A stretch of DNA of 63,311 bases, counting the filler, from Chthonomonadaceae bacterium (GTDB lineage: Bacteria; Armatimonadota; Chthonomonadetes; Chthonomonadales; Chthonomonadaceae): NCBI GenBank assembly GCA_035650735.1. It is 4 parts of 4 records of this genome, joined end to end, with 100 filler letters (N's around TTAATTAATTAA, not from the genome) between each part and the next. Parts side by side here need not be neighbours in the genome. Positions count along the whole stretch, not along the records: positions 21,412 to 49,613 come from DASRGZ010000132.1; 3 more parts are not named here. One strand, 5' to 3'. The position numbers were made by a program, and so were the translations under genes. The notes under the pieces are model-generated. The model was not told the origin of the DNA and made no database searches. It saw nothing but the letters and a program-made list of their open reading frames with translations. Positions 1 to 63,311 of this stretch are shown piece after piece; position 1 is the stretch's first letter, and every line of letters starts with the position of its first letter.

Positions 1-264
1 CTCTGGATGGGCGCGGTGGTCGGTCAGCCGGAGGGTCTTCCCATCGCCGGTTGTCTGGAGGAATAGGTCAAAGCGTCCCAGCGTACTGGTGTATTCGCTG
101 GCATCTACCTGCGCGCTGTAGACGATCAGGCCGGAGGGCACACTTGCTCCCTTGCTATTTGGGGGAGACTGGCGCTTTGGGGAGGGGACAGGAAGTCTCT
201 CCCAGGCTAGTAATCCCTGGGTAACAATAATGAGCAGCGCCAGCGCCAAATAGAAGCGTTGCAT
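1..264 (-). CDS. Secreted protein, N-terminal part only (possibly TolB-like); runs off the window start
   Basis: Manual translation MQRFYLALALLIIVTQGLLAWERLP...GLIVYSAQVD...FDLFLQTTGDGKTLRLTD; signal-peptide-like start, GGAGG RBS upstream. Confidence 0.55.
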   Translation of the reverse strand, partial: MQRFYLALALLIIVTQGLLAWERLPVPSPKRQSPPNSKGASVPSGLIVYSAQVDASEYTSTLGRFDLFLQTTGDGKTLRLTDHRAHPE

Positions 265-327
265 ACAAGCGCCTCCATCAGTTACAGGAATAAGGCAACA
301 ATGTCAGCATTCTTACGATGGAAAACA

Positions 328-369
328 AAAGGCTACTGGCCGCAGGGCTCTTCCCAGCCAGTAGCCTTT
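328..369 (-). terminator. Intrinsic terminator after the 378-2850 gene
   Basis: AAAGGCTACTGGC...GCCAGTAGCCTTT stem followed by a T-rich tail on the minus strand. Confidence 0.75.
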
Positions 370-377
370 CAGGTTTA

Positions 378-2850
378 TTAACGCCGGTCGATAATGATGT
401 TGATCTCCGCTGCGAATGGTGCAATTGTCGTCCAGCTAACTATGGCGTTATTGAGTGGGTTAGAACCGTTCTCGTTCGTGAAGCCAGCAAGCCAGTTGCC
501 CCAATTCCCATTTGCATCTCGCACCTGGCCTGCGTTCCACCCAACGAATTGGATAAACGAACCCGTTCGGGGATAGGTATTGGGAGCGGTCTGTGGTTGT
601 GCTATCGCATGTACTCGTTTTACACGTACTAGCTCACCGGCCATGGCCCGCGAAGCTACGCCCAGGGTCTTTTGAAAGAGATCCCCGTTGATGTCATTCC
701 CTGTAAATCTGATTAGAGAAACCGTATCTCGTGGGACAGCCGGGTCTCTAGTTCGCGCAAGGTAAGTTACCGTAATATCCTGATCGAAGCCATATCGCCT
801 TGTCCCGGGAGGGTTGTTGATAATGAAGCGTTCCCCCCTTTGAGTCGAAATGTAAGGGTTCCAACCCCTTTTTACTCCTTATGGCATCCTGAGACCATTG
901 TAATCCTGCATCGACTTCACGTGTTCCAGAGTGGCCCAAATATATATAGATACCATCGGGTACGCTCCTTTGTTGCCCCCTAACAATAATGTTCCTTGAG
1001 CCAATCTCTGCATCTGCTGCTGTTGGCACGTGAAAGTTTCCCATTACTCCGGTATACATAGCGACGGTTCTGACGCGTCGATATGGGCCACCTTCGAACT
1101 CTAAATTGGCTGGTGGGTTACCATGCTGATAAGCCATCAACTCACCGCTAGCCAGTTGGAAGGTACTCGACGCGCCATCCCACGTACCATCCGGCGGTAA
1201 AACTTGAAGTTGCCCATCCTCATAAATGCGCCCATCAGGCCCTGCTACTCGCAATTGTCCTAGATTAGCAGCATCTGGATCGTTTTGATAATGCGCTCGG
1301 ATTACGTTGAGGGCAACGCTCGGATCGGAGTTATCCCAAGGGATTCCATTGAGATCAGGAACCGTACTGTCTTCATTCGAAGGGCCGCTGGACACCCCAC
1401 TATACAGTGCTTTAACTGTATAATAGTACGTGACTCCATTTGCCAGCCCGGTATCGGTGAACATATAGGTATTGCCGCCAGAGTAGCTTGGTGTAATGAT
1501 CGGAGTCCCGTTTACAGGAGCAGCGTAATTTTCCCCGCCAGCAGTTGTACCACGGTAAACATTGTCGCCGGTAGCGTTAGGGACACCGTCCCAATAAAGG
1601 GAAATCTTGCCGCTGCCTGTCGAGTAGGCACTGAGATTAACGGGTGGGTTGCCTCCGCAGCTATGCAAGACGGTCACATTGCCTGCTGTATCCATCTTGT
1701 AGGCTGTCCCGTTGCCGAAGTTGCCTCCGTTGAAGGCCGTCGAGTAGAAGAAGCCATCGGTGCTATTATAGAGCAGTTCAGCATCCGGGTACTTGCCGTC
1801 GCTATTGTTGAAGGCGTGCAGGGACGTGACGTTGCCCGCTCCATCCACCTTGAAGATATTGCCAATGCCCGCTGCCCCGGCAAACAGCGTCACGCCGTAG
1901 TAGAAGGAACCGCTGGCGATCAACCCCACCGGAGGATTGGCCCCGTCTGTGCCCGTGAAGGAGTGCAGGCTGGTAAAGCTGCCGGTCGAGGTAAGGCTAA
2001 AGACCGTGCCCTTCCCACTGGCTCCGCCGTTCTGCGTGACCCCATACAAAGTAAGCGGGTTGCTGTTGACCTGGAGGAGCGCTCCGTTGGGACCGTCCCC
2101 GTCGGTGCCGGTGAAGGAGTGCAAGAGGGTGTAGGCGCCCGCTGTAGTGATCTGGAAGACGACCCCTTTGTTGTTGGCTCCGCCGCTATAGGTGCTACCG
2201 TAGAGCTTGCCATCGCTGGCTAAAAGCAGGGCTGCTGCCGGGTCGTTGCCATCAGCGCCGGTGAAGGAGTGGAGGACGGTGACGGTGTTGGTGGCCGGAT
2301 CGAACGCATAGACCACTCCCTTGCCGTTGGCTCCTCCCAGGCCGGTCATGCCATAGAAGAGGCTGCCGCTTTTGATCAGGGCCGAGCCGTGTTCGGGTTC
2401 CGAGCCATGGGTGACATCGAAGGAATAGAGCAGAGTGAAAGCGCCGGCAGAGGTGATTTTGTAGATGACGCCATGATTGTTGGCTCCGCCCCAGCGGGTG
2501 ACGCCGTAGAAGGTGCCAGGGTTGGCGCTGTCCTCGGTCAGAGCCGAGATGGGCTGGGAGCCATCGCCTCCATTGAAACTATACAACACGGTGACTGTGC
2601 CGGCGGTATCCATCTTGTAGACCGCGCCTAGGTTATAGCGCCCTCCGTTGTAGGTAGTGCCATAGAAGAGGCTACCGCTTTTGATCAGAGGAGAGGCCGG
2701 ATTGGCTCCATCTTGAGCGTGCGCTGGCAGGGCCGTTAAGCCCGCCAGGGCAAAAATTAAGGCTAGAACACGCGCGATAATCCAGGCCAGGCTTGCATTT
2801 TGCTCCGCTTGCCTGGCAATTACCAAAAACCGGCCAAGTACTCCCTTCAT
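378..2850 (-). CDS. Secreted Gloeo_Verruco (GloVer) repeat protein with FN3 domain and YrpD-like C-terminal domain; frameshift near 865-878
   Basis: Repeated LYG-T-xGG-xxx-G-V-(F/Y) / LHSF-x-G-x-DG units; FN3 (FTDTGLANGVTYYYTVKA); GPYRRV and VDAGLQW motifs. A frame change at AAAAAGGGG continues as GWNPYIST... open in frame to the 378-644 ORF (VKRVHAIAQ). Confidence 0.7.
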
Positions 2851-3227
2851 GGTCCTTTCTCCTTTGTGGGCAGGCGTGAAGCGGTAGCGGGGCTTCACGG
2901 GTCGAAGAGAGGCGAGACTGGCACTACTTCCGCTGGGTTAGAAACCTCTCCCCTCAGGCACGTTGCCGAGAGGGGAGAACCTCCCTAGCGGAAGAGGCTC
3001 TAAGGTCGCCTGGGTCGTCTTGCCCACCCTGTGACAGGGTAGGTAACTCAAGTTGCTACCTTGCCTCTTCGAGAAGGCAAACGGTGATGCAAAAGCCGGT
3101 TTCCAGAGCGATTCTCTCTCAAACGTGTTCCTAGGTAGCAACTTGGGTTAGGTATCAAAGGACTTACTGAGGGCTGTTCGGTTTAACTTTGGATAGAAGC
3201 GATGGTTAAGGTATCTTTGCTAGCTTG

Positions 3228-3256
3228 ATTGCAGGCCTGTTTGCCATTTATGTCAA
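3228..3256 (-). promoter_or_regulatory. Candidate sigma70 promoter for the GloVer-repeat gene
   Basis: Minus strand TTGACA-17 nt-TGCAAT. Confidence 0.4.
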
Positions 3257-3382
3257 GAGGTTTAGCAACAATATGGCGGTTATAGCGAAAAAGCGAACAA
3301 TATTTTGCCGAAGTTTGCATATCTGAGCGTAGCTTTGGACGCGGATTGCCCAAAGGCAGGCACTCTGGCGGCTCCCAAAGTA

Positions 3383-3427
3383 AAAAGACGGCGGCCCGAT
3401 GTTATGACCGATCAGGCTGCCGTCTTG
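3383..3427 (-). terminator. Intrinsic terminator after the aldolase/SDR gene
   Basis: AAGACGGCGGCC...GGCTGCCGTCTT stem, T-run on the minus strand. Confidence 0.65.
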
Positions 3428-3457
3428 CTTGCGGGGTATTGTGTGGAAAGAAGGCGC

Positions 3458-5524
3458 TCAGCGGGGGAAGGCTTCGCGCAGCCCGCCGTCAATGGGGATC
3501 ATGGCTCCGGTGGTCTTGGCGCTTTTGTCGCTGGCCAGCCACAGCGCCGCCTGGGCCACGTCCTCGGCGGTGACGGCCACCTTGAGCAGGTTGCTCTGCC
3601 GGATGCTCTCCTCGAACTGCTCGATAGGGATGCCCTTGGCGCGGGCACGCTCGGCCTTGAGCTCGGGCGTCCACAGGCCCGCTTCAAAAACGGCGTCGGG
3701 GTTGAGCAGGTTGCAGCGGATGCCGTACTGTCCGTTCTCGACGGCCAGGATGCGGGCCAATTGGGCCTCCGCCGCCTTGGCGCAGGAGTAGGCTCCGAAG
3801 TCGGCGCCGGGCGCGGGGACGTTCTTGGTGACGTTGAAGATAAGGCTGCCGCCCAACCCCTGCGCCCGCAGCATCCGCACGGCCTCGCGCGCCACCAGGA
3901 AGTGCCCCGTGGCGTTGACGGCCAGGCTCTTTTCCCAGGTCTCCAGCGATAGGTTCTCGATGCGGCCCGTCGGAGCGATGCCCGCGTTGGAGACCAGGAT
4001 ATCCAGCCCGCCAAAGGCCCGCGCCATCTCCGCAAAGCCGCGCTTCACCGCCGCCTCGCAGGTCACATCCATGCCAATGCCGAGGGCGCGTCCGCTGCCT
4101 TCCCGCCGGTTGATGGCGTCGGCAACGGACTGGCACGCCTTTTCGTTCAAATCGCAGATGACCACATGGGCGCCTTCCGCCGCAAACCGCTCCGCTATCG
4201 CCTTGCCGATGCCGCTGGCCGCGCCCGTGACCAGTGCGATGCGCCGAGCCAGCTCCTTCTCCGGCGGGAGCAGCGTCAACTTGTAGAGCTCCAGGCCCCA
4301 GTATTCGGCGGAGAAGGCGTCGGCCTCGTCGAGCGTCTTGTAGGCCGAGACCGCCTCCGCGTCGCCGAGGATACGGACGGTATGGCGATAGATGTCGGCG
4401 GGAACGAGCGCGGTCTTGCTGTCCTTGCCGCAGGTCCACATTCCCAGGCCGGGCATAAGGACGACGCGCGGCGTTGGGTCGAGCATAGGTTCGGCGGCGT
4501 TGGCAGGGTCGTGATGACGGTGATAGTAGGCGGCGTAGTCCTCGCGCCACTGCGCGGCGGCCTCATGGATGCGCTGCGCGACATGATCCCTATCTTCAGG
4601 CCGCTCGAGAGGCACGAACAGCGGCAGAACCTTCGTGCTGAGGATATGGTCGGGCGTGGCCGCGCCGATCTGGGAGACGCGCGCTGCCGCCTCCGAGCCG
4701 ACGAACTCCAGCACCTCCGGCGAGTCGTCGTAGCACAAGATCATGCGCTTGGGCGCGCTGACGGCTCCGCGCAGGATAGGAGCGATGGCAGCGGCAGCCT
4801 CACGGCGGCACTCCTCCGGCAATGCGGCCACTTTCACGCCGCCAAACACGGCCCGTCCCCGACGCCGCTCCGCCAGGTAGCTCTCCGCCTCGGTCGTCAA
4901 GGCGATATGGGCGTCATAGGCGGCGCGGCAGGTATCGCCCCAGGTGATCAGCCCGTGGTTCATCAGGATCAGGCCCTCGGCCTGCGGCTGCGCCTGGACC
5001 GCCTCCCCGACCTCTTTGGAGAGCAGAAAGCCGGGCCGACGGTAAGGAATCTGGATCACGCGGCTGCCGAAGACCTCCCGCACCGCCTCCGACCCGCGCG
5101 TGTTGTTGGAGAGGGCGACGATGGCGTCCGCGTGGCTGTGGGCGACGGCGGCGGCGGGCAGGAAGGCGTGCAGCAGCGTCTCAATGGAAGGGCGCGGATC
5201 GGCCGGGGACATCAGCGTATGGGCGAGGTAAGCGACCATCTCCTCATCGCTCATATCCTCGCGTTCCCTCAACGGCAGCACGTCCTCCATGCGCACGCCG
5301 CTGAAGTGCTTGCGCTCTATGGTCTTAAGGTCGGAGCCGCTGCCCTTGACGCGCAGGATGTAGGTATCGCGCCCGCGAAAATCTGGCTCCCAGACTTTGA
5401 GCGAGGTGTTCCCGCCGCCCCAGACCACCAGATCGGTCTCCGCTCCGATCAGGCGCGACATGTAGATAAGCTGCTCTATCGGGGACAGACACCCCGCTTC
5501 CGCCTCGTTCCACCGGTTCTGCAT
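3458..5524 (-). CDS. Bifunctional rhamnulose-1-phosphate aldolase / short-chain dehydrogenase (RhaD/RhaEW type)
   Basis: GGGNTS, KGSGSDL, PSIETLLH, HSHAD class II aldolase motifs; C-terminal SDR with TGAASGIG, NAG, YxxxK. Confidence 0.9.
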   Translation of the reverse strand: MQNRWNEAEAGCLSPIEQLIYMSRLIGAETDLVVWGGGNTSLKVWEPDFRGRDTYILRVKGSGSDLKTIERKHFSGVRMEDVLPLREREDMSDEEMVAYLAHTLMSPADPRPSIETLLHAFLPAAAVAHSHADAIVALSNNTRGSEAVREVFGSRVIQIPYRRPGFLLSKEVGEAVQAQPQAEGLILMNHGLITWGDTCRAAYDAHIALTTEAESYLAERRRGRAVFGGVKVAALPEECRREAAAAIAPILRGAVSAPKRMILCYDDSPEVLEFVGSEAAARVSQIGAATPDHILSTKVLPLFVPLERPEDRDHVAQRIHEAAAQWREDYAAYYHRHHDPANAAEPMLDPTPRVVLMPGLGMWTCGKDSKTALVPADIYRHTVRILGDAEAVSAYKTLDEADAFSAEYWGLELYKLTLLPPEKELARRIALVTGAASGIGKAIAERFAAEGAHVVICDLNEKACQSVADAINRREGSGRALGIGMDVTCEAAVKRGFAEMARAFGGLDILVSNAGIAPTGRIENLSLETWEKSLAVNATGHFLVAREAVRMLRAQGLGGSLIFNVTKNVPAPGADFGAYSCAKAAEAQLARILAVENGQYGIRCNLLNPDAVFEAGLWTPELKAERARAKGIPIEQFEESIRQSNLLKVAVTAEDVAQAALWLASDKSAKTTGAMIPIDGGLREAFPR

Positions 5525-5688
5525 GACTACTCCCTATATGCTTCCGCACAACAAGATGGCGCTATTATCGGCGCATGGGCCTACTTTGTCTCAGAAGCAT
5601 AAAACGTGCCAACATTCTCTTTTTTGCCCTGGTATACAGGCGCGTACTGCTAATCGGCATGCGTGCAGAACAGGCGGGACGTGAGAAG

Positions 5689-8600
5689 CTACTTTATCGG
5701 GGCGGCGGTCCAGAGTTTGGCGGTGGCGTCGTCGCTGCCTGTCGCCAGGGTGCGACCATCCGCAGAGAATACGAGGCAATGGACGGCCCGGCTGTGCCCT
5801 CTGAGGAGCGCGACTTCCTGCTTGACGGCGGTGCTCCACAATTTCACCACGCTGTCCCGACCGCCCGTTGCCAGCGTCTTCCCGTCGGGGCTAAACGCGA
5901 CAGCGAACACGCCGCCTGCGTGCGCGATAAAACGGAAGGAAATCGGCCTGGCGGCCAGCGTCCATAGCTGGACCGTGCCATCCCCGCTGCCGGTCGCCAG
6001 CAACCGACCATCGTGAGAGAATGCCACGCAAGTCGCCTCGCGGTTATGCCCGGTAAGCGTAGCGAGTACCCGCTTCGTGGCAAGGCTCCATAGCTTGACC
6101 GTGCCGTCGCTGCTCACAGTCGCTAAGACGGTGCCATCGGGCGAAAAGGCCACCGCGTTGACCGGCCCCGAATGTCCTTTGAGGCTGGCCGTTTGCCTGC
6201 GCGTCGCAACATTCCAGAGCTTTAGGACGCCATCCCAACTTCCGGAGGCCAGCCGCTTGCCATCCGGTGCAAAGGCCACCGAGTAAACCCAGGCCGAATG
6301 CCCTGAGAGCGTGGCGATCTCCCGGCGGGCGGCAACGCTCCACAGCTTGATGGTGTTGTCATGACTGCCTGTTGCCAGGATCTTGCCATCAGGAGCAAAG
6401 GCGACCGCATTAACAAAGTCCTGATGACCATTTAAGACGCCAACTTCCCGCCCGGTAACGGTGCTCCAAAGCCGAACGGTATGATCCTGGCTGCCTGTCG
6501 CCAGCAGCTTGCCGTCGGGGGAGAGGGCCACGGACGTTACCGGCTGGGCATGTCCTTTCAGCGTGACGGTTCCCGATTCGCCGACACGCCACAGCTTCAT
6601 CGTGCCATCCCAGCTGCCGGAGGCCAGCCGTTTGCCATCCGGGGAGAAGGCAACGCTCACCACCGAGCCTGTATGTCCCTTGAAGGTCGCCAATTCCTGC
6701 TGGGTGGCCGGGTTCCACAATCTTACGGTGGTGTCCTCGCTGCCTGTCGCCAGGATTTTTCCGTCAGGAGAGTACACGATGGAGTAAATGGAGCTCCTAT
6801 GCCCGCGCAGCGTGCCGACCTCCTGGAAGGTATTCAAGCTCCATAGTTTCACCGTGCTATCCTGGCTCCCAGAAGCCAGGGTCTTGCCATCGGGAGAGAA
6901 CCGGAGGGCGTCCACTTCATACCGGTGTCCCCTAAGGGTGGCGATCTCCACAGCGTCGGCAGACAGCAGTTTCACTATGGTATGTCCCTTAAGTGTGGCA
7001 ATCTCCTGGTGTGTGGCGACATTCAGCAGTTTGACCGTGCCGTCAAAACAGCCGAAGGCCAGCGTCTTACCGTCCGGGGAGAAGGTGACGACATCCACTT
7101 CGCGGCTGTATCCACGATGGCTCCAGAGCTGCTTGAGGGGAGAGAGGCTCCAGATTTGAACAGCGCCATCCCAACTGCCCGTAGCCAGCAGCTTGCCATC
7201 CGGGGAGAACGCCACGGAAAAGACCCAGCCGGAGAATTCCGGGAGCGTGGCGATCTCCCGGTGGGTAGGTACATCCCACAGCTTGACCGTGCTATCCTTA
7301 CTTCCCGTCGCCAGGATTTTGCCGTCGGGAGAAAGGGCCAGGCAATAGATTCCGCTCTTGTGGCTGGTCCGCAGCGTGGTCGCCTGTTTGGAAACGAGGT
7401 TCCAGAATCGAAGGCTGCCGTCCATGCTGCCGGTCACCAGGGTTTTGCCATCGGGAAAGAAGGCGACGGCATGGATGCCCTCAGTATGGCCTTGCGGTGA
7501 GAATAGGTCTTGATGCTTGTCGAGGTAGACAGGGTCAGGCTGCCACAGGCGCCTGTCCTGCGCATGGCCTTGAAATGTGAACAGGTCTTGATGGCACAGC
7601 CGATAGAGATAGCCCCACTCGAAGCCGCGCACGTCTTCCTGCCCGCGAGCCGGTTTTTGCGCTGCCAGCAATTCCTGCACGCGCTCGATATTGTTGGCTT
7701 CCCATGCCTGCTGGGCCAGGTTCATCTGCGCGGCATATTGTTCATGGCGCGCGATCCGCTCTCCCTGCTGGGCGCGGCGGCGCTCCCGCTTTTCCCCTGC
7801 CGCCGCGATGCGCGCCTGCTCTGCTGCCTCGCGCTCCAGGAGGGCGGCTCTGCGCGCGGCCTGGGCATTCTTTTTGGCTTCAGCACTGCTGCGTTGCGCC
7901 GAGCCCGCGCTCATCAGAGCCCTGAACTCTGCCAGCCGGGCTATACGCATCACCGAGCGGGCTTTGTCTCGCTGCTGTTCCGCATCGGCTTTGGCCTGCT
8001 GGGCTTCCTCGGCTTTGCGCGCCGCCAGGTGCGCTGCCTGCGTCTCTGCCAGCCTGGCTTGATTGGCCAGAGCCAGCGCGCGCTCTTTGGCTCTGGCCTG
8101 GAGGAAGCTGCTCAGCGCCAGGCTGCCGATAATAAGAAGGATCACGCCGGAGACGGCAATCGCGCGCAGCAGACCTTTACGGTAGGCGGCACGCTGGCGT
8201 GCCCGCTCCGCATCGGGCATGCTGGAGGCGACCCACTCCCGGTCGAAGACCCGGAAATAGATGCGGTTGCGCACCGCCAGGGCGCCCTGAGCCACCCGGA
8301 TGATCCCCGACAGGCGCAGCAGGCTGATCAGGGGATTGGTTTCATCATCCTTGATATGCTTGCCGCTGCGTACCTTGTCGTAGAGATCCAGCAGACTCGC
8401 CAGATCGGCTTCGCTTCTCAGCAGGCGTTCGCGCACGAACAGGAGGTTGTCGTCCCGTTCGCGCGCCCGCGCGGAGAGGAAGAGCTCGGCGCATAGCCTG
8501 TCTACGTCCGCAGGCGTGTTGGCGTGGGCGTCTTCGGCGACGGCCTGGCAGAGCCGCTGAGTCAGGTAAGGATGCCCGCCCGTCCAGTAAAGGATGCGTT

Positions 8601-9372
8601 GCAGGAGAGCCTGCCCCTTCGCCGATTCCCTCTGGGAGGAGGCCGGGGAACCATCCACTCTCTCCTGCTGTGATAGGAGGGTAGGAGAGGAGCTTAAGCC
8701 TGCGGCCAGCGGCGCCGCTTCGGCCTCCGTGAAGTCGTTAAGCTCGATACGCTTGCCGATGTTAAAGGGCGTGGTGCGGGTGTCCCGGATCAAATCCGAT
8801 GGGGAGGCCACTCCCAGCAGGCAGAAAGTCAGCCGGTGCATCTCCGGGTCTTCGGTGCGGCGGTTGTAGCATTCCCGAATGCCCGCGAAGAACTCATCCG
8901 TGGAGAAGGGAAGAGAGCGGACGGCGTCTATCTCGTCCACAAAGAGCACGATCCGGCCCGGCACGCGCGCCAGCACGACCTCCCGGAGAGCGCGCATCCA
9001 GCGCTGCAAGGGGCCGACCCGCTCATTCTCCAGCCAGAAGTCCTCCAGTTCGTCTTCCAGGTGCAAATCCTGCCCGACCTGGCTGAGCAGCCCGTCGTAC
9101 CACTGCTCAGGCGTCAGGTTCTGGCCGATGGCGGTCAGGTCGAGAATGGCAACGGCGATGCCCTCCTCGCGCAGCCGGACAGCGGTGCGGATCATCAGGG
9201 AGGACTTGCCCATCTGGCGGGAGGTGAGCACATAACAGAACTGGCCCTGGCGCAAGCCTTCCAGCAGGTCGGTATCGGCTTTACGAAGGACATAGGAGGG
9301 GGCGTCGCGGTGCAGCGTGCCCCCCGCCACGTAGAAGGAGGAGGCAGGGAGCGCGGCAACATGGTGAGCCAT
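5689..9372 (-). CDS. AAA-like (STAND-type) ATPase with TM helix, coiled coil and about 14 WD40 repeats
   Basis: Variant Walker A SRQMGKSS, Walker B LFVDEID, WTGGHPYLTQ; repeated GH...VAFSPDGK.LATGS.D.TVKLW; start set at ATG 9372 with RBS. Confidence 0.9.
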   Translation of the reverse strand: MAHHVAALPASSFYVAGGTLHRDAPSYVLRKADTDLLEGLRQGQFCYVLTSRQMGKSSLMIRTAVRLREEGIAVAILDLTAIGQNLTPEQWYDGLLSQVGQDLHLEDELEDFWLENERVGPLQRWMRALREVVLARVPGRIVLFVDEIDAVRSLPFSTDEFFAGIRECYNRRTEDPEMHRLTFCLLGVASPSDLIRDTRTTPFNIGKRIELNDFTEAEAAPLAAGLSSSPTLLSQQERVDGSPASSQRESAKGQALLQRILYWTGGHPYLTQRLCQAVAEDAHANTPADVDRLCAELFLSARARERDDNLLFVRERLLRSEADLASLLDLYDKVRSGKHIKDDETNPLISLLRLSGIIRVAQGALAVRNRIYFRVFDREWVASSMPDAERARQRAAYRKGLLRAIAVSGVILLIIGSLALSSFLQARAKERALALANQARLAETQAAHLAARKAEEAQQAKADAEQQRDKARSVMRIARLAEFRALMSAGSAQRSSAEAKKNAQAARRAALLEREAAEQARIAAAGEKRERRRAQQGERIARHEQYAAQMNLAQQAWEANNIERVQELLAAQKPARGQEDVRGFEWGYLYRLCHQDLFTFQGHAQDRRLWQPDPVYLDKHQDLFSPQGHTEGIHAVAFFPDGKTLVTGSMDGSLRFWNLVSKQATTLRTSHKSGIYCLALSPDGKILATGSKDSTVKLWDVPTHREIATLPEFSGWVFSVAFSPDGKLLATGSWDGAVQIWSLSPLKQLWSHRGYSREVDVVTFSPDGKTLAFGCFDGTVKLLNVATHQEIATLKGHTIVKLLSADAVEIATLRGHRYEVDALRFSPDGKTLASGSQDSTVKLWSLNTFQEVGTLRGHRSSIYSIVYSPDGKILATGSEDTTVRLWNPATQQELATFKGHTGSVVSVAFSPDGKRLASGSWDGTMKLWRVGESGTVTLKGHAQPVTSVALSPDGKLLATGSQDHTVRLWSTVTGREVGVLNGHQDFVNAVAFAPDGKILATGSHDNTIKLWSVAARREIATLSGHSAWVYSVAFAPDGKRLASGSWDGVLKLWNVATRRQTASLKGHSGPVNAVAFSPDGTVLATVSSDGTVKLWSLATKRVLATLTGHNREATCVAFSHDGRLLATGSGDGTVQLWTLAARPISFRFIAHAGGVFAVAFSPDGKTLATGGRDSVVKLWSTAVKQEVALLRGHSRAVHCLVFSADGRTLATGSDDATAKLWTAAPIK

Positions 9373-9550
9373 CGCAGAGTCTCCACAGCGGTTCAATTTC
9401 TCCGGTGAGACTCTACTATAACACGTATTGCATTAATGCGCAATTCCAATTTCACAGCCAGGATGTGATGCGCAGCACAATTTGAGCGGGCCGGAGAGAC
9501 ATTCCCGGCCCGCATGGTCTGCCGGAAGATTAAGGTCAGAAGACCGCTTC

Positions 9551-9952
9551 TTATTTGCCCTTATCTATGAACACTCTCAGAGGAGCGCCATCTCGCCCCT
9601 TCAATTCCAGGACGCCGGTCTTGACCTTATCGGTGTCGGGAATGTGGAGTTCGGTCTTTCCATCGGCTCGATGGACGTAGGTGCCCACCGGTTGGCCGTT
9701 TTGATACAGGGTGCCCTGCAGCAGTTGGTAGATTGCCGCGCTGACCGTTCCTAGTGCCATTAGCGAGAGAACCAACCAGAGGGCCAGCGTGACTGTGTGT
9801 TTCATCCGTTGCTCCTTTCTGCTTGCTAACGCGAGGCGGCGTTCGTGGTCGCGCCTCAGAGAAGCCAGGCGTTCCTCAAGCGCTTCTGTTGGTTCGCCTG
9901 TTATCTGGAAGGCTGTCGCGATCAGCGCATCCATTTGTTGATCCGCGTTCAT
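9551..9952 (-). CDS. Putative anti-sigma factor (single TM)
   Basis: Overlaps the ECF sigma stop by ATGA; short cytoplasmic N-terminus, one hydrophobic helix. Confidence 0.55.
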   Translation of the reverse strand: MNADQQMDALIATAFQITGEPTEALEERLASLRRDHERRLALASRKEQRMKHTVTLALWLVLSLMALGTVSAAIYQLLQGTLYQNGQPVGTYVHRADGKTELHIPDTDKVKTGVLELKGRDGAPLRVFIDKGK

Positions 9953-10521
9953 GAGAGGTCGCCTCCTCTCGCAAAATAGTCCCCTCCGCGCCGCCGGAGC
10001 GTTTCGCGGGCACGTCCCAAAAGACTGTTGACGGCAGAGGGCGACTTTCCGAGCACGATACCGATCTCGGTGATCGAAAGATTCTCCACCACCTGTAGCA
10101 GCAGCGCCTCGCGCTGTAACTCCGGTAAAGAGAGCAGGAGAGCGCGCACCTGCTGCTGCGCCTCTTTGCGCAAGACGGCGGCTTCCGGACTTCCCTCGCG
10201 CCCGGGCAGCACCTTCGCCACCTCCAGCGGCGTCTCCTTACGCCGTTGGCGCCGTCGGATCTCATCGGCGATCTTGCAGCGTGCGATCCGAAACAGCCAG
10301 ACCTTGACCGCCAGGTGCCGATCAAAACGCTCCAGCGCACGCAGGGCGTCGGCGAAGGTCTCCACGGCGATGTCTTCCGCCGCCGAGGGGTCCTCCAGGC
10401 GACTCAGGGCATAACGAAATATGTCGTTACGGCAGAGGACCGACAACGTTTCGGCGGTCGGTAGCTCCTCCACATTGGCTTTTTCTCGCCAGAATAGCCG
10501 CATGGTATGCAAAGGGTTCAT
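9949..10521 (-). CDS. ECF RNA polymerase sigma factor
   Basis: AEDIAVETF, WLFRIAR (region 2); LPELQREALLL...EIGIVLGKSPSAVNSLLGRAR (region 4). Confidence 0.9.
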   Translation of the reverse strand: MNPLHTMRLFWREKANVEELPTAETLSVLCRNDIFRYALSRLEDPSAAEDIAVETFADALRALERFDRHLAVKVWLFRIARCKIADEIRRRQRRKETPLEVAKVLPGREGSPEAAVLRKEAQQQVRALLLSLPELQREALLLQVVENLSITEIGIVLGKSPSAVNSLLGRARETLRRRGGDYFARGGDLS

Positions 10522-10654
10522 CTACCTCATTTCTTTCACTCTGCCTTATAAATCGCGTCCCTGGGACAAATCTCTCGGTATCTTGCGTAAAATACCACAT
10601 CCAATCTGGAGCCAATTGGTATGTTATAATGGAGATTGAGGGGAGGTGTCAGCG

Positions 10655-10921
10655 ATGGCGATTACTCTGGAATTACCTGAAGAGATCGAGCAGCGATTGC
10701 AGGAGGTGTGAAATGGCGATCTGCCGCGAAAGATTTTGGAGGCGGTTGCTGTGGAGGGCTACCGTCAGGGGGCGCTTTCGCGCGGACAGGTCAGCGAGCT
10801 TCTGGGCCTCTCCTTTCAAGACACCGAAGCCTTCCTTAAGGAACGTGAAGCCTACTCGCCCTATAGCATGGAAGAGGTAGAGCAGGGGCGCACGGAGCTT
10901 GAGGGCTTGCTCAAGAGATGA
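10655..10921 (+). pseudogene. UPF0175-family antitoxin with in-frame TGA at 10709-10711
   Basis: MAITLELPEEIEQRLQEV*NGDLPRKILEAVAVEGYRQGALSRGQVSELLGLS; GGAGG RBS, TGTTATAAT upstream. Confidence 0.75.
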
Positions 10922-10962
10922 CTGCCGTCTCAGACACAAGCCCTATCAACTACCTGGTCCTC
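10918..10962 (+). pseudogene. N-terminal stub of a DUF3368-type PIN toxin
   Basis: ATGA overlap with the antitoxin; MTAVSDTSPINYLVL is a typical PIN start, then similarity ends. Confidence 0.65.
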
Positions 10963-11478
10963 AGTCAGACGATATTTCGTCCTCCTCTAGAAGAAACCGG
11001 CCCTCCGCCTCGCTCCAACGCAACTTGTCCTCATGAGCCTCTACCCAGGCAATGATCTCCGAGCGGTCATATTTTAGGGAGAGACGAGAAGGCCAAGGTA
11101 CCAATGCTGATATAGCATTTTCTAGGAAGTCTGTCGGATATTCTGGCCCTAGGTTGTATATTAAGATGTCCGCAACCGCGGGTAGACACTCCCAGCCGTG
11201 TGGATCAATCTCACGCAGCCTGCTGCTGAGGAGATACGTCCACACCGTTGGGAGGGATTACCCAACCGCGGACAAGCAACCATAAGTCGGTAGAACAAGG
11301 CCCCAAATATAGATTCTGACGCGGATATCCATTAGTGTCTTAGCGTCTCAATTTTTCCCTTTAAGATGGAGTTCAAGCTCTTTTTGGCCTGGGGGTATTC
11401 TCGCTCGGCAAGATGCAAGAGATATTCATCTGGATCGGCTCCCTCAGGTAATCCGCGTAAAAAGAGCTTTTCACTCAT
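10961..11478 (-). pseudogene. Hypothetical gene disrupted by a MITE and a frameshift
   Basis: Removing 11181-11262 plus one 8-bp duplication restores ...GCLSAVADILIYNLGPEY...; probable start MSEKLFLRG at 11478 lies in another frame. Confidence 0.55.
11181..11262. mobile_element. 82-bp MITE with GGTA...TACC terminal inverted repeats and 8-bp TSD
   Basis: CAACCGCG at 11173-11180 and 11263-11270; ends GGTAGACACTCCCAGCCGTGTGG / CCACACCGTTGGGAGGGATTACC; homologous to 54163-54243. Confidence 0.85.
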
Positions 11479-11638
11479 CAGGTAGTGTACCCATAGAGAG
11501 TTGATACTTCGTCGCCGATGACCTTATCAACTCTGTAGAGGGACACTACCACTCATCAATACTCTGCGCCACTTTTGGGCAGGTGTCGAAATAGCCATGT
11601 GAATTCCCTCCAGTAAGGCATTCTCCTTGCCCGTGATT

Positions 11639-14600
11639 CTATTGGCCGGTCACGGAGAAGAGGATCGGGGCGGCGCAGGGGTTGTCGGCGCGGAACTCCA
11701 GGCGGGCGATGGCGACCTGTGGGCGCGGATTGGACCAGCGCAGCAGGCGCAGCGTGCGCGGCGCGGAAGGATTGCCCCAGGAGAGAGCGGAGGTCGTATA
11801 GGCGGAGGGGGCGCTATCATCCAGGGCGCGAATCTCACTGCCATACCGTAGCGGGATTTCTACCTTCTGGCCGTCTGCGTAAATCACCATGTACGTCCCC
11901 ACGCGCGTGCCCGCATCCACCCCAAAGGCAGTGGCGTGCAGGAAGGCTAGCGACTCGGCGCGGGCCTGGACGGGCAGCGAGATCGCCTGCGGATAATGCA
12001 TGGCAACATCGCCGCCCAAACCAGGCAGCGTCGCCGGATTGATGGCCCCCGCAAGCATCACCCCGCCCAGGCTGGTTCCTGCGACCCGAATGCCAGTATC
12101 CGCAACGGTGGGATATTGGGAAGGCGACAGCGGAATATCCAGCGTTTCGGAGTTAACATCGGAGACCGTCTGCGGATAGGCCGATATCGGCAGCGCGTCC
12201 GGCCCCTGCCCAAACAGGGTGATATTGGCCGCGCGGCGCAGGCTAAGATACCAGCCGGGCTTAGGGGAGGCCAGCGGCGGCACGGCCCGGTAGGCGCGGG
12301 TAAAGACGACGGCGGCATCGTAGGGCAGGGCATCCTCTGCCGCCGGTTTGCCCGGTTCGCGTGGGTGCAGGGGCGTGCCGCTCCAGGCGTACTCCGCCGC
12401 CAGCACGAACGCTGCAAACTGGCGCAACTCGGTATTCAGCAGGTCTTCGTTGCTGTCGTAACCGGCCCAGGTGGTTTGCAGCAGGCCGAGCGCGCCTTTC
12501 TGAATGGCCTGCTGCGCCCAGCCGCGAATGTTCTCCGGCTCGAACCAGGGACAGCCGAGCGTCGCGAAGCCCGCCTGCTTGAAGACCTGAAGACCGTTGC
12601 GCTGCTCCGAACCGGGCGTGTAGCGCCAGTCGGCGATGACGGCGTCGTTGGGCAGCAGGGCGCGGCGCTTCTGCGCCTCTTCGGGCGTGGGTGCGTTGGC
12701 GGCTTCCGGCGCTTCCGAGCGATCCAGGAGCATATCGCCCCAGAGCATCGTGCGCACGCCGCGCGCCCGCAGCCAGTCCGCAAGCCTGTTCGTGTCGTCG
12801 GTAAAGAGCTTGGTAATGCCCTTGCGGATGTTTTCCGGGCGGGCAGGATACTTGCCGAAAACGTCGTCGCCCAGGATCTTGACTTCATCGTGGCCGATAT
12901 GGAACAGACGCGGGCGGAAGATGTCGAGCGCCTCCTGGTAGATGTCGAAGATAAACCGGTAACTTTTGGGATTGCTGGCATCGTAGGCGTGGGGCGCGCT
13001 CACGTCCTCCGCCAGGTCGAGATGCTGGCCGTTCTTGAAAATCCACTCGCTATGGCCGAGCGAGTTGACGAGCGGAATCGGCTCTAAGAAGTGGTCGCGG
13101 GCATAGGCGACGTCGGCCCGGAGGTCTTCCGGGGACATACTGTAGGGAACGTGTATTTCCGGGTGCGACTTCCAGCGGGTATACTCACACTCGATGACCA
13201 TCGCGTTGAGCTTGTAGCGGGCAAAGATGCGGTCAATGAGCTTCCTGTGGAAGGGCAGGGCGTTGCGTCCGACGAAGATATGCGCGCCCCGAAAGTGCAG
13301 GCTCGGCCAGTCGGCGATGTCTGCGCCCGCAAAGGCGAACGTCTTCTGCGGCGTGACGCGCAGCAGCTGGCGCAGGGTCTGGAGGCCGTAGAAGGCCCCG
13401 GCGGCGTCCCTGCCGATAACGGCGACATACCGGGGCGTGACGCGCAGAGCGTAACCTTCGGCCTGCGTGGGAGCGGCCAGATGGTTGGCATCTAGCCATT
13501 GCTGCGCGCTTTTATCGCTACCGGCAACGGCAACAAGCAGGCCGCTGCCGTTCCAGGCGTCCGAGCCGGGCAGCCATTGCGTGCCCGTGTCTCGGTGCAG
13601 GTCGTCGAGCAGGTCGTGCAGAGCGGCGTTGACGCGGCGGCCCGTCGCATCTTGGGGCAGGGCGGTATAGAACCGCAGGCTGCCTTGCAGGGGGAAGTCG
13701 CCGGAGGGAAACGCGGCCTGCTTGGGCTGCGGAATGATCAGCGGGTGACCGCCAGCGTCCAGCAGGGGTGGCTCCGGCCTGCGCGCGTCGGGAATGGCGA
13801 CCGTCTGGACGGCGGGCGTCTCCGGCGCAGGGGAAGCGGTCGCGCCGGGCGGGAGAGGTGGGGCGGCGTTCCGGGGCGTCAGCGTCAGGGTGATCGTGTG
13901 GACGGTCTCCTGGTCGGGCGGCATCTCCACGCCGAGATAGCCGCACCAGAAGACTTTATCGTCTTTCAGGTATTGGTCGGCGCGGCCATCGAAGACAACG
14001 GGGCCATCCTTATCGTCCAGCCCGGTGAGGCTGATGTCGCCCAGGGCGGTATGGCGTAGAGCCAGATGCTTGAGGGGCGGAGCGAGGCGGCTTTCCGGAT
14101 ACTTCGCCCCGTGCGGGCGCAGCCCGATCTTGCCGGAAGCCAGGACAACGTTATCGCCCCGGTCGGCCTCATAGGTCGCACCGACAAGTGGATAGGCCCA
14201 CAGACGCGCGGCGTTCCACTCCAGCAGGGCGGTGTCGGGGCCGTCCCAGCGGGTGCGCAGGGTAAACGTAACCGTATTTTGCGGGTGAACTTCGATGCGC
14301 TGCGTGGCGCGGAACGTGTAGCCCTCGCCCGCATGATGGAAGTTGGCGAGGTAGGCCCGTCCGCCGTCGGGAAGCGTTTCGACGGTGGCGGCGGGCGGAT
14401 TGGAGCCAGAGCCGTAGTAACCGCGCGCGTAATCTTTGGCGAACACCTGCACCAGCCCGCCTTTGATCAAAGGCACGCCGTCAAAATCGAGATAGAGCCC
14501 GCCGCGCGCAAAGCGGGCCATCCACCTTCCGATGGCAACGGGAGTGGAAGCGTCCTGAGGCGGCCTGGCCTGGGATTGCGCGGGCGTGCCGGGGAAGAGG

Positions 14601-14656
14601 CTAAGAGCGAAGAGGGCGACAAGAAGCGAAAACGCGGTCAGCATCGTATTTCTCAT
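11639..14656 (-). CDS. Secreted GH20 beta-N-acetylhexosaminidase-like protein with extra domains
   Basis: EGYALRV, GAFYGLQTLRQL, IADWPSLHFRG, catalytic HIGHDE; signal peptide from ATG 14656 (start uncertain). Confidence 0.85.
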   Translation of the reverse strand: MRNTMLTAFSLLVALFALSLFPGTPAQSQARPPQDASTPVAIGRWMARFARGGLYLDFDGVPLIKGGLVQVFAKDYARGYYGSGSNPPAATVETLPDGGRAYLANFHHAGEGYTFRATQRIEVHPQNTVTFTLRTRWDGPDTALLEWNAARLWAYPLVGATYEADRGDNVVLASGKIGLRPHGAKYPESRLAPPLKHLALRHTALGDISLTGLDDKDGPVVFDGRADQYLKDDKVFWCGYLGVEMPPDQETVHTITLTLTPRNAAPPLPPGATASPAPETPAVQTVAIPDARRPEPPLLDAGGHPLIIPQPKQAAFPSGDFPLQGSLRFYTALPQDATGRRVNAALHDLLDDLHRDTGTQWLPGSDAWNGSGLLVAVAGSDKSAQQWLDANHLAAPTQAEGYALRVTPRYVAVIGRDAAGAFYGLQTLRQLLRVTPQKTFAFAGADIADWPSLHFRGAHIFVGRNALPFHRKLIDRIFARYKLNAMVIECEYTRWKSHPEIHVPYSMSPEDLRADVAYARDHFLEPIPLVNSLGHSEWIFKNGQHLDLAEDVSAPHAYDASNPKSYRFIFDIYQEALDIFRPRLFHIGHDEVKILGDDVFGKYPARPENIRKGITKLFTDDTNRLADWLRARGVRTMLWGDMLLDRSEAPEAANAPTPEEAQKRRALLPNDAVIADWRYTPGSEQRNGLQVFKQAGFATLGCPWFEPENIRGWAQQAIQKGALGLLQTTWAGYDSNEDLLNTELRQFAAFVLAAEYAWSGTPLHPREPGKPAAEDALPYDAAVVFTRAYRAVPPLASPKPGWYLSLRRAANITLFGQGPDALPISAYPQTVSDVNSETLDIPLSPSQYPTVADTGIRVAGTSLGGVMLAGAINPATLPGLGGDVAMHYPQAISLPVQARAESLAFLHATAFGVDAGTRVGTYMVIYADGQKVEIPLRYGSEIRALDDSAPSAYTTSALSWGNPSAPRTLRLLRWSNPRPQVAIARLEFRADNPCAAPILFSVTGQ

Positions 14657-14743
14657 AAGGCAACATTCGGCGGCGCGGACGGCATTTCCTGTATTGCCGA
14701 GCTTGTTCATCCGGTCAATCCAGCCGGGCCATGAATGACCCGT

Positions 14744-15120
14744 CTCTAGGGCGGCTACGCCGCCAACCGACTGCAAGGGACGGCGCTGCCACTGCTAGGG
14801 TCGGTGCTCAACGGTTCGCACCTCCACCTAGCGACACTCGTGCCTTTGCCTTGCGACTACCGGACGGAAAACCCGGCTTTACTGTGCGTCCGCTAGTCGC
14901 AAGGCCGAGCCGCGAACCGTTGAGCGGCGTCCCTTGCAGTCGCTTGGTCGCAGGCCCTAGAGCCGGGGGTTGAAAACCCCGGTCCTAGCCGGGCATGGAA
15001 AATACCCGGCTAGAGGGCGGCTGCGCCGCCAACCGTCCTTCGGACGGAAACTCCTGGCTTGGCAGGGCGTCCGCCAGGACGCTTGGCCGTAGGCCCTAGA
15101 GACGGGTACTTTCAGTGCCC
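14744..15120. repeat. Composite palindromic (REP/REPIN-like) element
   Basis: Nested inverted repeats; 14952-15120 recurs inverted at about 59321-59489. Confidence 0.85.
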
Positions 15121-15152
15121 GACTTACGCAGGCGCGTTAGGAAGTTGTGAGT

Positions 15153-15545
15153 ATGCAGATAGCGCAGAACAAATGGCTGCGGGCCGCGTTCTGGGGGACG
15201 GTCCTGCTGATCTTTCTCTTTTGCTTGCTGTTTCCCGCCTGGTCGCGCCGGGCGCTGAAACAAGATCGCGCGGGGGCCGTGCCGCAGCAGGGCGTCGCCA
15301 CGGTCGCCATGCTGATTGACGCCAAGCCAAGCGTGACCGATAAGCCTTCTCCCGCGCAGGTGCTTGTGCGCTTCCATGGACAGCTCTGCTCCGCCAAAAC
15401 CATTGGCGGCTTCGATCAGCTACGCGAGGGGCAGCCCGCGCGCATCCTCTATCGCGTCGGCAGGAGCGGGCGCATCTACGTGGACCGCGTGGAGCCTTTG
15501 CCGGCTGCGTCCGCCGCCTCCAGGAATACGAACGACGCCCATTGA
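15153..15545 (+). CDS. Hypothetical membrane-anchored protein
   Basis: N-terminal TM helix, beta-rich remainder, stop overlaps the next ORF. Confidence 0.6.
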   Translation: MQIAQNKWLRAAFWGTVLLIFLFCLLFPAWSRRALKQDRAGAVPQQGVATVAMLIDAKPSVTDKPSPAQVLVRFHGQLCSAKTIGGFDQLREGQPARILYRVGRSGRIYVDRVEPLPAASAASRNTNDAH

Positions 15546-17244
15546 GCGTTCCCACAACGAACGAGGAGATACGAACAAGTGTGGGAATAGCAGGCAAGAG
15601 AGCCTTCGGGCTGGCTTTAAGGGAGAGGGCGGCTGTCCTGAGCAGGACGGAGGCGGGCAGGGCTGCGCAGGCACAGAGGACGCCGCCTTATGTCTGGGGC
15701 ATTGCCTTACTTGCCATCGCCCTCCGTATCGGCATCGCCTGGGCCACCCACTTCACCAGCGAAGACTACCTGATCACCCTGCGCTACGCCGAGAATCTGG
15801 CCCACAGACGCGGCCTCGTCTTCAATCCCGGTGAGCGCGTGCTGGGCACCACAACGCCCCTCTATACCCTCTTTCTGGCCCTGACAATCAAGCTCGGCCT
15901 GCCCGCCACCCTCTGCGGGAAGGGCGTCAACATTCTGGCGGACGGCCTGCTATGCACGCTGATGTACCGCTGGCTGAGCGTCGTTGGGCAGCGGACGGCG
16001 GGGGTGGTGGCGGCGTTCTGGGTCGCTATCAACCCGCTGCACATCCAGTGGGCGATCTCCGGCATGGAGACGAGCCTGGTGACGGCGTGCGGCCTGTGGG
16101 TCTGGCTGGCCTACGCGGAGCGGCGCACCCTCACCGCTTATCTCGCGGGGGCCCTGCTCTTTCTCCTGCGCTGGGATAGCCTCCTCCTGACGGGCGTGCT
16201 GACGGCGGCCCTCCTCTGGCGCGAGCGTCGGCTGCCGCTGCGCGCGCTGACGGCGTATGGCCTGCTCATCGCACCCTGGCTGATTTTCGCAGCATGGTAC
16301 TATGGCAATCCCATTCCCGTCACCGCCGCCGCCAAAGCGACCGTCTACGGATGGCGTGCCGATCACGAGCCGGCCTGGCTGCTCCGTTACCTGCCGCGCC
16401 TGCCCGAAGTGCTGCATCGCTTCCTCGGCATCAACGAGCCGGCGTTTCGGGCCTTTCTGCTTGCGCCACATCTGGCCGACCTGCCCCGCGTTCTCTTCGG
16501 AGCGCCCGGTTACGCGCTGATAACCCTTTTCGCGGCCCTCGGCCTGGCGCGCGTCGTGCGGGAGCACTGGACGATGTTCTGGCCGCCACTGGCCTGGTTT
16601 ATGCTCTACTGGATCGCGTTCCTGCTCTCCCGCGTGCTGCTCTTTCCCTGGTATCTCGTGCCGCCGCTGCCGGTGTATGGCGCTCTGGTCGCGCTGGGCC
16701 TGACGGCGGTTGCGCGGCGGATAGGGGAACGGTGGCCGCGTTCCCTACAGACGACGGCGGCAGCATCGGCGCTCGGCCTCAGTGCCATCGCGGGCGCAGC
16801 CTCCACCCTCCAGCTTGCGCACAGTGCTCAATGGCCAGAAGATAGAGTGCGGATTCCGCTCGGCCTCTGGCTCAAAGCGCATAGCCGGCCCACGGATCGC
16901 ATCCTCTTGGAACCAATCGGCTATATCGGGTATTATTCTGAGCGTCCGGTGCTGGACATCGTCGGCCTGGTGACGCCGCAGGTATTGCCGTTTTACCGCC
17001 CGGAGAATCCCGCGCCGGTATTGAATATCGCGGAGGCATTCCGGCCAGAATGGTGCTGCGTCCGGGCGAGCTGGAGCGGGTGCGGCGCGCGGCACTGGCA
17101 TCCGGGCGTCCCTGGGAAGCGCGCTACGCGCTTATCCAGACCTTCTCCCGCACGCCCACGAGCCATATCTACTATATCTACCGGCGGCGGGAAGCGGAAG
17201 TCCCTTACCTAACCCGTTCTGAGGTAATCCATGCCAATTTATGA
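15542..17244 (+). CDS. Polytopic GT-C fold glycosyltransferase (ArnT/PMT-like); frameshift near 17055
   Basis: EDYLITLRYAENL, GERVLGTTTPLY, SGMET, RWD, IGYIGYYS, LDIVGLVTP; C-terminus continues in the 17050-17244 frame (VLRPGEL). Confidence 0.75.
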
Positions 17245-17587
17245 GTTTGTCTGCGCGCAATGCAAGCGTAGGTTTCGCAAATTAGTCGGAGTGGTGGCGC
17301 AGTCGGAGCCGCTGCAATGTCCGCGCTGCCAGTCCACACAACTTAACCGCCAGATCTCGCGCTTTGCCCGCGTCCGCAGCGAGGACGAGGCGCTCGACTC
17401 GCTGGCCGATGAGATGGAATCCATGGGCGACACGGACGACCCAAAAGCGTTACGCCGGTTGATGCGCGAGATGGGCAAGGAGATGGGCGAGGATCTGGGC
17501 GACGAGTTTGAACAGATGATGGAAGAAGAGGCCGCCGGTGAGGGCGCCGGGGAAGGCGGCGCGGAGGAAGACGCCGCCGCAGAATAG
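17231..17587 (+). CDS. FmdB-family zinc-ribbon protein
   Basis: MPIYEFVCAQC...CPRC, acidic tail. Confidence 0.85.
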   Translation: MPIYEFVCAQCKRRFRKLVGVVAQSEPLQCPRCQSTQLNRQISRFARVRSEDEALDSLADEMESMGDTDDPKALRRLMREMGKEMGEDLGDEFEQMMEEEAAGEGAGEGGAEEDAAAE

Positions 17588-17660
17588 GCGCAAAAAACGG
17601 CCCGTACAAAACACAGAACAATTTCGGGTATACTTACGTCAAAGCCGCGTGCGGCGGCAG

Positions 17661-17696
17661 TTGACGAAACGTTCGCGTTTGTGATAAACTTCACAG
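17661..17696 (+). promoter_or_regulatory. nuo promoter with overlapping Rex operator
   Basis: TTGACG -35, TG-n-TAAACT -10; TTGTGATAAACTTCACAG (17679-17696) resembles the Rex consensus TTGTGAAnnnnTTCACAA. Confidence 0.7.
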
Positions 17697-17787
17697 TAAT
17701 AGCCCGATCGTTAAACGCTTGCGAGTGCCGGTTTGTGCGGGCGAACAGACCGCAGGCAGCGCGCAGGCCCGGGCGGAGATGACCGCG

Positions 17788-18333
17788 ATGTTGAGTAGTT
17801 ATATCCCCACCTTCGTCATGATCGGCGTGGCGGCCCTGCTTGCGGGTGGCATGGTGATCGGCTCTTTCTTCCTGGGGCCCAAAAAGCCGACCCCCTACAA
17901 GTCCACCTCCTACGAGTGCGGCATGACGCCGGTAGGATCGGCGCGTGAGCGCTTCCCCGTCAAGTTCTACCTCATCGCCATGCTGTTTATCGTCTTTGAC
18001 ATTGAGACCATTTTCCTCTATCCCTGGGCCGTGACCTACGGCGGCCTCTCCAACGCGCTGAAAGTGTTCAACCTGGTGGAGATGGCCGTCTTTGTGGCGA
18101 TCCTGTTCGTTGGCTACTTCTATATCCTGGGGAAGGGCGCGCTGGACTGGGATGAGGCCGAGCAGGTACGCAATCGGGATATTCTTACGCCCGAAGTGCT
18201 GGCCCCGCGCCCGGCGCTCCGCTACGGCAACGAGAACTCCGGCCCGGTAGACCTGTCGAAAGTCGGCGCGGCCAACCCTGCCCTGACCTACGGAGCCGCC
18301 GCCCAGGAAGAGTATCAGCGTGTTCGGCGCTAG
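17788..18333 (+). CDS. nuoA: NADH-quinone oxidoreductase subunit A with C-terminal extension
   Basis: YECGM, FYLIAMLFIVFDIETIFLYPWA, KGALDWD followed by about 60 extra aa. Confidence 0.95.
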   Translation: MLSSYIPTFVMIGVAALLAGGMVIGSFFLGPKKPTPYKSTSYECGMTPVGSARERFPVKFYLIAMLFIVFDIETIFLYPWAVTYGGLSNALKVFNLVEMAVFVAILFVGYFYILGKGALDWDEAEQVRNRDILTPEVLAPRPALRYGNENSGPVDLSKVGAANPALTYGAAAQEEYQRVRR

Positions 18334-18345
18334 AAGAGGTTGGCT

Positions 18346-19059
18346 ATGACACAGCAGCCGTCCCCACCGCCCACCAACGAGGAGCGGCTGGAGGTGCAAA
18401 AGATACGCGAGGCGTTTCCCGACGCCATTCTGGATGTCAATACGTTCCGGGGCGATACGCGCATCATGGTCAGGCGTGAGCATATTGTGGACATCTGCCG
18501 CCTGCTGCGCGATGACCCGGACCTGCAATACAACTTCTTTTCCGAGTGCCTGGGCGTAGATTACCTGGACTATCGCGAGGACTACCGCTTCGAGGTCGTC
18601 TACAACCTCTACTCGCTCCAGTACGAGAAGGATGGGCAGGTCTACGGCAAGAACCAGCGCATCTTCCTGAAGGTTCCCGTGCCCGAGGACGATCCGGTGG
18701 TGCCGAGCGTGGTCTCCATCTATCCGGGCGCGGGCTTCCCGGAGCGGGAGATTTACGACTTCTTCGGCGTGCGCTTTGAGGGCAACCCCGACCTGCGCCG
18801 CATCTTCATGCCGGATGATTGGGTCGGCTATCCGCAGCGCAAGGACTATCCGCTCGGCGGCGAGCGCGTGCAGTTTCCCGGCGGCAAGTACGGCCCGGCG
18901 GTGGGCGAGGTGCCGGTGCAGCATCCGGGCGAGTCGTTCTACGGCAAGACGGGCGACACGCAGGGCGAGCCGTATCGCCGAATGCGCGTGCCAACCCCGG
19001 ATCGCGGTCCGGGAACCCTCCTGCCGCCGCCGCGCAAGGAAGAGCCAACGGAGAAATAA
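18346..19059 (+). CDS. nuoA: NADH-quinone oxidoreductase subunit C
   Basis: Gene is nuoC-type: [41 protein letters not shown]. Confidence 0.
18346..19059 (+). CDS. nuoC: NADH-quinone oxidoreductase subunit C (correct entry; disregard the preceding zero-confidence duplicate with the wrong symbol)
   Basis: [41 protein letters not shown]. Confidence 0.95.
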
Positions 19060-19211
19060 TCCACAGATTACAAAGACAAAAACCTTTGGACAGGATTAAC
19101 GGGATTTACACGATTAGGGAAAAGACAGAGAAGCCCTGTGTTCCTGTATGGTTGAAATCCGGCTAACCCCGTTAATCCTGTCTAATAATCTTGGCCTTTC
19201 ATCTGTGGATT
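19058..19211. repeat. Nested inverted repeat between nuoC and nuoD
   Basis: AATCCACAGAT/ATCTGTGGATT enclosing GACAGGATTAACGGG/CCCGTTAATCCTGTC. Confidence 0.8.
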
Positions 19212-19227
19212 CGGAGAGAATGCAGCT

Positions 19228-20472
19228 ATGGCTATTGACAGCAGGCGCCTGGACGAGCTAAATACCTCTGCCACGCTGGCGCAGGGCGTGCAGGTGGATG
19301 CGCTCGACGACCAGACGATGGTGGTCAATATGGGGCCGCAGCATCCCAGCACGCACGGCGTCCTGCGTATTGTGCTGGAGCTCGACGGCGAAACCATCGT
19401 CAAGGCGACGCCCTACATGGGCTACGTCCATACCGGCATCGAGAAGGAGATGGAGTACCAGACGTACCTGAAGGCGGTCACGCTGACCGACCGGATCGAT
19501 TATGTCGCCTCCCTGATCGAAAACGCCGCCTACTCGCTTTCGGTCGAGAAGCTGTTCGGGATCGAGCCGCCGCCGCGCGGGCAGTACCTGCGCGTGATGC
19601 TCATGGAGCTGGAGCGGATCGCCAGCCACCTGGTCTGGCTGGGCACGCACAGCCTCGACATCGGCGCGATGACCGTCTTCTTCTATGCCTTCCAGCAGCG
19701 CGAGAAGGTCCTGGATATGAAGGAGATGATGTCGGGCGTGCGCATGATGTCCTCCTGGATCGTGCCGGGAGGGCTGCGCGGCGACGCCCCGGAGGGCTGG
19801 TTCGAGAAGGCCAAAGACTTCTGCGACGACTTCCCGCGCGCCGTCGAGGAGATCGAGGACCTGCTCAACGCCAATCCCATCTGGCGGGAGCGCACGCAGG
19901 GTATCGGCGTCATCAGCGTGGAGGACTGTCTGGCGATAGGCGTCAGCGGCCCGACGCTGCGCGCCGCCAACGTCAAGCACGACATCCGCAAGGCGGCGCC
20001 CTACAGCAGCTACCAGGACTTCCGGTTTGAGATCCCGACGGGCCAGTACAGCGACGTCTACGACCGCTACCGCGTGCGCATGACCGAGATGCTTCAGAGC
20101 CGCGAGATCATCAAGCAGTGCATCGAGAACATGCCCTCCGGCCCGATCAACGTCAGCGACCGCAAGATCGTGCCGCCGCCCCGCGCAGAGCTCGACAGCA
20201 GCATGGAGGCGGTTATCCACCACTTCAAGCTGTGGACGGAGGGCTTCCACCCGCCCATCGGCGAAGCCTATGTGCCGGTCGAGTCGGGCAAGGGGGAGAT
20301 GGGCTTCTATATCGTCAGCGACGGCACCAACCGGCCCTATCGCGCCCACCAGCGCCCAGCCTGCCTGATGAACTTGCAGGCGCTCTCGAAGATGTGCGAG
20401 GGCCGTCTCATCGCCGACGTGGTCGCCATCATCGGCAGCATTGACATCGTTCTGGGCGAAATTGACCGTTAG
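19228..20472 (+). CDS. nuoD: NADH-quinone oxidoreductase subunit D
   Basis: NMGPQHPSTHGVLR, DRIDY, DIVLGEIDR. Confidence 0.97.
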   Translation: MAIDSRRLDELNTSATLAQGVQVDALDDQTMVVNMGPQHPSTHGVLRIVLELDGETIVKATPYMGYVHTGIEKEMEYQTYLKAVTLTDRIDYVASLIENAAYSLSVEKLFGIEPPPRGQYLRVMLMELERIASHLVWLGTHSLDIGAMTVFFYAFQQREKVLDMKEMMSGVRMMSSWIVPGGLRGDAPEGWFEKAKDFCDDFPRAVEEIEDLLNANPIWRERTQGIGVISVEDCLAIGVSGPTLRAANVKHDIRKAAPYSSYQDFRFEIPTGQYSDVYDRYRVRMTEMLQSREIIKQCIENMPSGPINVSDRKIVPPPRAELDSSMEAVIHHFKLWTEGFHPPIGEAYVPVESGKGEMGFYIVSDGTNRPYRAHQRPACLMNLQALSKMCEGRLIADVVAIIGSIDIVLGEIDR

Positions 20473-20484
20473 CGTCTGGCCTCC

Positions 20485-20777
20485 ATCCCCTGATCCCTTC
20501 TCCCAATCTTAGGAGATGGGAACCGAGAAGCCAAGTTAGCGACGGAATAGAATTCCTTCGCTGGGTGGCGTTCCGCCCAGTGACTGCAAGGGTCGGCGCT
20601 GCAATGGTTCGCGCCTCCGCCTAGCGACCCCTGCGGGGACACCAAACAGCCTCCCGAAAGGGGGTGTCGGCGTAGGCCGACACTTAGCCGAAGGCTACCC
20701 AGCGAAGGGCTTTAGCCCATCGAAAACAAGGGTCCGCCCTTGAAGTTCTTGGGGGAGAGGGACCGGGGGGCAGGGCT
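20485..20777. repeat. Palindromic repeat cluster between nuoD and nuoE
   Basis: CCCTTCTCCC..GGAGA-type REP halves; CTTCGCTGGGT...ACCCAGCGAAG inverted repeat; GACTGCAAGGG...CCTAGCGAC family copy at 20582-20628. Confidence 0.75.
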
Positions 20778-20795
20778 TAAGAAGGATACGTCTGT

Positions 20796-21311
20796 ATGGC
20801 TACTTCTCCGCAGCATCCGGTGGCCGGCGGCACGCGTGAGCCGCAGCCGCCGCCGCCAAAAGAGTACCGCTTTTCGGAACAGGCGATCGCCGAGTTAGAG
20901 GAGATCGCCTCCCATTATCCGGAGCGCAAAGCGGCCTGCCTGCCCGCGCTCTGGATAGCGCAGCGCGAATACGGCGGCTACCTGACGCCCGCCGCCATTC
21001 AGGAGGTTGCCGATCGCGTGGGCCTCTCCTACGCCGAGGTCGAAGGCGTCGCTACCTTCTATACCATGTACAACCTGCGCCCGCGCGGCCGGCACCACCT
21101 GGAGGTTTGTACGTGCCTGACCTGCGCCATCAAGGGCGCCTATGACGTGGTTCACAAGCTAGAGCATGAGCTGGGCATCGAGGTCGGCGAGACGACCCCG
21201 GATGGCGCGTTCACACTCTCGGAGGTGGAGTGCCTGGACGTCTGCGGCGCGGCGACGGTCATGCAGGTCGGGGACAAGTACTTTACCAACCTTACGCCCG
21301 ACAACGTGATG
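20796..21311 (+). CDS. nuoE: NADH-quinone oxidoreductase subunit E (truncated at contig end)
   Basis: VATFYTMY, CxxxxC...EVECLDVC 2Fe-2S motif. Confidence 0.93.
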
Positions 21312-21411
21312 NNNNNNNNNNNNNNNNNNNNNNNNNNNNNNNNNNNNNNNNNNNNTTAATTAATTAANNNNNNNNNNNNNNNNNNNNNNNNNNNNNNNNN
21401 NNNNNNNNNNN
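21312..21411. other. Artificial contig linker
   Basis: N44-TTAATTAATTAA-N44. Confidence 0.99.
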
Positions 21412-21552
21412 TGAGAAGCGTCCCCATCCATCGCTGGGGTATCGCCCGCCCGCCGAAGTCTATTTCGGCACCACTCAAGAAGACGAGCTGAAAGGAGCAG
21501 ACCCTAACTTACAAAATGCCTGTCGGGTGTCTTGACAAACTGGGCCACTATA
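21412..21552 (+). mobile_element. Right end of an IS3-family insertion sequence (transposase C-terminus plus IR)
   Basis: EKRPHPSLGYRPPAEVY motif, stop at 21533-21535; TGTCTTGACAAACTGGGCCACTATA terminal-repeat-like end at the contig edge. Confidence 0.7.
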
Positions 21553-21642
21553 GAGAGCAGGCGAACAGGTCTGCTGTGGTTTCGATCCGCATATACGCAT
21601 GATGCGGCCCCACACTACTGGCTTGTTTAGGAAAGGAAAAGC

Positions 21643-21861
21643 ATGATGAAAGCTTGGAGGTTAGAGAGTTTACCTGATGTGTTGACAGTCGAAGAAGCCG
21701 CTGCCGTGTTGCGCGTGGGCCGCAATACAGTGTACGAGGCCATTCGCTCAGGCGAAGTACCCTCCCTGCGGATCAAGCGCCGCATCCTGGTGCCGAAGTC
21801 CGCCCTCCTGCACTTGCTGGGCGGTCATGGAAGGGGTTCCGAATCGCCCTCCCCCCGCTGA
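21643..21861 (+). CDS. Excisionase / HTH_17 DNA-binding protein
   Basis: LTVEEAAAVLRVGRNTVYEAIRSGEVPSLRIKRRILVP; directly upstream of the integrase. Confidence 0.88.
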   Translation: MMKAWRLESLPDVLTVEEAAAVLRVGRNTVYEAIRSGEVPSLRIKRRILVPKSALLHLLGGHGRGSESPSPR

Positions 21862-21992
21862 AGCGGATCGGCAGGCACGGTACAAATACCGTATGACCTT
21901 TTTGGAGAGCGCCAGACCACCAGAAAACTAGGCGTTGCACTACTTCCGTCAACCGGAGGGAGATGCCAGACGCAGGGAGGGAGCCAACAACG

Positions 21993-23162
21993 ATGAAAGG
22001 CCACATTGTCAAACGTGGCGAGGACACCTGGTCGTTGGTGTTTGACCTGGGGCGCGGGGAAGACGGCAAGCGCAAGCAGAAATGGGTCACCGTACGCGGT
22101 ACCAAGCGGGAGGCGGAGAAAGAATTAGCTCGCCTCCTCCACGAGGCCCATACGGGCACATTCGTGGAGCCATCCCGGATGACGCTCGCCGAATACCTGG
22201 AATACTGGCTGGAGAACTATGCGCAAACGAAGGTCTCGCCAAAGACGTTTGAGAGCTATGCGGAGTTCATCCGGCTCTACATTATCCCCAAGCTCGGTCA
22301 GCACAAACTGGCAAAGCTGCAGGTAGCCCACATCCAGAGCTACTACACGCAGATGCTCACCTCCGGTCGCCTGAAGCGCGCAGGAGGCTTGTCGGCCCAA
22401 AGCGTCTTACACCAGCACCGGATTCTTCGGCAAGCGCTCCAGCAGGCAGTGAAATGGCAGTTTCTGGGAAGAAACCCGGCTGACGCGGTCGTGGCGCCGC
22501 GACCAGACCACCGCGAGATGCGCGCACTGACAGACAGAGAAACCGCGCAGTTGCTGAAAGCGGCAGAAGGAACCCGCTTGTATATGCCCATCCTTCTGGC
22601 GATCACGACCGGCTTGCGGCGCGGAGAACTCCTGGGCTTACGCTGGGCCGATATGGACCTATCCACCGGCGTTCTTTCCGTTCGCCAATCGCTGGGCCGG
22701 ACCCGCAGTGGTATGGCGTTCAAACCGCCTAAAACCGCCAAAAGCCGTCGCACCGTAACCTTGCCAGCCTTCGTAATTGAAGCTCTAGAGCGCCATCGAG
22801 CCGTCCAGAATGAGGAACGCCGCCTCTTGGGAGGAGCATACCAGGATCAGGATCTAGTAGCAGCAGAACCGGACGGTCAACCTCGATCTCCAGGAGCACT
22901 CAGCCGGGCGTTCAGCAAACTGATAATTGCAAAACGACTACCGCAGGTTCGCTTCCACGACCTGCGCCATAGTCACGCGACCCAGCTTCTGAAGCAGGGA
23001 GTACATCCAAAAATCGTCAGCGAACGGCTCGGTCATTCGACCATCGGCCTGACGCTCGACACCTACAGTCATGTCTTACCCGGGATGCAGGAGGAAGCCG
23101 CCAAGCGCGTGGATACGGCCCTGCGGGCGGCACTGGAGAAGGAGGGAACCGACCAACCGTAA
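21993..23162 (+). CDS. Tyrosine integrase (phage/ICE type, with arm-binding and SAM-like N-terminal domains)
   Basis: TGLRRGE, HDLRH, RLGH, DTY catalytic set; N-terminal GKRKQKW arm-binding domain. Confidence 0.95.
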   Translation: MKGHIVKRGEDTWSLVFDLGRGEDGKRKQKWVTVRGTKREAEKELARLLHEAHTGTFVEPSRMTLAEYLEYWLENYAQTKVSPKTFESYAEFIRLYIIPKLGQHKLAKLQVAHIQSYYTQMLTSGRLKRAGGLSAQSVLHQHRILRQALQQAVKWQFLGRNPADAVVAPRPDHREMRALTDRETAQLLKAAEGTRLYMPILLAITTGLRRGELLGLRWADMDLSTGVLSVRQSLGRTRSGMAFKPPKTAKSRRTVTLPAFVIEALERHRAVQNEERRLLGGAYQDQDLVAAEPDGQPRSPGALSRAFSKLIIAKRLPQVRFHDLRHSHATQLLKQGVHPKIVSERLGHSTIGLTLDTYSHVLPGMQEEAAKRVDTALRAALEKEGTDQP

Positions 23163-23211
23163 AACGACAGGCTAGCATGATGCCGAGCCTGCCGAGGCAG
23201 CAAAGAAGTTT

Positions 23212-23232
23212 GTTAGCAATTGGTTAGCAATT
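23212..23232. promoter_or_regulatory. Putative integrase arm-type sites
   Basis: Tandem GTTAGCAATT x2 between the integrase stop and the tRNA 3' end. Confidence 0.55.
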
Positions 23233-23280
23233 CGACGTCCTTCGCTCTAGTACAAGAGAGCGGAGGACGCTTTTTGAGAA

Positions 23281-23365
23281 CGGAGAGGACAGGATTCGAA
23301 CCTGCGCACCCTTGCGGGTGTCCTGTTTTCAAGACAGGTGCCTTCGTCCACTCGGCCACCTCTCC
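23281..23365 (-). tRNA. tRNA-Ser (anticodon TGA), CCA not encoded
   Basis: GGAGAGG acceptor stem, CCTGT-CTTGAAA-ACAGG anticodon arm, long variable arm, GGTTCGAATCC T-loop. Confidence 0.96.
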
Positions 23366-23534
23366 CTATTTTCCCTGTTTTTAAGTATATCCTATACCAG
23401 CCCGTTCGTCAATGCGAATTCTCACAGTCCTTACCACAGGGCCAGCTTCTCCTACTGCACAAACGGCGTCTGCGCCCGCCCCCATCCGAAGACTGAATAC
23501 CATCTCCATGCCAAAAACACAATCAACGAATGCC

Positions 23535-24312
23535 TTACCTTTCGTAAGCTGTTTGCCACTTGGCTAACGGAAATGTGGCCTTTTGCCGTCCAAACCTGCC
23601 AATGACAGTGACGCTGATCTCTTTGTCCTGGCTGGTGATACGCGGAGCGCCATCAGCATCATATAGGTCAAAGGCCACCTCGAATTCTCCTTTGTACCAG
23701 GTGTACTCTTCTCGTCTTGGTATTTCTATATCGTACGCTCAAGCTTCTCCTTACCATTCTCATCCCTGATCTGGCGGTAAGAAGGGATTTTTTCGGAAGT
23801 ACTGGATGGCCTTGTGTAGTTGAGCCGGAACATTGCCGGGTTGAAGTACAGGCTGATAGACACGGTTACCGACCTGCATATCCACGCGAACTCCATGCAA
23901 ATCCTCAGGATTAGCTCTCCGGTAAATACCTTCCGCGCTAAAATTGGGATAGATGCCCAACTCACAGTAAAATCGGACTTGATGCAGACCTCGTTGGGCT
24001 ATCTCGGCGAGCTTGGCGCGAGGCTTCCTGTTGTGCTTCCGACAGATTGAGTTTGCGCGCGTTAAAGCCTGCTTCATAGGCGAGTAGGCGTGGATGCTGA
24101 AAGGTTACCCAACTCACGGTCTCATGGTTAATTCTGCCAATGCCTCGCCGGGCGAACTTGAGCGATCCATACAAGCTCTTGTCGCGTTTAGCCCGCTCGT
24201 AGCCGTTGTACCAGACTTTCTCCAGAACTTCCTGTGATGGCGCTAGAGCGGGATGCAACGGCAGCACAGCAAATTGCAGGAACACAATCATAATGTACAA
24301 TAGAGCGTTCAT
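23535..24312 (-). pseudogene. Secreted hypothetical protein with several frameshifts
   Basis: Signal peptide at 24312; protein-like segments in successive frames ending ...YKGEFEVAFDLYDADG...AYER*. Confidence 0.55.
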
Positions 24313-24443
24313 TTATTTGCTCGATGCTGAAGGCATTGGGCTGTGTCCACCTGGACACAACGTTAGTATCAGCCAGATAAGGCAGTAGATGCCTTTCCTC
24401 TTACGGAGCTAGACTTTGACCGCTAGGTAATACAGAGAATGGG

Positions 24444-25007
24444 CTAAAACGTCTCACGATGACTCATTAAGCGCTCGGCAAGCTTTGTGAGGCCGTTTGT
24501 CGTTAGCGTCTCAATATATTCGTCTGCCGTTTTGGGCGGTCGCTTCAACGAGGCACGGTGTTCCTTCACAGCCGCCAAGAACAATTCTGGCGCATCATCA
24601 AAGAGAGTGGTGAGATACTTATCGGGGTGCAGGGCCCGAACGTTATATGGTTTTAGGGCCGAAGTTGGAAAATCCGACAGATTAAACGTGACAATAACCG
24701 AAGCTTTGGCTTCTATCGCTGCTGCAAGTACATGGCGATCGTCCGGATCGGGTAGGGTAAGAGAAGAAAGATGCTTGTCATAGCCCGTCACCAGGCTTTC
24801 CTCATTTATCGCATCCATTAACTTGCGAGTACGCTCTAGCTGGGCAGAAGTGATCTCAGGATTGTCTGCAAGAACATTGCGCATCCCTTCTGCATGAATC
24901 TCTTCTGTCCAGTGCGGTTGATAGACAACACCCACCGCAAGCCACATGAACAAATCACGCAAGGCAGGAGGGTAGAGAACGCAGGCGTCCAAAACCACAT
25001 TGATCAC
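24444..25007 (-). CDS. PIN-domain toxin (PIN_3 / VapC50-like)
   Basis: VLDACVLYP, LPDPDDRHVLAAA, IVTFNLSDFP. Confidence 0.9.
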   Translation of the reverse strand: MINVVLDACVLYPPALRDLFMWLAVGVVYQPHWTEEIHAEGMRNVLADNPEITSAQLERTRKLMDAINEESLVTGYDKHLSSLTLPDPDDRHVLAAAIEAKASVIVTFNLSDFPTSALKPYNVRALHPDKYLTTLFDDAPELFLAAVKEHRASLKRPPKTADEYIETLTTNGLTKLAERLMSHRETF

Positions 25008-25471
25008 TTATAGAGGTCCAGCCGCTCAGTTTCGGCTACTAGCTCCCCCATGACTTTCTTGCGCTGCGCTCGCTCTGTTTCCAGATAATGCAAGACATCC
25101 TCATAGCGAATACGTCTATGTGCGCCGACCCTTCGGTAAGGCAATTTGTTTTCATCGAGCATTTTGATAAGCGATGGGCGAGAGACGCGCATAAGCTCTG
25201 CTGCTTGCTGTGTGGTTAGCTCGGTATCTATTGGCAGCAAGGTAACCGAATGGCCTTTTGCCATCTCCTGAAGCGCCGAAAACAGAATGCGCACGGCAGA
25301 GATGGGTAAGGTGATTTCGGTTCCTTGATCGCCTTCGGTGCAAAACCGAATACGCGCCTCATTGGCTGCATTGTCTCGAAGCAAAGGAGCAAGGGCTTCG
25401 CTTGATGTGCGAGCGATCTCTGTGTCCTGGTCGGTAGGTGTTATGGCTTCGTTTGGTGTTTGAACAAACAT
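25004..25471 (-). CDS. Excisionase-like HTH_17 antitoxin
   Basis: ELTTQQAAELMRVSRPSLIKMLDE...VGAHRRI; overlaps the PIN gene. Confidence 0.9.
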   Translation of the reverse strand: MFVQTPNEAITPTDQDTEIARTSSEALAPLLRDNAANEARIRFCTEGDQGTEITLPISAVRILFSALQEMAKGHSVTLLPIDTELTTQQAAELMRVSRPSLIKMLDENKLPYRRVGAHRRIRYEDVLHYLETERAQRKKVMGELVAETERLDLYK

Positions 25472-25507
25472 AGTGGCCTCTAATATAAAATCAGCCTCTC
25501 ACCGTAT

Positions 25508-25567
25508 AAGATACCCCATAAACGAAGCATACGCAAGAATCGAAGCATACGAAAAGTTTGAAAAAGA
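25508..25567 (-). promoter_or_regulatory. TA promoter with 9-bp phased direct repeats (candidate operator)
   Basis: Minus strand TTGCGT-17-TATCTT; CGAA-type units at 25523, 25532, 25541, 25550, 25559. Confidence 0.55.
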
Positions 25568-25647
25568 TTGGAACAGTTCTTTCCGCCCTGTGGCAGTCAG
25601 CATATCAGGGATCATTAGGCAGTTATAACATACCGGATTCGTCAAGC

Positions 25648-27693
25648 TTACCAGTTTATAGGGTAGACGTTGATGCCGGTGAAGCAGCCGATGAGCGTGG
25701 TGAGGCCGCCGGCCAGAAAATCGCCGAGGATGACGCCGTAGAAGAAAGGCAGCGATTGGCGGTAGAGGCGAATGCCGCCGTAGCGCAGGACAAGCGTTTT
25801 TATCAGCCAGGCCAGGAAGAAAGGCAGCCAGACCTGGTTCATCGTGGCCGTGTTCGCCATCGCGTAGCCGACCGGGTGGAAGACCCACCAGGTAAAGCGC
25901 GTCCGCAGCACCATCAAGAGCGTCGTGATAAGGAAGCCGGCGCCGACGGCCAGCGTGCCGGGCAGGTCGGTCTTGACGGGGGTTTTGAGCGCGTCGGCCA
26001 ACTGATCGAAGGGCAGGCGGCCCATCTCGGTGCGCCAGCTATCGGTCTTGGCGCCCGCGCCGTAGGCATACCAGATCATCAGGGCGATGGCAAAGGAGAT
26101 GGCGATGCCGAGCACAATCGCCACCACCAGCGCGACCGTCAGACGCCGCTTGTTGGCGTTGAGGGCGTCGGCCATCTTGTAGGCGTCGAACTGGTTGGGC
26201 ATGGAGGGGCAGCGCAGGTCGAAGTTGGCGATGGCGTTACGGACGTAGGCGAGGATGGTCAGGTCGGCGGGCGTGTAGACGGTCGTGCCGAAGGTCGTGG
26301 TCATCAGGTGGTAGGCGTCTATGTCCGGGCCAAACAGCCAGGCGTTGCCGGTCTCGGCGCGTATGCGCGTGGCCGCGATCATGTAGAGCAGCGCCAGCAC
26401 GATCAGCGTGATCGCCACAAAGCCCCGCATTCCCGCCACAACGCACCAGGCCACCAGCAGCGCCAGGCAGACGCCCAGGCCGAGGAAGGCCAGACGGTAG
26501 GGCATCGGCTCGTCGGCGTCGGCGGCAGGAGACGCGCCGTTGGCGGCGCGGCGCGCAAAGGCCAGCCTCCACACCTCGCCGAGATATCGGCGCGACAGCC
26601 ACAGGCCGACGAGCGTAAGGGCCAGGAAAGCGCCCGCGCCCTGATGCCCGGTAAAAGGCCACGTGCTCTGTCCGCCCGCGCTCGCCCCGGACGTGATTCC
26701 CGACGCCGCCCCGAAGACCGCCTCCAGTTTGGTCACCAGCCAGAAGAACCAGCAGCTAAAGGTCATCTCCACCGACAGCAGGTAGGCGATGGCAAGCACG
26801 AACGGGTAAAAGGAGATGGGCGTCGAGCCGATGGCGTTCCAGGGCGGCGCGCTCAGGAAGGTGACGAGGTCGGGCTGGTCGGCGGTGCGCGTGGGGATAT
26901 AGGGCACGGGCGGGATGTTCAGATGTACCGTGTTCATCACGTCTATCAAGAACGGGATAGCAAAGCCGATCCAGAGCAGGCGGTTCTTAAAGAAGCTTTG
27001 GCCCTCACGGATCATCTCCACCGGCACGGCGACGGTCGGAAAGGCCAGCCGCTCACGGTCGATCCACTGCCGCCGCAGGATGACGACGATGCAGAGCGTG
27101 GCGATGGCAAACAGCGCCAGGAAGCCGATCCAGGCCAGCATCGGCACCTTCCAGGCTTCCCAGGGGACGCGCGCGTTGCCGACATAGAACGCCCGCAGCG
27201 CGTCCTTATCCTTGAGCGCGATCCAGTCGGGGATATATTGGTGAAACAGCCCGGCCCAGCCGTTGCTGGAGCTGGCGTAGTAGAAGGCGGCGGTGATGCC
27301 CGGCACGACGAAGTGCAGGCCCCCGGAGGAGGAGAGGACGGTCGAGACGGTCATCATCGTGTAGATGACCAGCAGTTCGGCGGCGGTGAAGGCGAGCGGG
27401 CGCAGGAAGCGGGTCAGAACGAGGTTGACGACGACCAGCAGGAACAGCACGTTGAACGCGCCGACGGGGATGCTGGTATTGGCGAGCGCCGTGTGCCCGC
27501 GCCCGCCCAGCACCAGTTCGGCCCAGTGAATCCAGAGGTCGGTCAGCGCCGTGAAGATCAGGCCTAATATCAGTGCGCGCCAGGTCAGCCCGGAGGCGCG
27601 GCGGGCCGCGCCAGCGATCTGCAACCCGCTCTCGCCGGTGGATGGCGCGACCGCTCCCCTATTCCGTTCCTGCGACTGTGCTGGCTGCGCCAT
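25648..27693 (-). CDS. DUF6785/DUF6784-type polytopic membrane protein (putative transporter)
   Basis: ILRRQWIDRERLAFP, HPVGY, WLIKTLVLRYGG motifs; many TM helices. Confidence 0.75.
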   Translation of the reverse strand: MAQPAQSQERNRGAVAPSTGESGLQIAGAARRASGLTWRALILGLIFTALTDLWIHWAELVLGGRGHTALANTSIPVGAFNVLFLLVVVNLVLTRFLRPLAFTAAELLVIYTMMTVSTVLSSSGGLHFVVPGITAAFYYASSSNGWAGLFHQYIPDWIALKDKDALRAFYVGNARVPWEAWKVPMLAWIGFLALFAIATLCIVVILRRQWIDRERLAFPTVAVPVEMIREGQSFFKNRLLWIGFAIPFLIDVMNTVHLNIPPVPYIPTRTADQPDLVTFLSAPPWNAIGSTPISFYPFVLAIAYLLSVEMTFSCWFFWLVTKLEAVFGAASGITSGASAGGQSTWPFTGHQGAGAFLALTLVGLWLSRRYLGEVWRLAFARRAANGASPAADADEPMPYRLAFLGLGVCLALLVAWCVVAGMRGFVAITLIVLALLYMIAATRIRAETGNAWLFGPDIDAYHLMTTTFGTTVYTPADLTILAYVRNAIANFDLRCPSMPNQFDAYKMADALNANKRRLTVALVVAIVLGIAISFAIALMIWYAYGAGAKTDSWRTEMGRLPFDQLADALKTPVKTDLPGTLAVGAGFLITTLLMVLRTRFTWWVFHPVGYAMANTATMNQVWLPFFLAWLIKTLVLRYGGIRLYRQSLPFFYGVILGDFLAGGLTTLIGCFTGINVYPINW

Positions 27694-27843
27694 CGTTGTT
27701 TCGTGCGGCCTCCTCAAAGCGCCACTGTCGCTTCTTCCTGGCGGTGGGCAAGCTTTGCCGCTATGGGGCCTATGATCTGCTGCCCAGGAACGGCTTCCAG
27801 AGTCCTTCCATGCCTCCGACTCATCGGTAGAGTACACTCAAAA

Positions 27844-29604
27844 TTACCTTAGCCAGGGTGGGTCTTTCACACAAAGCTCACCGGGCTGCAACTGCACTGC
27901 GATAGCTATACATTCACCCTGATACTTCAAAGGGATCTTCAGTTTCTCTTGGCTGATCACTAATGTCGGGTACCTCTCATGAACAATATGCCAGGCCTGT
28001 TGATTTAGAACTGTACGACCGCCTTCTACGGACGAGAGTCTAGATGCATACACGACCGGAGTTCCTACCGCTATAAGTTCTTGCCCTCTAATAGCGAAGT
28101 GAACCTTTCCGAAATCCACTCCTATCCCCAGGGCGGCATCTGCAAGAGTGACTATAAAACAATCTGCCTTCTGTGCATAAATCTTCTCGAACTCCCTATG
28201 ACACTCTGCCGCTGTTTTAAGGCAGAGAACTGCAGCATCTTCCCCCGAATAGAATAGAGGGAAGTGAGCGACAAGACCATCTCCAGTAAATTTGTCAATA
28301 ATGCCATAGTTCTCCAGTATTCTACTGCGTAGGCTATCTTCGAGCGCGTGCATAAACTCCACATACTTCTCCGGAGTTTTTGCCAGCAGCATTAGATCTG
28401 TCGAGCGTCGGATGTCGACTGCCATTACGAAGCAATCGCTATGAGTTCCATTGAACTTGCTCAAGAACTCCTGGTTATTGAGCATGACATGGGCCGACCG
28501 GTTAATCCGATAATAGAGACCTGTTTTTTCCTTGCGGTTACTCTCCTCTCGGCGAGCATTAAGGATGGCAAATGCAGCTGCCTCTGCGAAGGCCTCCAAC
28601 GCGTCCGTCTCGTCGATATTAAAGACATGCTCCTGCCGATAGTTGACGAAGAGAACACCGACGAAGTTCTTTTCATCATCGTTTTTCTGATGGATCAGTG
28701 GGAGTGCCGCAAGAGATCTGATTCCTTCCCGCTTACAGAAACGTTCCCTTTCTGGGTGTTCTTCATTTTTTCTGAGGACCTTTGAAGTAAGATCGACGCC
28801 GTCGGTGTCATGGCTCTGCACATTCGGGATGTATACCGGAACCTCACGCTTGAGTATTTTCCACGGTACGTCCGTCGGATAAACCGGATTGTTCATATAC
28901 TGTCGGTAACGCAACTCACCCGATATGATTGGTGTCCCATCCCGCGTACGGATAAATTCTTGGAGTTCGTGGTCAAACTGATAGAGAATAACGACATCTG
29001 CGCCCAAAGCTGCTTTTATACTGTTAGTTATCCCGATTAGGGTCTTCTCGATGTCACCATATGTGGTATCTCTGGTGAGTTCTGCCGTGATCTGCCGAAG
29101 TGCCTTCGGCAGACTTATCCTTCCAGCAATGATAGGGCCCACATCACAGGCAAGCTGCGCCAGGTCATCCTTATGCTGATCGGTGAAGTAGCCTTCATGT
29201 TCATGATCTGCATTGATAACCCCTAGAACCTCGTTCCCTGCCTTAATCGGTACAGACAACAGTGATCGAAAAACAGGAGGTTCTTGTCTGGTTTGCAGGA
29301 AGCTCGGATCCTGATTCACATTGGGTGAGATGGATGGTTTACCCTCGCGGGCCACCTTGCTCGCGATGCTGTTGTCTTCTACCTTGAAGACTGGTTCGTG
29401 TGTTCTCCCCTTTCGGGGAGGACCCAGCCTCGCCTTAATATGCAATTCCTGCTTGCTCTGGTCCAGCATCATAATGGAACCAGCAGAGGCATTTACGGTG
29501 ACCAGTGCCGCGTTGAGGACGATATGGAGCAGGTCATCTAAGGTTTGACCTTGATCAAATTGGTATGCCATCGCTCGCTCCGCTGCAAAAAGACTCCTGA
29601 CCAT
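27844..29604 (-). CDS. GAF-GAF-class III adenylate/guanylate cyclase
   Basis: SLLSVPI...LGVINAD and SLAALPL...VGVLFVNY GAF motifs; AVDIRRST, KFTGDG, ASRL; lower GC than flanks. Confidence 0.85.
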   Translation of the reverse strand: MVRSLFAAERAMAYQFDQGQTLDDLLHIVLNAALVTVNASAGSIMMLDQSKQELHIKARLGPPRKGRTHEPVFKVEDNSIASKVAREGKPSISPNVNQDPSFLQTRQEPPVFRSLLSVPIKAGNEVLGVINADHEHEGYFTDQHKDDLAQLACDVGPIIAGRISLPKALRQITAELTRDTTYGDIEKTLIGITNSIKAALGADVVILYQFDHELQEFIRTRDGTPIISGELRYRQYMNNPVYPTDVPWKILKREVPVYIPNVQSHDTDGVDLTSKVLRKNEEHPERERFCKREGIRSLAALPLIHQKNDDEKNFVGVLFVNYRQEHVFNIDETDALEAFAEAAAFAILNARREESNRKEKTGLYYRINRSAHVMLNNQEFLSKFNGTHSDCFVMAVDIRRSTDLMLLAKTPEKYVEFMHALEDSLRSRILENYGIIDKFTGDGLVAHFPLFYSGEDAAVLCLKTAAECHREFEKIYAQKADCFIVTLADAALGIGVDFGKVHFAIRGQELIAVGTPVVYASRLSSVEGGRTVLNQQAWHIVHERYPTLVISQEKLKIPLKYQGECIAIAVQLQPGELCVKDPPWLR

Positions 29605-29825
29605 ACCTCATAATTTGCCGGATTATAACGCTCTATGCGGTCTTATGCCGAAGAGGTTGAACGGTAGCGTAGTTTTTCTAGGTGCAGTAAGTTAGTTCCT
29701 GCTGTCCGTCTCCTGCGTTGCAAATCGCGTAATCGGGGTATTCTCTATTTCTACCGGGAGCCATTGATGCGATGTCAGATCGACCAGTTCTCCGCATCTA
29801 GATTAGGATATTATAGGGAAGCGGT

Positions 29826-30977
29826 TTAAAGGGCGACGCGGTACTTCGCTATTGCGGGCTCGTCTACTTCGATGCCAAGCCCCGGCCCCTGCGGAACCTG
29901 CATCGTGCCGTCCGGCTCCAGCGCAATCGGGTTACGGATGACTTCGCGGAGCATGACGTTGTTGGAGACATTATACTCCAGGAACAGGCTGCGCGGCAGG
30001 CAGGCGTTGACGTGCAGGCTCACGGCGGTCAGCAGGTCGGTCAGCCAGGCGTGCGGGGCCATGTCAATCCCGGCGCGCTCTACCTCCCACATGATCTTGC
30101 GCACCTGAGACAGCCCGCCGCACCGACTGATGTCCGGCTGCGCCACATCAATCTTGCCCCGGTGGATGAGGTCGTGAAAGCCCCAGGCCGTCGCTTCCTG
30201 CTCGCCAGCGGCCAGGCGGGTCTTCACGCCGGCCTCCTTGACGCGCGCATACCCTTCGTAGTTTTCGGGGTGCAGGAAGTCCTCCAGCCAGTAGATGTTA
30301 TACGGCTCCAGGTCACGGAGCAGCTCAATGGCGTCATAGGCGCTGCGGTTCACCTTCCAGCCGGGGTCAATGAGCAGGTCCACGTCCGGGCCGATGGCTT
30401 CCCGCGCCGCCCTGACCAGCGCGATATCGCGCTTTCGATCCTGTCCGAAGACGCCCCAGCCGAACTTGATGGCCGTAAAGCCGCGCTCCAGATATGCCTC
30501 ACAGGCGCGCTTCATGGCGTCGGGGGTCGGACGGAAGAGCGTAGAGGCGTAGGCGCGCACGCGATCCCGATAAGCGCCGCCCAGCAGTTTGTAGAGGGGC
30601 CTGCCGATGGCCTTGCCGATGATGTCATGGCAGGCGATATCGAAGCCGGAGAGCACCTGGACGGCCACGCCGCGCCGTCCGTAGTAGATGCTGCCCCGGT
30701 AGACTTTGTCCCAAAGCCGCTCCACGTCGAAGGGGTCTTCGCCGACCACCAGCGTCTTGAGCCCCTCGAACATCTCCATGCCGCTCGGCGGCGCGTGGAC
30801 CGCCGCCACAGCGACATGCGGGGCCGTCTCGACATCGGCCCAGCCGGTAATTCCCTCATCGGTGGAGACCTTGATCAGTAGGCAGCGCTTGATGCCAACC
30901 GGCTCCTCGCTGCCCTCCGGCGGTCGGTTCTCTTGCGGCGTTTCCAGCAGAATTGCCTCGACATCGGTAATTTTCAA
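29826..30977 (-). CDS. Mandelate racemase / muconate lactonizing (enolase superfamily) enzyme
   Basis: DIACHDIIGKA, WLED, GEQE, QPD, PQGPGLGIE. Confidence 0.92.
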   Translation of the reverse strand: MKITDVEAILLETPQENRPPEGSEEPVGIKRCLLIKVSTDEGITGWADVETAPHVAVAAVHAPPSGMEMFEGLKTLVVGEDPFDVERLWDKVYRGSIYYGRRGVAVQVLSGFDIACHDIIGKAIGRPLYKLLGGAYRDRVRAYASTLFRPTPDAMKRACEAYLERGFTAIKFGWGVFGQDRKRDIALVRAAREAIGPDVDLLIDPGWKVNRSAYDAIELLRDLEPYNIYWLEDFLHPENYEGYARVKEAGVKTRLAAGEQEATAWGFHDLIHRGKIDVAQPDISRCGGLSQVRKIMWEVERAGIDMAPHAWLTDLLTAVSLHVNACLPRSLFLEYNVSNNVMLREVIRNPIALEPDGTMQVPQGPGLGIEVDEPAIAKYRVAL

Positions 30978-31134
30978 GCCCTCACCCCCGCCGCCTCTCC
31001 GAAAGCAATGCAGGAAACAACGTACAACCTGCCGAACGTTCTATTATCCGGCCCTATAGGAGATGCGCGTATGCCACTGTCATCGTCGCAAAAGCATGGC
31101 TGCCTTTTCATGCGCCTTAACGGAGAGTAACACA

Positions 31135-31761
31135 ATGTTGAGATCAAGGAAACAGGTGGTTCTCCGGGTGGTATGGCGGTTAGTCGCGTGTATGTTTCTG
31201 GCTTTTCTCGCCATGCTTATCTCTATATCGGCCACAGAAACGGATCCGACATTACTGTACTTTGTTGCCTTTGCGATTAGCTCCATAATGCTGCCGCTCG
31301 CTTGCATCTGGTTCGTGAAGGTGGGCGAAAGAAACTACTCGCTGCCCCTGCGTCTGCTCTTACCATTGGTCTATTTCGGTTTGCTCTTTTCTATACCGAT
31401 GACTGAATGGCCTCTGCGCTTCACCCTGGCTATATATCAACTATCCACGAACGCATCCGAAACCGCCGCCATGATTTTGCTCTGCGCTTCACCCTGGCTA
31501 TATATCAACGCCCTCTACAGCGATTGGTAGATCGAACCCTGGCAGGTTCTACGGTGACCTTTCCACAAAGGATAGGCCCTTTTGTGATTTACAAGACTTC
31601 ACGGGAAGATCCTGGAATAGCCTCCTTGTGGCATAGACTCAAAGGGCCGTTCTTTTTTGGCGTTCTGCTCGCCAAACCAGGAACAACGATTTTTTCCGGG
31701 AGCTTTATGGTGTTGCAACCGTATTAATGGGCAGTGGCTGCTCGTCTCTGATTGGGATTAG
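31135..31761 (+). pseudogene. Membrane protein gene broken by a 68-bp repeat+spacer insertion and a probable second frameshift
   Basis: Three TM helices, then WPLRFTLAIYQ occurs in duplicated DNA; deleting 68 bp restores ...YQRPLQRLVDR...FPQRIGPF. Confidence 0.7.
31412..31509. repeat. Isolated repeat-spacer-repeat unit (30/38/30 bp) with CRISPR-like geometry
   Basis: CTCTGCGCTTCACCCTGGCTATATATCAAC identical at 31412-31441 and 31480-31509. Confidence 0.9.
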
Positions 31762-31901
31762 GTCTCTTCGTGTAGATCAGTAATGCCGCCATAAACACAG
31801 GTACCGGAGGTCGCACAAGTCCCCGCGCTTCGGCAAGAGCCGACAAATTCCGATAGCCTATAGCTAAGCGCCACCTTCCTTGTGCGGCCCCGGAGGGGAT
31901 A

Positions 31902-32726
31902 TTATAGCTGGCTGAGGTCGGGCGAGGGGCCATCCGGGATGGCATCCAGGTAGCGCTGCATATAGACCCGGAGCGCCGGCGGCAGCGAGTCGAGATACCT
32001 CGGCTGGCCTATCCAGGCTTCCTGCCCGCGCTCGTGGACGGCCACAGGCTGCGAGGCCCGCAGGAAGGCATGGTGCATCGTCCAGCGGAAGGCTCCCGTC
32101 GGATTATAGCCCCGGTGCAGCAGGTTGGGATAGTAGAAGACGACATCCCCCGGCTCCATCTCCACCATCATCTGGCCCGGTATATCGCCGACCGGGTTGC
32201 TCTTCAGCGCTTCGCGCTCGGCCTCGGTCGTCGGGCGCAGGTGGCTGCCCGGCACGATGGTCAGGTAGCGGTCGGGAAAGAGCGGCGCGTTGGTCTGTAC
32301 GACGGTTCGAAAGCCGCGCTCCAGGATGGTCACCTGATGCTTCCCTTCTACCGGGGCGATATCGCGATGCCAGGCTTGAATATAGGGCTTGCCGTCCCCG
32401 CCCGCCAGCATCCCGAACAGGCTATAGCGCACCGGAGCGCCTAAAATCTGTTCGCAGATTGGGAAGAACGGACCGTTTACCAGCGAGTGAGTGAAAGCCG
32501 GACGGATAGTTTGCGGGCGCAGCAGCGAGCCGAGGCGTTCGGGAACGCGCTTTTCCTGATTGATCCAGGGAATTTCCGGCCCTTCGCCTCTGGCCGAACG
32601 CTCGACCAGATCCCGAATATCGGCCTTCAGCGCGTCTAGATCGGCCTGCGGGACGATGCCCCGCTTGATGAGATAGCCATCACGCCGGTACTGTGCTCTC
32701 TCCTCGTCGGTAAGCGTGTAATCCAT
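31902..32726 (-). CDS. Phytanoyl-CoA dioxygenase (PhyH) family Fe/2OG oxygenase
   Basis: WHRD, VPGSH, LLHRG. Confidence 0.88.
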   Translation of the reverse strand: MDYTLTDEERAQYRRDGYLIKRGIVPQADLDALKADIRDLVERSARGEGPEIPWINQEKRVPERLGSLLRPQTIRPAFTHSLVNGPFFPICEQILGAPVRYSLFGMLAGGDGKPYIQAWHRDIAPVEGKHQVTILERGFRTVVQTNAPLFPDRYLTIVPGSHLRPTTEAEREALKSNPVGDIPGQMMVEMEPGDVVFYYPNLLHRGYNPTGAFRWTMHHAFLRASQPVAVHERGQEAWIGQPRYLDSLPPALRVYMQRYLDAIPDGPSPDLSQL

Positions 32727-32751
32727 CCATTTAGCTCCTTCTTCGCCGGCT

Positions 32752-33615
32752 TCACCGTGCGGCAAACACTTTCGGGCGAAACGCGGTCTGTATCTCGTAG
32801 ATCGAGCCCTGCCGTTCCGGCATGGGCAGCGGAACGCGCATGTCCATCTCTTTGACGCGATAGCGGCGGGTGGGCATGCCACGCAAAATCTGCGCGTCGA
32901 ACGCTTCCAGATCGCGCACGCCCATTACCGGCCAGGCGTCTACGGCGGTATACTGGATGAGGAAGAGGCGGCGCGGCTTCTCGGAGGTGTTGGGAGCGGA
33001 GGCGTGCAGGGTGCGGCAGTGGTGTAAGGTGATGCCGCCCGCCCGCACCGGCACCGGCACGGCGCGCGCCGTCTCCACGCGCTCCTTCGCCACGTCCACC
33101 GCCCCGACAAAGACGCCCTCCTGATGGTGGTCCAGGATGGGGCCGCGATGTGAGCCGGGGATCATGAGCATACAGCCGTTTTCGAGGGTGCAGTCGTCGA
33201 GGGCGACGCCGACCGCCAGCAGGTCGTCGTTGGTATGGGGATAGAAGGCGAAATCCTGGTGCCACTCGACCGGCGAGCCGAACGCCGCCGATTTCATGTT
33301 GAGCTTGCTGGCCTGGTAGCGGACGCCCGGCCCGATCAGCGCCTCCACGCAGTCGAGGACGGCCTGGCAGCAGCCGATCTGCTGGAAGATGGGATGGATG
33401 GCGCAGGGCTCCTTGAGTCGGCGCACGCGCGGCTCCTGAGCGGAGTGGCCCGGCTCCAGATCGTAAACGCTGTCGTGATCCATGACGGCCCGCGAGCGTT
33501 CCACGAAGTCTTCCACTACCTGCCGTGCTTCCTCGATCAGCGGCAGGGAAATTACGCCCTCCACCGCCAGGAAGCCGTTCTCCTTATAGAACTCGACCTG
33601 ATCCTGACGCAGCAT
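32752..33615 (-). CDS. Phytanoyl-CoA dioxygenase (PhyH) family Fe/2OG oxygenase
   Basis: WHQD, ENGCMLMIPGSH, TLHASAPNTS. Confidence 0.92.
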   Translation of the reverse strand: MLRQDQVEFYKENGFLAVEGVISLPLIEEARQVVEDFVERSRAVMDHDSVYDLEPGHSAQEPRVRRLKEPCAIHPIFQQIGCCQAVLDCVEALIGPGVRYQASKLNMKSAAFGSPVEWHQDFAFYPHTNDDLLAVGVALDDCTLENGCMLMIPGSHRGPILDHHQEGVFVGAVDVAKERVETARAVPVPVRAGGITLHHCRTLHASAPNTSEKPRRLFLIQYTAVDAWPVMGVRDLEAFDAQILRGMPTRRYRVKEMDMRVPLPMPERQGSIYEIQTAFRPKVFAAR

Positions 33616-33644
33616 CTTCACCTCTCCTCTCCTATCGGCAGCCA

Positions 33645-34313
33645 TCAGCGCAGGGAGTTCACGACCGCAAACACCTGCGCGAGCTTTCGCACATCAAGGC
33701 GCTCGGCTGTACGCACTCCACTGCATATATCCAGCCCGTAAGGCCCTACCTCTTCCACAGCCTGGGCAATGTTGTGTGGGTTCAATCCACCGGCGAGGAA
33801 AACAGGCACGTCTACAGCCTCCCGAATCCGCCGACTGAGTTTCCAGTCGTGGACCCGCCCTGTTCCTCCGAGTTCTTTGATTGGGAGGGCCAGATTGCCG
33901 GAATCCAGCAGCAACCCGTTGACGTAGGGCGCGACGGCCACAGCCTCTTCTATAACTTCTGGTCCCGTAACGTGGATGACCTGCACGATAGATATGCCCG
34001 GCATGGCGTCGTGTAGGTCTTCGTATGTGCCGTTTTCCAGTCGGTCACAAATCTGGATCGTGTTGGCTCCGGTACGCTTTTGCTGGGCGATAATGGATCG
34101 CGTGTCTTGCTGGCTCGTCAGCAGGAACGTTGCCACACCAGGGGGCACTTTTGCAGTAATCTCGGCGATGCGGTCTTCAGATATCACCCCCGGCCCACTC
34201 GGCATGTGCGACACCAGCCCCAGCGCGGAAGCTCCCTGATCTATGGCCTCCCGTGCCTCCTCCACACTGCGGATGCAGCATATCTTGATGCGCGGCTTGC
34301 TTGTCGGCTTCAT
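33645..34313 (-). CDS. trpF: Phosphoribosylanthranilate isomerase
   Basis: RIKICCI, LLDS, GGTGRVHDW, LAGGL, GLDICSGV. Confidence 0.88.
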   Translation of the reverse strand: MKPTSKPRIKICCIRSVEEAREAIDQGASALGLVSHMPSGPGVISEDRIAEITAKVPPGVATFLLTSQQDTRSIIAQQKRTGANTIQICDRLENGTYEDLHDAMPGISIVQVIHVTGPEVIEEAVAVAPYVNGLLLDSGNLALPIKELGGTGRVHDWKLSRRIREAVDVPVFLAGGLNPHNIAQAVEEVGPYGLDICSGVRTAERLDVRKLAQVFAVVNSLR

Positions 34314-34324
34314 ACGTTCCTTGC

Positions 34325-34564
34325 TTAATTGCTTTCGCGGGAGAACGCTTCCGGCGGCAGGACAGGCAGACGCTCGGAGCCTTCCGATAACGCACGCATA
34401 TCCGCTTCCCATGCCTCATCATCGTCAACGTTATCAGGCGAGGTCGGCAGTAAGCTGTTCTCGATCAGACGGCGGGCATACTCAGCAGCATCCAAGCTCT
34501 GACGCCGGACTTCCTGTTGCAGCCGGGCCTCTACCTCCGGCGAGAGTTCTAATATAAGTGTCAC
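34325..34564 (-). CDS. Orphan antitoxin-like small protein
   Basis: MTLILELSPEVEARL...LPPEAFSRES pattern; no toxin follows. Confidence 0.6.
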   Translation of the reverse strand: MTLILELSPEVEARLQQEVRRQSLDAAEYARRLIENSLLPTSPDNVDDDEAWEADMRALSEGSERLPVLPPEAFSRESN

Positions 34565-34567
34565 GCC

Positions 34568-34768
34568 TTAACTCCCCTCCTTTGCCCTGCCTTGACGCAG
34601 CCTGCGTAATTCGGCCAGCATCTCCTCTAAGGTCGCTCCCCTGTCTATTAGGCCGTCACGCAATTCATTGCACAGGACATCAATTCGGGATTTATCTGGG
34701 CTGAGAAGTAACAGCCCGTCCCCTAAATCATGCTCAGATGTATCTTGGGTCATTGGTTTCTTGCTCAA
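34568..34768 (-). pseudogene. Probable AbrB-type antitoxin remnant
   Basis: DLGDGLLLLSP...GATLEEMLAELRR resembles the C-terminal half only. Confidence 0.35.
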
Positions 34769-34777
34769 TTCCAGGGC

Positions 34778-37700
34778 TTACTCAAACACGACCAGCAGGT
34801 CGTCGGTGTCTATGCGGTCGCCGGGTTTGACCAGCACCTCTTTGACGACGGCCTTGATCGGGCTATTGATGTATATCTGGACTTTCATCGCTTCGATGGC
34901 AACCAGGAAATCGTCCTTTTCTACCGCCTGTCCCGGCTTGATCCCGACCTCCACGACCGCGCCGGGCATGGGCGCGCCGACATGGTGCATGTTGTCCCGG
35001 TCGGCTTTGGGGTGGCGATGTACGGAGGCAGCCATCGCCCGATCCGGAACTTTGACCTCGCGCGGCTGGCCGTTGAGTTCGTAGAGCAGCGTGACCATGC
35101 CCTGATGGTCCGGCTGGGTGCGGGCGATCAACTTGATGAAGAGCGTCTTGCCCTCCTCGATAGTCACCGCCGTCTCCTCGCCCGGCTCCATGCCGTAGAA
35201 GAAGACGGTCGTGGGAACCGGGCTGACATCCGAGAACTCGCGCCGATGGGCGGAGAAGTCGGTGAAGACCTTTGGGTACATCAGGTAGGAGAGCACGTCT
35301 TCCTCGGAAGGCTTCCGGTGAATTTTGGCCTCCACCTCCGTGCATTTTGCCTGGAAATCCACCGGGGGCAGTACTTCGGCCATGCGCCCCTGCACTGGCT
35401 TGCGGCCCTTAAGCACCGCCTCCTGAAGCTTCGGCGGGAATCCGCCCTCCGGATAGCCGATCTCGCCCAGGAACAGGCCGACGACCGATTCCGGGAACTG
35501 TAGCTCTGGCGCGCGCTCCAGCAGCGTCTCCGGCGTGAGGTTATGGGTGAGCATGAAGAGCGCCAGGTCGCCGACGACCTTGCTGGAGGGCGTCACCTTC
35601 ACGATGTCGCCCAGCATTTCGTTGACGACCGCATACATCCGCTTCAACTCCGGCAGCCGGTCGCCCACGCCCATCGCCTCGGCCTGCGGGCGCAGGTTGC
35701 TGTACTGCCCGCCGGGAATCTCATGCAGATAGACGTCGCCCGCGCTGGATTTCAAGTCGCTCTCAAACGGCGCGTATTGCTCCCGGACGGCCCGCCAGTA
35801 GTCGGCATGGCGCATCAGGGCCAGCAGATCCAACTGTGTATCGCGCGGCTGGCGCTGGAGGGCGGCGACCAGGGCCTCCAGGCTCGGCTGGCTCGTCAGC
35901 CCCGACATGGAACTGATGGCCGCGTCCACCACGTCCACGCCCGACTCGGCGGCAAACAGCAGCGACGCCACCTGCCCCCCGGCGGTATCGTGCGTGTGGA
36001 AGTGGACCGGAATGCCGACCTCCTGCCGGAGCGTCTCCACCAGCTTGCGGGCGGCGTAGGGACGACACAGGCCCGCCATGTCCTTGATGCCGAGCATCGT
36101 CGCGCCCGCCGCCTCTAACTCCTTCGCCAGGCGGACGTAGTAGTTGAGATTGTATTTGGGCCGGGACGGATCGAAAATGTCTCCCGTGTAGCAGATGGCG
36201 GCCTCCGCAATCGCGCCCGCCTCCCGCACCGCCTCAATCGCGGGCAGCATCGCCGGGACGTAGTTGAGCGAGTCGAAGATGCGGAAGACGTCTATCCCGT
36301 CGCGCGCCGCCACCCGCGCAAACTCTTTCACGACGTTGTCCGGGTAGTTGGTATAGCCGACGGCGTTGGAGCCGCGCAGCAGCATCTGAAACAGGATGTT
36401 CGGGATGCGCTCCCGCAGGACGGCCAGCCGCTCCCAGGGGTCTTCGGAGAGGAAGCGCATGGTCACGTCGAAGGTGGCCCCACCCCACATCTCCAGGGAG
36501 AACAGGTTCGGGAAGTCGCGCGCGATGGCCCCGGCGGCGGGCAGCATATCGTAAGTTCTGAGCCGTGTCGCCAGCAGGGATTGGTGCGCGTCGCGCAGCG
36601 TCGTGTCGGTCACCAGTAGCCGCTTCTGCTCCCGCACCCACGCCGCAAACTTCTCCGGGCCGAGCCGCTTGAGGATGTCCCGCGTGCCCTCCGGCACGGG
36701 CGAGTCCTGATCGTAGGGCGGCACGACGGGCGGCCTGAGCTTTTGGGGCCGGCTGTCGGCGGGAACCTGCGGGTTGCCGTTGACCGTGATGTCGCCGATG
36801 AACTTGAGCAGCTTGGTGCCTCGGTCGGCGCGCTCCGGGAAGTGAAAGAGGTCGGGCGTCTCCTCAACGAAGGTGGTGGTGCATGTGCCCGCGCGGAACG
36901 TCGGGTTATTAATGACGTTCTCCAGGAACGGGATGTTGGTCTTGACGCCGCGAATGCGGAACTCGCTCAGCGCCCGCACGAGCTTGTTGCAGGCGTCCTG
37001 GAAATCCAGACTCCACGCCGAAACCTTGACGATCATCGAGTCATAGAAGGGCGTGATGACCGCACCGGTGAACGCCGTGCCGCCGTCGAGCCGGATGCCG
37101 AAGCCGCCCGCCGAGCGGTAGTGGGTGATGCGGCCATAGTCGGGGATGAAGTTGTTGGTCGGGTCTTCGGTGGTAATGCGGCACTGGATGGCGTAGCCGC
37201 GCATCTGCACCGCGTCCTGGTTCGGCAGGCCGATGGCGGGGTCGGAGAGCGGGTAGCCTTCGGCGATGTGAATCTGGCTCTTGACGATGTCAATCCCCGT
37301 GATCATCTCGGTAACGGTATGCTCGACCTGGATGCGGGGGTTCATCTCGATAAAGTAGTAGTTGCCGTCCTGGTCTACCAGGAACTCGACCGTGCCTGCG
37401 TTGCGGTAGCCGACGGAGGCGGCCAGCCGGACGGCGGCGGCATAGAGCTTTTCGCGCAAGGTCTGGGGCAGGGAGATGCTGGGGGCGATCTCGATGACCT
37501 TCTGGTGGCGCCGCTGCACGGAGCAGTCGCGCTCAAAGAGATGGAGCGTGTTGCCATAGGCATCGGCGAGAACCTGCACCTCAATATGCTTGGGATGGCG
37601 CAGGTACTTCTCCAGGAAGATGTCCCCGCGCCCGAACGCCGCCTCGGCCTCGCGCGTGGCGGCGATGAAGTGATCTACTAACTCCCTTTCGTCGTTGGCG

Positions 37701-38245
37701 ACGCGCATCCCGCGCCCGCCCCCGCCAAAAGAGGCTTTCAAAATCACCGGATAGCCGACCTGCGCTGCCCAGTCCGCCGCTGTCTGCGCGTCGGGGACCG
37801 GCTCCGCCGTGCCGGGCACGACCGGGATACCCAACTCCTGGGCGTTGCGCCGGGCGGCGGTCTTATCTCCCATCGCCTCCAGAATATCCGACGACGGCCC
37901 GATGAAGACGATCCCGGCAGCTTCGCAGGCGCGAGCGAAGTCGGGGTTCTCCGCCAGAAACCCGTAGCCGGGATGAATGGCGTCTACCGCATGGCGTCTG
38001 GCGATACGGATTATCGTCTCAATATCCAGGTACGCCTTCAGCGGATCGCGGCTTTCGGGCAGCGGGTAGGTTTCGTCGGCCTTATAGCGATGGAGGGCGC
38101 CGCGATCCTCTTTGGAATAGATGCCGAGCGTGCGGATGCCAAGCTCCGCGCAGGCGCGGAAGACACGGATGGCGATCTCGCTGCGGTTGGCAACCAGAAC
38201 GCGGTTAAAGGAGCGGACAGGCATGGGACGAGCTTTCTTTGACAA
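34778..38245 (-). CDS. pyc: Pyruvate carboxylase
   Basis: ANRSEIAIR and GGGGRGMR (BC), RDAHQSL and HFHTHDT (CT), EAMK biotin site. Confidence 0.98.
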   Translation of the reverse strand: MSKKARPMPVRSFNRVLVANRSEIAIRVFRACAELGIRTLGIYSKEDRGALHRYKADETYPLPESRDPLKAYLDIETIIRIARRHAVDAIHPGYGFLAENPDFARACEAAGIVFIGPSSDILEAMGDKTAARRNAQELGIPVVPGTAEPVPDAQTAADWAAQVGYPVILKASFGGGGRGMRVANDERELVDHFIAATREAEAAFGRGDIFLEKYLRHPKHIEVQVLADAYGNTLHLFERDCSVQRRHQKVIEIAPSISLPQTLREKLYAAAVRLAASVGYRNAGTVEFLVDQDGNYYFIEMNPRIQVEHTVTEMITGIDIVKSQIHIAEGYPLSDPAIGLPNQDAVQMRGYAIQCRITTEDPTNNFIPDYGRITHYRSAGGFGIRLDGGTAFTGAVITPFYDSMIVKVSAWSLDFQDACNKLVRALSEFRIRGVKTNIPFLENVINNPTFRAGTCTTTFVEETPDLFHFPERADRGTKLLKFIGDITVNGNPQVPADSRPQKLRPPVVPPYDQDSPVPEGTRDILKRLGPEKFAAWVREQKRLLVTDTTLRDAHQSLLATRLRTYDMLPAAGAIARDFPNLFSLEMWGGATFDVTMRFLSEDPWERLAVLRERIPNILFQMLLRGSNAVGYTNYPDNVVKEFARVAARDGIDVFRIFDSLNYVPAMLPAIEAVREAGAIAEAAICYTGDIFDPSRPKYNLNYYVRLAKELEAAGATMLGIKDMAGLCRPYAARKLVETLRQEVGIPVHFHTHDTAGGQVASLLFAAESGVDVVDAAISSMSGLTSQPSLEALVAALQRQPRDTQLDLLALMRHADYWRAVREQYAPFESDLKSSAGDVYLHEIPGGQYSNLRPQAEAMGVGDRLPELKRMYAVVNEMLGDIVKVTPSSKVVGDLALFMLTHNLTPETLLERAPELQFPESVVGLFLGEIGYPEGGFPPKLQEAVLKGRKPVQGRMAEVLPPVDFQAKCTEVEAKIHRKPSEEDVLSYLMYPKVFTDFSAHRREFSDVSPVPTTVFFYGMEPGEETAVTIEEGKTLFIKLIARTQPDHQGMVTLLYELNGQPREVKVPDRAMAASVHRHPKADRDNMHHVGAPMPGAVVEVGIKPGQAVEKDDFLVAIEAMKVQIYINSPIKAVVKEVLVKPGDRIDTDDLLVVFE

Positions 38246-38676
38246 CGTTGATCAAGATAGGTAAGCAAGCGCGCTTCTCGCTTCGGCGCGATAGCGTAAA
38301 ATCGGTCTCTATTACATTCGCGACAGGAAGCGCTATCCCCTGCGCGAACAAGTTAGAATTGATGGAAGGCGGCCCAGGACTTCTCCTGCCGACTTTGCAG
38401 ATTATGTGACATCGTTTGTGAAGCGAACAGAGTGCCAAAAAGCAGAGATCTGGCATTCGTGCCGACCTACCTGGCGCGTAATCTCCATCCTCATCTGCTG
38501 AAGCGCCGCAGACTGGGCTTGCTCTCGTAAAAGCAGAGCACGCCAACGCCCGCCCTCTGAGCGAACGCATTGGGCGCGGTACGGACAGGCCGACAAAGGT
38601 CATCTCAAAATAAATTCAAAAAATTTCGCCGTACTGCAACAAACGATCCTAGGAGGCGTATAATTAGATAACATAC

Positions 38677-38692
38677 AGTAAGGCGGCAAACA
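38677..38692 (+). promoter_or_regulatory. Candidate MarR operator (autoregulatory)
   Basis: AGTAAGGCGGCAAACA between TATAAT (38659) and the start codon; similar boxes at 39264 and 39294. Confidence 0.5.
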
Positions 38693-38694
38693 TA

Positions 38695-39219
38695 ATGAGA
38701 GACCCATTCCATACGACTTCGAAACGGGGAGCCATACTTCAGCAGGCGTTGACTCGATTTCCTGATCTCAATGTTAACGCGATCGAAGCCCACGTAGCAT
38801 TAGAGAACACCGCGGAAATCGCCGCTACGCTCACATTTACGCCACTCGAAGAGCACGGTATCTCGCGCGGAAAGTTCCATATTCTCATGTACCTGACCAT
38901 GGAAGAGATGCTGGGAAACGAGGCGCCAAGTCCCTCCGCCATTGCCGGGAGCCTGGGGGTCACACGGGCAACCGTAACACAACTCCTGGATGGACTGGAG
39001 CGCGACCGCTTTGTCGAGCGTCGGAACGTCGGGCATGATCGCAGAGCGCAGGCCATCCACCTGACGGAGGAAGGAAGGCGTCTATTCGATGTACTCGTTC
39101 CCTCGATCAGCCGTAAAATCGCCCGGTTTTACTCGCCGCTCAGTCCGAACGAAAGGCAGACTCTGATAAAGCTGCTCACAAAGCTGGCGGCACAAAACTC
39201 GGAACTCGCAGGCCGGTAG
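38695..39219 (+). CDS. MarR-family transcriptional regulator
   Basis: PSAIAGSLGVTRATVTQLLDGLERDRFVER...DRR...LTEEG. Confidence 0.92.
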   Translation: MRDPFHTTSKRGAILQQALTRFPDLNVNAIEAHVALENTAEIAATLTFTPLEEHGISRGKFHILMYLTMEEMLGNEAPSPSAIAGSLGVTRATVTQLLDGLERDRFVERRNVGHDRRAQAIHLTEEGRRLFDVLVPSISRKIARFYSPLSPNERQTLIKLLTKLAAQNSELAGR

Positions 39220-39500
39220 GACGTAACTCCCCGGCATCTGTTCCGGGTGACTTATGCCCATTTAGTTAGGTAGCATACAGTATCTCGCCTTATAGTATGG
39301 CGGCTAAAATACCGAGACATTCCATCAGGCTTGTCCTGCAAAGAGGAACATGAGTAACAATCCGCCGTTCGGGGGATGTCCTTTATTGCAAAAACGGCTA
39401 GACTTCCCACAAGGCGCTTATGTTCTTCTGCCGCACGGATAGGGTCACTTCACTTAGCGCAGGCTTGCGAACAGAGCAAGCCCAACGAAAGGAGACGCAG

Positions 39501-40301
39501 ATGAGAAAGTTCATTGTGGTGATTTTCCCGAACGAGACCACCGCCTATGAGGGAACGCGAGCGTTCAAGGAGTTGGATGCCGAAGGCAGCCTAACTCTCT
39601 ACGGCATGACGGTGGTCGCCAAGGAGACCGACGGAAATCTGTCGGTCAAACAGGACGCTGACCAGGGACCTCTGGGCCTGGCGGTCGGCACGCTCACCGG
39701 CGGCCTGATCGGCTTGCTCGGCGGCCCGGTGGGAGTCGCGATTGGCCTGGGCGGCGGCGCGCTGATCGGCAGTGTGAGCGACCTGTTCAATCTGGGGGTG
39801 AGCGCGGACTTCATCCAGGAGGTTTCGCAGCACCTCATCCCGGGCCGGCTCGCGCTCGTTGCGGACGTGGACGAGGAGTGGATCACGCCCCTCGATACCC
39901 GGATGGAGGCGCTCGGCGGCATTGTCGTGCGCGAGTGGCGGGCCGATGTCGAAGACGAGCTGTACCTGCGGGAAGTCAACGCGCGCAAGGCGGAGTTGGC
40001 GCAACTGAAAGCGGAATTCGCTCAAGCCCGCGAGGAGAACCGGGCGAAGGTGAAGGCGCGCATGGAGGAGGCGCAAGCCAAACTGGACGATGCTTTGACT
40101 CGCGCCCAGACCTGGCTCGATCAGCGCAAAGCGGAGACGGAAGCGAAGGCCAACGCGCTGCAAGAGCAGGCCGCGAAGGCCAGGGACGAGACCAGAGCGA
40201 AGATCGAGATGCGCATCACTGTGATGCGCGAAGACTACCACCGGCGCGCGGAAAAGCTGAAGCAGGCGCGGGAACTGGCGAAAGAGGCGCTCAGGCCGTA
40301 A
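39501..40301 (+). CDS. DUF1269-like membrane protein with coiled-coil C-terminus
   Basis: Gly-zipper GGLIGLLGGPVG, PLDTRMEALGG; strong RBS. Confidence 0.75.
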   Translation: MRKFIVVIFPNETTAYEGTRAFKELDAEGSLTLYGMTVVAKETDGNLSVKQDADQGPLGLAVGTLTGGLIGLLGGPVGVAIGLGGGALIGSVSDLFNLGVSADFIQEVSQHLIPGRLALVADVDEEWITPLDTRMEALGGIVVREWRADVEDELYLREVNARKAELAQLKAEFAQAREENRAKVKARMEEAQAKLDDALTRAQTWLDQRKAETEAKANALQEQAAKARDETRAKIEMRITVMREDYHRRAEKLKQARELAKEALRP

Positions 40302-40466
40302 AAGCGCTGGCGGCTTCGGTCGCGGGGCGTCTCCTCTCCCGCTCAGAGGAGACGCCCTGCGACCGAAGGCCTGGGAGGACGGCGCGCTCTACGTCGGCGC
40401 GGGTTTCACACGGAGCAAGACGTTTCATTATGCAAGACGTTTTACCTGGGAGAAAGGAGAACGATC

Positions 40467-41030
40467 ATGTTGACACAATTAAGCCGCTACTGGTGGGTGA
40501 TCGCCCTGCGGGGCGTCGTGGCGATCCTCTTCGGGATCATCGCCTTCAGTCAGCCCACGACCACCCTCGTGGCCCTGGTCTGGCTCTGGGGAGCCTATGC
40601 CATCGCCGACGGGGTCTGCGCCCTCTTCGCCTCGGTTCGCGCTGCCGAGCAAGGCCGGAACTGGGGGATGCTGCTGCTGTCGGGCCTCTGCGGGATCGTC
40701 GCCGGGATCATCGCCTTTGCCTGGACAGGGATAACCGCCCTGGTGCTGCTCTATCTCGTCGCAGCCTGGGCGATCGTGACCGGCATCTTGGAGATCGCGG
40801 CGGCGATAGGACTGCGGCAAATTATCGAGGGCGAATGGCTGCTGGGTCTGAGCGGCGTTCTCTCCGTTCTGTTGGGAGTGGCGCTCATAGCCAACCCCCG
40901 GGCGGGACTGGTCGCCACCGTATGGATGATCGGCGTCTACGCCCTGCTCTTCGGAGTAACGATGCTGGCGCTGGCGTTCCGCCTGCGGACGCTGGGCCAT
41001 CCTTCCGTTCCGCATTCTACGACGGCGTGA
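40467..41030 (+). CDS. HdeD/DUF308-family membrane protein
   Basis: WWVIALRGVVAILFG, GAYAIADG, GEWLL. Confidence 0.88.
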   Translation: MLTQLSRYWWVIALRGVVAILFGIIAFSQPTTTLVALVWLWGAYAIADGVCALFASVRAAEQGRNWGMLLLSGLCGIVAGIIAFAWTGITALVLLYLVAAWAIVTGILEIAAAIGLRQIIEGEWLLGLSGVLSVLLGVALIANPRAGLVATVWMIGVYALLFGVTMLALAFRLRTLGHPSVPHSTTA

Positions 41031-41180
41031 GCCGGACGCCGATCTCCCGGAGCGCTCCGGGAGATCGGCGTCCTCCTGGATTTTGTCCCGAAAAACAGGA
41101 CTGTCGCCTGAAAGGAGCAGCCCTGTTTCCATTACGGTCTGTTCGCATCCATGCGACGGCTTCTATGAGAAGGTTCAGCG

Positions 41181-41831
41181 ATGCTAAAAACGATCTCAAA
41201 TCTGTCCCTCTGTGCGTTGCTGGTTCTCTTTATTTCCTGGCCTGTCGGCGGTCAAGAGGCCGGAACGTCCAAACCGGCCGCCCAGCAACCCTCCAATGTG
41301 CAGGAACTCCTGGCCTGCCTGGAACGGGCCGCCGCCGACTTGCAGGACTACACCGTGACCGGAACGACCGAGGCGCACGGAAAGAAACAGACGTTCAAAA
41401 TGGCCTTTAAGCGGCCCCACTTCGTCCGCATTGACACGCCCGACGGGCAGGTCGCCGTACAGCCCAACAGCGAGATCAAAGGCCGCCTGGGGCATGGCCC
41501 GCTTGGGAAGATCGCGCAGACGTTGGGCCGCCGCGACAAGCGCCTCCAGGATGCCGAGGGCATTCCTTTCTATGAGTCGGACTTTGTGTCCATGCTGGCG
41601 CGTGTTCAGGCGCAGATCAAAGGCGGCGCTGCCGCAGCCATGCAGGCGAGCGCGACCTCCTACCTTCTGGAGATCCGTTCCGGCGACACAGCCTGGAAAT
41701 ATCGGCTTGCCAAAAGCGACTTTTCCCTGCAAGAGAGCAGCCGCTGGGTGAACGGCAAGCAGGCGGAGATCACGCGCTATGCGGATTTTCACGCGAACAC
41801 GGGAATTAAGACCGCCTTTTTCAGATTTTGA
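41181..41831 (+). CDS. Secreted LolA-fold-like protein
   Basis: Signal peptide; FKRPHFVRID and NTGIKTAFF pattern. Confidence 0.55.
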   Translation: MLKTISNLSLCALLVLFISWPVGGQEAGTSKPAAQQPSNVQELLACLERAAADLQDYTVTGTTEAHGKKQTFKMAFKRPHFVRIDTPDGQVAVQPNSEIKGRLGHGPLGKIAQTLGRRDKRLQDAEGIPFYESDFVSMLARVQAQIKGGAAAAMQASATSYLLEIRSGDTAWKYRLAKSDFSLQESSRWVNGKQAEITRYADFHANTGIKTAFFRF

Positions 41832-41900
41832 GCGTACTCTGCCACTACGTTGGCAGGAAGGGTAATGCAGGCGGTCTACGCGAATCGAAAGGAGGAGCAA

Positions 41901-43307
41901 ATGCCTGATCTGGCGAGAGAGGACTCTGCGGCCCCCCGCGCGTCCTCCGATCTATCCTCACTGGAGGAAGCGCGAGCTGAGGACGCCCAAGACCTGGCAA
42001 ACGCTCGCCTGGATGAGGGGGACGAAGGCGCAGAGAGACCCTGGTGGCGCAGCATCGGTCCGGGCCTGATCACCGGCGCGGCGGATGACGATCCCTCCGG
42101 CATCGGAACCTACTCGGTCACGGGCGCGCAGTTCGGCTATCGCCTGCTCTGGCTGGTTCCCTTCTGCCTTCCCTTGATGATCGCTATCCAGGAGATGTGC
42201 GGGCGGATTGGCGTCGTCACCGGCAAAGGACTGGCGGCAGCCATCAAGGAACACTATCCCAGGTGGATGCTCACCGGGGCGATTCTGCTGCTGATCGGGG
42301 CCAATGTTACCAACATCTATGCTGACCTCAACGTCATGGCGGCCTCGGCACAGATGCTGTTTCACGGCACGTTCGTCTTCTGGCTGACGCTGCTGGCGGC
42401 AGGGATCATCGGAATGCAGATCGCCGTGCCGTATCGGCTCTATGTGCGCTGGCTGAAATGGCTCTGCCTGGCCTTGCTGGGGTATGTCGTGACTGCGTTT
42501 ATGCCAGGCACGCACAACGACTGGGGACAGATCGCCCGGCATCTCTTCATGCCGGAGTGGCAGAACAATCCCCGGTTCCTCCTGACGGTGGTAGGGTTTT
42601 TGGGAACGACGATTTCGCCCTATCTGTTCTTCTGGCAGGCCGGTGAGGAGGTCGAAGAGGAGATCGAGGCAGGCAAGGAGGATGCGCCCGGACACCGCAT
42701 CGCTCCCGCCGATGACAGGGAGATACGCAGCCTGCGCCTGGATACGATCATCGGGATGTTTGCTTCTCAGGCCGTGACCTTTTTCATCATACTCTGTACA
42801 GCCACGGACCTGCACGACAAAGGCATCACCGACATCAACACCGCCCAGGACGCCGCGCGGGCGCTGCTGCCTCTGGGCCGGGCGGCCTATTGGCTCTTCG
42901 CCCTGGGTATTCTGGGAACCGGCTCACTTGCCATACCGACGCTGGCCGGCTCGATAGGTTATGCGGTCGCCGAAGCCAACGACTGGCGCTATGGGCTGTA
43001 TCGCCGGTTTGCACGCGCACGCGCGTTTTACCTGGTCATTGCCGCGGCGGTTGTAGGCGGCTACGCGCTGAACTTTGTCAAGAGCATCAGTCCGGTCAAA
43101 GCGCTGCTCTATTCGGCGGCCATGAACGGCGTGTTCGCGCCGCCGTTGATTGTGATCCTGCTGCTCGTCTGCAATAATCGCAACATCTTTGGGAACCGCA
43201 GCAATGGGCGGCTGTCTAACATTTTAGGCGCGATCACGGTGGTATTCATGGGGGCCGCAGCGGCGATCTTGATCTGGGCGCTCATCACGGGGAGGGCCGC
43301 AAGTTGA
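41901..43307 (+). CDS. NRAMP-family divalent metal transporter
   Basis: GPGLITGAADDDPSGIGTYS, GTTISPYLFFWQ. Confidence 0.92.
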   Translation: MPDLAREDSAAPRASSDLSSLEEARAEDAQDLANARLDEGDEGAERPWWRSIGPGLITGAADDDPSGIGTYSVTGAQFGYRLLWLVPFCLPLMIAIQEMCGRIGVVTGKGLAAAIKEHYPRWMLTGAILLLIGANVTNIYADLNVMAASAQMLFHGTFVFWLTLLAAGIIGMQIAVPYRLYVRWLKWLCLALLGYVVTAFMPGTHNDWGQIARHLFMPEWQNNPRFLLTVVGFLGTTISPYLFFWQAGEEVEEEIEAGKEDAPGHRIAPADDREIRSLRLDTIIGMFASQAVTFFIILCTATDLHDKGITDINTAQDAARALLPLGRAAYWLFALGILGTGSLAIPTLAGSIGYAVAEANDWRYGLYRRFARARAFYLVIAAAVVGGYALNFVKSISPVKALLYSAAMNGVFAPPLIVILLLVCNNRNIFGNRSNGRLSNILGAITVVFMGAAAAILIWALITGRAAS

Positions 43308-43424
43308 GCACCGATGCCGTTCTTCACCCGACGATGGGCTTGCTCTTTTCACAGCCGCCGTGAAGACCGGCTGCTTATGAGCAGCGCTGATAGCCCACAA
43401 ACCAGAGAAGGGAAGGAGTTGCTT

Positions 43425-44187
43425 ATGTTCCAGGTCAACGATGCCCTGCTTGAATTGTTCCAGGCGCATGACATCCATGCTACCCTTCATGGCGAATGGA
43501 TCATTTTTTCCGCAACACCATACACGAGCCAATGCCTCGATTGTTCGCGAGCTCAGGCAACAGGCTGCGATATCTGTCCAGCTAGACGTGCGATTTGAGA
43601 TCGCGCCGGGACGCACTATCATCGAATCGTTCTCGGGGGTTGGCGAGACAAGAGAGAAGGCCGTCTCTGATGCCTTCGACAATTTTGCCCTCAATTCATT
43701 CCATGTGCTTCTTGCGGCCTTTCTCGACCCAAACGATGATCACGTTTCCGAGGAGGAATGGATAATCGGCGGCGAAAAGAGACGCGTGACGTTGGGCAAC
43801 ATTGGGGTTCGGGGCAAGCCGCCCGTTTCAGGGGAGCAGTTGGGCGGCTGGTTCGAGCCGTTTGAGCAAAAGATCAAGGAGAAATCTCTCGGTCCGGAGA
43901 CGTACTGGATGCGACTGTACTATGGACAGAGACAGGGCAAGACAATGGCCTGTGAAGTTCTCCTGGACAATACGGTGTGGGAGGAGATGCAGACGGCAAT
44001 AGCCGCCCTTGACTGGCCGCCTGGCGAAGAGTTCTACAGTGTCCGTCTCTTCCTGGTCATTCACGGCCAGAATGGAGATGCCTTGACTCCAGTAAACACA
44101 ACTTCGCTTCACGGACAATCCACGCCCAAAACCCAAGCCTCGGATGCAAAAGCCCGCCTCCCCTGGTGGCGGTTCCGGCGTCGCTAA
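43425..44187 (+). pseudogene. DUF6348-like protein with frameshift near 43505-43515
   Basis: MFQVNDALLELF start with RBS in one frame; QLDV, IIESFSGVG, FHVLLAAF, EVLLDN, FYSVRLF in the next. Confidence 0.6.
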
Positions 44188-44265
44188 GGCGATAGGATAG
44201 CAGCGCGGCGATGGATGTGTCTGGGGTTGTTTTCACAATCTTTCAAGATGAATAGGGAGTGTCCC

Positions 44266-44739
44266 TTGAGAAAGCGACTACGCAAGAAAAAGCATATCGG
44301 CGAGTTCCAAGAGCTTGGCTTCCAGGTGGAGTGGCGTTGGTCCCAGCCGCTAGATGTGGATGCATTTGAGCAGTTCTGGGAACGATTCCTGGCGTTGATT
44401 GAAGCGAAAGGCTTGACTTTCGGCGGCGGCAGTGATGCGGAGCATGGCTCCGGCTTTATCTGTAGCGCGCGCCCTGGGTCGGCAGAGGAGCAAGACCGTT
44501 CCGAGGTTAAAGCCTGGTTACTGGAACAGCCGCACATAGCTCAGGTTGATGTCGGCCCTTTGGAAGATGCCTGGCATAGCAGCAATCGTCAGTATGCCCA
44601 ATGTGAGCGATGGCTGACACGAGAGCATAACTCAACAACGGAACCAGGAACCGTTTTGCGTCAAGAGCGAGTGATGATACCGCCGGTGTATGGGAGCCGA
44701 AAGTATACTGCTCATATTCGCTGTGTGCGGTGGTACTGA
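44266..44739 (+). CDS. YggL/DUF469-family protein with atypical C-terminal extension
   Basis: RKRLRKKKHIGEFQELGF, FGGG, VGPLEDAW. Confidence 0.8.
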   Translation: MRKRLRKKKHIGEFQELGFQVEWRWSQPLDVDAFEQFWERFLALIEAKGLTFGGGSDAEHGSGFICSARPGSAEEQDRSEVKAWLLEQPHIAQVDVGPLEDAWHSSNRQYAQCERWLTREHNSTTEPGTVLRQERVMIPPVYGSRKYTAHIRCVRWY

Positions 44740-44837
44740 CGTGTTTCCATTGGCTGAGTGCGTCTCTTAACATTGTTCGCTTATCAGGCGTGCTATAATA
44801 TAGGCAATATAGGCAGACTTTAATTGCGAGGGGGACC

Positions 44838-45290
44838 ATGAGCGAACTGGTGAGCATTGTCTATAAGCCGCAGGATGTAGACGAACCCGTTAGCGGCTAT
44901 ACGCGCGTGCCGTTGCAGGAGGCGCGGCTGATCGAAGGCTATGGCATCGAGGGCGACGGAAAGGGCGGCGTTTCCGGACGGAATTTGAACCTCATGTCGG
45001 CGGAGTCGGTGCGGGGGCTGGCGCAGGAGGGCTTTCGTACCGGGCCGGGACAACTCGGCGAGCAACTGATCATCGGTGGGCTGGACGTGGATGCGCTGCC
45101 CGGCGGGACGCGCCTCCAGATTGGCGAGACGGCGTGTGTGGAACTGACGAAGCCGCGTACGGGCTGCGCCACCTTTGAGCGGCATCAGGACAAACTGCGG
45201 CAGGAGGCCGCCGGACGCATGGGCATGATGGCGCAGGTGATTGTAGGCGGCACCATCCGGGTAGGCGATCCGGTGCTGGTTCTAGATTAA
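44838..45290 (+). CDS. MOSC-domain protein
   Basis: GIEGD, GQLGEQL, ELTKPRTGC, GGTIRVGD; TGCTATAAT upstream at 44791. Confidence 0.88.
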   Translation: MSELVSIVYKPQDVDEPVSGYTRVPLQEARLIEGYGIEGDGKGGVSGRNLNLMSAESVRGLAQEGFRTGPGQLGEQLIIGGLDVDALPGGTRLQIGETACVELTKPRTGCATFERHQDKLRQEAAGRMGMMAQVIVGGTIRVGDPVLVLD

Positions 45291-45299
45291 TAGGATGGC

Positions 45300-46661
45300 T
45301 CACGTTCTGGCTTCCCTCCAGACCGGCAATGCGGCGATGTTGAGATGCCGCGCCCCATCGAGCGGCAGCGCGGAGGGGCCGACAGAGGGGAAATCAGCAG
45401 GCGCTTCCATCTGTACGGTCTGTACGGCGGCGCTGTCTCCGACGATGTCCGTCGGCTCCTGTGCCCGGCCCGCGATGGTGTTGCCCGCGAAGTAGATGCC
45501 TGTACAGCCGGCGGCGACGGAGAGTGCCGGGCCTTTGCCCGGCGCAAACGTGTTGTCCAGGATGGCGATGTTATGCAGGCCGCCTGCAATGCAGATCTCA
45601 TATTCGGCGTCGCCGCGACGAGCCGTCGTGCGGCCAGGTACGCCCCGGTGAATGCGTGCAATGCCGGTCTCCTGTTCGGCGGCGCCGCGACAGTTGGGGC
45701 CGATAGTGTTGGCTTCGATCCGTATCCTGTCGCCGCCTTGCACCGCGGGACGCCGAAAGGCGATGCCCTGCAATTGGTTGCCGACGATCCGGTTCCCGCG
45801 AATCAGATGATCCGTATCCCGCTCCCCGATGGATATGCCCGCCGCGCCGTTGGCTTCCAGCCGGTTCTCCGCGCAGATCGAGTGCGTGGTGCGCAGGCAG
45901 TAGAAGACGCCGAAGCCGCCGTTGTCATGAACCGCGTTGCCCTCCATGACGTAGCGCACCGAGCCGCTGCCGGGATGCAGGCCGCTTCCGGTGTTGTCGT
46001 GAAGGTAGCAGCGGCGGATAAGAATGTCGGCGCACTGCTGGAAACTGATCGCGTCCCCGTTGTAATGCCGCACCTCGATGCCTTCCAGCCGCACGCGCCG
46101 GCACTGAAGCAGAAACACGCCCCCACCCCGGCAGCCGTTGAGCGCGCGCGTCTCCTCCGGGTTGCCGTCGAGCGTGAGGTTTTCCACCGCTGCCTCCGCA
46201 ACGTTCCAGCCCTCAATCAGCGGGAACAGGCTCGTCACCCGCCCATTGTGCGAGGGATGGTAATCGTGGTTGAGCATCCGATCAATAAAGAAGAGGTCCC
46301 CCTGACGCGCGATGATCGTGGCTACCGTGTCATAGAAGCCGTTCGAGTGGTCGTCGTGGATATGGACGCCCATGCCGACGCGGAACGTCTCCGGCTCGGT
46401 CACAGTGAACTCGTAATGGCCGTAGCCGATATAGTCGAGCAGGGGGCTGGTGACGCTGGGAATCTTTTGCAGCACCGTCCCCGGCTCCCCCACCAAGCGC
46501 ACTCCGTTGCGCAGATGTAGCGCATCCTGCATCCGGTAGGTGCCCGCCGGGATCTCCACGACGCCACCTCCGGCCTCTGCGACCGCATCCACCGCCCGCT
46601 GGAGGCTCTCGTTCGTTCTGTCCTGGTCGTGCCGGACATTTACGGTAATTCCTTTGCTCAT
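45300..46661 (-). CDS. Right-handed parallel beta-helix protein (pectin lyase-like)
   Basis: LQRAVD..GGGVVEIPAGTY; repeated N-x-x-x-G-(I/V) coils. Confidence 0.85.
   Translation of the reverse strand: MSKGITVNVRHDQDRTNESLQRAVDAVAEAGGGVVEIPAGTYRMQDALHLRNGVRLVGEPGTVLQKIPSVTSPLLDYIGYGHYEFTVTEPETFRVGMGVHIHDDHSNGFYDTVATIIARQGDLFFIDRMLNHDYHPSHNGRVTSLFPLIEGWNVAEAAVENLTLDGNPEETRALNGCRGGGVFLLQCRRVRLEGIEVRHYNGDAISFQQCADILIRRCYLHDNTGSGLHPGSGSVRYVMEGNAVHDNGGFGVFYCLRTTHSICAENRLEANGAAGISIGERDTDHLIRGNRIVGNQLQGIAFRRPAVQGGDRIRIEANTIGPNCRGAAEQETGIARIHRGVPGRTTARRGDAEYEICIAGGLHNIAILDNTFAPGKGPALSVAAGCTGIYFAGNTIAGRAQEPTDIVGDSAAVQTVQMEAPADFPSVGPSALPLDGARHLNIAALPVWREART
45585..45691. repeat. In-frame repeat-spacer-repeat unit (35/37/35 bp)
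   Basis: 45585-45619 and 45657-45691 match at 30/35 positions. Confidence 0.8.
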
Positions 46662-46724
46662 TGGCGTTTCCTTCTCTGCTCGCAGTCCTCTTCGCTCTCA
46701 GAGTGTTTACGGAACCCGGTTGCG

Positions 46725-47180
46725 CCCGGCCCTAAAGGACCGGGCTGCGGACGGCAAGCCCCATAAATGGGGCTGCGCAGGGTGGATCGGTTCCTACCAA
46801 AGGCAAAGGAATCCACGCGCTCCGCCTGGAGAGCCTCTCGCAGAGGCTAACCAACCTCTCGTAGCCCGCTGATGATCCTTGCCCTTCTGAATCGGTCCTT
46901 GCCCGCGTAGGTGTCGCTAGGCGGAGGCAGGGGCCGTAACCCTGCCGACCCTTGCCGTCCATTGCAGGCCCGACCCTGGCAGTCAACCTTAAGCGCCGCT
47001 TCTACCAGGCCGAGATAATATCCTTGCCGTCCATTGCAGGCCCGCCCCTTGCCGTCAACGGGCCGCAGGCCCCACAGCGGCAGGGTTTAGCCTGCCGGCA
47101 AAGCCAGACGTTACCGATTTAGGTTGTCAAAGGTCATCAGGGGGCTTGCCGTCCGCAGCCCACTCGTTTACGGGTGGGCT
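46725..47180. repeat. Nested REP/MITE-like cluster
   Basis: GGGCTGCGGACGGCAAGCCCC inverted at 46742 and 47141; imperfect 28-bp IR at 46869 and 47113-47140; internal CCTTGCCGTC repeats. Confidence 0.75.
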
Positions 47181-47199
47181 GCTAGCAATTACCGTCCCG

Positions 47200-48108
47200 C
47201 TAGGAGCCTCCGTAGTGGACGTGCCGCTCCGAGATTTTCAGGGAAATCCGGGTCAGCACCAGGATGATCACGAACATGATCCAGCCCATCGCGCAGGCAA
47301 AGCCCATCTTGTGATAGATGAAGGCGTTATCGAACAGGTACATCGTGTAGAAATAGGTCGAGCGGGCCGGAGAGCCGCCGGGGAACATCACGTAAGGTAC
47401 GGTGAAGACCTGTAGCGTACCGATGATGCCCATGATCAGGTTGAATAGGATCACCGGCGAGAGCATCGGCAGGGTGACGTGCCAGGTCTTGGCCCACCAG
47501 CCCGCGCCGTCAATCTCGGCGGCCTCGTAGAGCGGCTGCGGCACATCCTGCAAGCCCGCCAGGTAGATCACCATCGCCTGCCCCGCGCCCCAGGCGCCCA
47601 TCAGCACCAGCGCTGGCTTCGACCAGGCCGGATCGCCAAGCCAGTTCGGGCCCTTGAAGCCCAGATGCTGGAGCGCTTCGTTTAAGATGCCGTGTTCGCC
47701 GTTGAAGACCCAGAGCCAGAGCACCGCCAGCGAGACCGACGGCAGCAGGGAGGGCACGAAGAAGATGGCGCGGTAGAAGGCCATGCCGCGCACCTTCGTA
47801 TTGAGCAGCAAGGCCAGAGAGAGCGCCACGACCAGGCCCAGCGGCAGCGCCATCGCCGCGTAGACAAGCGTGTTCCAGAGCGTGATCCAGAACACCTCGT
47901 CATGCCAGAGCTCGCTGTAGTTGGCCGGGCCGATCCAGACCGGCTTGCGCAGCACCGAGTAGTCGCAGAAGCTATAGTAGATGGAGGCCAGCAGCGGGTA
48001 GAGCAGGAACACGCAGAACCCGATGATCCAGGGCAGCAGGAACAGGAGGGCCGTCCGTGCCTCCATCTTCGCGCTGCGGTTGCGGCGTGGAGCAACGACC
48101 TGTCTCAT
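47200..48108 (-). CDS. Carbohydrate ABC transporter permease
   Basis: IYLAGLQDVP..LYEAAEIDGA EAA motif. Confidence 0.93.
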   Translation of the reverse strand: MRQVVAPRRNRSAKMEARTALLFLLPWIIGFCVFLLYPLLASIYYSFCDYSVLRKPVWIGPANYSELWHDEVFWITLWNTLVYAAMALPLGLVVALSLALLLNTKVRGMAFYRAIFFVPSLLPSVSLAVLWLWVFNGEHGILNEALQHLGFKGPNWLGDPAWSKPALVLMGAWGAGQAMVIYLAGLQDVPQPLYEAAEIDGAGWWAKTWHVTLPMLSPVILFNLIMGIIGTLQVFTVPYVMFPGGSPARSTYFYTMYLFDNAFIYHKMGFACAMGWIMFVIILVLTRISLKISERHVHYGGS

Positions 48109-49433
48109 TGGCTCTCCCCTCGCTGGCGCAGGCGTTCCAGGTATTGATCCAGTTTGGGCTGCATGCGCGCCTGCACGGCATCCAGCGCCTCTTTCGGGGT
48201 CTTTTTCATCAGCGCGATCTCGTCAAAGGCATTGTTGAGCTCCGCCCCGTATTCCGGCCAGATTCCAAGCTTGGGCACGGCGAAGGTGTTCTTGCCGCGT
48301 GCCAGATCCGCAAACAGACGAATGTAGGGGTTCGGGTGCTGCTTCCAGAACGATTCGCTCACCTGGCGCAGCGGCGAGTGCTTGCGCTGGCCCAGGCAGA
48401 GCATCTCCATCCCCTTCTGCGACTGGACAAAGGCGATAAACGCGAAGGCTTCCCTGGGATGCTTGGCCCCGCGCGGGATCACCAATATATCTTCGTCTAC
48501 GAAGGTAGAGTTGGCAAGGTCGGGGCGGTCGGCGGGATGCGGGAAGGGCGCCGCCTTCCACTGAAGCTGCGGAGAATACTGGCTGATGTAGTTATACATC
48601 CACACGCCTTGAATCTCCATCGCCACCTTGTTATCCAGGAAGGCGTTTTGCGGGGAGGAGAAGTTGCCGAACCCGCTGCGGAAGGTCTGAAGCTCGGCGG
48701 CGCCATATTTTCGGGAATAGGACTGTATCCAATCGAAGGCGCGCACGTTCTCCGGGGAGTTGGCGGTGATGCGGGACCTGCCATCCCAGAGGCGCCCGCC
48801 AAAGAGATAGCCCCAGCCCCAGTTCCACCAGCCCGGTTCCGCCGGCATAAACCCGGCCACGACGATACGCCCATTCTCGCGCTTGGTCATTCTGACCGCG
48901 TCGGCGTCCATCTCCTCAAGAGTCTGCGGCGGGTGATCGGGGTTCAGGCCGGCCTGGCGGAACATCGCCGTGTTATAGTGCAGGGCCGTGGAGGCCGGAG
49001 TGGTCGGCAGAGCGTAGACGTGCCCGTGATAGTAGCCGATGTTCCAGTAGGCCGGGATATAGCGGTCCGCGGTGATGCCGTGGCTCTTGCAGTAGTCGTC
49101 GAGAGGCAGGAGGGCGTTGTCGTCGGCGAACTGGGCCACGTTGGTTCCCCAGAGGCCGGCGACATCCGGCGGATCGCCGCCCGCCGTCGCCAGCAGCGTC
49201 TTCCTGTCCACGTTGCTGACGGTCAGCATATCCACATGGACCCGGTTTTGCGAGCGGTTGAAGGCATTGACCACGTCCCGCATCGCATCGGCTTCAAAGC
49301 CGGTCCACTTCTCCCAGTAGGTGATGTGGACGGGGCCGGGCGTCGGGTGCGGCGCGGTAAGGTCTTCGCTATAGAGGATGGTCGCTACAATGCCGACGAC
49401 CATCAAGGGTATAGTAAAATCGCGCAAGCGCAT
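48105..49433 (-). CDS. Carbohydrate ABC transporter substrate-binding protein
   Basis: AGGDPPDV, YALP, LHYNTAMFRQAGL. Confidence 0.9.
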   Translation of the reverse strand: MRLRDFTIPLMVVGIVATILYSEDLTAPHPTPGPVHITYWEKWTGFEADAMRDVVNAFNRSQNRVHVDMLTVSNVDRKTLLATAGGDPPDVAGLWGTNVAQFADDNALLPLDDYCKSHGITADRYIPAYWNIGYYHGHVYALPTTPASTALHYNTAMFRQAGLNPDHPPQTLEEMDADAVRMTKRENGRIVVAGFMPAEPGWWNWGWGYLFGGRLWDGRSRITANSPENVRAFDWIQSYSRKYGAAELQTFRSGFGNFSSPQNAFLDNKVAMEIQGVWMYNYISQYSPQLQWKAAPFPHPADRPDLANSTFVDEDILVIPRGAKHPREAFAFIAFVQSQKGMEMLCLGQRKHSPLRQVSESFWKQHPNPYIRLFADLARGKNTFAVPKLGIWPEYGAELNNAFDEIALMKKTPKEALDAVQARMQPKLDQYLERLRQRGESQ

Positions 49434-49487
49434 TCTTAAACCTCAAGCTGCAATAGAATCTAGACTATTGTGGGCGTTTTCCTTTCG

Positions 49488-49607
49488 GGCGGCTAATGAC
49501 CTTTGACAATCTAACCGGATAGTGTTGAGTTAGAAAAACTGCCCCCTTAGACAATCCAAGGTCATCAGCCGCAGCAACAAAGGCACCAAGTCCGCCTTCG
49601 CGGACTC
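49488..49607. repeat. Short IR element plus REP at contig end
   Basis: GCGGCTAATGACC...GGTCATCAGCCGC; GCAACAAAGGCACCAAGTCCGCCTTCGCGGACT related to 55940-55971. Confidence 0.65.
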
Positions 49608-49613
49608 CTTTCT

Positions 49614-49713
49614 NNNNNNNNNNNNNNNNNNNNNNNNNNNNNNNNNNNNNNNNNNNNTTAATTAATTAANNNNNNNNNNNNNNNNNNNNNNNNNNNNNNN
49701 NNNNNNNNNNNNN
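49614..49713. other. Artificial contig linker
   Basis: N44-TTAATTAATTAA-N44. Confidence 0.99.
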
Positions 49714-50031
49714 ATCCTCGGCTGCACGCACTATCCGTTCCTGCTGCCCACCCTGGAAGCCCTTGCGCCCGCGCTGGATTTCGTGGACCCGGCGCTGCAA
49801 ACCGTGCGCGCGCTGGCCGACCGGCTGGCCCACGCGCAGCTTCTCGCTTCCCAACCGTCCGCAGAGCCTCCCCGCCACCGACTTGCCACCACCGGCGACC
49901 CCGCCGCCTTCGCCGCACAGATGCGCCGCTTCCTGCCCGAGGCGGCGCAGGCTGCGACTATCCTCGGCGCACGGTGGGAGCAGGGCGCTCTGCGCCTGCT
50001 TTCGTCTCCCCTCCCTTCTGTCGCTCCGTAA
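49714..50031 (+). CDS. murI: Glutamate racemase, C-terminal part
   Basis: ILGCTHYPFL catalytic motif, TTGDP; rph-rdgB downstream. Confidence 0.85.
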   Translation: MLGCTHYPFLLPTLEALAPALDFVDPALQTVRALADRLAHAQLLASQPSAEPPRHRLATTGDPAAFAAQMRRFLPEAAQAATILGARWEQGALRLLSSPLPSVAP

Positions 50032-50184
50032 TTCTCTGTTCCAACCGCGCCCCTAACTGTGGAATATTCTGGATGAGCGGTCGCTCTATCCTGCCCGCCT
50101 GGCGGCAGGATCGCGCCCGCTATCTGCCTGAGAGCCGCAGACGTCTCTTCAGGCAAAATCGTAGAAACTCGGAGACGAGACAGA

Positions 50185-52206
50185 ATGCCGCGCGACCTAC
50201 CTGTTTGCAACGGGAGCTTGCTGGTTGCCTTTGACGAAACGTATAACCTGCGGGAGCTCTACTATCCCCACGTCGGGCAGTACAATCACACGCTGGGCTA
50301 TCCCTGGCGCTTTGGCGTCTGGGCGGAGGGGCGCCTCTCCTGGACCTCCGACGACGGCTGGGAGCGCCACCTGCAATACGAACCCGATACGCTGGTGACC
50401 AACGTGCGGCTTGTCCACCGGGAGATGCAGATCGCGCTGACCTGTCACGACTGCGTGGACTGTAATCTGGACATCTTCCTGCGGCGCGTCGAGATAGAGA
50501 ACCTGGGCGGCGGCGAGCGGGACATCCGGCTGTTCTGGCATCAGGACTTCAATATTGCCGGCTCGCGCGAGGGCGACACGGCCTACTACGATCCGGCCCG
50601 CCGCGCGCTCATCCACTATAAGGGCCGCTTTTGGTTTTTGGTCAGCGGCACCAACGGGCGCGAGTGGGGCCTTTCCAGCTACGCCACCGGCATCATCGGC
50701 CACCACAAGGCGCAGGGCACCTGGCGCGACGCCGAGGACGGCTCGCTGGGCCGCAACCCCATCGCGCAGGGCAGCGTGGACTCGGTAGGCCGCGTCATGG
50801 TGCACGTCCGGGACCGGGCCGTCGCCTATTACTGGATCTGCGCCGGGCGCGACCTGGCCGACGTCAGTCACCTCGACCACGAGATCCGCGAGGTCGGGCC
50901 GGAGACCATCTTGCAGCGCGTCCGTACCTACTGGCAGTTCTGGGTGACCAAAGGCGACATGCCTACCGACCTGCCCGAAGACATCATTCGGTTCTACCGG
51001 CGGAGTCTGCTCATCCTGCGCACGCAGATAGACAACGGCGGCGCGATTCTGGCGGCCAACGACTCGGAGGTCCTGCAATATAGCCGGGATTCCTACTCCT
51101 ATATGTGGCCGCGCGATGGGGCGCTGGTGGCGCAGGCGCTCGACCTGGCCGGGTATCACGAAGTCACCCGTCGCTTCTTCACCTTCTGCGCCGATATTAT
51201 TGACCCGACTGGCTACTTCTGGCACAAGTATAACCCGGACGGCAGCGTCGGCTCCTCCTGGCATCCCTGGGCCACCCGCGAGGGCCATCTGCAACTGCCC
51301 ATCCAGGAGGATGAGACGGCGCTGGTGCTCTACGCGCTGGGAGAGCATTTCACGCGCTGCTGTGACGTGGACTACCTGCGCAGCATCTACCGCACGCTGG
51401 TGGAACCGGCGGGCGATTTCCTGGCCAACTTCCGCGACCCGACCACGCGCCTGCCCGACATGTGCTGGGACTTGTGGGAGGAGCGGCGCGGCATCCACAC
51501 CTTTACGGTGGCCAGCGTCTGGGCGGGGCTGATGGCGGCGGCGCGCTTTGCCGACATTTTCGGCGACCACGACCGCGCGCGGCGATATCTGTGCGCGGCG
51601 CAGGAGGTACGCGAGGCTGCGGATCGGTATCTGTTCGACGTGGTGAAGAATCGGTTTCTGCGTGGTCTGCGTGTAGAGCATCGGCACATCCACTGCGATG
51701 AGACGATAGATGCGAGCCTGGCCGGGCTGTTTGTGTGCCGCTTCCTGGAGCCGGACGACCCGCGCCTGGTCGCCACAATGGATCAGTTGGCGTCGCGCCT
51801 GTGGGTCAAGACGCCCGTGGGCGGCGTGGCTCGCTACGAGTGCGATTACTATCACCGCTGCACCGATGATATGGAGAATGTGCCGGGCAATCCCTGGTTT
51901 CTCTGCACGCTCTGGCTGGCGCAGTGGCAGATCCAGCGCGCCCGCTCCCCGCGTGACCTGGAGAAGCCCCTCGAGCTGCTGCGCTGGTGCATCGCCCACG
52001 CGCTAGAGTCGGGCGTCATGGCCGAGCAGATCCATCCCTACACGGGCGCGCCTCTCTCGGTCTCGCCCCTGACCTGGTCCCACGCGGCCTACGTGGCGAC
52101 GGTCTGCCAGCTGCGCGACAAGCAGCGCGCCCTGCTGCTGCGTCGGGCCGAGCAGGCGAAATGGGCCGCGGAGATAGATGCTGAAGCCGTTTTCAATCAC
52201 CCCTAA
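50185..52206 (+). CDS. GH15 glucoamylase-family glycoside hydrolase
   Basis: YMWPRDG, QEDET, DLWEE, AEQ, PLTWSHA. Confidence 0.92.
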   Translation: MPRDLPVCNGSLLVAFDETYNLRELYYPHVGQYNHTLGYPWRFGVWAEGRLSWTSDDGWERHLQYEPDTLVTNVRLVHREMQIALTCHDCVDCNLDIFLRRVEIENLGGGERDIRLFWHQDFNIAGSREGDTAYYDPARRALIHYKGRFWFLVSGTNGREWGLSSYATGIIGHHKAQGTWRDAEDGSLGRNPIAQGSVDSVGRVMVHVRDRAVAYYWICAGRDLADVSHLDHEIREVGPETILQRVRTYWQFWVTKGDMPTDLPEDIIRFYRRSLLILRTQIDNGGAILAANDSEVLQYSRDSYSYMWPRDGALVAQALDLAGYHEVTRRFFTFCADIIDPTGYFWHKYNPDGSVGSSWHPWATREGHLQLPIQEDETALVLYALGEHFTRCCDVDYLRSIYRTLVEPAGDFLANFRDPTTRLPDMCWDLWEERRGIHTFTVASVWAGLMAAARFADIFGDHDRARRYLCAAQEVREAADRYLFDVVKNRFLRGLRVEHRHIHCDETIDASLAGLFVCRFLEPDDPRLVATMDQLASRLWVKTPVGGVARYECDYYHRCTDDMENVPGNPWFLCTLWLAQWQIQRARSPRDLEKPLELLRWCIAHALESGVMAEQIHPYTGAPLSVSPLTWSHAAYVATVCQLRDKQRALLLRRAEQAKWAAEIDAEAVFNHP

Positions 52207-52356
52207 CAGGATTTCCGGGGAGTCGCGTCGAACGGTGTCGAGTCAGGAGGCGAGAATATCACCTCAACGGCAAGGCGGAGAAGCCCTTCCCGACAGGCAG
52301 GCTGGCGAGGAGTCCCCGCAGCCCTGCCGGGAGGGGGCTTCGACGGAGGTACGGCG

Positions 52357-53575
52357 ATGTTACAGCAGGGCCAGCAACAGCAGGGGGAAGCGCCATACCG
52401 TTACGACCCGGAGATGCTCAATAAAGTAACGGCCCTGGCTTCCCAACTCCAGAACCGGCATCAGGAGACGCTGACCGCGCAGCAGATGGAGGCCATCGGC
52501 GCGGAAGTCGGCCTGGAGCCGGCCTTCGTTCGGCAAGCCCTGGGGCTGCTCTCCGAGAAGCGGGCCAGGATAGAGCGCACCAGGACGCTCTGGAAGGAGT
52601 TCTGGTCGCGGGAGAACCGGCAGAAAGCCGCCGCCTTCCTCTTTCCTCTGCTCTGGGGCTTACTGACCTTCAGTATCCCCTACACGGCCCTGAACGGAGC
52701 CTGGCCCTTGACGGCGCTACCGGTGGCCGGGGTGCTGGGGTTTCTCGCCGGTCAGAAGAAGGTCGGTTTCGAGGTGGGGGCGGAGACCCTGCTGATCCTG
52801 ATTCTGGCAACCCTGGTCACGTCGGCGGCGCATCCCGACATTGCTGGCAACCATGATTTAGGATGGACCATCCCCGTAACGGTCGTGCTTACGCCCATCA
52901 GCGGCCTGTTTGGGCTGTGGGGAGCCTCCATCCGCGCCCGCTTCTTTCCGCAGCGTTCCGCGCCATCCTCCCTACAAACCATGTCCCGCCAGGAACTGCT
53001 CGACCTGTTCTTCACTTTACAGAGGCAGTTGGTGGGACAGAAACAGCATCGCGCCTTTCTGAGCGTGGATGTGGTCGGCTCGACGGAGATGAAGCGCGAC
53101 GCTCCGGAACTGGAGGTCGAATACTCCTTATGGTCAATTCCGCCGCTGGGTGGAGGAGATAGTGGGGCGCTGCGGGGGCCAGGTGCAGAGCGCGGCGGGA
53201 GACGGCATGATGTGCCTGTTTGAAACGGATGCCGGGGCCGTGCGCGCGGCCCGTCTGCTACAGGTGGGGCTGGCGCAGTTCAACGCCGGGCGAAACCGCC
53301 TGCCCATGCCCTTTCGTCTTCGGTGCGGGGTGAGCGCCGGGGAAGTCGCCATGGAGGAGGGAGCCAGCATCGGATATCTGGATAGCCCGGTGATAGACCG
53401 CGCGGCGGCGCTGCAAAAAAGCGCGGAACCGGGGGATATCGTCGTCAGCGGCGAGGTCGCGGGGGTCGCCCTGGTTGAATTGGGAGGGTTGGCGGCGCTG
53501 CCGGAACCCATTCAGGGCCAACCCGCCTTTTCCTGGAAGGCCGGCCAACGCCAGGGACAGAATGATCCCGCCTGA
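52357..53575 (+). CDS. Membrane-bound class III cyclase-domain protein; frameshift near 53128
   Basis: Four TM helices; SVDVVGST, then after the frame change GQFRRWVEE, AGDG, LRCGVSAGEV. Confidence 0.75.
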
Positions 53576-53736
53576 TCCGCCCGCTCCCAGGTGGCCCGGT
53601 AAGCGAACCTGGCGTTGCGGTCGCTCGGCCTTTTGTTCCAAGATTTGAGTTCGTCTCCGTGAAGTGGTTGTATCGTTGCGCGCGTCGGTACGTAATACTA
53701 GGGAGAGAGCATTGAAGAGGAACGGAGGGCCGAACG

Positions 53737-54015
53737 ATGATTCTGACCTTAGATTTAGACCCCAAACTTGAGAGCCAGCTCTGCGAGCAGGCCGCAGCGA
53801 AGGGCGTGGAATTGGAAGCCTATGTGAAGGAACTGCTCAAAACTGCCGCACAGCGAGAACGCAACCAGGCAGCTATTGCAGCGCTGCGTTCCTGGCGCGA
53901 AGAGGGCGATGAGGAGGAACAGCGCGAAACGTTTGAAGCTTTGAAACGCGGGCTGAATGAGAGCCGCAGAGGATATCGTGTGCTCTTTCCGGAGGATGGA
54001 GAGGAGCAAGCATAG
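53737..54015 (+). CDS. Antitoxin of a PIN-toxin pair
   Basis: LTLDLDPKLESQL...ALRSWREEGDEEEQRETF; overlaps the toxin start. Confidence 0.75.
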   Translation: MILTLDLDPKLESQLCEQAAAKGVELEAYVKELLKTAAQRERNQAAIAALRSWREEGDEEEQRETFEALKRGLNESRRGYRVLFPEDGEEQA

Positions 54016-54550
54016 TGGCCCAGGTTATCGTGCTTGACTCCTCCCCGCTAAGTCTCGTTACGAATCCGAAAATAACACCGGATAACCTGGCTTGCCGACA
54101 GTGGTTGCGAGGCTTGCTGAGGCAAGGACGGCGTATCATTCTTCCTGAAATCGTGGATTATGGGTAATTCCTCCCAACCGTGTTGACGCTTCTCATGGAG
54201 CGCACGCTTTTGAGATGTATCCACACGATTGGGGGCGTCTACCGGATTATGAATTACGTCGAGAATTGCTCCGAGCAAATAAGACCGCTGGTATCGCGCG
54301 GTTGGATATAATGTGCCAGACGTTGGAAGACCTGCCGATAACGACGCCGGCCATGCGGCAGGCGGCGGCCTTCTGGGCGCAGTCGCGTCAGTTGGGACGC
54401 CCGACCGCCGATCCGAGGGAACTGGATGCCGGCGTAATTCTGGCGGCGCAGGTCGTGACGCTGAACGAACCCGACACCGTCGTCGCGACCACCAATGTAG
54501 GGCACCTGAACTGGTTCACAGCGGCGGATACATCGCGCAATATTTCTTGA
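54015..54550 (+). pseudogene. PIN (VapC-like) toxin inactivated by a MITE
   Basis: VIVLDSSPL...PEIVDY | insertion | ELRRELLRA...ILAAQ...VATTNVGHL. Confidence 0.88.
54163..54243. mobile_element. 81-bp MITE with GGTA...TACC TIRs and 8-bp TSD
   Basis: GGATTATG at 54155-54162 and 54244-54251; ends GGTAATTCCTCCCAACCGTGT / ACACGATTGGGGGCGTCTACC. Confidence 0.9.
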
Positions 54551-54569
54551 AAGGGAGATAGAGAGTTTT

Positions 54570-55292
54570 ATGCCACGAGTGGATGGACGCGGCAGCAATC
54601 AGATGCGCCCAACGCGCATCACACGCGGCTTCATGCCCAACGCCGAGGGCTCCTGCCTGATCGAGATGGGCAATACCCGCGTGATCTGTACGGCCTCGGT
54701 GGAGGAGAAGGTGCCCCCATTTCTGAAGGGACAGGACCAGGGCTGGGTGACGGCGGAGTACGGAATGCTGCCGCGTTCGACCAATACGCGCACGCCCCGC
54801 GAAACGAAGAGCGGCCCCAGCGGGCGCACGATGGAGATCCAGCGGCTTATCGGGCGCAGCCTGCGGACGGTCGTGGAAATGCCGGTGCTGGGCGAGCGCA
54901 CGATCTGGCTGGACTGCGATGTGCTTCAGGCCGACGGCGGCACCCGCTGTGCCTCCATTACCGGGTCGTATGTCGCGCTGGCCGAAGCGTGCCGCAAGCT
55001 GGTCAACGCGCGCCTGATCACGCGGATGCCGCTGACGGGCATGGTTGCCGCCATTAGCGTCGGCGTGGTCGGCAGCGACGAACTGCTCGACCTGTGCTAT
55101 GAAGAGGACTCGCGCGCAGCCGTAGATATGAACGTGGTCATTACCGACAAGGGCCGCTATATTGAGGTGCAGGGCACGGCGGAGCAGACTCCTTTCGACC
55201 GCAATCGCCTCAACCGCCTGCTGGACCTGGCGCAGACCGGGCTGGATGAGCTGTTCCGATTGCAGCGGGCGGCGCTGGAAGGGGTGCTATGA
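54570..55292 (+). CDS. rph: Ribonuclease PH
   Basis: [33 protein letters not shown]. Confidence 0.97.
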
Positions 55293-55903
55293 CCTACCCG
55301 CGCAAGCTGCTGATCGCCACCACCAACCCCAAGAAGGGCGCGGAGATGGCCCAGATTCTCGGCGCAGCCAATCTCGGCGTCGAATTCGTAACGCTGGCCG
55401 ATTTTCCCGAAATGCCGCCTGTGGACGAGACAGGCGCGACCTTTATGGAGAACGCGCATCTCAAGGCCGCGGCGGCTGCCCGGCATACGGGCCTGGTCGC
55501 CATCGCCGACGACGGCGGGCTGGTGATCGATGCGCTGGGCGGCCTGCCCGGCGTGCAGTCCCACCGCTTCCTGGGAGAGAATACGCCGTTTCCGGAAAAG
55601 ATGGCCCGTATCTTGGAAAAGATGCAGGAGGTGCCGGAGGCGCAGCGTACCTGCCGTTTCCAGTGCGCCGTCGTTGTCGCCACGCCCGATGGGCGCGCCT
55701 ATGAGTGCGAGGGCCGTTGCGAGGGGCGCATCGCCCACGAGATGCGCGGCAGCTATGGCTTCGGCTACGATCCCATCTTCCTGCTTCCCGAATTCAGCAA
55801 GCACATGGCCGAGCTTCCTCCTGAAGAGAAGCACAAGATCAGCCATCGCGGTAAGGCGCTTGCCTGCGCCATCGCAAAGTTGAAGGAACTATTCCCGCAA
55901 TAG
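55289..55903 (+). CDS. rdgB: dITP/XTP pyrophosphatase (Ham1 family)
   Basis: [28 protein letters not shown]. Confidence 0.95.
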
Positions 55904-55919
55904 GTCGTCCAGATAGGAA

Positions 55920-56211
55920 GCGGGCGAATGAATTCGCGGCAACAAAGGCACGAAGTCGCCCTGCGGCGACTGCCCTCACCCCCGGCCCTTTGTGTAGGGT
56001 GTAGGGTATAGGGTGTAGGGTGTAGGGTATAGGGTGTAGGGTGTAGGGTATAGGGTGTAGGGGGTAGGGGGTAGGGTGTAGGGGGTAGGGCCGCCCTCAT
56101 CCCCGGCCCTTCTCCCTTGCAGGGAGAGGGGAGAGCAGAAGCCGGATCACTCCCTTCCCTGGGAGGGTCGCTAGGTGTCGCAAGGCGGAGGCAGGGGCCG
56201 TAACCCTGCCG
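55920..56211. repeat. REP cluster containing a 14-unit heptamer tandem repeat (55994-56090)
   Basis: (G/A)TAGGG(T/G) x14 between two GCCCTCA(C/T)CCCCGGCCCTT copies; contig ends inside a copy of the repeat seen at 46911. Confidence 0.9.
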
Positions 56212-56311
56212 NNNNNNNNNNNNNNNNNNNNNNNNNNNNNNNNNNNNNNNNNNNNTTAATTAATTAANNNNNNNNNNNNNNNNNNNNNNNNNNNNNNNNN
56301 NNNNNNNNNNN
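56212..56311. other. Artificial contig linker
   Basis: N44-TTAATTAATTAA-N44. Confidence 0.99.
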
Positions 56312-56403
56312 TCCGCCTTTCGTTGTATCCGGGCGGTCACAAGCTCGACGGCCCGATGCAGGCGGAGGCGTTCGCATGGCTGGACCAGTGGCTAGCAGGG
56401 TAG
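56312..56403 (+). CDS. C-terminal end of an alpha/beta hydrolase (dienelactone hydrolase-like)
   Basis: RLSLYPGGHKLDGPMQAEAFAWLDQWL*. Confidence 0.6.
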
Positions 56404-56407
56404 GCAC

Positions 56408-58276
56408 TCAATCGGACCGTTCTCCTCGGCTCACTTCCCGGCCGCTGGGCAGAGGCTTCTGTCGGGAAAAGGCTGATGGCAGTATGTTGTCCACGAGCAG
56501 CCAGGAGCGGTAGGGACTGCCCCCCTCTCCCGCACTGCCAAAGTCGCAGAGTCGCAACCTAGATCCATCGCCCGTTGGGAACTCCAGCAGCAACAGCGGA
56601 GGTAGCCAGCCCGACCAGGCAATCCGGCTTCCACTCAGCCCCCGCGCATCCAGAACGGGAAGCGCGTCCGGGTCCATCGCGTTGAACCGGCGGTCGTAGG
56701 TCAAGAGCACCGGTCCGCGATAGACCGAGACCTTCCCCGCGCACTCCCGTGCGCCTACCCAGTAGTGGAGGGCAAAGTCCAGGAGGATTTCGATCCGGTC
56801 TCCCGCTTTCCAGGTTCGGTCGAGGGTCAGGTAAGCGCCCGATGGGACATTTTCTACGGGCGTCTCGTTGACCCGCACGGCAGTCTGCTCGGACCACTGG
56901 GGAATGCGCAGCTTCAAGGCGAAGGCGGTCGGTTCCGAGGGATCGACCTGAAGCAGAATGCGTGGCTCGCATGGATAGTCGGTCTCTTGCGTCAGCCGCA
57001 CCGACAGGCCCGAGGGCAAGCCAGCCAGCATCGTTCCCGCGCCGTACCAGTGCAGCCGCAGTCCCTCCGCGTCCTGCATGAGCGCCCAGTCGCTGAGCAT
57101 TCCTAACCCCCGGGCGCTGTTGACGCTGCAGCAGTTGAGTTCGGGCGTGCCCTCCCGGGCCTGAAAGGCGAGCGCGTGGGTGCTGGCCTGGCGCACTCCA
57201 TCCATGGGCGTATTGTAGGTGGCCCAGCGTCCGGTGACCGAATGCAGGCCCAACACCGCGTTGAGGGTTGCCAGTTCCAGCTCATCGGCCACCAGCGGAT
57301 TGCCCGTCAGGCGCAGCATCTCCACGCTCAGAGCCATCCAGGCAATGGTACAGCAGGTTTCAATGACGCCCGGATGATAGGGATTCCCCTGAGCCTGCTC
57401 GTCGGAGGAGAACCCCCCGTTATTGTGCCGATCCAGCTTGACGATGCTCCACCAGATCGCCTCGAAAGCCTGCCGATACCGCTCCTGTCCCGTCAGGTAG
57501 TACAGCTCCGCCAGGGTCAGAATGGGATGCAGGCTCTCCCAGCGCGGCCTGGGCATGGCAAAGAACTCCTTGCCTGCCAGAGCTTGCTGTAGGTAGTCGC
57601 CGGCCAGCGGCTTGCCCGCAGCGTCTGTGGCGCCGAACTCCTCTACAAGCTGGAGCGCCAGATCAAGATACGGCCCAACACGGGCGTGCTTATAGAGCAG
57701 GCACAGCGCATGGGCGGGAGCCAGGTTCATCTCGGTAGAGCCCGTCTCCACCAGACGAGGCTGCTTGTCGCCCAGGAACTTCCTACAGAGCAGATCAGCC
57801 ATCCGCTGCACACAGGTCAGGGCCTGTTGCTCGTGGGTCTGCTCATACCAGAAGAGCAAGCCCAGCATCAGATGATAGTGCCCCCAGGTATCCCAGGTCT
57901 GGCCCTCTCCTGCCGCGTTGGGCGCCTGGTTAGCCAGACGCCAGGGCTTGGGCCAGGGACCCAGGTAGCCATCCTCGGCCTGGAGCGCGAGGAGTTGGCC
58001 GACGAACTCCTGGAGGAGCCCGTGCAGCCCGGGATCGCCTGTCAGGCGCAGCACCTGGACCGCGCCGGTCAGATACTTGCCCGCGAACTCGCCGGCCCAG
58101 GGGACCAGGTTGCGATAGGGGAGCCGATCCCGGTCCCGGAACATCTCCAGCAAGCCAGGATTGGAGAAGGGAGCGACCTTGAGCCAGTATTGGCTGATGT
58201 TATGCAAATACTCGGCCAGGTAGCCTTCCGCATGGAAGCGCAGGTTGGGAAGGCGGTCACAGCAGGGGGCAGCCAT
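56408..58276 (-). CDS. GH127-like beta-L-arabinofuranosidase family protein
   Basis: DGYLG, ETCC, NCCSVN, QETDYP, LRIPQW, RGPVLL. Confidence 0.88.
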   Translation of the reverse strand: MAAPCCDRLPNLRFHAEGYLAEYLHNISQYWLKVAPFSNPGLLEMFRDRDRLPYRNLVPWAGEFAGKYLTGAVQVLRLTGDPGLHGLLQEFVGQLLALQAEDGYLGPWPKPWRLANQAPNAAGEGQTWDTWGHYHLMLGLLFWYEQTHEQQALTCVQRMADLLCRKFLGDKQPRLVETGSTEMNLAPAHALCLLYKHARVGPYLDLALQLVEEFGATDAAGKPLAGDYLQQALAGKEFFAMPRPRWESLHPILTLAELYYLTGQERYRQAFEAIWWSIVKLDRHNNGGFSSDEQAQGNPYHPGVIETCCTIAWMALSVEMLRLTGNPLVADELELATLNAVLGLHSVTGRWATYNTPMDGVRQASTHALAFQAREGTPELNCCSVNSARGLGMLSDWALMQDAEGLRLHWYGAGTMLAGLPSGLSVRLTQETDYPCEPRILLQVDPSEPTAFALKLRIPQWSEQTAVRVNETPVENVPSGAYLTLDRTWKAGDRIEILLDFALHYWVGARECAGKVSVYRGPVLLTYDRRFNAMDPDALPVLDARGLSGSRIAWSGWLPPLLLLEFPTGDGSRLRLCDFGSAGEGGSPYRSWLLVDNILPSAFSRQKPLPSGREVSRGERSD

Positions 58277-58332
58277 AGCAGCAGTTCCTCTCTAGGGTTC
58301 CGGGGGGCGTAAGGTTCTTCCTCACTCTCCCC

Positions 58333-59108
58333 TCAAGGCGCAGTCCGAAGCGGCGCGTGCCATGTTGTCCAGTCAGACCAGACGCCGGAAGCGTTTCGCT
58401 CCCGCAGCCGGAGCCAGTGCGTTGCGCCGGCGGTCAGTTGTCGCTTTCCCGCACGACTGCCCATAAATGTGCCATGCGCCGCGTCTATGACCAGGCCTCG
58501 CGCCGCACTCGCCAGCGTTTTCGATCTCCAAACGACATCCTTCCCCTGCGGGTCCGTCGCCGCCTGCGCTTCCCAGGCGGCAAGGCCGCTTCCCGGCGTG
58601 CGTGTAATTGACGGTGGGTTCGCCGCAATCAGGGGGCCGATGGGCTGCGTGCTGATGACGAAATCATCGAACCAGCGGGCCTGGCGCTTTCCAGAACCTT
58701 GATTCCAATAGTTCTCCAGAAACACCGCGTTGATGGCGTAGTCGTTCCAGACGCCATGCCAGTCCAGGTCTGTCCGAGACGCTTCCAGCCGCCCGTCTAC
58801 CCAGAGCGCGAACACACCGTCGCTCCGACCGGGAGTATTCAGCCGGATGTGCGCTTCGACGCAGACCCACCGCCCCGATTCTGCGGGGCTGAAAAGTTGT
58901 ACTCGAAGTAGCGCGGCTCCTGGTCGGGCGGTCGGTCAAAGTCATCGTAGAAGATGACCGCGTTTCCCGGTCGGTGCGGTTGCGGCGTGACGGGCGACAC
59001 GCACGCCACGCGCACGCTCGGCGTCGCGCTCTCCAGGTTCCTCGGCTGCGCCCACATCGTGAGGCCCGTAGATAACAACAGACTGCCGGCAATATTCCAG
59101 ATATTCAT
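58333..59108 (-). pseudogene. Polysaccharide-lyase/LamG-like secreted protein with internal deletion and frameshift
   Basis: Signal peptide + IFYDDFD...YFEY joined out of frame to GRWVCVEAHIRLNTPGRSDG...WVDG...WFDDFVIS. Confidence 0.6.
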
Positions 59109-59320
59109 CCATGATCTCTTCCGGTCGCGCGAAAGGGAGTCTCATGCTTCAGCCCTTCCACATAGGCGCGAAAAGCCTTCAGCGCCTGCCCGACCTGCAG
59201 GAACAGGCTCTTCAGGGTTCGTTCTCCCTCCTCGTTGCAGGAGGTTTCCCTCTGTTCTCAGATGATTCCTGCGGACCGAGCTAGGGGAGCAGGATCCTTC
59301 CATTTTCCGCCCTCGCCGCC

Positions 59321-59520
59321 GGGCACTGAAAGTACCCGGCTCTAGGGCCTGCGGCCAGGCGTCCTGGCGGACGCACAGCCAAGCCAGGTGTTCCGTCCGA
59401 AGGACGGTCGGCGGCGCAGCCGCCCTCTAGCCGGGTATTTTCCATGCCCGGCACGGATCGGAGGTTTTCAACCCCCGGCTATGGGGCCTACGGCTAAGCG
59501 CCCTAGCGGACGCACAGGAA
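59321..59520. repeat. Inverted copy of the 14952-15120 palindromic element
   Basis: GGGCACTGAAAGTACCCG...CCGGGTATTTTCCATGCCCGGC...TTTTCAACCCCCGGCT is the reverse complement of 14952-15120. Confidence 0.88.
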
Positions 59521-59932
59521 AGCCACGCCGGCTTCGATGATCCCCTTATCGCCAACCAGATCGTCGGGCCGGAAAAATGCCGTCTGTTGGCGCAGGCGGC
59601 GCGCGAAATGCGGATCATGGTCGCTGTAGACGACACGGCAAACGCCGAGGAGTTGGTGACGGCGGCTCGGGCCGCCGGCAGCGAGATCGGTATCCTGGTG
59701 GAAGTGGATACCGGCATGAACCGCTGCGGTGTCCGCTCGCCGGAAGAGGCCAGGCGGGTAGCGGAGTGGGTCGCCGCGCTGGACGGTCTCCGCTTGCGGG
59801 GTCTGATGGGCTATGAGGGTCACTGCGTGCTGGAGCCAGATCGGAAGACGCGCGCCGAGAGGGCTTATCCGGCAATGGACTACCTCCTCGGTATTGCCCA
59901 CAGCCTGCGCGTTGCTGGATTGCCGCCGGAAC
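59521..59932 (+). pseudogene. Internal fragment of a DSD1/D-threonine aldolase-like PLP enzyme
   Basis: IANQIVG, EVDTGMNRCGV, GLMGYEGH; PLP-lysine N-terminus and C-terminus absent. Confidence 0.75.
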
Positions 59933-60595
59933 GAAGCCCAGGTCACGGCGACCGCAAAGGCGCTGGGCGCGGTCGCCGTAACAGGCGATATCTCGGTGCG
60001 CGCCGATGTTCGACGCGATGTCGAGACCTGTATCACCCGGTTTGGCGCGCTCGACGTTCTGATCGCGAACGCGGGCGTCACCGGCGCTCAGCCTCTCCTG
60101 GAGATAGATGACGACCGGTGGCAGCGCGCGCTGGACGTCAATGTCACCGGGACGTTTCTCTGCGTTCAGGAGGCAGGGCGCGCAATGAAGGAGCGTGGAG
60201 GCGCGATGGTGGTCACGGCCTCTACAAATGCCTTCTATGTAGAGACGAATCTCGCGGCCTATAACATGCCGAAGGGCGGGGTCATGGCATTCGTACGCTC
60301 CGCAGCGATCGACCTTGCGCCCTTCGGGATACGTGTCAATGCCGTTCAGCCCGGCGTCGTCAACACGCCGTTTGCCGCCATCCTTCTGGATAATCCCGAA
60401 GAAGCAGCCGACTATCGGAAGAACATTCCTCTGAATCGCTTCGCGGAGCCGGGGGAGATCGCCCGCGCGATCCTGTTTCTGGCCTCGGAGGAGGCGCCCT
60501 ACATTACCGGTCAGGGGCTGATTCTGGACGGCGGTCTAACGCTTGGCATTGCGTTGGCGCTGCCGGAAAACGGACACCGGACAGGCCAGAGTTAG
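59933..60595 (+). pseudogene. 5'-truncated short-chain dehydrogenase
   Basis: LDVLIANAG, YNMPK, GIRVNAVQPG, YITGQ; no TGxxxGIG motif or own start. Confidence 0.75.
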
Positions 60596-60641
60596 GAGGC
60601 TGCGGAAAATTTCTTAGTAAACCGGCTCTCTGCTCGTGTCT

Positions 60642-61928
60642 CTACTCCTCCGAGTAGTCTTTTGCCGCATCTTCAAGAACCAGCGCCCAATCCTCTTGAT
60701 CGCCCTGGGACGGCGCGACAAATTCTTGCACGCCCGTATTGGCATACCGCCCGATGGAGACCCAGGTTCCCTGCCGGGGATCATACCACCGCGCTTTGAC
60801 TTCCTTCCCCGCTATGCTGCCCATCCGAAGGCTGACGGGCTTGCCGCAAGGCACATAGGCGACGACAAAACCGCCGTCTTCGGCGCGGGCAGCCTGAACG
60901 TGGTCTTCGCCTTCTCCCTGGCCTGCGGCCAGGACCGACTGATCGGGGATCATCTTGTACCAGGGACGCCGTTCGAAGAGCCGACGCATCAGCCCTACTT
61001 GCCGTGAGCCTTCATAGGCCATTGCCGTGCGCCATTGCCGGAAGCCGTTGCGCGGGAAAGGACCGTCGTCGTCCTTGTAGAGGTGGAACATATCCAGAGC
61101 GCCATAGCCGTGTCCCGCCGCCCCCGCCAGCATCGCCCAGTAGGCACCTTTCCGAACTTGGTGCGAGGTGATCCGAGGCGTATCGGGACCGGTGGGGTGA
61201 TTCTCGTAGGGCGGCTCCATGTCCACCGTCGGCTTGGCCGGAGACAGGCTGTAATCGTGTTGAATGTAGTCGTAGGTTTTGGTAGCCCAGCCGTGTCCGG
61301 ACTGAATTGAGTTGAAGTCCAGCCAGTCGGCATCATGGAACCAATAGGAGGAAGAGGTATGTCCATGACCGTGATAGGAGACCAGATGGCTCCCCTCGCT
61401 TCCGTCCTTGAGGCCCCGGGCCATTGCTACCCAGACGGCCCCATCGCTGCCCGGGGCCGAGTCGCCGCCGACGTACCAGAGCACGGCGTTCTTCTTGTAG
61501 CGTTCCGCGAGGAACTTGCCGAAGGAGTAGGCGTTTTGGGCATCGAACACCTGCTCCCGATGGGAGTTGACGTGCCAGGACTTGGCGACGACCAGGCCCA
61601 TCACCAGACCGAGTTCATTAGCCCGGTTAATGATGTAGTCCACATTGCGGAAGAACGCCTCGTTGGGCCGGGTCGGGTCGCGGTCGAGGAGTGGAGGTTC
61701 CCCAAGGAGCGAGATCTGTCCGTCCGGATGGCGCTCGCCAAGCCCTCGGATAACATAGGCCTGGATGACGGTGAACCCCTTGTCGGCGCGGTCTTGGAGA
61801 TACGCCTCGACTTCCGGGTGATCGAGCCGTTGAAACAGCAGCCAGGCGGTATCACCGAGGTAGAAGAAGGGGGTCCCTGTGTGGTTGGTGAAATAGCGTC
61901 CATTGGAACTGATGCGGATCGTGCTCAT
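60642..61928 (-). CDS. DUF4038 / GH140 apiosidase-like protein with C-terminal collagen-binding-type domain
   Basis: PFFYLGDTAW, KGFTVIQ, QSGH, EPPYE, WYDPRQG, DWALVL. Confidence 0.85.
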   Translation of the reverse strand: MSTIRISSNGRYFTNHTGTPFFYLGDTAWLLFQRLDHPEVEAYLQDRADKGFTVIQAYVIRGLGERHPDGQISLLGEPPLLDRDPTRPNEAFFRNVDYIINRANELGLVMGLVVAKSWHVNSHREQVFDAQNAYSFGKFLAERYKKNAVLWYVGGDSAPGSDGAVWVAMARGLKDGSEGSHLVSYHGHGHTSSSYWFHDADWLDFNSIQSGHGWATKTYDYIQHDYSLSPAKPTVDMEPPYENHPTGPDTPRITSHQVRKGAYWAMLAGAAGHGYGALDMFHLYKDDDGPFPRNGFRQWRTAMAYEGSRQVGLMRRLFERRPWYKMIPDQSVLAAGQGEGEDHVQAARAEDGGFVVAYVPCGKPVSLRMGSIAGKEVKARWYDPRQGTWVSIGRYANTGVQEFVAPSQGDQEDWALVLEDAAKDYSEE

Positions 61929-62033
61929 GTTGTCTCCTCCTTGAGTCACAACGATTCGCATTATGTACGTCCCTTTCCTTCTCCGGCTTCCGTTTGGGAG
62001 GAACCTCTCGTATCCAGACCCAGTTATTCAAAT

Positions 62034-63146
62034 TTATCGGAATAAATTTATAGGGGAACCTTCCTTTGCTAAAGGCTCCTTCCGCTCCTGTATTCTCTGT
62101 AACGCCCACGCCGCATGTTCCCGGACGAGCGGTTCAGGGTCATCCGCAACGGCCCGTTCCAACGCGGCCTCCGCTTCAGGGTCGTCCGACGCTGCCAGCG
62201 CGACCGCCGCATTCCGCAGCAGGCCGCGCCGCTTGGCCCGCTTCACCGGACTGCCCTTGAACTTCTCCCGAAACTCCTCCTCGGACATCCGGAGTAAGTC
62301 CACCAACCGAGGATTCCTCGTAACCTCACGGGGTTGAAAAGCAGGCTCATCCGTCGCGACAGAACGGCGCTGATTGAACGGACAGACCTCCTGGCAGATG
62401 TCGCAGCCGAACACGCGGTTGCCGGAGGCGGCGATGGCGGGCCGCAGTTCCTCCGGGATGCTGCCTTTGAGTTCAATGGTGAGATAGGAAAGACAGCGGC
62501 GCGCATCTATCTGAAAAGGCGCGACGATGGCTCCGGTCGGGCAGGCGTCCAGACAGCGGGTGCAGGTGCCGCAGCCTCCCCGCGCCGGCTCATCTACCGG
62601 CAGCGCGACGTTGGTAAGGATCTCCCCCAGGAAGAAATAGGAGCCGCGTCGCGTGTTGATGAGCATCGTGTTCTTGCCAAACCAGCCCAGTCCCGCGCGC
62701 CGGGCGACCTCGCGCTCCAGCAACGGCCCCGTATCCACATAGACGCGCCCCTCCGCGCCCTCGCCGGCCTCTGCCTTGAGAAACGCCAGCAGTTCGCGCA
62801 GCCTGGCGACCATCACGTCATGATAGTCGTCGCCGCGCGCATACCGGGCAAACTGAGCGCGTTGCGGGTCGGCATCGGCTGGCGTGCCCGGACCCTCCTC
62901 CGCGTCCGTATAGTAGTTCATGCCCACGACGAGGATGGAGCGCGCATCCGGCAGCAGCTCGCGCGGGTCGAGGCGGCGATGCAGGTTGCGCGTCAGATAC
63001 TCCATCTCCCCGGCATAGCCGCGCAATACCCAATCCCGATACTCCTCGGCAAAAACCGACGGCTCCGCGCCCGTGATGCCTACCAGATCAAAGCCCAGTT
63101 CCTGCGCCCGCCGCTTGATCGCCTCCGCTAACTCTTGCCGTTCCAT
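62034..63146 (-). CDS. queG: tRNA epoxyqueuosine reductase
   Basis: YARGDDYH, VDTGPLLER, CGTCTRCLDACPT, GCDICQEVCP. Confidence 0.96.
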   Translation of the reverse strand: MERQELAEAIKRRAQELGFDLVGITGAEPSVFAEEYRDWVLRGYAGEMEYLTRNLHRRLDPRELLPDARSILVVGMNYYTDAEEGPGTPADADPQRAQFARYARGDDYHDVMVARLRELLAFLKAEAGEGAEGRVYVDTGPLLEREVARRAGLGWFGKNTMLINTRRGSYFFLGEILTNVALPVDEPARGGCGTCTRCLDACPTGAIVAPFQIDARRCLSYLTIELKGSIPEELRPAIAASGNRVFGCDICQEVCPFNQRRSVATDEPAFQPREVTRNPRLVDLLRMSEEEFREKFKGSPVKRAKRRGLLRNAAVALAASDDPEAEAALERAVADDPEPLVREHAAWALQRIQERKEPLAKEGSPINLFR

Positions 63147-63311
63147 AGCCTACCAGCCACCAGAATAAACCACCCGCTGCGCTAGAGGCACGGAGACACG
63201 GAGGAGTCACGGAGAAAAGCAAAAGAGAAAGACAGAGGAAAAACCAGAGTTTTAGATAGGAGGAACTGGATGGACAGGATTAGAGAAAGAGGGAGAAAGG
63301 CTTGGCCGTGC

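Follow-up and report, generated by a model that had tools for sequence, protein, structure and literature searches.

The unit described here lies in a window of 63,311 nucleotides, by which we mean the whole stretch of DNA that was analysed: four contigs of a Chthonomonadaceae bacterium joined end to end by N runs. It is located on contig C132, which makes up positions 21412-49613 of the window. The assembly from which the contigs are taken (G000) comprises 6,519,891 bases in 224 contigs and is 97.64% complete. Two perfect 30-nt direct repeats, CTCTGCGCTTCACCCTGGCTATATATCAAC, at positions 31412-31441 and 31480-31509, surround an unrelated 38-nt sequence, TATCCACGAACGCATCCGAAACCGCCGCCATGATTTTG, at positions 31442-31479, which we refer to as the spacer. 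The 30/38/30 structure claimed in the preliminary description is exact, as confirmed by the coordinates and by a shuffle test, in which the 30-mer did not occur in any of 100 dinucleotide-preserving shuffles of the window with up to three mismatches allowed. In the whole 6.52 Mb assembly the 30-nt repeat is present in two copies only, both at the unit, and the spacer is found a single time. The neighbours of the unit are an enolase-superfamily gene and PhyH-family genes, and no transposase adjoins it. A search for inverted repeats within positions 30400-32600 returned none save one distant 14-nt pair, and there was no Rfam match over positions 30900-32000. The window had been said to contain no cas genes, and this was verified as the only Cas1 and Cas2 matches of the assembly are on contig C93, outside the window.

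The unit interrupts a small gene on the plus strand. The N-terminal part of this gene occupies positions 31135-31441, and its frame enters the spacer and runs to a stop at 31530, while the C-terminal part, at positions 31510-31727, continues in another frame. The two open reading frames, one extending from 31063/31135 to 31530 and the other ending at 31727, are out of register by 68 nt (2 mod 3). When 1.84 billion representative proteins were searched exhaustively with phmmer, three matches were obtained. The first, P0001 (131 aa), is the product of the interrupted gene. The second, P0002 (174 aa), reads ...MTEWPLRFTLAIYQRPLQRLVDR... to its end and is the exact one-repeat, spacer-free product; its C-terminal 72 residues are identical to the frame ending at 31727, and the segment encoded by the first copy of the repeat (...PLRFTLAIYQ) is present in it once. 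The third, P0003 (209 aa), is a distant homologue with 37% identity over 110 aa (E 1e-25) that aligns unbroken across the junction. A word-indexed search among longer proteins gave no match to the host protein. Because P0002 lacks the unit and P0003 is collinear across its position, the 30-mer is duplicated host coding sequence and the unit an insertion with target duplication, for which an empty allele is on record, known at the protein level from P0002.

These matches agree with two proposals of the preliminary description, namely that removal of one repeat and the spacer restores the reading frame, the predicted product of which exists as P0002, and that the repeat arose by duplication of host coding sequence. 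The empty allele sought among orthologs was recovered as protein, in P0002, but not as DNA, since positions 31000-31900 gave no match in 40 relatives. The description had also called the gene knocked out. The 68-nt insertion does frameshift it, but the “gene” in question is an open reading frame of 174 codons without a family: the intact host protein is hydrophobic, 174 aa long and matches no Pfam family, and its gene lies in a patch of 50% GC in a genome of 63% GC. In a genome of this composition the lengths of open frames before and after removal of the unit are ambiguous, and the GC3 phase contrast is too weak to call coding frames; a codon log-odds test was used instead.

The spacer was examined for its origin. 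Its +2 frame reads IHERIRNRRHDF, a peptide of 12 residues. The back-translated peptide pattern, with up to three mismatches, was searched for in 400 other genomes of the phylum and gave matches in 27, often with multiple copies per genome, compared with none for a reversed control. One of these genomes, G392, belongs to the same family; its match, on contig C5, falls inside a 372-aa open reading frame that contains IHERIRNRRHDF exactly and that matches OrfB_IS605 (86.6 bits), Cas12f1-like_TNB (81.6 bits) and HTH_OrfB_IS605. At the DNA level the spacer is identical to this tnpB gene at 35 of 38 nt. The spacer is thus assigned by its sequence to an IS200/IS605-type tnpB, and the TnpB-like motif that had been noticed in it is upheld by the DNA match together with the exact 12-residue peptide. 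In the assembly itself the best TnpB is 38% identical, and the sole DNA trace of the source tnpB is the spacer. Searches for the donor of the 38-mer returned no other copy in its own genome, no match in a collection of viral contigs, no match in genome contigs queried with its 24-mer core, only the unit itself in metagenome contigs, and only chance-level partial matches (E >= 0.1) in plasmids and phages. A tnpB match with an adjacent PAM had been expected. The tnpB match was found in G392, but no search recovered the donor copy or its PAM; beside the matching stretch the G392 copy carries ATG or GAA, not CCG.

The genome encodes a CRISPR-Cas system that could supply an integrase. The assembly contains one Cas1 and one Cas2, both on contig C93, and the Cas1 matches the type I-B model TIGR03641 with 431 bits. 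The locus also encodes Cas4, Cas3, Cas5b and Cas7/Cst2, with a csm1-4 module between cas4 and cas1. Adjoining cas2 is an array of 80 repeats of 29 nt, which read CTTTAATCGAACCAGCGTGGAATTGAAAC on the transcribed strand, with spacers mainly of 36 nt (34 spacers), 37 nt (24) and 38 nt (14) and a period of 65-67 (mean 65.7). Together with seven solitary near-canonical repeats elsewhere in the genome, this array shows that the system has a long history here. The array gave no match to phages and plasmids, so a canonical PAM is not derivable from its spacers. It had been proposed to look for cas1, cas2 and an array of compatible dimensions; cas1, cas2, cas4 and spacers of 36-38 nt are present, but the repeat of 29 nt only nearly matches the 30-nt duplication, such that the geometry of the unit (30/38/68) compares with 29/36-38/65-67 in the resident array. 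The Cas1 carries an acidic insert of ~65 aa, which was considered as a cause of integration errors and set aside as it is clade-wide, the best 120 listed homologues being 383-612 aa in length and nearly all 383-445 aa. A 28-nt repeat at contig ends was likewise considered as a second CRISPR array and discarded, because housekeeping genes adjoin it and its “spacer”, too, is present in multiple copies.

The genome-wide scan that had been proposed for units of this type was carried out with 28-nt windows that recur at any spacing between 40 and 300 nt; the true array and places with multiple periods were excluded. Perfect units were concentrated at three distances. At 64-70 nt there were 54 perfect units and 35 with one to three mismatches, at 72-75 nt 15 perfect and 41 with one to three mismatches, and at 61 nt five of each kind; all the other distances (~240) contributed ~25 perfect units in total, or about 0.1 per distance. 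A multi-copy REP-like element accounts for many of the imperfect matches at 72-75 nt. With the further requirement that the repeat be unique, three classes were defined. Class B30 comprises 54 units on 46 contigs, with a period of 64-70 (mode 67-68, mean 67.3), a density of 8.3 per Mb and repeats of 29 nt (nine units), 30 nt (25), 31 nt (12), 32 nt (seven) and 33 nt (one). By calculation these lengths fit a true duplication of 30 nt plus chance extension in ~45 units (~83%) and of 29 nt in nine. Class C37 comprises 15 units with a repeat of 35-40 nt and a period of 70-78, and class E28 six units with a repeat of 28-29 nt, a spacer of 32-33 nt and a period of 61, two of the six being an I-E-like mini-array on contig C109. 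No cas1 or array fitting either C37 or E28 was found in the 97.6%-complete assembly. The two further sites in the window that the preliminary description had enlisted as support, 45585 and 7486, do not belong with the clean units, having imperfect repeats of 84% and 78% identity and periods of 72 and 78.

The inserts of the B30 class resemble the products of CRISPR adaptation in several respects. Their GC content is 0.609, compared with 0.614 for the spacers of the resident array. They have no common termini (<=0.3 bit per position) and, except for two from heptamer-repeat tracts, are mutually unrelated; they are therefore not footprints of a single element. Unique full-length matches elsewhere in the assembly were found for six of the 54 spacers, and two more match heptamer tracts, giving a self-derived share of 8/54 (15%), compared with 0/79 (0%) for full-length matches of array spacers, of which the best was a 19-nt partial match. 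Such a contrast would be expected if self-targeting spacers were removed from the expressed array alone, where they would be lethal, and tolerated in silent units, where they would be harmless. A 5'-CCG flank is present at four of the six self-protospacers, or at four of seven when a one-mismatch unit, whose protospacer lacks CCG, is counted. Contig C15 is the source of three of the six unique self-protospacers and of a further one from the period-61 class; among the other protospacers of the six, one was located on the CRISPR-cas contig and another on C109. C15 was considered as a phage or plasmid and rejected as such, as it is a 43-kb ordinary chromosomal contig with housekeeping genes and two restriction-modification systems.

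The targets of the B30 units also differ from random sites. They are AT-richer than random 30-mers (GC 0.547 compared with 0.630) and share on average 11.70 of 29 positions with the canonical repeat, compared with 10.90 for GC-matched 30-mers (z 3.9) and 10.96 (sd 0.28) when 200 shuffled repeats were used as a control. At 31412 the minus strand of the target shares 14 of 29 positions with the canonical repeat, including CCAG-GTG, a score reached by 137 of 5000 random 30-mers. The likeness of the targets to the repeat thus appears to be weak, and k-mer enrichment of the unit targets gave no clean motif; an EM search for a strand-oriented motif yielded only a weak signal, with a control that redrew identical sequences. 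At one site, C224:43547, a unique 29/30-mer is present in three copies around two spacers. This is an ectopic unit that was used again.

From the insertion with its duplicated target, the empty-site product, the tnpB match, the family of 54 units and the type I-B module with an array of similar geometry, we infer that the unit at 31412 was made by Cas1-Cas2. In support of the neo-CRISPR reading of the preliminary description, it very probably arose in nature by off-target integration of a CRISPR spacer, which derived from a tnpB and frameshifted a small gene. In the course of such an event a 38-nt fragment of an IS200/IS605-type tnpB would have been captured by a Cas1-Cas2 integrase, for which the resident type I-B Cas1-Cas2(-Cas4) encoded on C93 is the most likely candidate. 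The target would have been an AT-richer, weakly repeat-like site in the small membrane-protein gene, where the integrase would attack one phosphodiester on each strand, the two being 30 bp apart. Repair of the resulting gaps would then leave a copy of the 30-bp target on either side of the insert; the 68-nt insertion frameshifts the gene. The order of the chemical steps follows what is established for Cas1-Cas2 integration. Without a leader and a canonical repeat, the unit is probably inert as immunity.

The same off-target mechanism could have been carried out by another Cas1-Cas2, I-B-like and with a 30-nt repeat, that has since been lost, is on a plasmid or falls outside the bin. We compared the units with the relative G012, whose Cas1 is 74% identical to the resident enzyme and whose array consists of 182 repeats, each 30 nt long, at a mean period of 67.4. 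The B30 units (30 nt, mean period 67.3) match this array and not the resident one (29 nt, 65.7). Furthermore, classes C37 and E28 are likewise without a fitting cas1 in the assembly, and an assembly of 224 contigs that is 97.6% complete leaves room for another locus. However, a single Cas1 locus was found, and it belongs to the same clade as that of G012; the seven solitary repeats and the 80-repeat array attest to a long residence of the present system; and the resident enzyme may default to an intrinsic spacing of 30 bp where the anchor motifs of the repeat are missing. The 30-nt duplications would thus reflect either this intrinsic 30-bp fallback of the resident integrase away from its anchor motifs or the work of another I-B system, and we consider the involvement of a second integrase to be unlikely. 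Two 400-kb samples of the G012 chromosome contained no isolated units of the B30 type, where 6.6 would be predicted at 8.3 per Mb; membership of the integrase in this clade is therefore not sufficient to explain how many units are present here.

The target duplications of IS elements and casposons measure ~2-15 bp, and the elements between them are kilobases long, bear terminal repeats and encode a transposase. The unit is similar to these in that staggered cuts and gap repair would duplicate the target, and it differs in that 30 bp flank only 38 nt, with no terminal repeats or transposase. A process unrelated to CRISPR would have to be a transposon that leaves footprints with long duplications, or another integrase or repair activity with a 30-bp stagger. 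Such a process would fit the two further size classes that lack a cognate cas1, the flank in G392, which lacks CCG, and the absence of a direct tie between the unit at 31412 and Cas1. In contrast, the inserts are mutually unrelated and share no termini, their length and GC content and the length of the duplications follow the geometry of CRISPR I-B, no transposase lies beside the unit, and the stagger is well beyond the range of IS elements and casposons, all of which makes an origin outside CRISPR quite improbable.

A genuine orphan mini-CRISPR array, with two repeats and one spacer that overlap an open reading frame by chance, would have the repeat-spacer-repeat form and the CRISPR-like sizes that are seen. 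However, the repeat is confined to this site in the genome, and it belongs to host coding sequence, single in the empty allele and conserved as protein in the distant homologue P0003. Furthermore, there is no leader, no Rfam match over positions 30900-32000 and no cas gene in the window; we regard this explanation as highly improbable. The DNA itself is well attested, as positions 31100-31800 are covered with zero differences by one Logan contig per run in four runs from three studies, these being soil and mine metagenomes that possibly include the source sample and contigs in which a minority empty allele would not show. A JGI metagenome contig of 37 kb, Ga0209810_1001373, carries the identical unit, and the assembly chimera raised as a possible refutation in the preliminary description is not borne out, the unit being spanned unchanged by contigs of independent assemblies. 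An assembly or sequencing artefact, to which one might be led by a repeat length that equals k-1 for assemblers with k = 31, is scarcely credible given the base-for-base agreement of this genome, the Logan contigs and the JGI contig, the interrupted product on record as P0001, and size classes of units that track CRISPR geometry and not assembler k values.

Off-target spacer integration is already known as a kind of event. Non-canonical integration giving rise to neo-CRISPR loci has reportedly been observed with the type I-E system of E. coli. According to a preprint (10.1101/148544) that cites Nivala, Shipman & Church 2018 (Nat Microbiol 3:310), those authors found that off-target integration spawned neo-CRISPR arrays when the E. 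coli machinery was artificially up-regulated, and their evidence from nature was circumstantial and concerned two other species. Similar to the E. coli case, the unit at 31412 combines a spacer-sized insert with a repeat-length duplication of an ordinary genomic target, and ectopic units can gain further spacers, as at C224:43547. The present case differs in that it is natural and not driven by overexpression, in its I-B geometry (30 + 36-38 as opposed to 28 + 33), and in numbers, a single wild genome holding at least 54 perfect units and both alleles being recorded for one of these.

Two further systems can be compared. In vitro, the Cas1-Cas2 of Pyrococcus furiosus also inserts at sites outside CRISPR that have features in common with the repeat (PMC6698737). 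Off-target sites are partly repeat-like in both cases, the targets described here being AT-richer and slightly repeat-like, whereas the substrates there were plasmids in vitro and the units here are fixed or polymorphic chromosomal scars with no clear motif. For the I-B system of Haloarcula hispanica, motif-anchored repeat rulers are reported (PMC4872114). This system has in common with the resident one the Cas1 subtype (TIGR03641), a repeat of ~30 nt, spacers in the mid-30s and the presence of Cas4. It differs from what is seen here, where insertion is not at a leader-repeat junction and the duplication is 30 nt despite a resident repeat of 29 nt. Open-access titles and the openings of abstracts yielded no description of dozens of natural ectopic units in one genome. 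The case draws its value from the natural scale, the record of both alleles and the contrast in self-derived share between units and array.

With more than 50 perfect ectopic insertions and dozens of decaying ones spread over the chromosome, at least one of them probably still polymorphic, we lean toward a recent burst of integrase errors that break genes and can seed arrays. As the units would not be expressed as crRNA, they would preserve an unfiltered sample of adaptation captures. If this reading is true, off-target adaptation contributes measurably to mutation in nature and generates new CRISPR loci. Most demonstrations of such integration so far have relied on overexpressed E. coli Cas1-Cas2 or on in vitro reactions, and its natural frequency, its cost and its capacity to seed arrays are questions on which this genome bears, with ~54 fresh events that have exact junctions and one for which filled and empty alleles are recorded. 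The self-derived shares of ectopic (15%) and array (0%) spacers would make the self/non-self filter of adaptation measurable from natural data, and the target preference of a I-B integrase could be measured in the same way.

The burst would also cast CRISPR adaptation as a gene-disrupting mutagen, and we evaluated the position of the B30 units relative to genes with our home-made codon log-odds test on the 240-nt flanks. Both flanks were confidently coding for 2 of 52 units, compared with 39.5% of 3000 random sites, which means that typical genes contain fewer scars than expected, through either target preference or selection. For both of the units with coding flanks, the frames agree only once the unit is removed. 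The unit at C167:27172 splits the Pfam family DUF2961 into profile segments 1-144 and 119-235, and that at C136:1460 splits the Pfam family DUF362 into segments 1-83 and 88-199.

The preliminary description had tied two further window sites, at 45585 and 7486, to the perfect repeat-spacer-repeat unit at window 31412..31509. Neither is a clean unit of that kind; both are imperfect repeats: positions 45582-45691 contain a repeat of 38 nt at 84% identity with a period of 72, and positions 7476-7593 contain one of 40 nt at 78% identity with a period of 78. More periodicities of 69-74 nt are present in the vicinity. The two sites may reflect repeats within proteins or ageing scars from the 36-40-nt class. 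Across the whole assembly (contigs designated C), 15 unique and perfect units form a second class, with repeats of 35-40 nt, spacers of 34-40 nt, and periods of 70-78; examples outside the window lie at C17:92631, C198:74393, C206:60055, C38:40468, and C161:26022. No cas1 gene or array matching this longer-repeat geometry was found in the assembly.

A REP/MITE-like multi-copy element (TGCAAGGGTCGGGCCTGCAAT-type), which contains direct repeats 34-40 nt long with a period of 72-73, occurs at window 46947-47050 (C132:25537) and at 13-17 similar loci genome-wide, and because of it the counts of imperfect repeats at period 72-75 are inflated. A 28-nt palindrome-bearing repeat, CTGCTGCCTACGCAGGCAGAGAGTTTCG, recurs with a period of 61 nt at the ends of C4, C62, C65, C106, C175, and C208, while copies with two mismatches are internal to C17, C59, C149, and C224 and weaker matches with 3-5 mismatches are found on other contigs. 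Its interpretation as a CRISPR array was rejected, as the ‘spacer’ is itself multi-copy and the neighbours are housekeeping genes; the repeat is a dispersed element at which the assembly breaks.

Four isolated units with a period of 61, all outside the window (C1:10060, C65:6648, C67:9736, and C135:1248), have the 28-29/32-33 nt geometry of type I-E, and no I-E cas genes were found in the assembly. The unit at C135:1248 is located 346 nt from one of the 54 perfect ectopic units of 29-33-nt repeats that include the 31412 unit, and the spacers of both neighbours derive from contig C15. A three-repeat I-E-like mini-array with the repeat CTAGTTCCCCCCGCGCGTGGGGGAATAG is present at C109:6232-6381 (locus L014), where it is bordered by the inverted repeats GGTTTCTTTAGGGTTCTAAGG and CCTTAGAACCCTAAAGAAACC and followed downstream by a fourth, degenerate repeat. 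One of its spacers matches contig C91 of the same genome at 32/32 positions. No cas gene was recognised near this mini-array.

Four of the self-derived spacers come from the single contig C15, an ordinary chromosomal contig of 43.5 kb. This contig encodes EcoRV-like and BsoBI-like restriction-modification systems, and for this reason may be a hot spot of spacer capture. Heptamer tandem repeats of the GGGTGTA / GGGTATA type, common in the genome at window 55990-56030 (C137) and at many contig ends, supplied the spacers of two ectopic units, C204:643 and C139:26387.

In the Cas1 protein of the resident type I-B system (C93:8250-9428, locus L007), an acidic low-complexity insert of ~65 residues separates the N-terminal from the C-terminal domain. 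Among the 120 best homologues listed, some named in their sources as Armatimonadetes and Capsulimonas, lengths span 383-612 residues, nearly all falling within 383-445, and the insert is therefore clade-wide. The canonical I-B repeat is also scattered through the genome as seven solitary copies, with 1-5 mismatches and without spacers, at C89:7863, C19:48197, C166:40669, C152:3580, C162:11576, C3:8092, and C121:514, which may be remnants of arrays that collapsed or elements that resemble the repeat. An IS21 element (istA, istB; C93:337-2393) directly adjoins the I-B array itself at its leader-distal end.

Follow-up and report, generated by a model that had tools for sequence, protein, structure and literature searches.

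A beta-helix gene of a Chthonomonadaceae bacterium with a probable aged, in-frame off-target Cas1-Cas2 spacer insertion

The gene of a right-handed beta-helix protein in the genome of a Chthonomonadaceae bacterium (assembly GCA_035650735.1) carries a repeat-insert-repeat unit that is very probably a real off-target Cas1-Cas2 spacer insertion, aged and kept in frame. An older insertion of this kind had been proposed in an earlier note on the same DNA, and the proposal is supported by the empty sites of homologous genes as well as by the dissimilarity between the insert and the neighbouring coil. The gene is located in the window, by which the whole analysed stretch of 63,311 nucleotides is meant; it is joined from four contigs (C130, C132, C137 and C146) with N gaps at 21312-21411, 49614-49713 and 56212-56311, adjacency across the gaps being meaningless.

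At 45585-45691 two 35-mers, identical at 30 of 35 positions at a lag of 72 nt, enclose a unique 37-mer within the beta-helix ORF, and the repeat-spacer-repeat described in the note is thus real. The duplication, however, runs 2 bp further and comprises 37 bp (31 of 37 identical, 84%) around an insert of 35 bp, so that the unit of 35/37/35 given there has to be corrected to 37/35/37. The host ORF encodes 453 amino acids and matches the Pfam family Beta_helix with an E-value of 6e-19 (Table 1). The insertion adds 72 bases, or 24 amino acids, in frame. All six base differences between copies A and B alter amino acids, too small a number to show selection, and this amino-acid-changing drift would be consistent with relaxed constraint on the copies. 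The site is not a functional CRISPR array, being made of two diverged copies of coding DNA within a gene.

Table 1. Positions of the insertion, its host gene and two further scars, counted along the whole window.
Feature	Position	Strand	Evidence
Right-handed beta-helix protein gene, host of the insertion	45300..46661	-	ORF, Pfam PF13229, AlphaFold, Foldseek
Target-site copy A, 37 bp, CCTGCAA start; downstream copy in the protein, homologue-like residues kept	45583..45619	+	homologue alignment
35-bp foreign insert, putative spacer	45620..45654	.	7/35 and 10/35 versus neighbouring DNA
Target-site copy B, 37 bp, 31/37 versus copy A; upstream copy in the protein, drifted	45655..45691	+	sequence comparison
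Second scar, outside predicted genes: perfect 30-bp duplication with a 38-bp insert (size class of type I-B)	31412..31509	+	
Third scar: 38/34/38, 37-bp class, in a multi-copy intergenic repeat element	46950..47059	+	

The orthologue from the same genus (genome G001, 68% identity over residues 1-325), which represents the only match to the host protein among 40 relatives searched, has a single copy across the site and exactly 24 residues fewer. In 13 aligned homologues from genome contigs, a 24-column gap is found in seven, a shorter gap in five and a frameshift in one. Among the 86 homologues that could be scored across the site, drawn from the best 150 library matches, none has a 24-residue excess and 46 have no excess at all, the maximum being 15. 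The 24-residue indel that had been predicted for beta-helix homologues is therefore present, since both the G001 orthologue and all scorable homologues are without the insert. Judging from these alignments, the 24-residue stretch would be an insertion in this lineage.

The AlphaFold2 model of the host protein, based on an 84-sequence alignment, has a mean pLDDT of 93, within which residues 332-346 of the insert fall mostly below 50. According to this model the insert is a flexible, disordered loop on an intact beta-helix and not a coil. The best Foldseek match is the A-module of AlgE4 (mannuronan epimerase, PDB code 2pyg, 17% identity), and the top matches, none of them above 17% identity, are epimerases of the AlgE4 type and polysaccharide lyases. 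The host protein shares its fold with the right-handed parallel beta-helix proteins of PF13229 and with the AlgE4 A-module, but the identity to the latter is too low to fix a substrate, and the 24-residue loop is absent from the homologues examined.

The phage and plasmid search with the insert that the note had suggested yielded no source, matches in these databases being at chance level only (E 1-4). Viral contigs contain no exact 18-mer of the insert, and the best match in its own genome (24 of 35) equals that of shuffled sequences.

The beta-helix site has many counterparts. Within the 6.5-Mb assembly, 177 distinct non-array repeat-insert-repeat sites are found at lags of 58-80, compared with about 17 expected; the background at lags of 80-200 amounts to 0.4-1.4 sites per lag. 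With the filter used for the relatives, lags of 58-80 give 203 non-array pairs and a control range of the same width (lags of 103-125) gives 17, so the observation exceeds chance. Three sites with repeated-element inserts and six protein tandem repeats were left out, and the remaining 168 sites fall into classes of about 28/33 (nine sites), about 30/36-38 (70 sites) and about 37/35 (41 sites), with 48 sites left unclassed. Except for a few carried by multi-copy elements, the duplicated sequences are different host DNA at each site, and the inserts are unrelated to one another. Most likely, the genome holds about 150 off-target integration scars in three size classes. The copies of the 37-bp class are the most diverged (mean 4.4%, compared with 1.6% in the 30-bp class, where 51 of 70 duplications are perfect), and by its own divergence the beta-helix scar would be among the oldest in the genome.

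Some sites have a more complex build. At C224:43547-43709 a nascent array is observed at a non-CRISPR site, with three copies of a 29-30-bp host sequence and two different inserts, and nested scars, in which a newer duplication and insert lie within an older one, are present at C10:5060, C171:5688 and C204:4471. The multi-copy intergenic element that bears the third scar of Table 1 occupies positions 46908-47059 and 56172-56211 of the window; some of its copies bear a scar and have carried it to other contigs, and the insert of the third scar recurs on contigs C55 and C101. The window further contains a heptamer simple repeat of the TGTAGGG type (55978-56096), seen again in numerous intergenic regions elsewhere in the genome, and two genes of repeat proteins (1661-2695 and 5829-7468, with a period of about 153 and 126 nt, respectively), which from ORF reading we take to be beta-propeller-like.

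Nine of the 177 inserts match unrelated places in their own genome almost perfectly, compared with none of 79 array spacers, as would be expected if scars do not become guides. Seven of these self-matching inserts belong to the 30-bp class, and in four of the seven an allowed placement of the boundary puts CCG directly 5' (chance 0.11, p 0.004), the other three showing CCG after a 1-nt slip, CTG and nothing similar, respectively. CC-type PAMs are linked to type I-B, and the 5' CCG is PAM-like. A prophage as the source of the self-matches is not supported, since the ORFs of contig C15, on which four of the nine lie, appear on reading to be ordinary chromosomal genes.

Predicted genes (gene model trained on the genome) contain no more than 13 of the 174 sites, compared with 73% of random positions; this depletion shows purifying selection on insertions. 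Eleven of the 13 genic sites are in frame, five of them being ordinary protein repeats, and the credible in-frame scars thus comprise the beta-helix one and four to five more. Among them are a scar within a glyoxalase domain and, at C198:74296-74502, an adjoining pair of different classes (30/36 and 37/35) at the 5' end of the gene of a TPR protein. One perfect frameshifting scar shortens a DUF2961 domain.

The three geometries are all covered by the CRISPR arrays of relatives, namely by 29-nt type I-E repeats with 32-nt spacers, by 30-nt repeats adjoining a Cas1 like the resident one and by 37-nt GTTGCA...GAAAC repeats with spacers of 34-39 nt adjoining a Cas1c-like gene; Cas1c-like enzymes with 37-nt repeats occur in the order-level relatives G026 and G030. 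With intergenic DNA as the null, the type I-E repeat is matched by the 28-bp class (n=9, z of 5.1), the leader and 30-nt I-B repeat of relative G012 together by the 30-bp class (n=70, z of 10.2), and both ends of the 37-nt repeat near the Cas1c-like gene of G030 by the 37-bp class (n=41, z of 7.4), this last motif being short and its orientation picked by best fit, with the null handled likewise. Cross-tests between classes and repeat types give z values of 0.3, 0.6, 1.8 and one weak 3.1. An unseeded motif search gives an information of 8.9-9.2 versus 4.6-5.1 in controls for the 30-bp class, a clear gain; for the 37-bp class the gain is modest (9.0-9.2 versus 6.6-7.3), and the template tests were used instead.

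The consensus of the 37-bp class at positions 4-7 is GCAA (G34 C26 A22 A20 of 39), position 7 lying outside the template. At the beta-helix site seven of 11 end positions agree with the template and the GCAA at 4-7 is present, the cognate repeat itself being one that is not in the assembly. The likeness to a CRISPR repeat for which the note had argued thus stands, but the orientation has to be reversed: the site is best read on the plus strand, where CCTGCAA resembles the GTTGCA start of the relatives' 37-nt repeats. The repeat of the present host array, with which a comparison had been suggested, belongs to type I-B, is 29 nt long and is not the matching one. The resident system was rejected as the maker of the beta-helix scar because of its 29-nt repeat and of the z of 0.6 that the 37-bp class gives against the I-B template.

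A single cas1, of the Cas1b type, and a single cas2 were found in the assembly (97.6% complete), next to the 29-nt array. They are part of a hybrid cas operon (C93:2502-22479) that encodes a WYL regulator, Cas6, type I Cas7, Cas5 and Cas3, Cas4, type III-A Cas10 and Csm2, Cas1b and Cas2, followed by an array of 80 repeats of 29 nt, of which relatives have 30-nt versions. The resident Cas1b has an internal insertion of about 65 residues, and the genes at the far end of the operon are presumably IS21-like, as read from the ORFs. Neither an integrase or array with a 36-37-nt repeat nor a type I-E Cas1 or Cas7 was found in the assembly; remnants of type I-E arrays with one to three repeats are scattered over contigs C19, C42, C94, C105, C109, C126 and C127. 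As the only integrase found is Cas1b, with its 29-nt array, the enzymes behind the 28- and 37-bp classes would have been lost or would be unassembled. Most scars of the 30-bp class duplicate 30 bp, one more than the 29 nt of the resident repeat; the genome's own repeat matches this class at an offset of +1 with a z of 9.2. A CAGGN preference can be read from the 30-bp class, and the leader junction of the resident array matches it in part only. As a guess, this partial match might be a second factor for low fidelity and could explain 29-nt repeats beside 30-nt scars.

Integration by Cas1-Cas2 is a two-step strand transfer. The geometry, the empty sites of homologues, the target motifs of the classes, the depletion in genes and the self-derived inserts are shown by the data, whereas the enzyme, the course of events and the cause of the low fidelity are inferred. 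For the beta-helix gene the proposed course is as follows. A Cas1-Cas2 integrase with a repeat measure of 37 bp would have struck a repeat-like site with an NNNGCAA start in a gene instead of an array, a 35-bp prespacer would have been joined to two strands 37 bp apart, and gap filling would have duplicated the target. The 72 added bases would keep the frame and land in a turn of the beta-helix, and the protein could for both reasons tolerate the insert as a flexible 24-residue loop, in which one copy of the target keeps the ancestral residues and the other drifts. For the genome as a whole at least three integrases would be required, one of type I-E for the 28/33 scars, one of type I-B for the 30/36-38 scars and a Cas1c-like one for the 37/35 scars, only the I-B enzyme having been found in the assembly.

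Three other origins were weighed. A process independent of Cas proteins, be it a mobile-element footprint, repair with filler DNA or insertion by a reverse transcriptase, has little probability. It would suit a genome rich in multi-copy intergenic elements, in which some scars sit and with which they move, as well as the missing 37-bp integrase and the sites outside the three classes. It does not, however, account for inserts that are mutually unrelated, for three sharp geometries that equal the three CRISPR periodicities of the lineage, each class matching its own repeat type, or for the PAM-like CCG at self-derived inserts. Target duplications made by transposons are, as far as is known, far shorter than 28-37 bp.

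It is very improbable that a single 24-residue coil was duplicated in tandem and its middle part diverged past recognition. The coil period of the host protein (strands at residues 214, 238, 262 and 286) does equal the 72-nt lag, and with six differences in 37 bases the event is not recent. A coil duplication would, however, copy all 72 bases, and only 37 match: against the 84% identity of these, the other 35 bases agree with the neighbouring coil at 7/35 and 10/35 positions at lag 72, with 10/35 for the best split. An alignment of the insert with the neighbouring coil, named in the note as the outcome that would speak for simple tandem duplication, is thus not seen, and coil duplication is rejected. 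The modelled disorder of the insert also argues against it, as do 40 further sites of this geometry that have the start motif too and lie mostly outside genes.

That the scars are an artefact of assembly or sequencing, as 224 contigs and the many perfect duplications of the 30-bp class might suggest, has a negligible probability, since an artefact would neither spare genes and preserve the frame nor track the motifs of repeat types, the copies at the beta-helix site differ, G001 has scars of its own at other sites, and one metagenome contig (L139) contains the same locus with 100% identity over 4417 bp including the scar, though it may not be independent. In six DNA sequencing runs from three studies 86-91% of sampled words are present, which does not show that the scar is fixed; no RNA run was listed with them.

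Off-target insertion by Cas1-Cas2 thus remains the preferred reading, and similar scars are found within the genus. In G001 a sample of about 345 kb out of 5.7 Mb contains two scars, both of the 37-bp class and at other sites. From outside the genus, eight genomes with 1.13 Mb sampled gave no credible scar, the two matches being a simple repeat and a tandem-like repeat, whereas about 35 would be expected at the rate of the present genome. In 26 of the 27 genomes searched from the order, this one among them, no HU/IHF (PF00216) was found (controls positive in 9 of 14), and neither TIGR00987 nor the histone fold (PF00808) was found in this genome. As this absence of HU/IHF is common to scar-free relatives, it can be at most permissive.

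In the available part of PMC13769266, HU is described to suppress off-target integration by the type III-A Cas1-Cas2 of Thermotoga profunda in vitro. The off-target activity reported there in reactions without HU has its parallel in the genome studied here, in which HU/IHF was likewise not found; however, the work on T. profunda, as far as that part goes, is in vitro and concerns another subtype, and here HU/IHF was also not found in scar-free relatives. A wider reading is possible, though rather unlikely: in a lineage without HU/IHF every CRISPR integrase passing through the genus might act as a genome-wide insertion mutagen, the scars might be a fossil record of three successive systems, two of them since lost, that reports the target code of each integrase, and in-frame survivors might be new protein loops of foreign origin. 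The roughly 150 events would serve as a natural target library for three integrases and would let past CRISPR systems be inferred after the loss of their genes, the beta-helix scar documents a route to new protein loops, and the absence of HU/IHF makes the question of fidelity directly testable.

How common off-target spacer integration is in nature was stated to be unclear in the accessible text of 10.1101/148544. A genome-wide census of natural scars of this kind was not found in the literature searched, most subscription journals being outside its scope. As far as the available parts of the sources convey, "neo-CRISPR" loci of E. coli type I-E (Nivala, Shipman and Church 2018, via 10.1101/148544 and PMC7054753) needed up-regulated Cas1-Cas2, and the natural evidence, from two other species, was circumstantial. 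For isolated or orphan CRISPR arrays, off-target acquisition is given in the consulted portion of 10.64898/2026.04.27.721218 as one of three proposed origins away from cas genes. In contrast to the orphan arrays described in that portion, the scars reported here are single units, their "repeats" are differing pieces of ordinary host DNA and no canonical repeat is present. With the E. coli loci, as presented in the available parts of 10.1101/148544 and PMC7054753, they share an insert of spacer length between duplicated targets of repeat length, located at chromosomal sites that resemble a repeat, and in both cases a site is occasionally re-used. Unlike in those accounts, about 150 natural events in three size classes are found here in one genome, where hits in genes are visibly selected against and an aged survivor is kept in frame. 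Off-target integration itself is known from laboratory E. coli; the scale and the record of three integrases are what is distinctive here.
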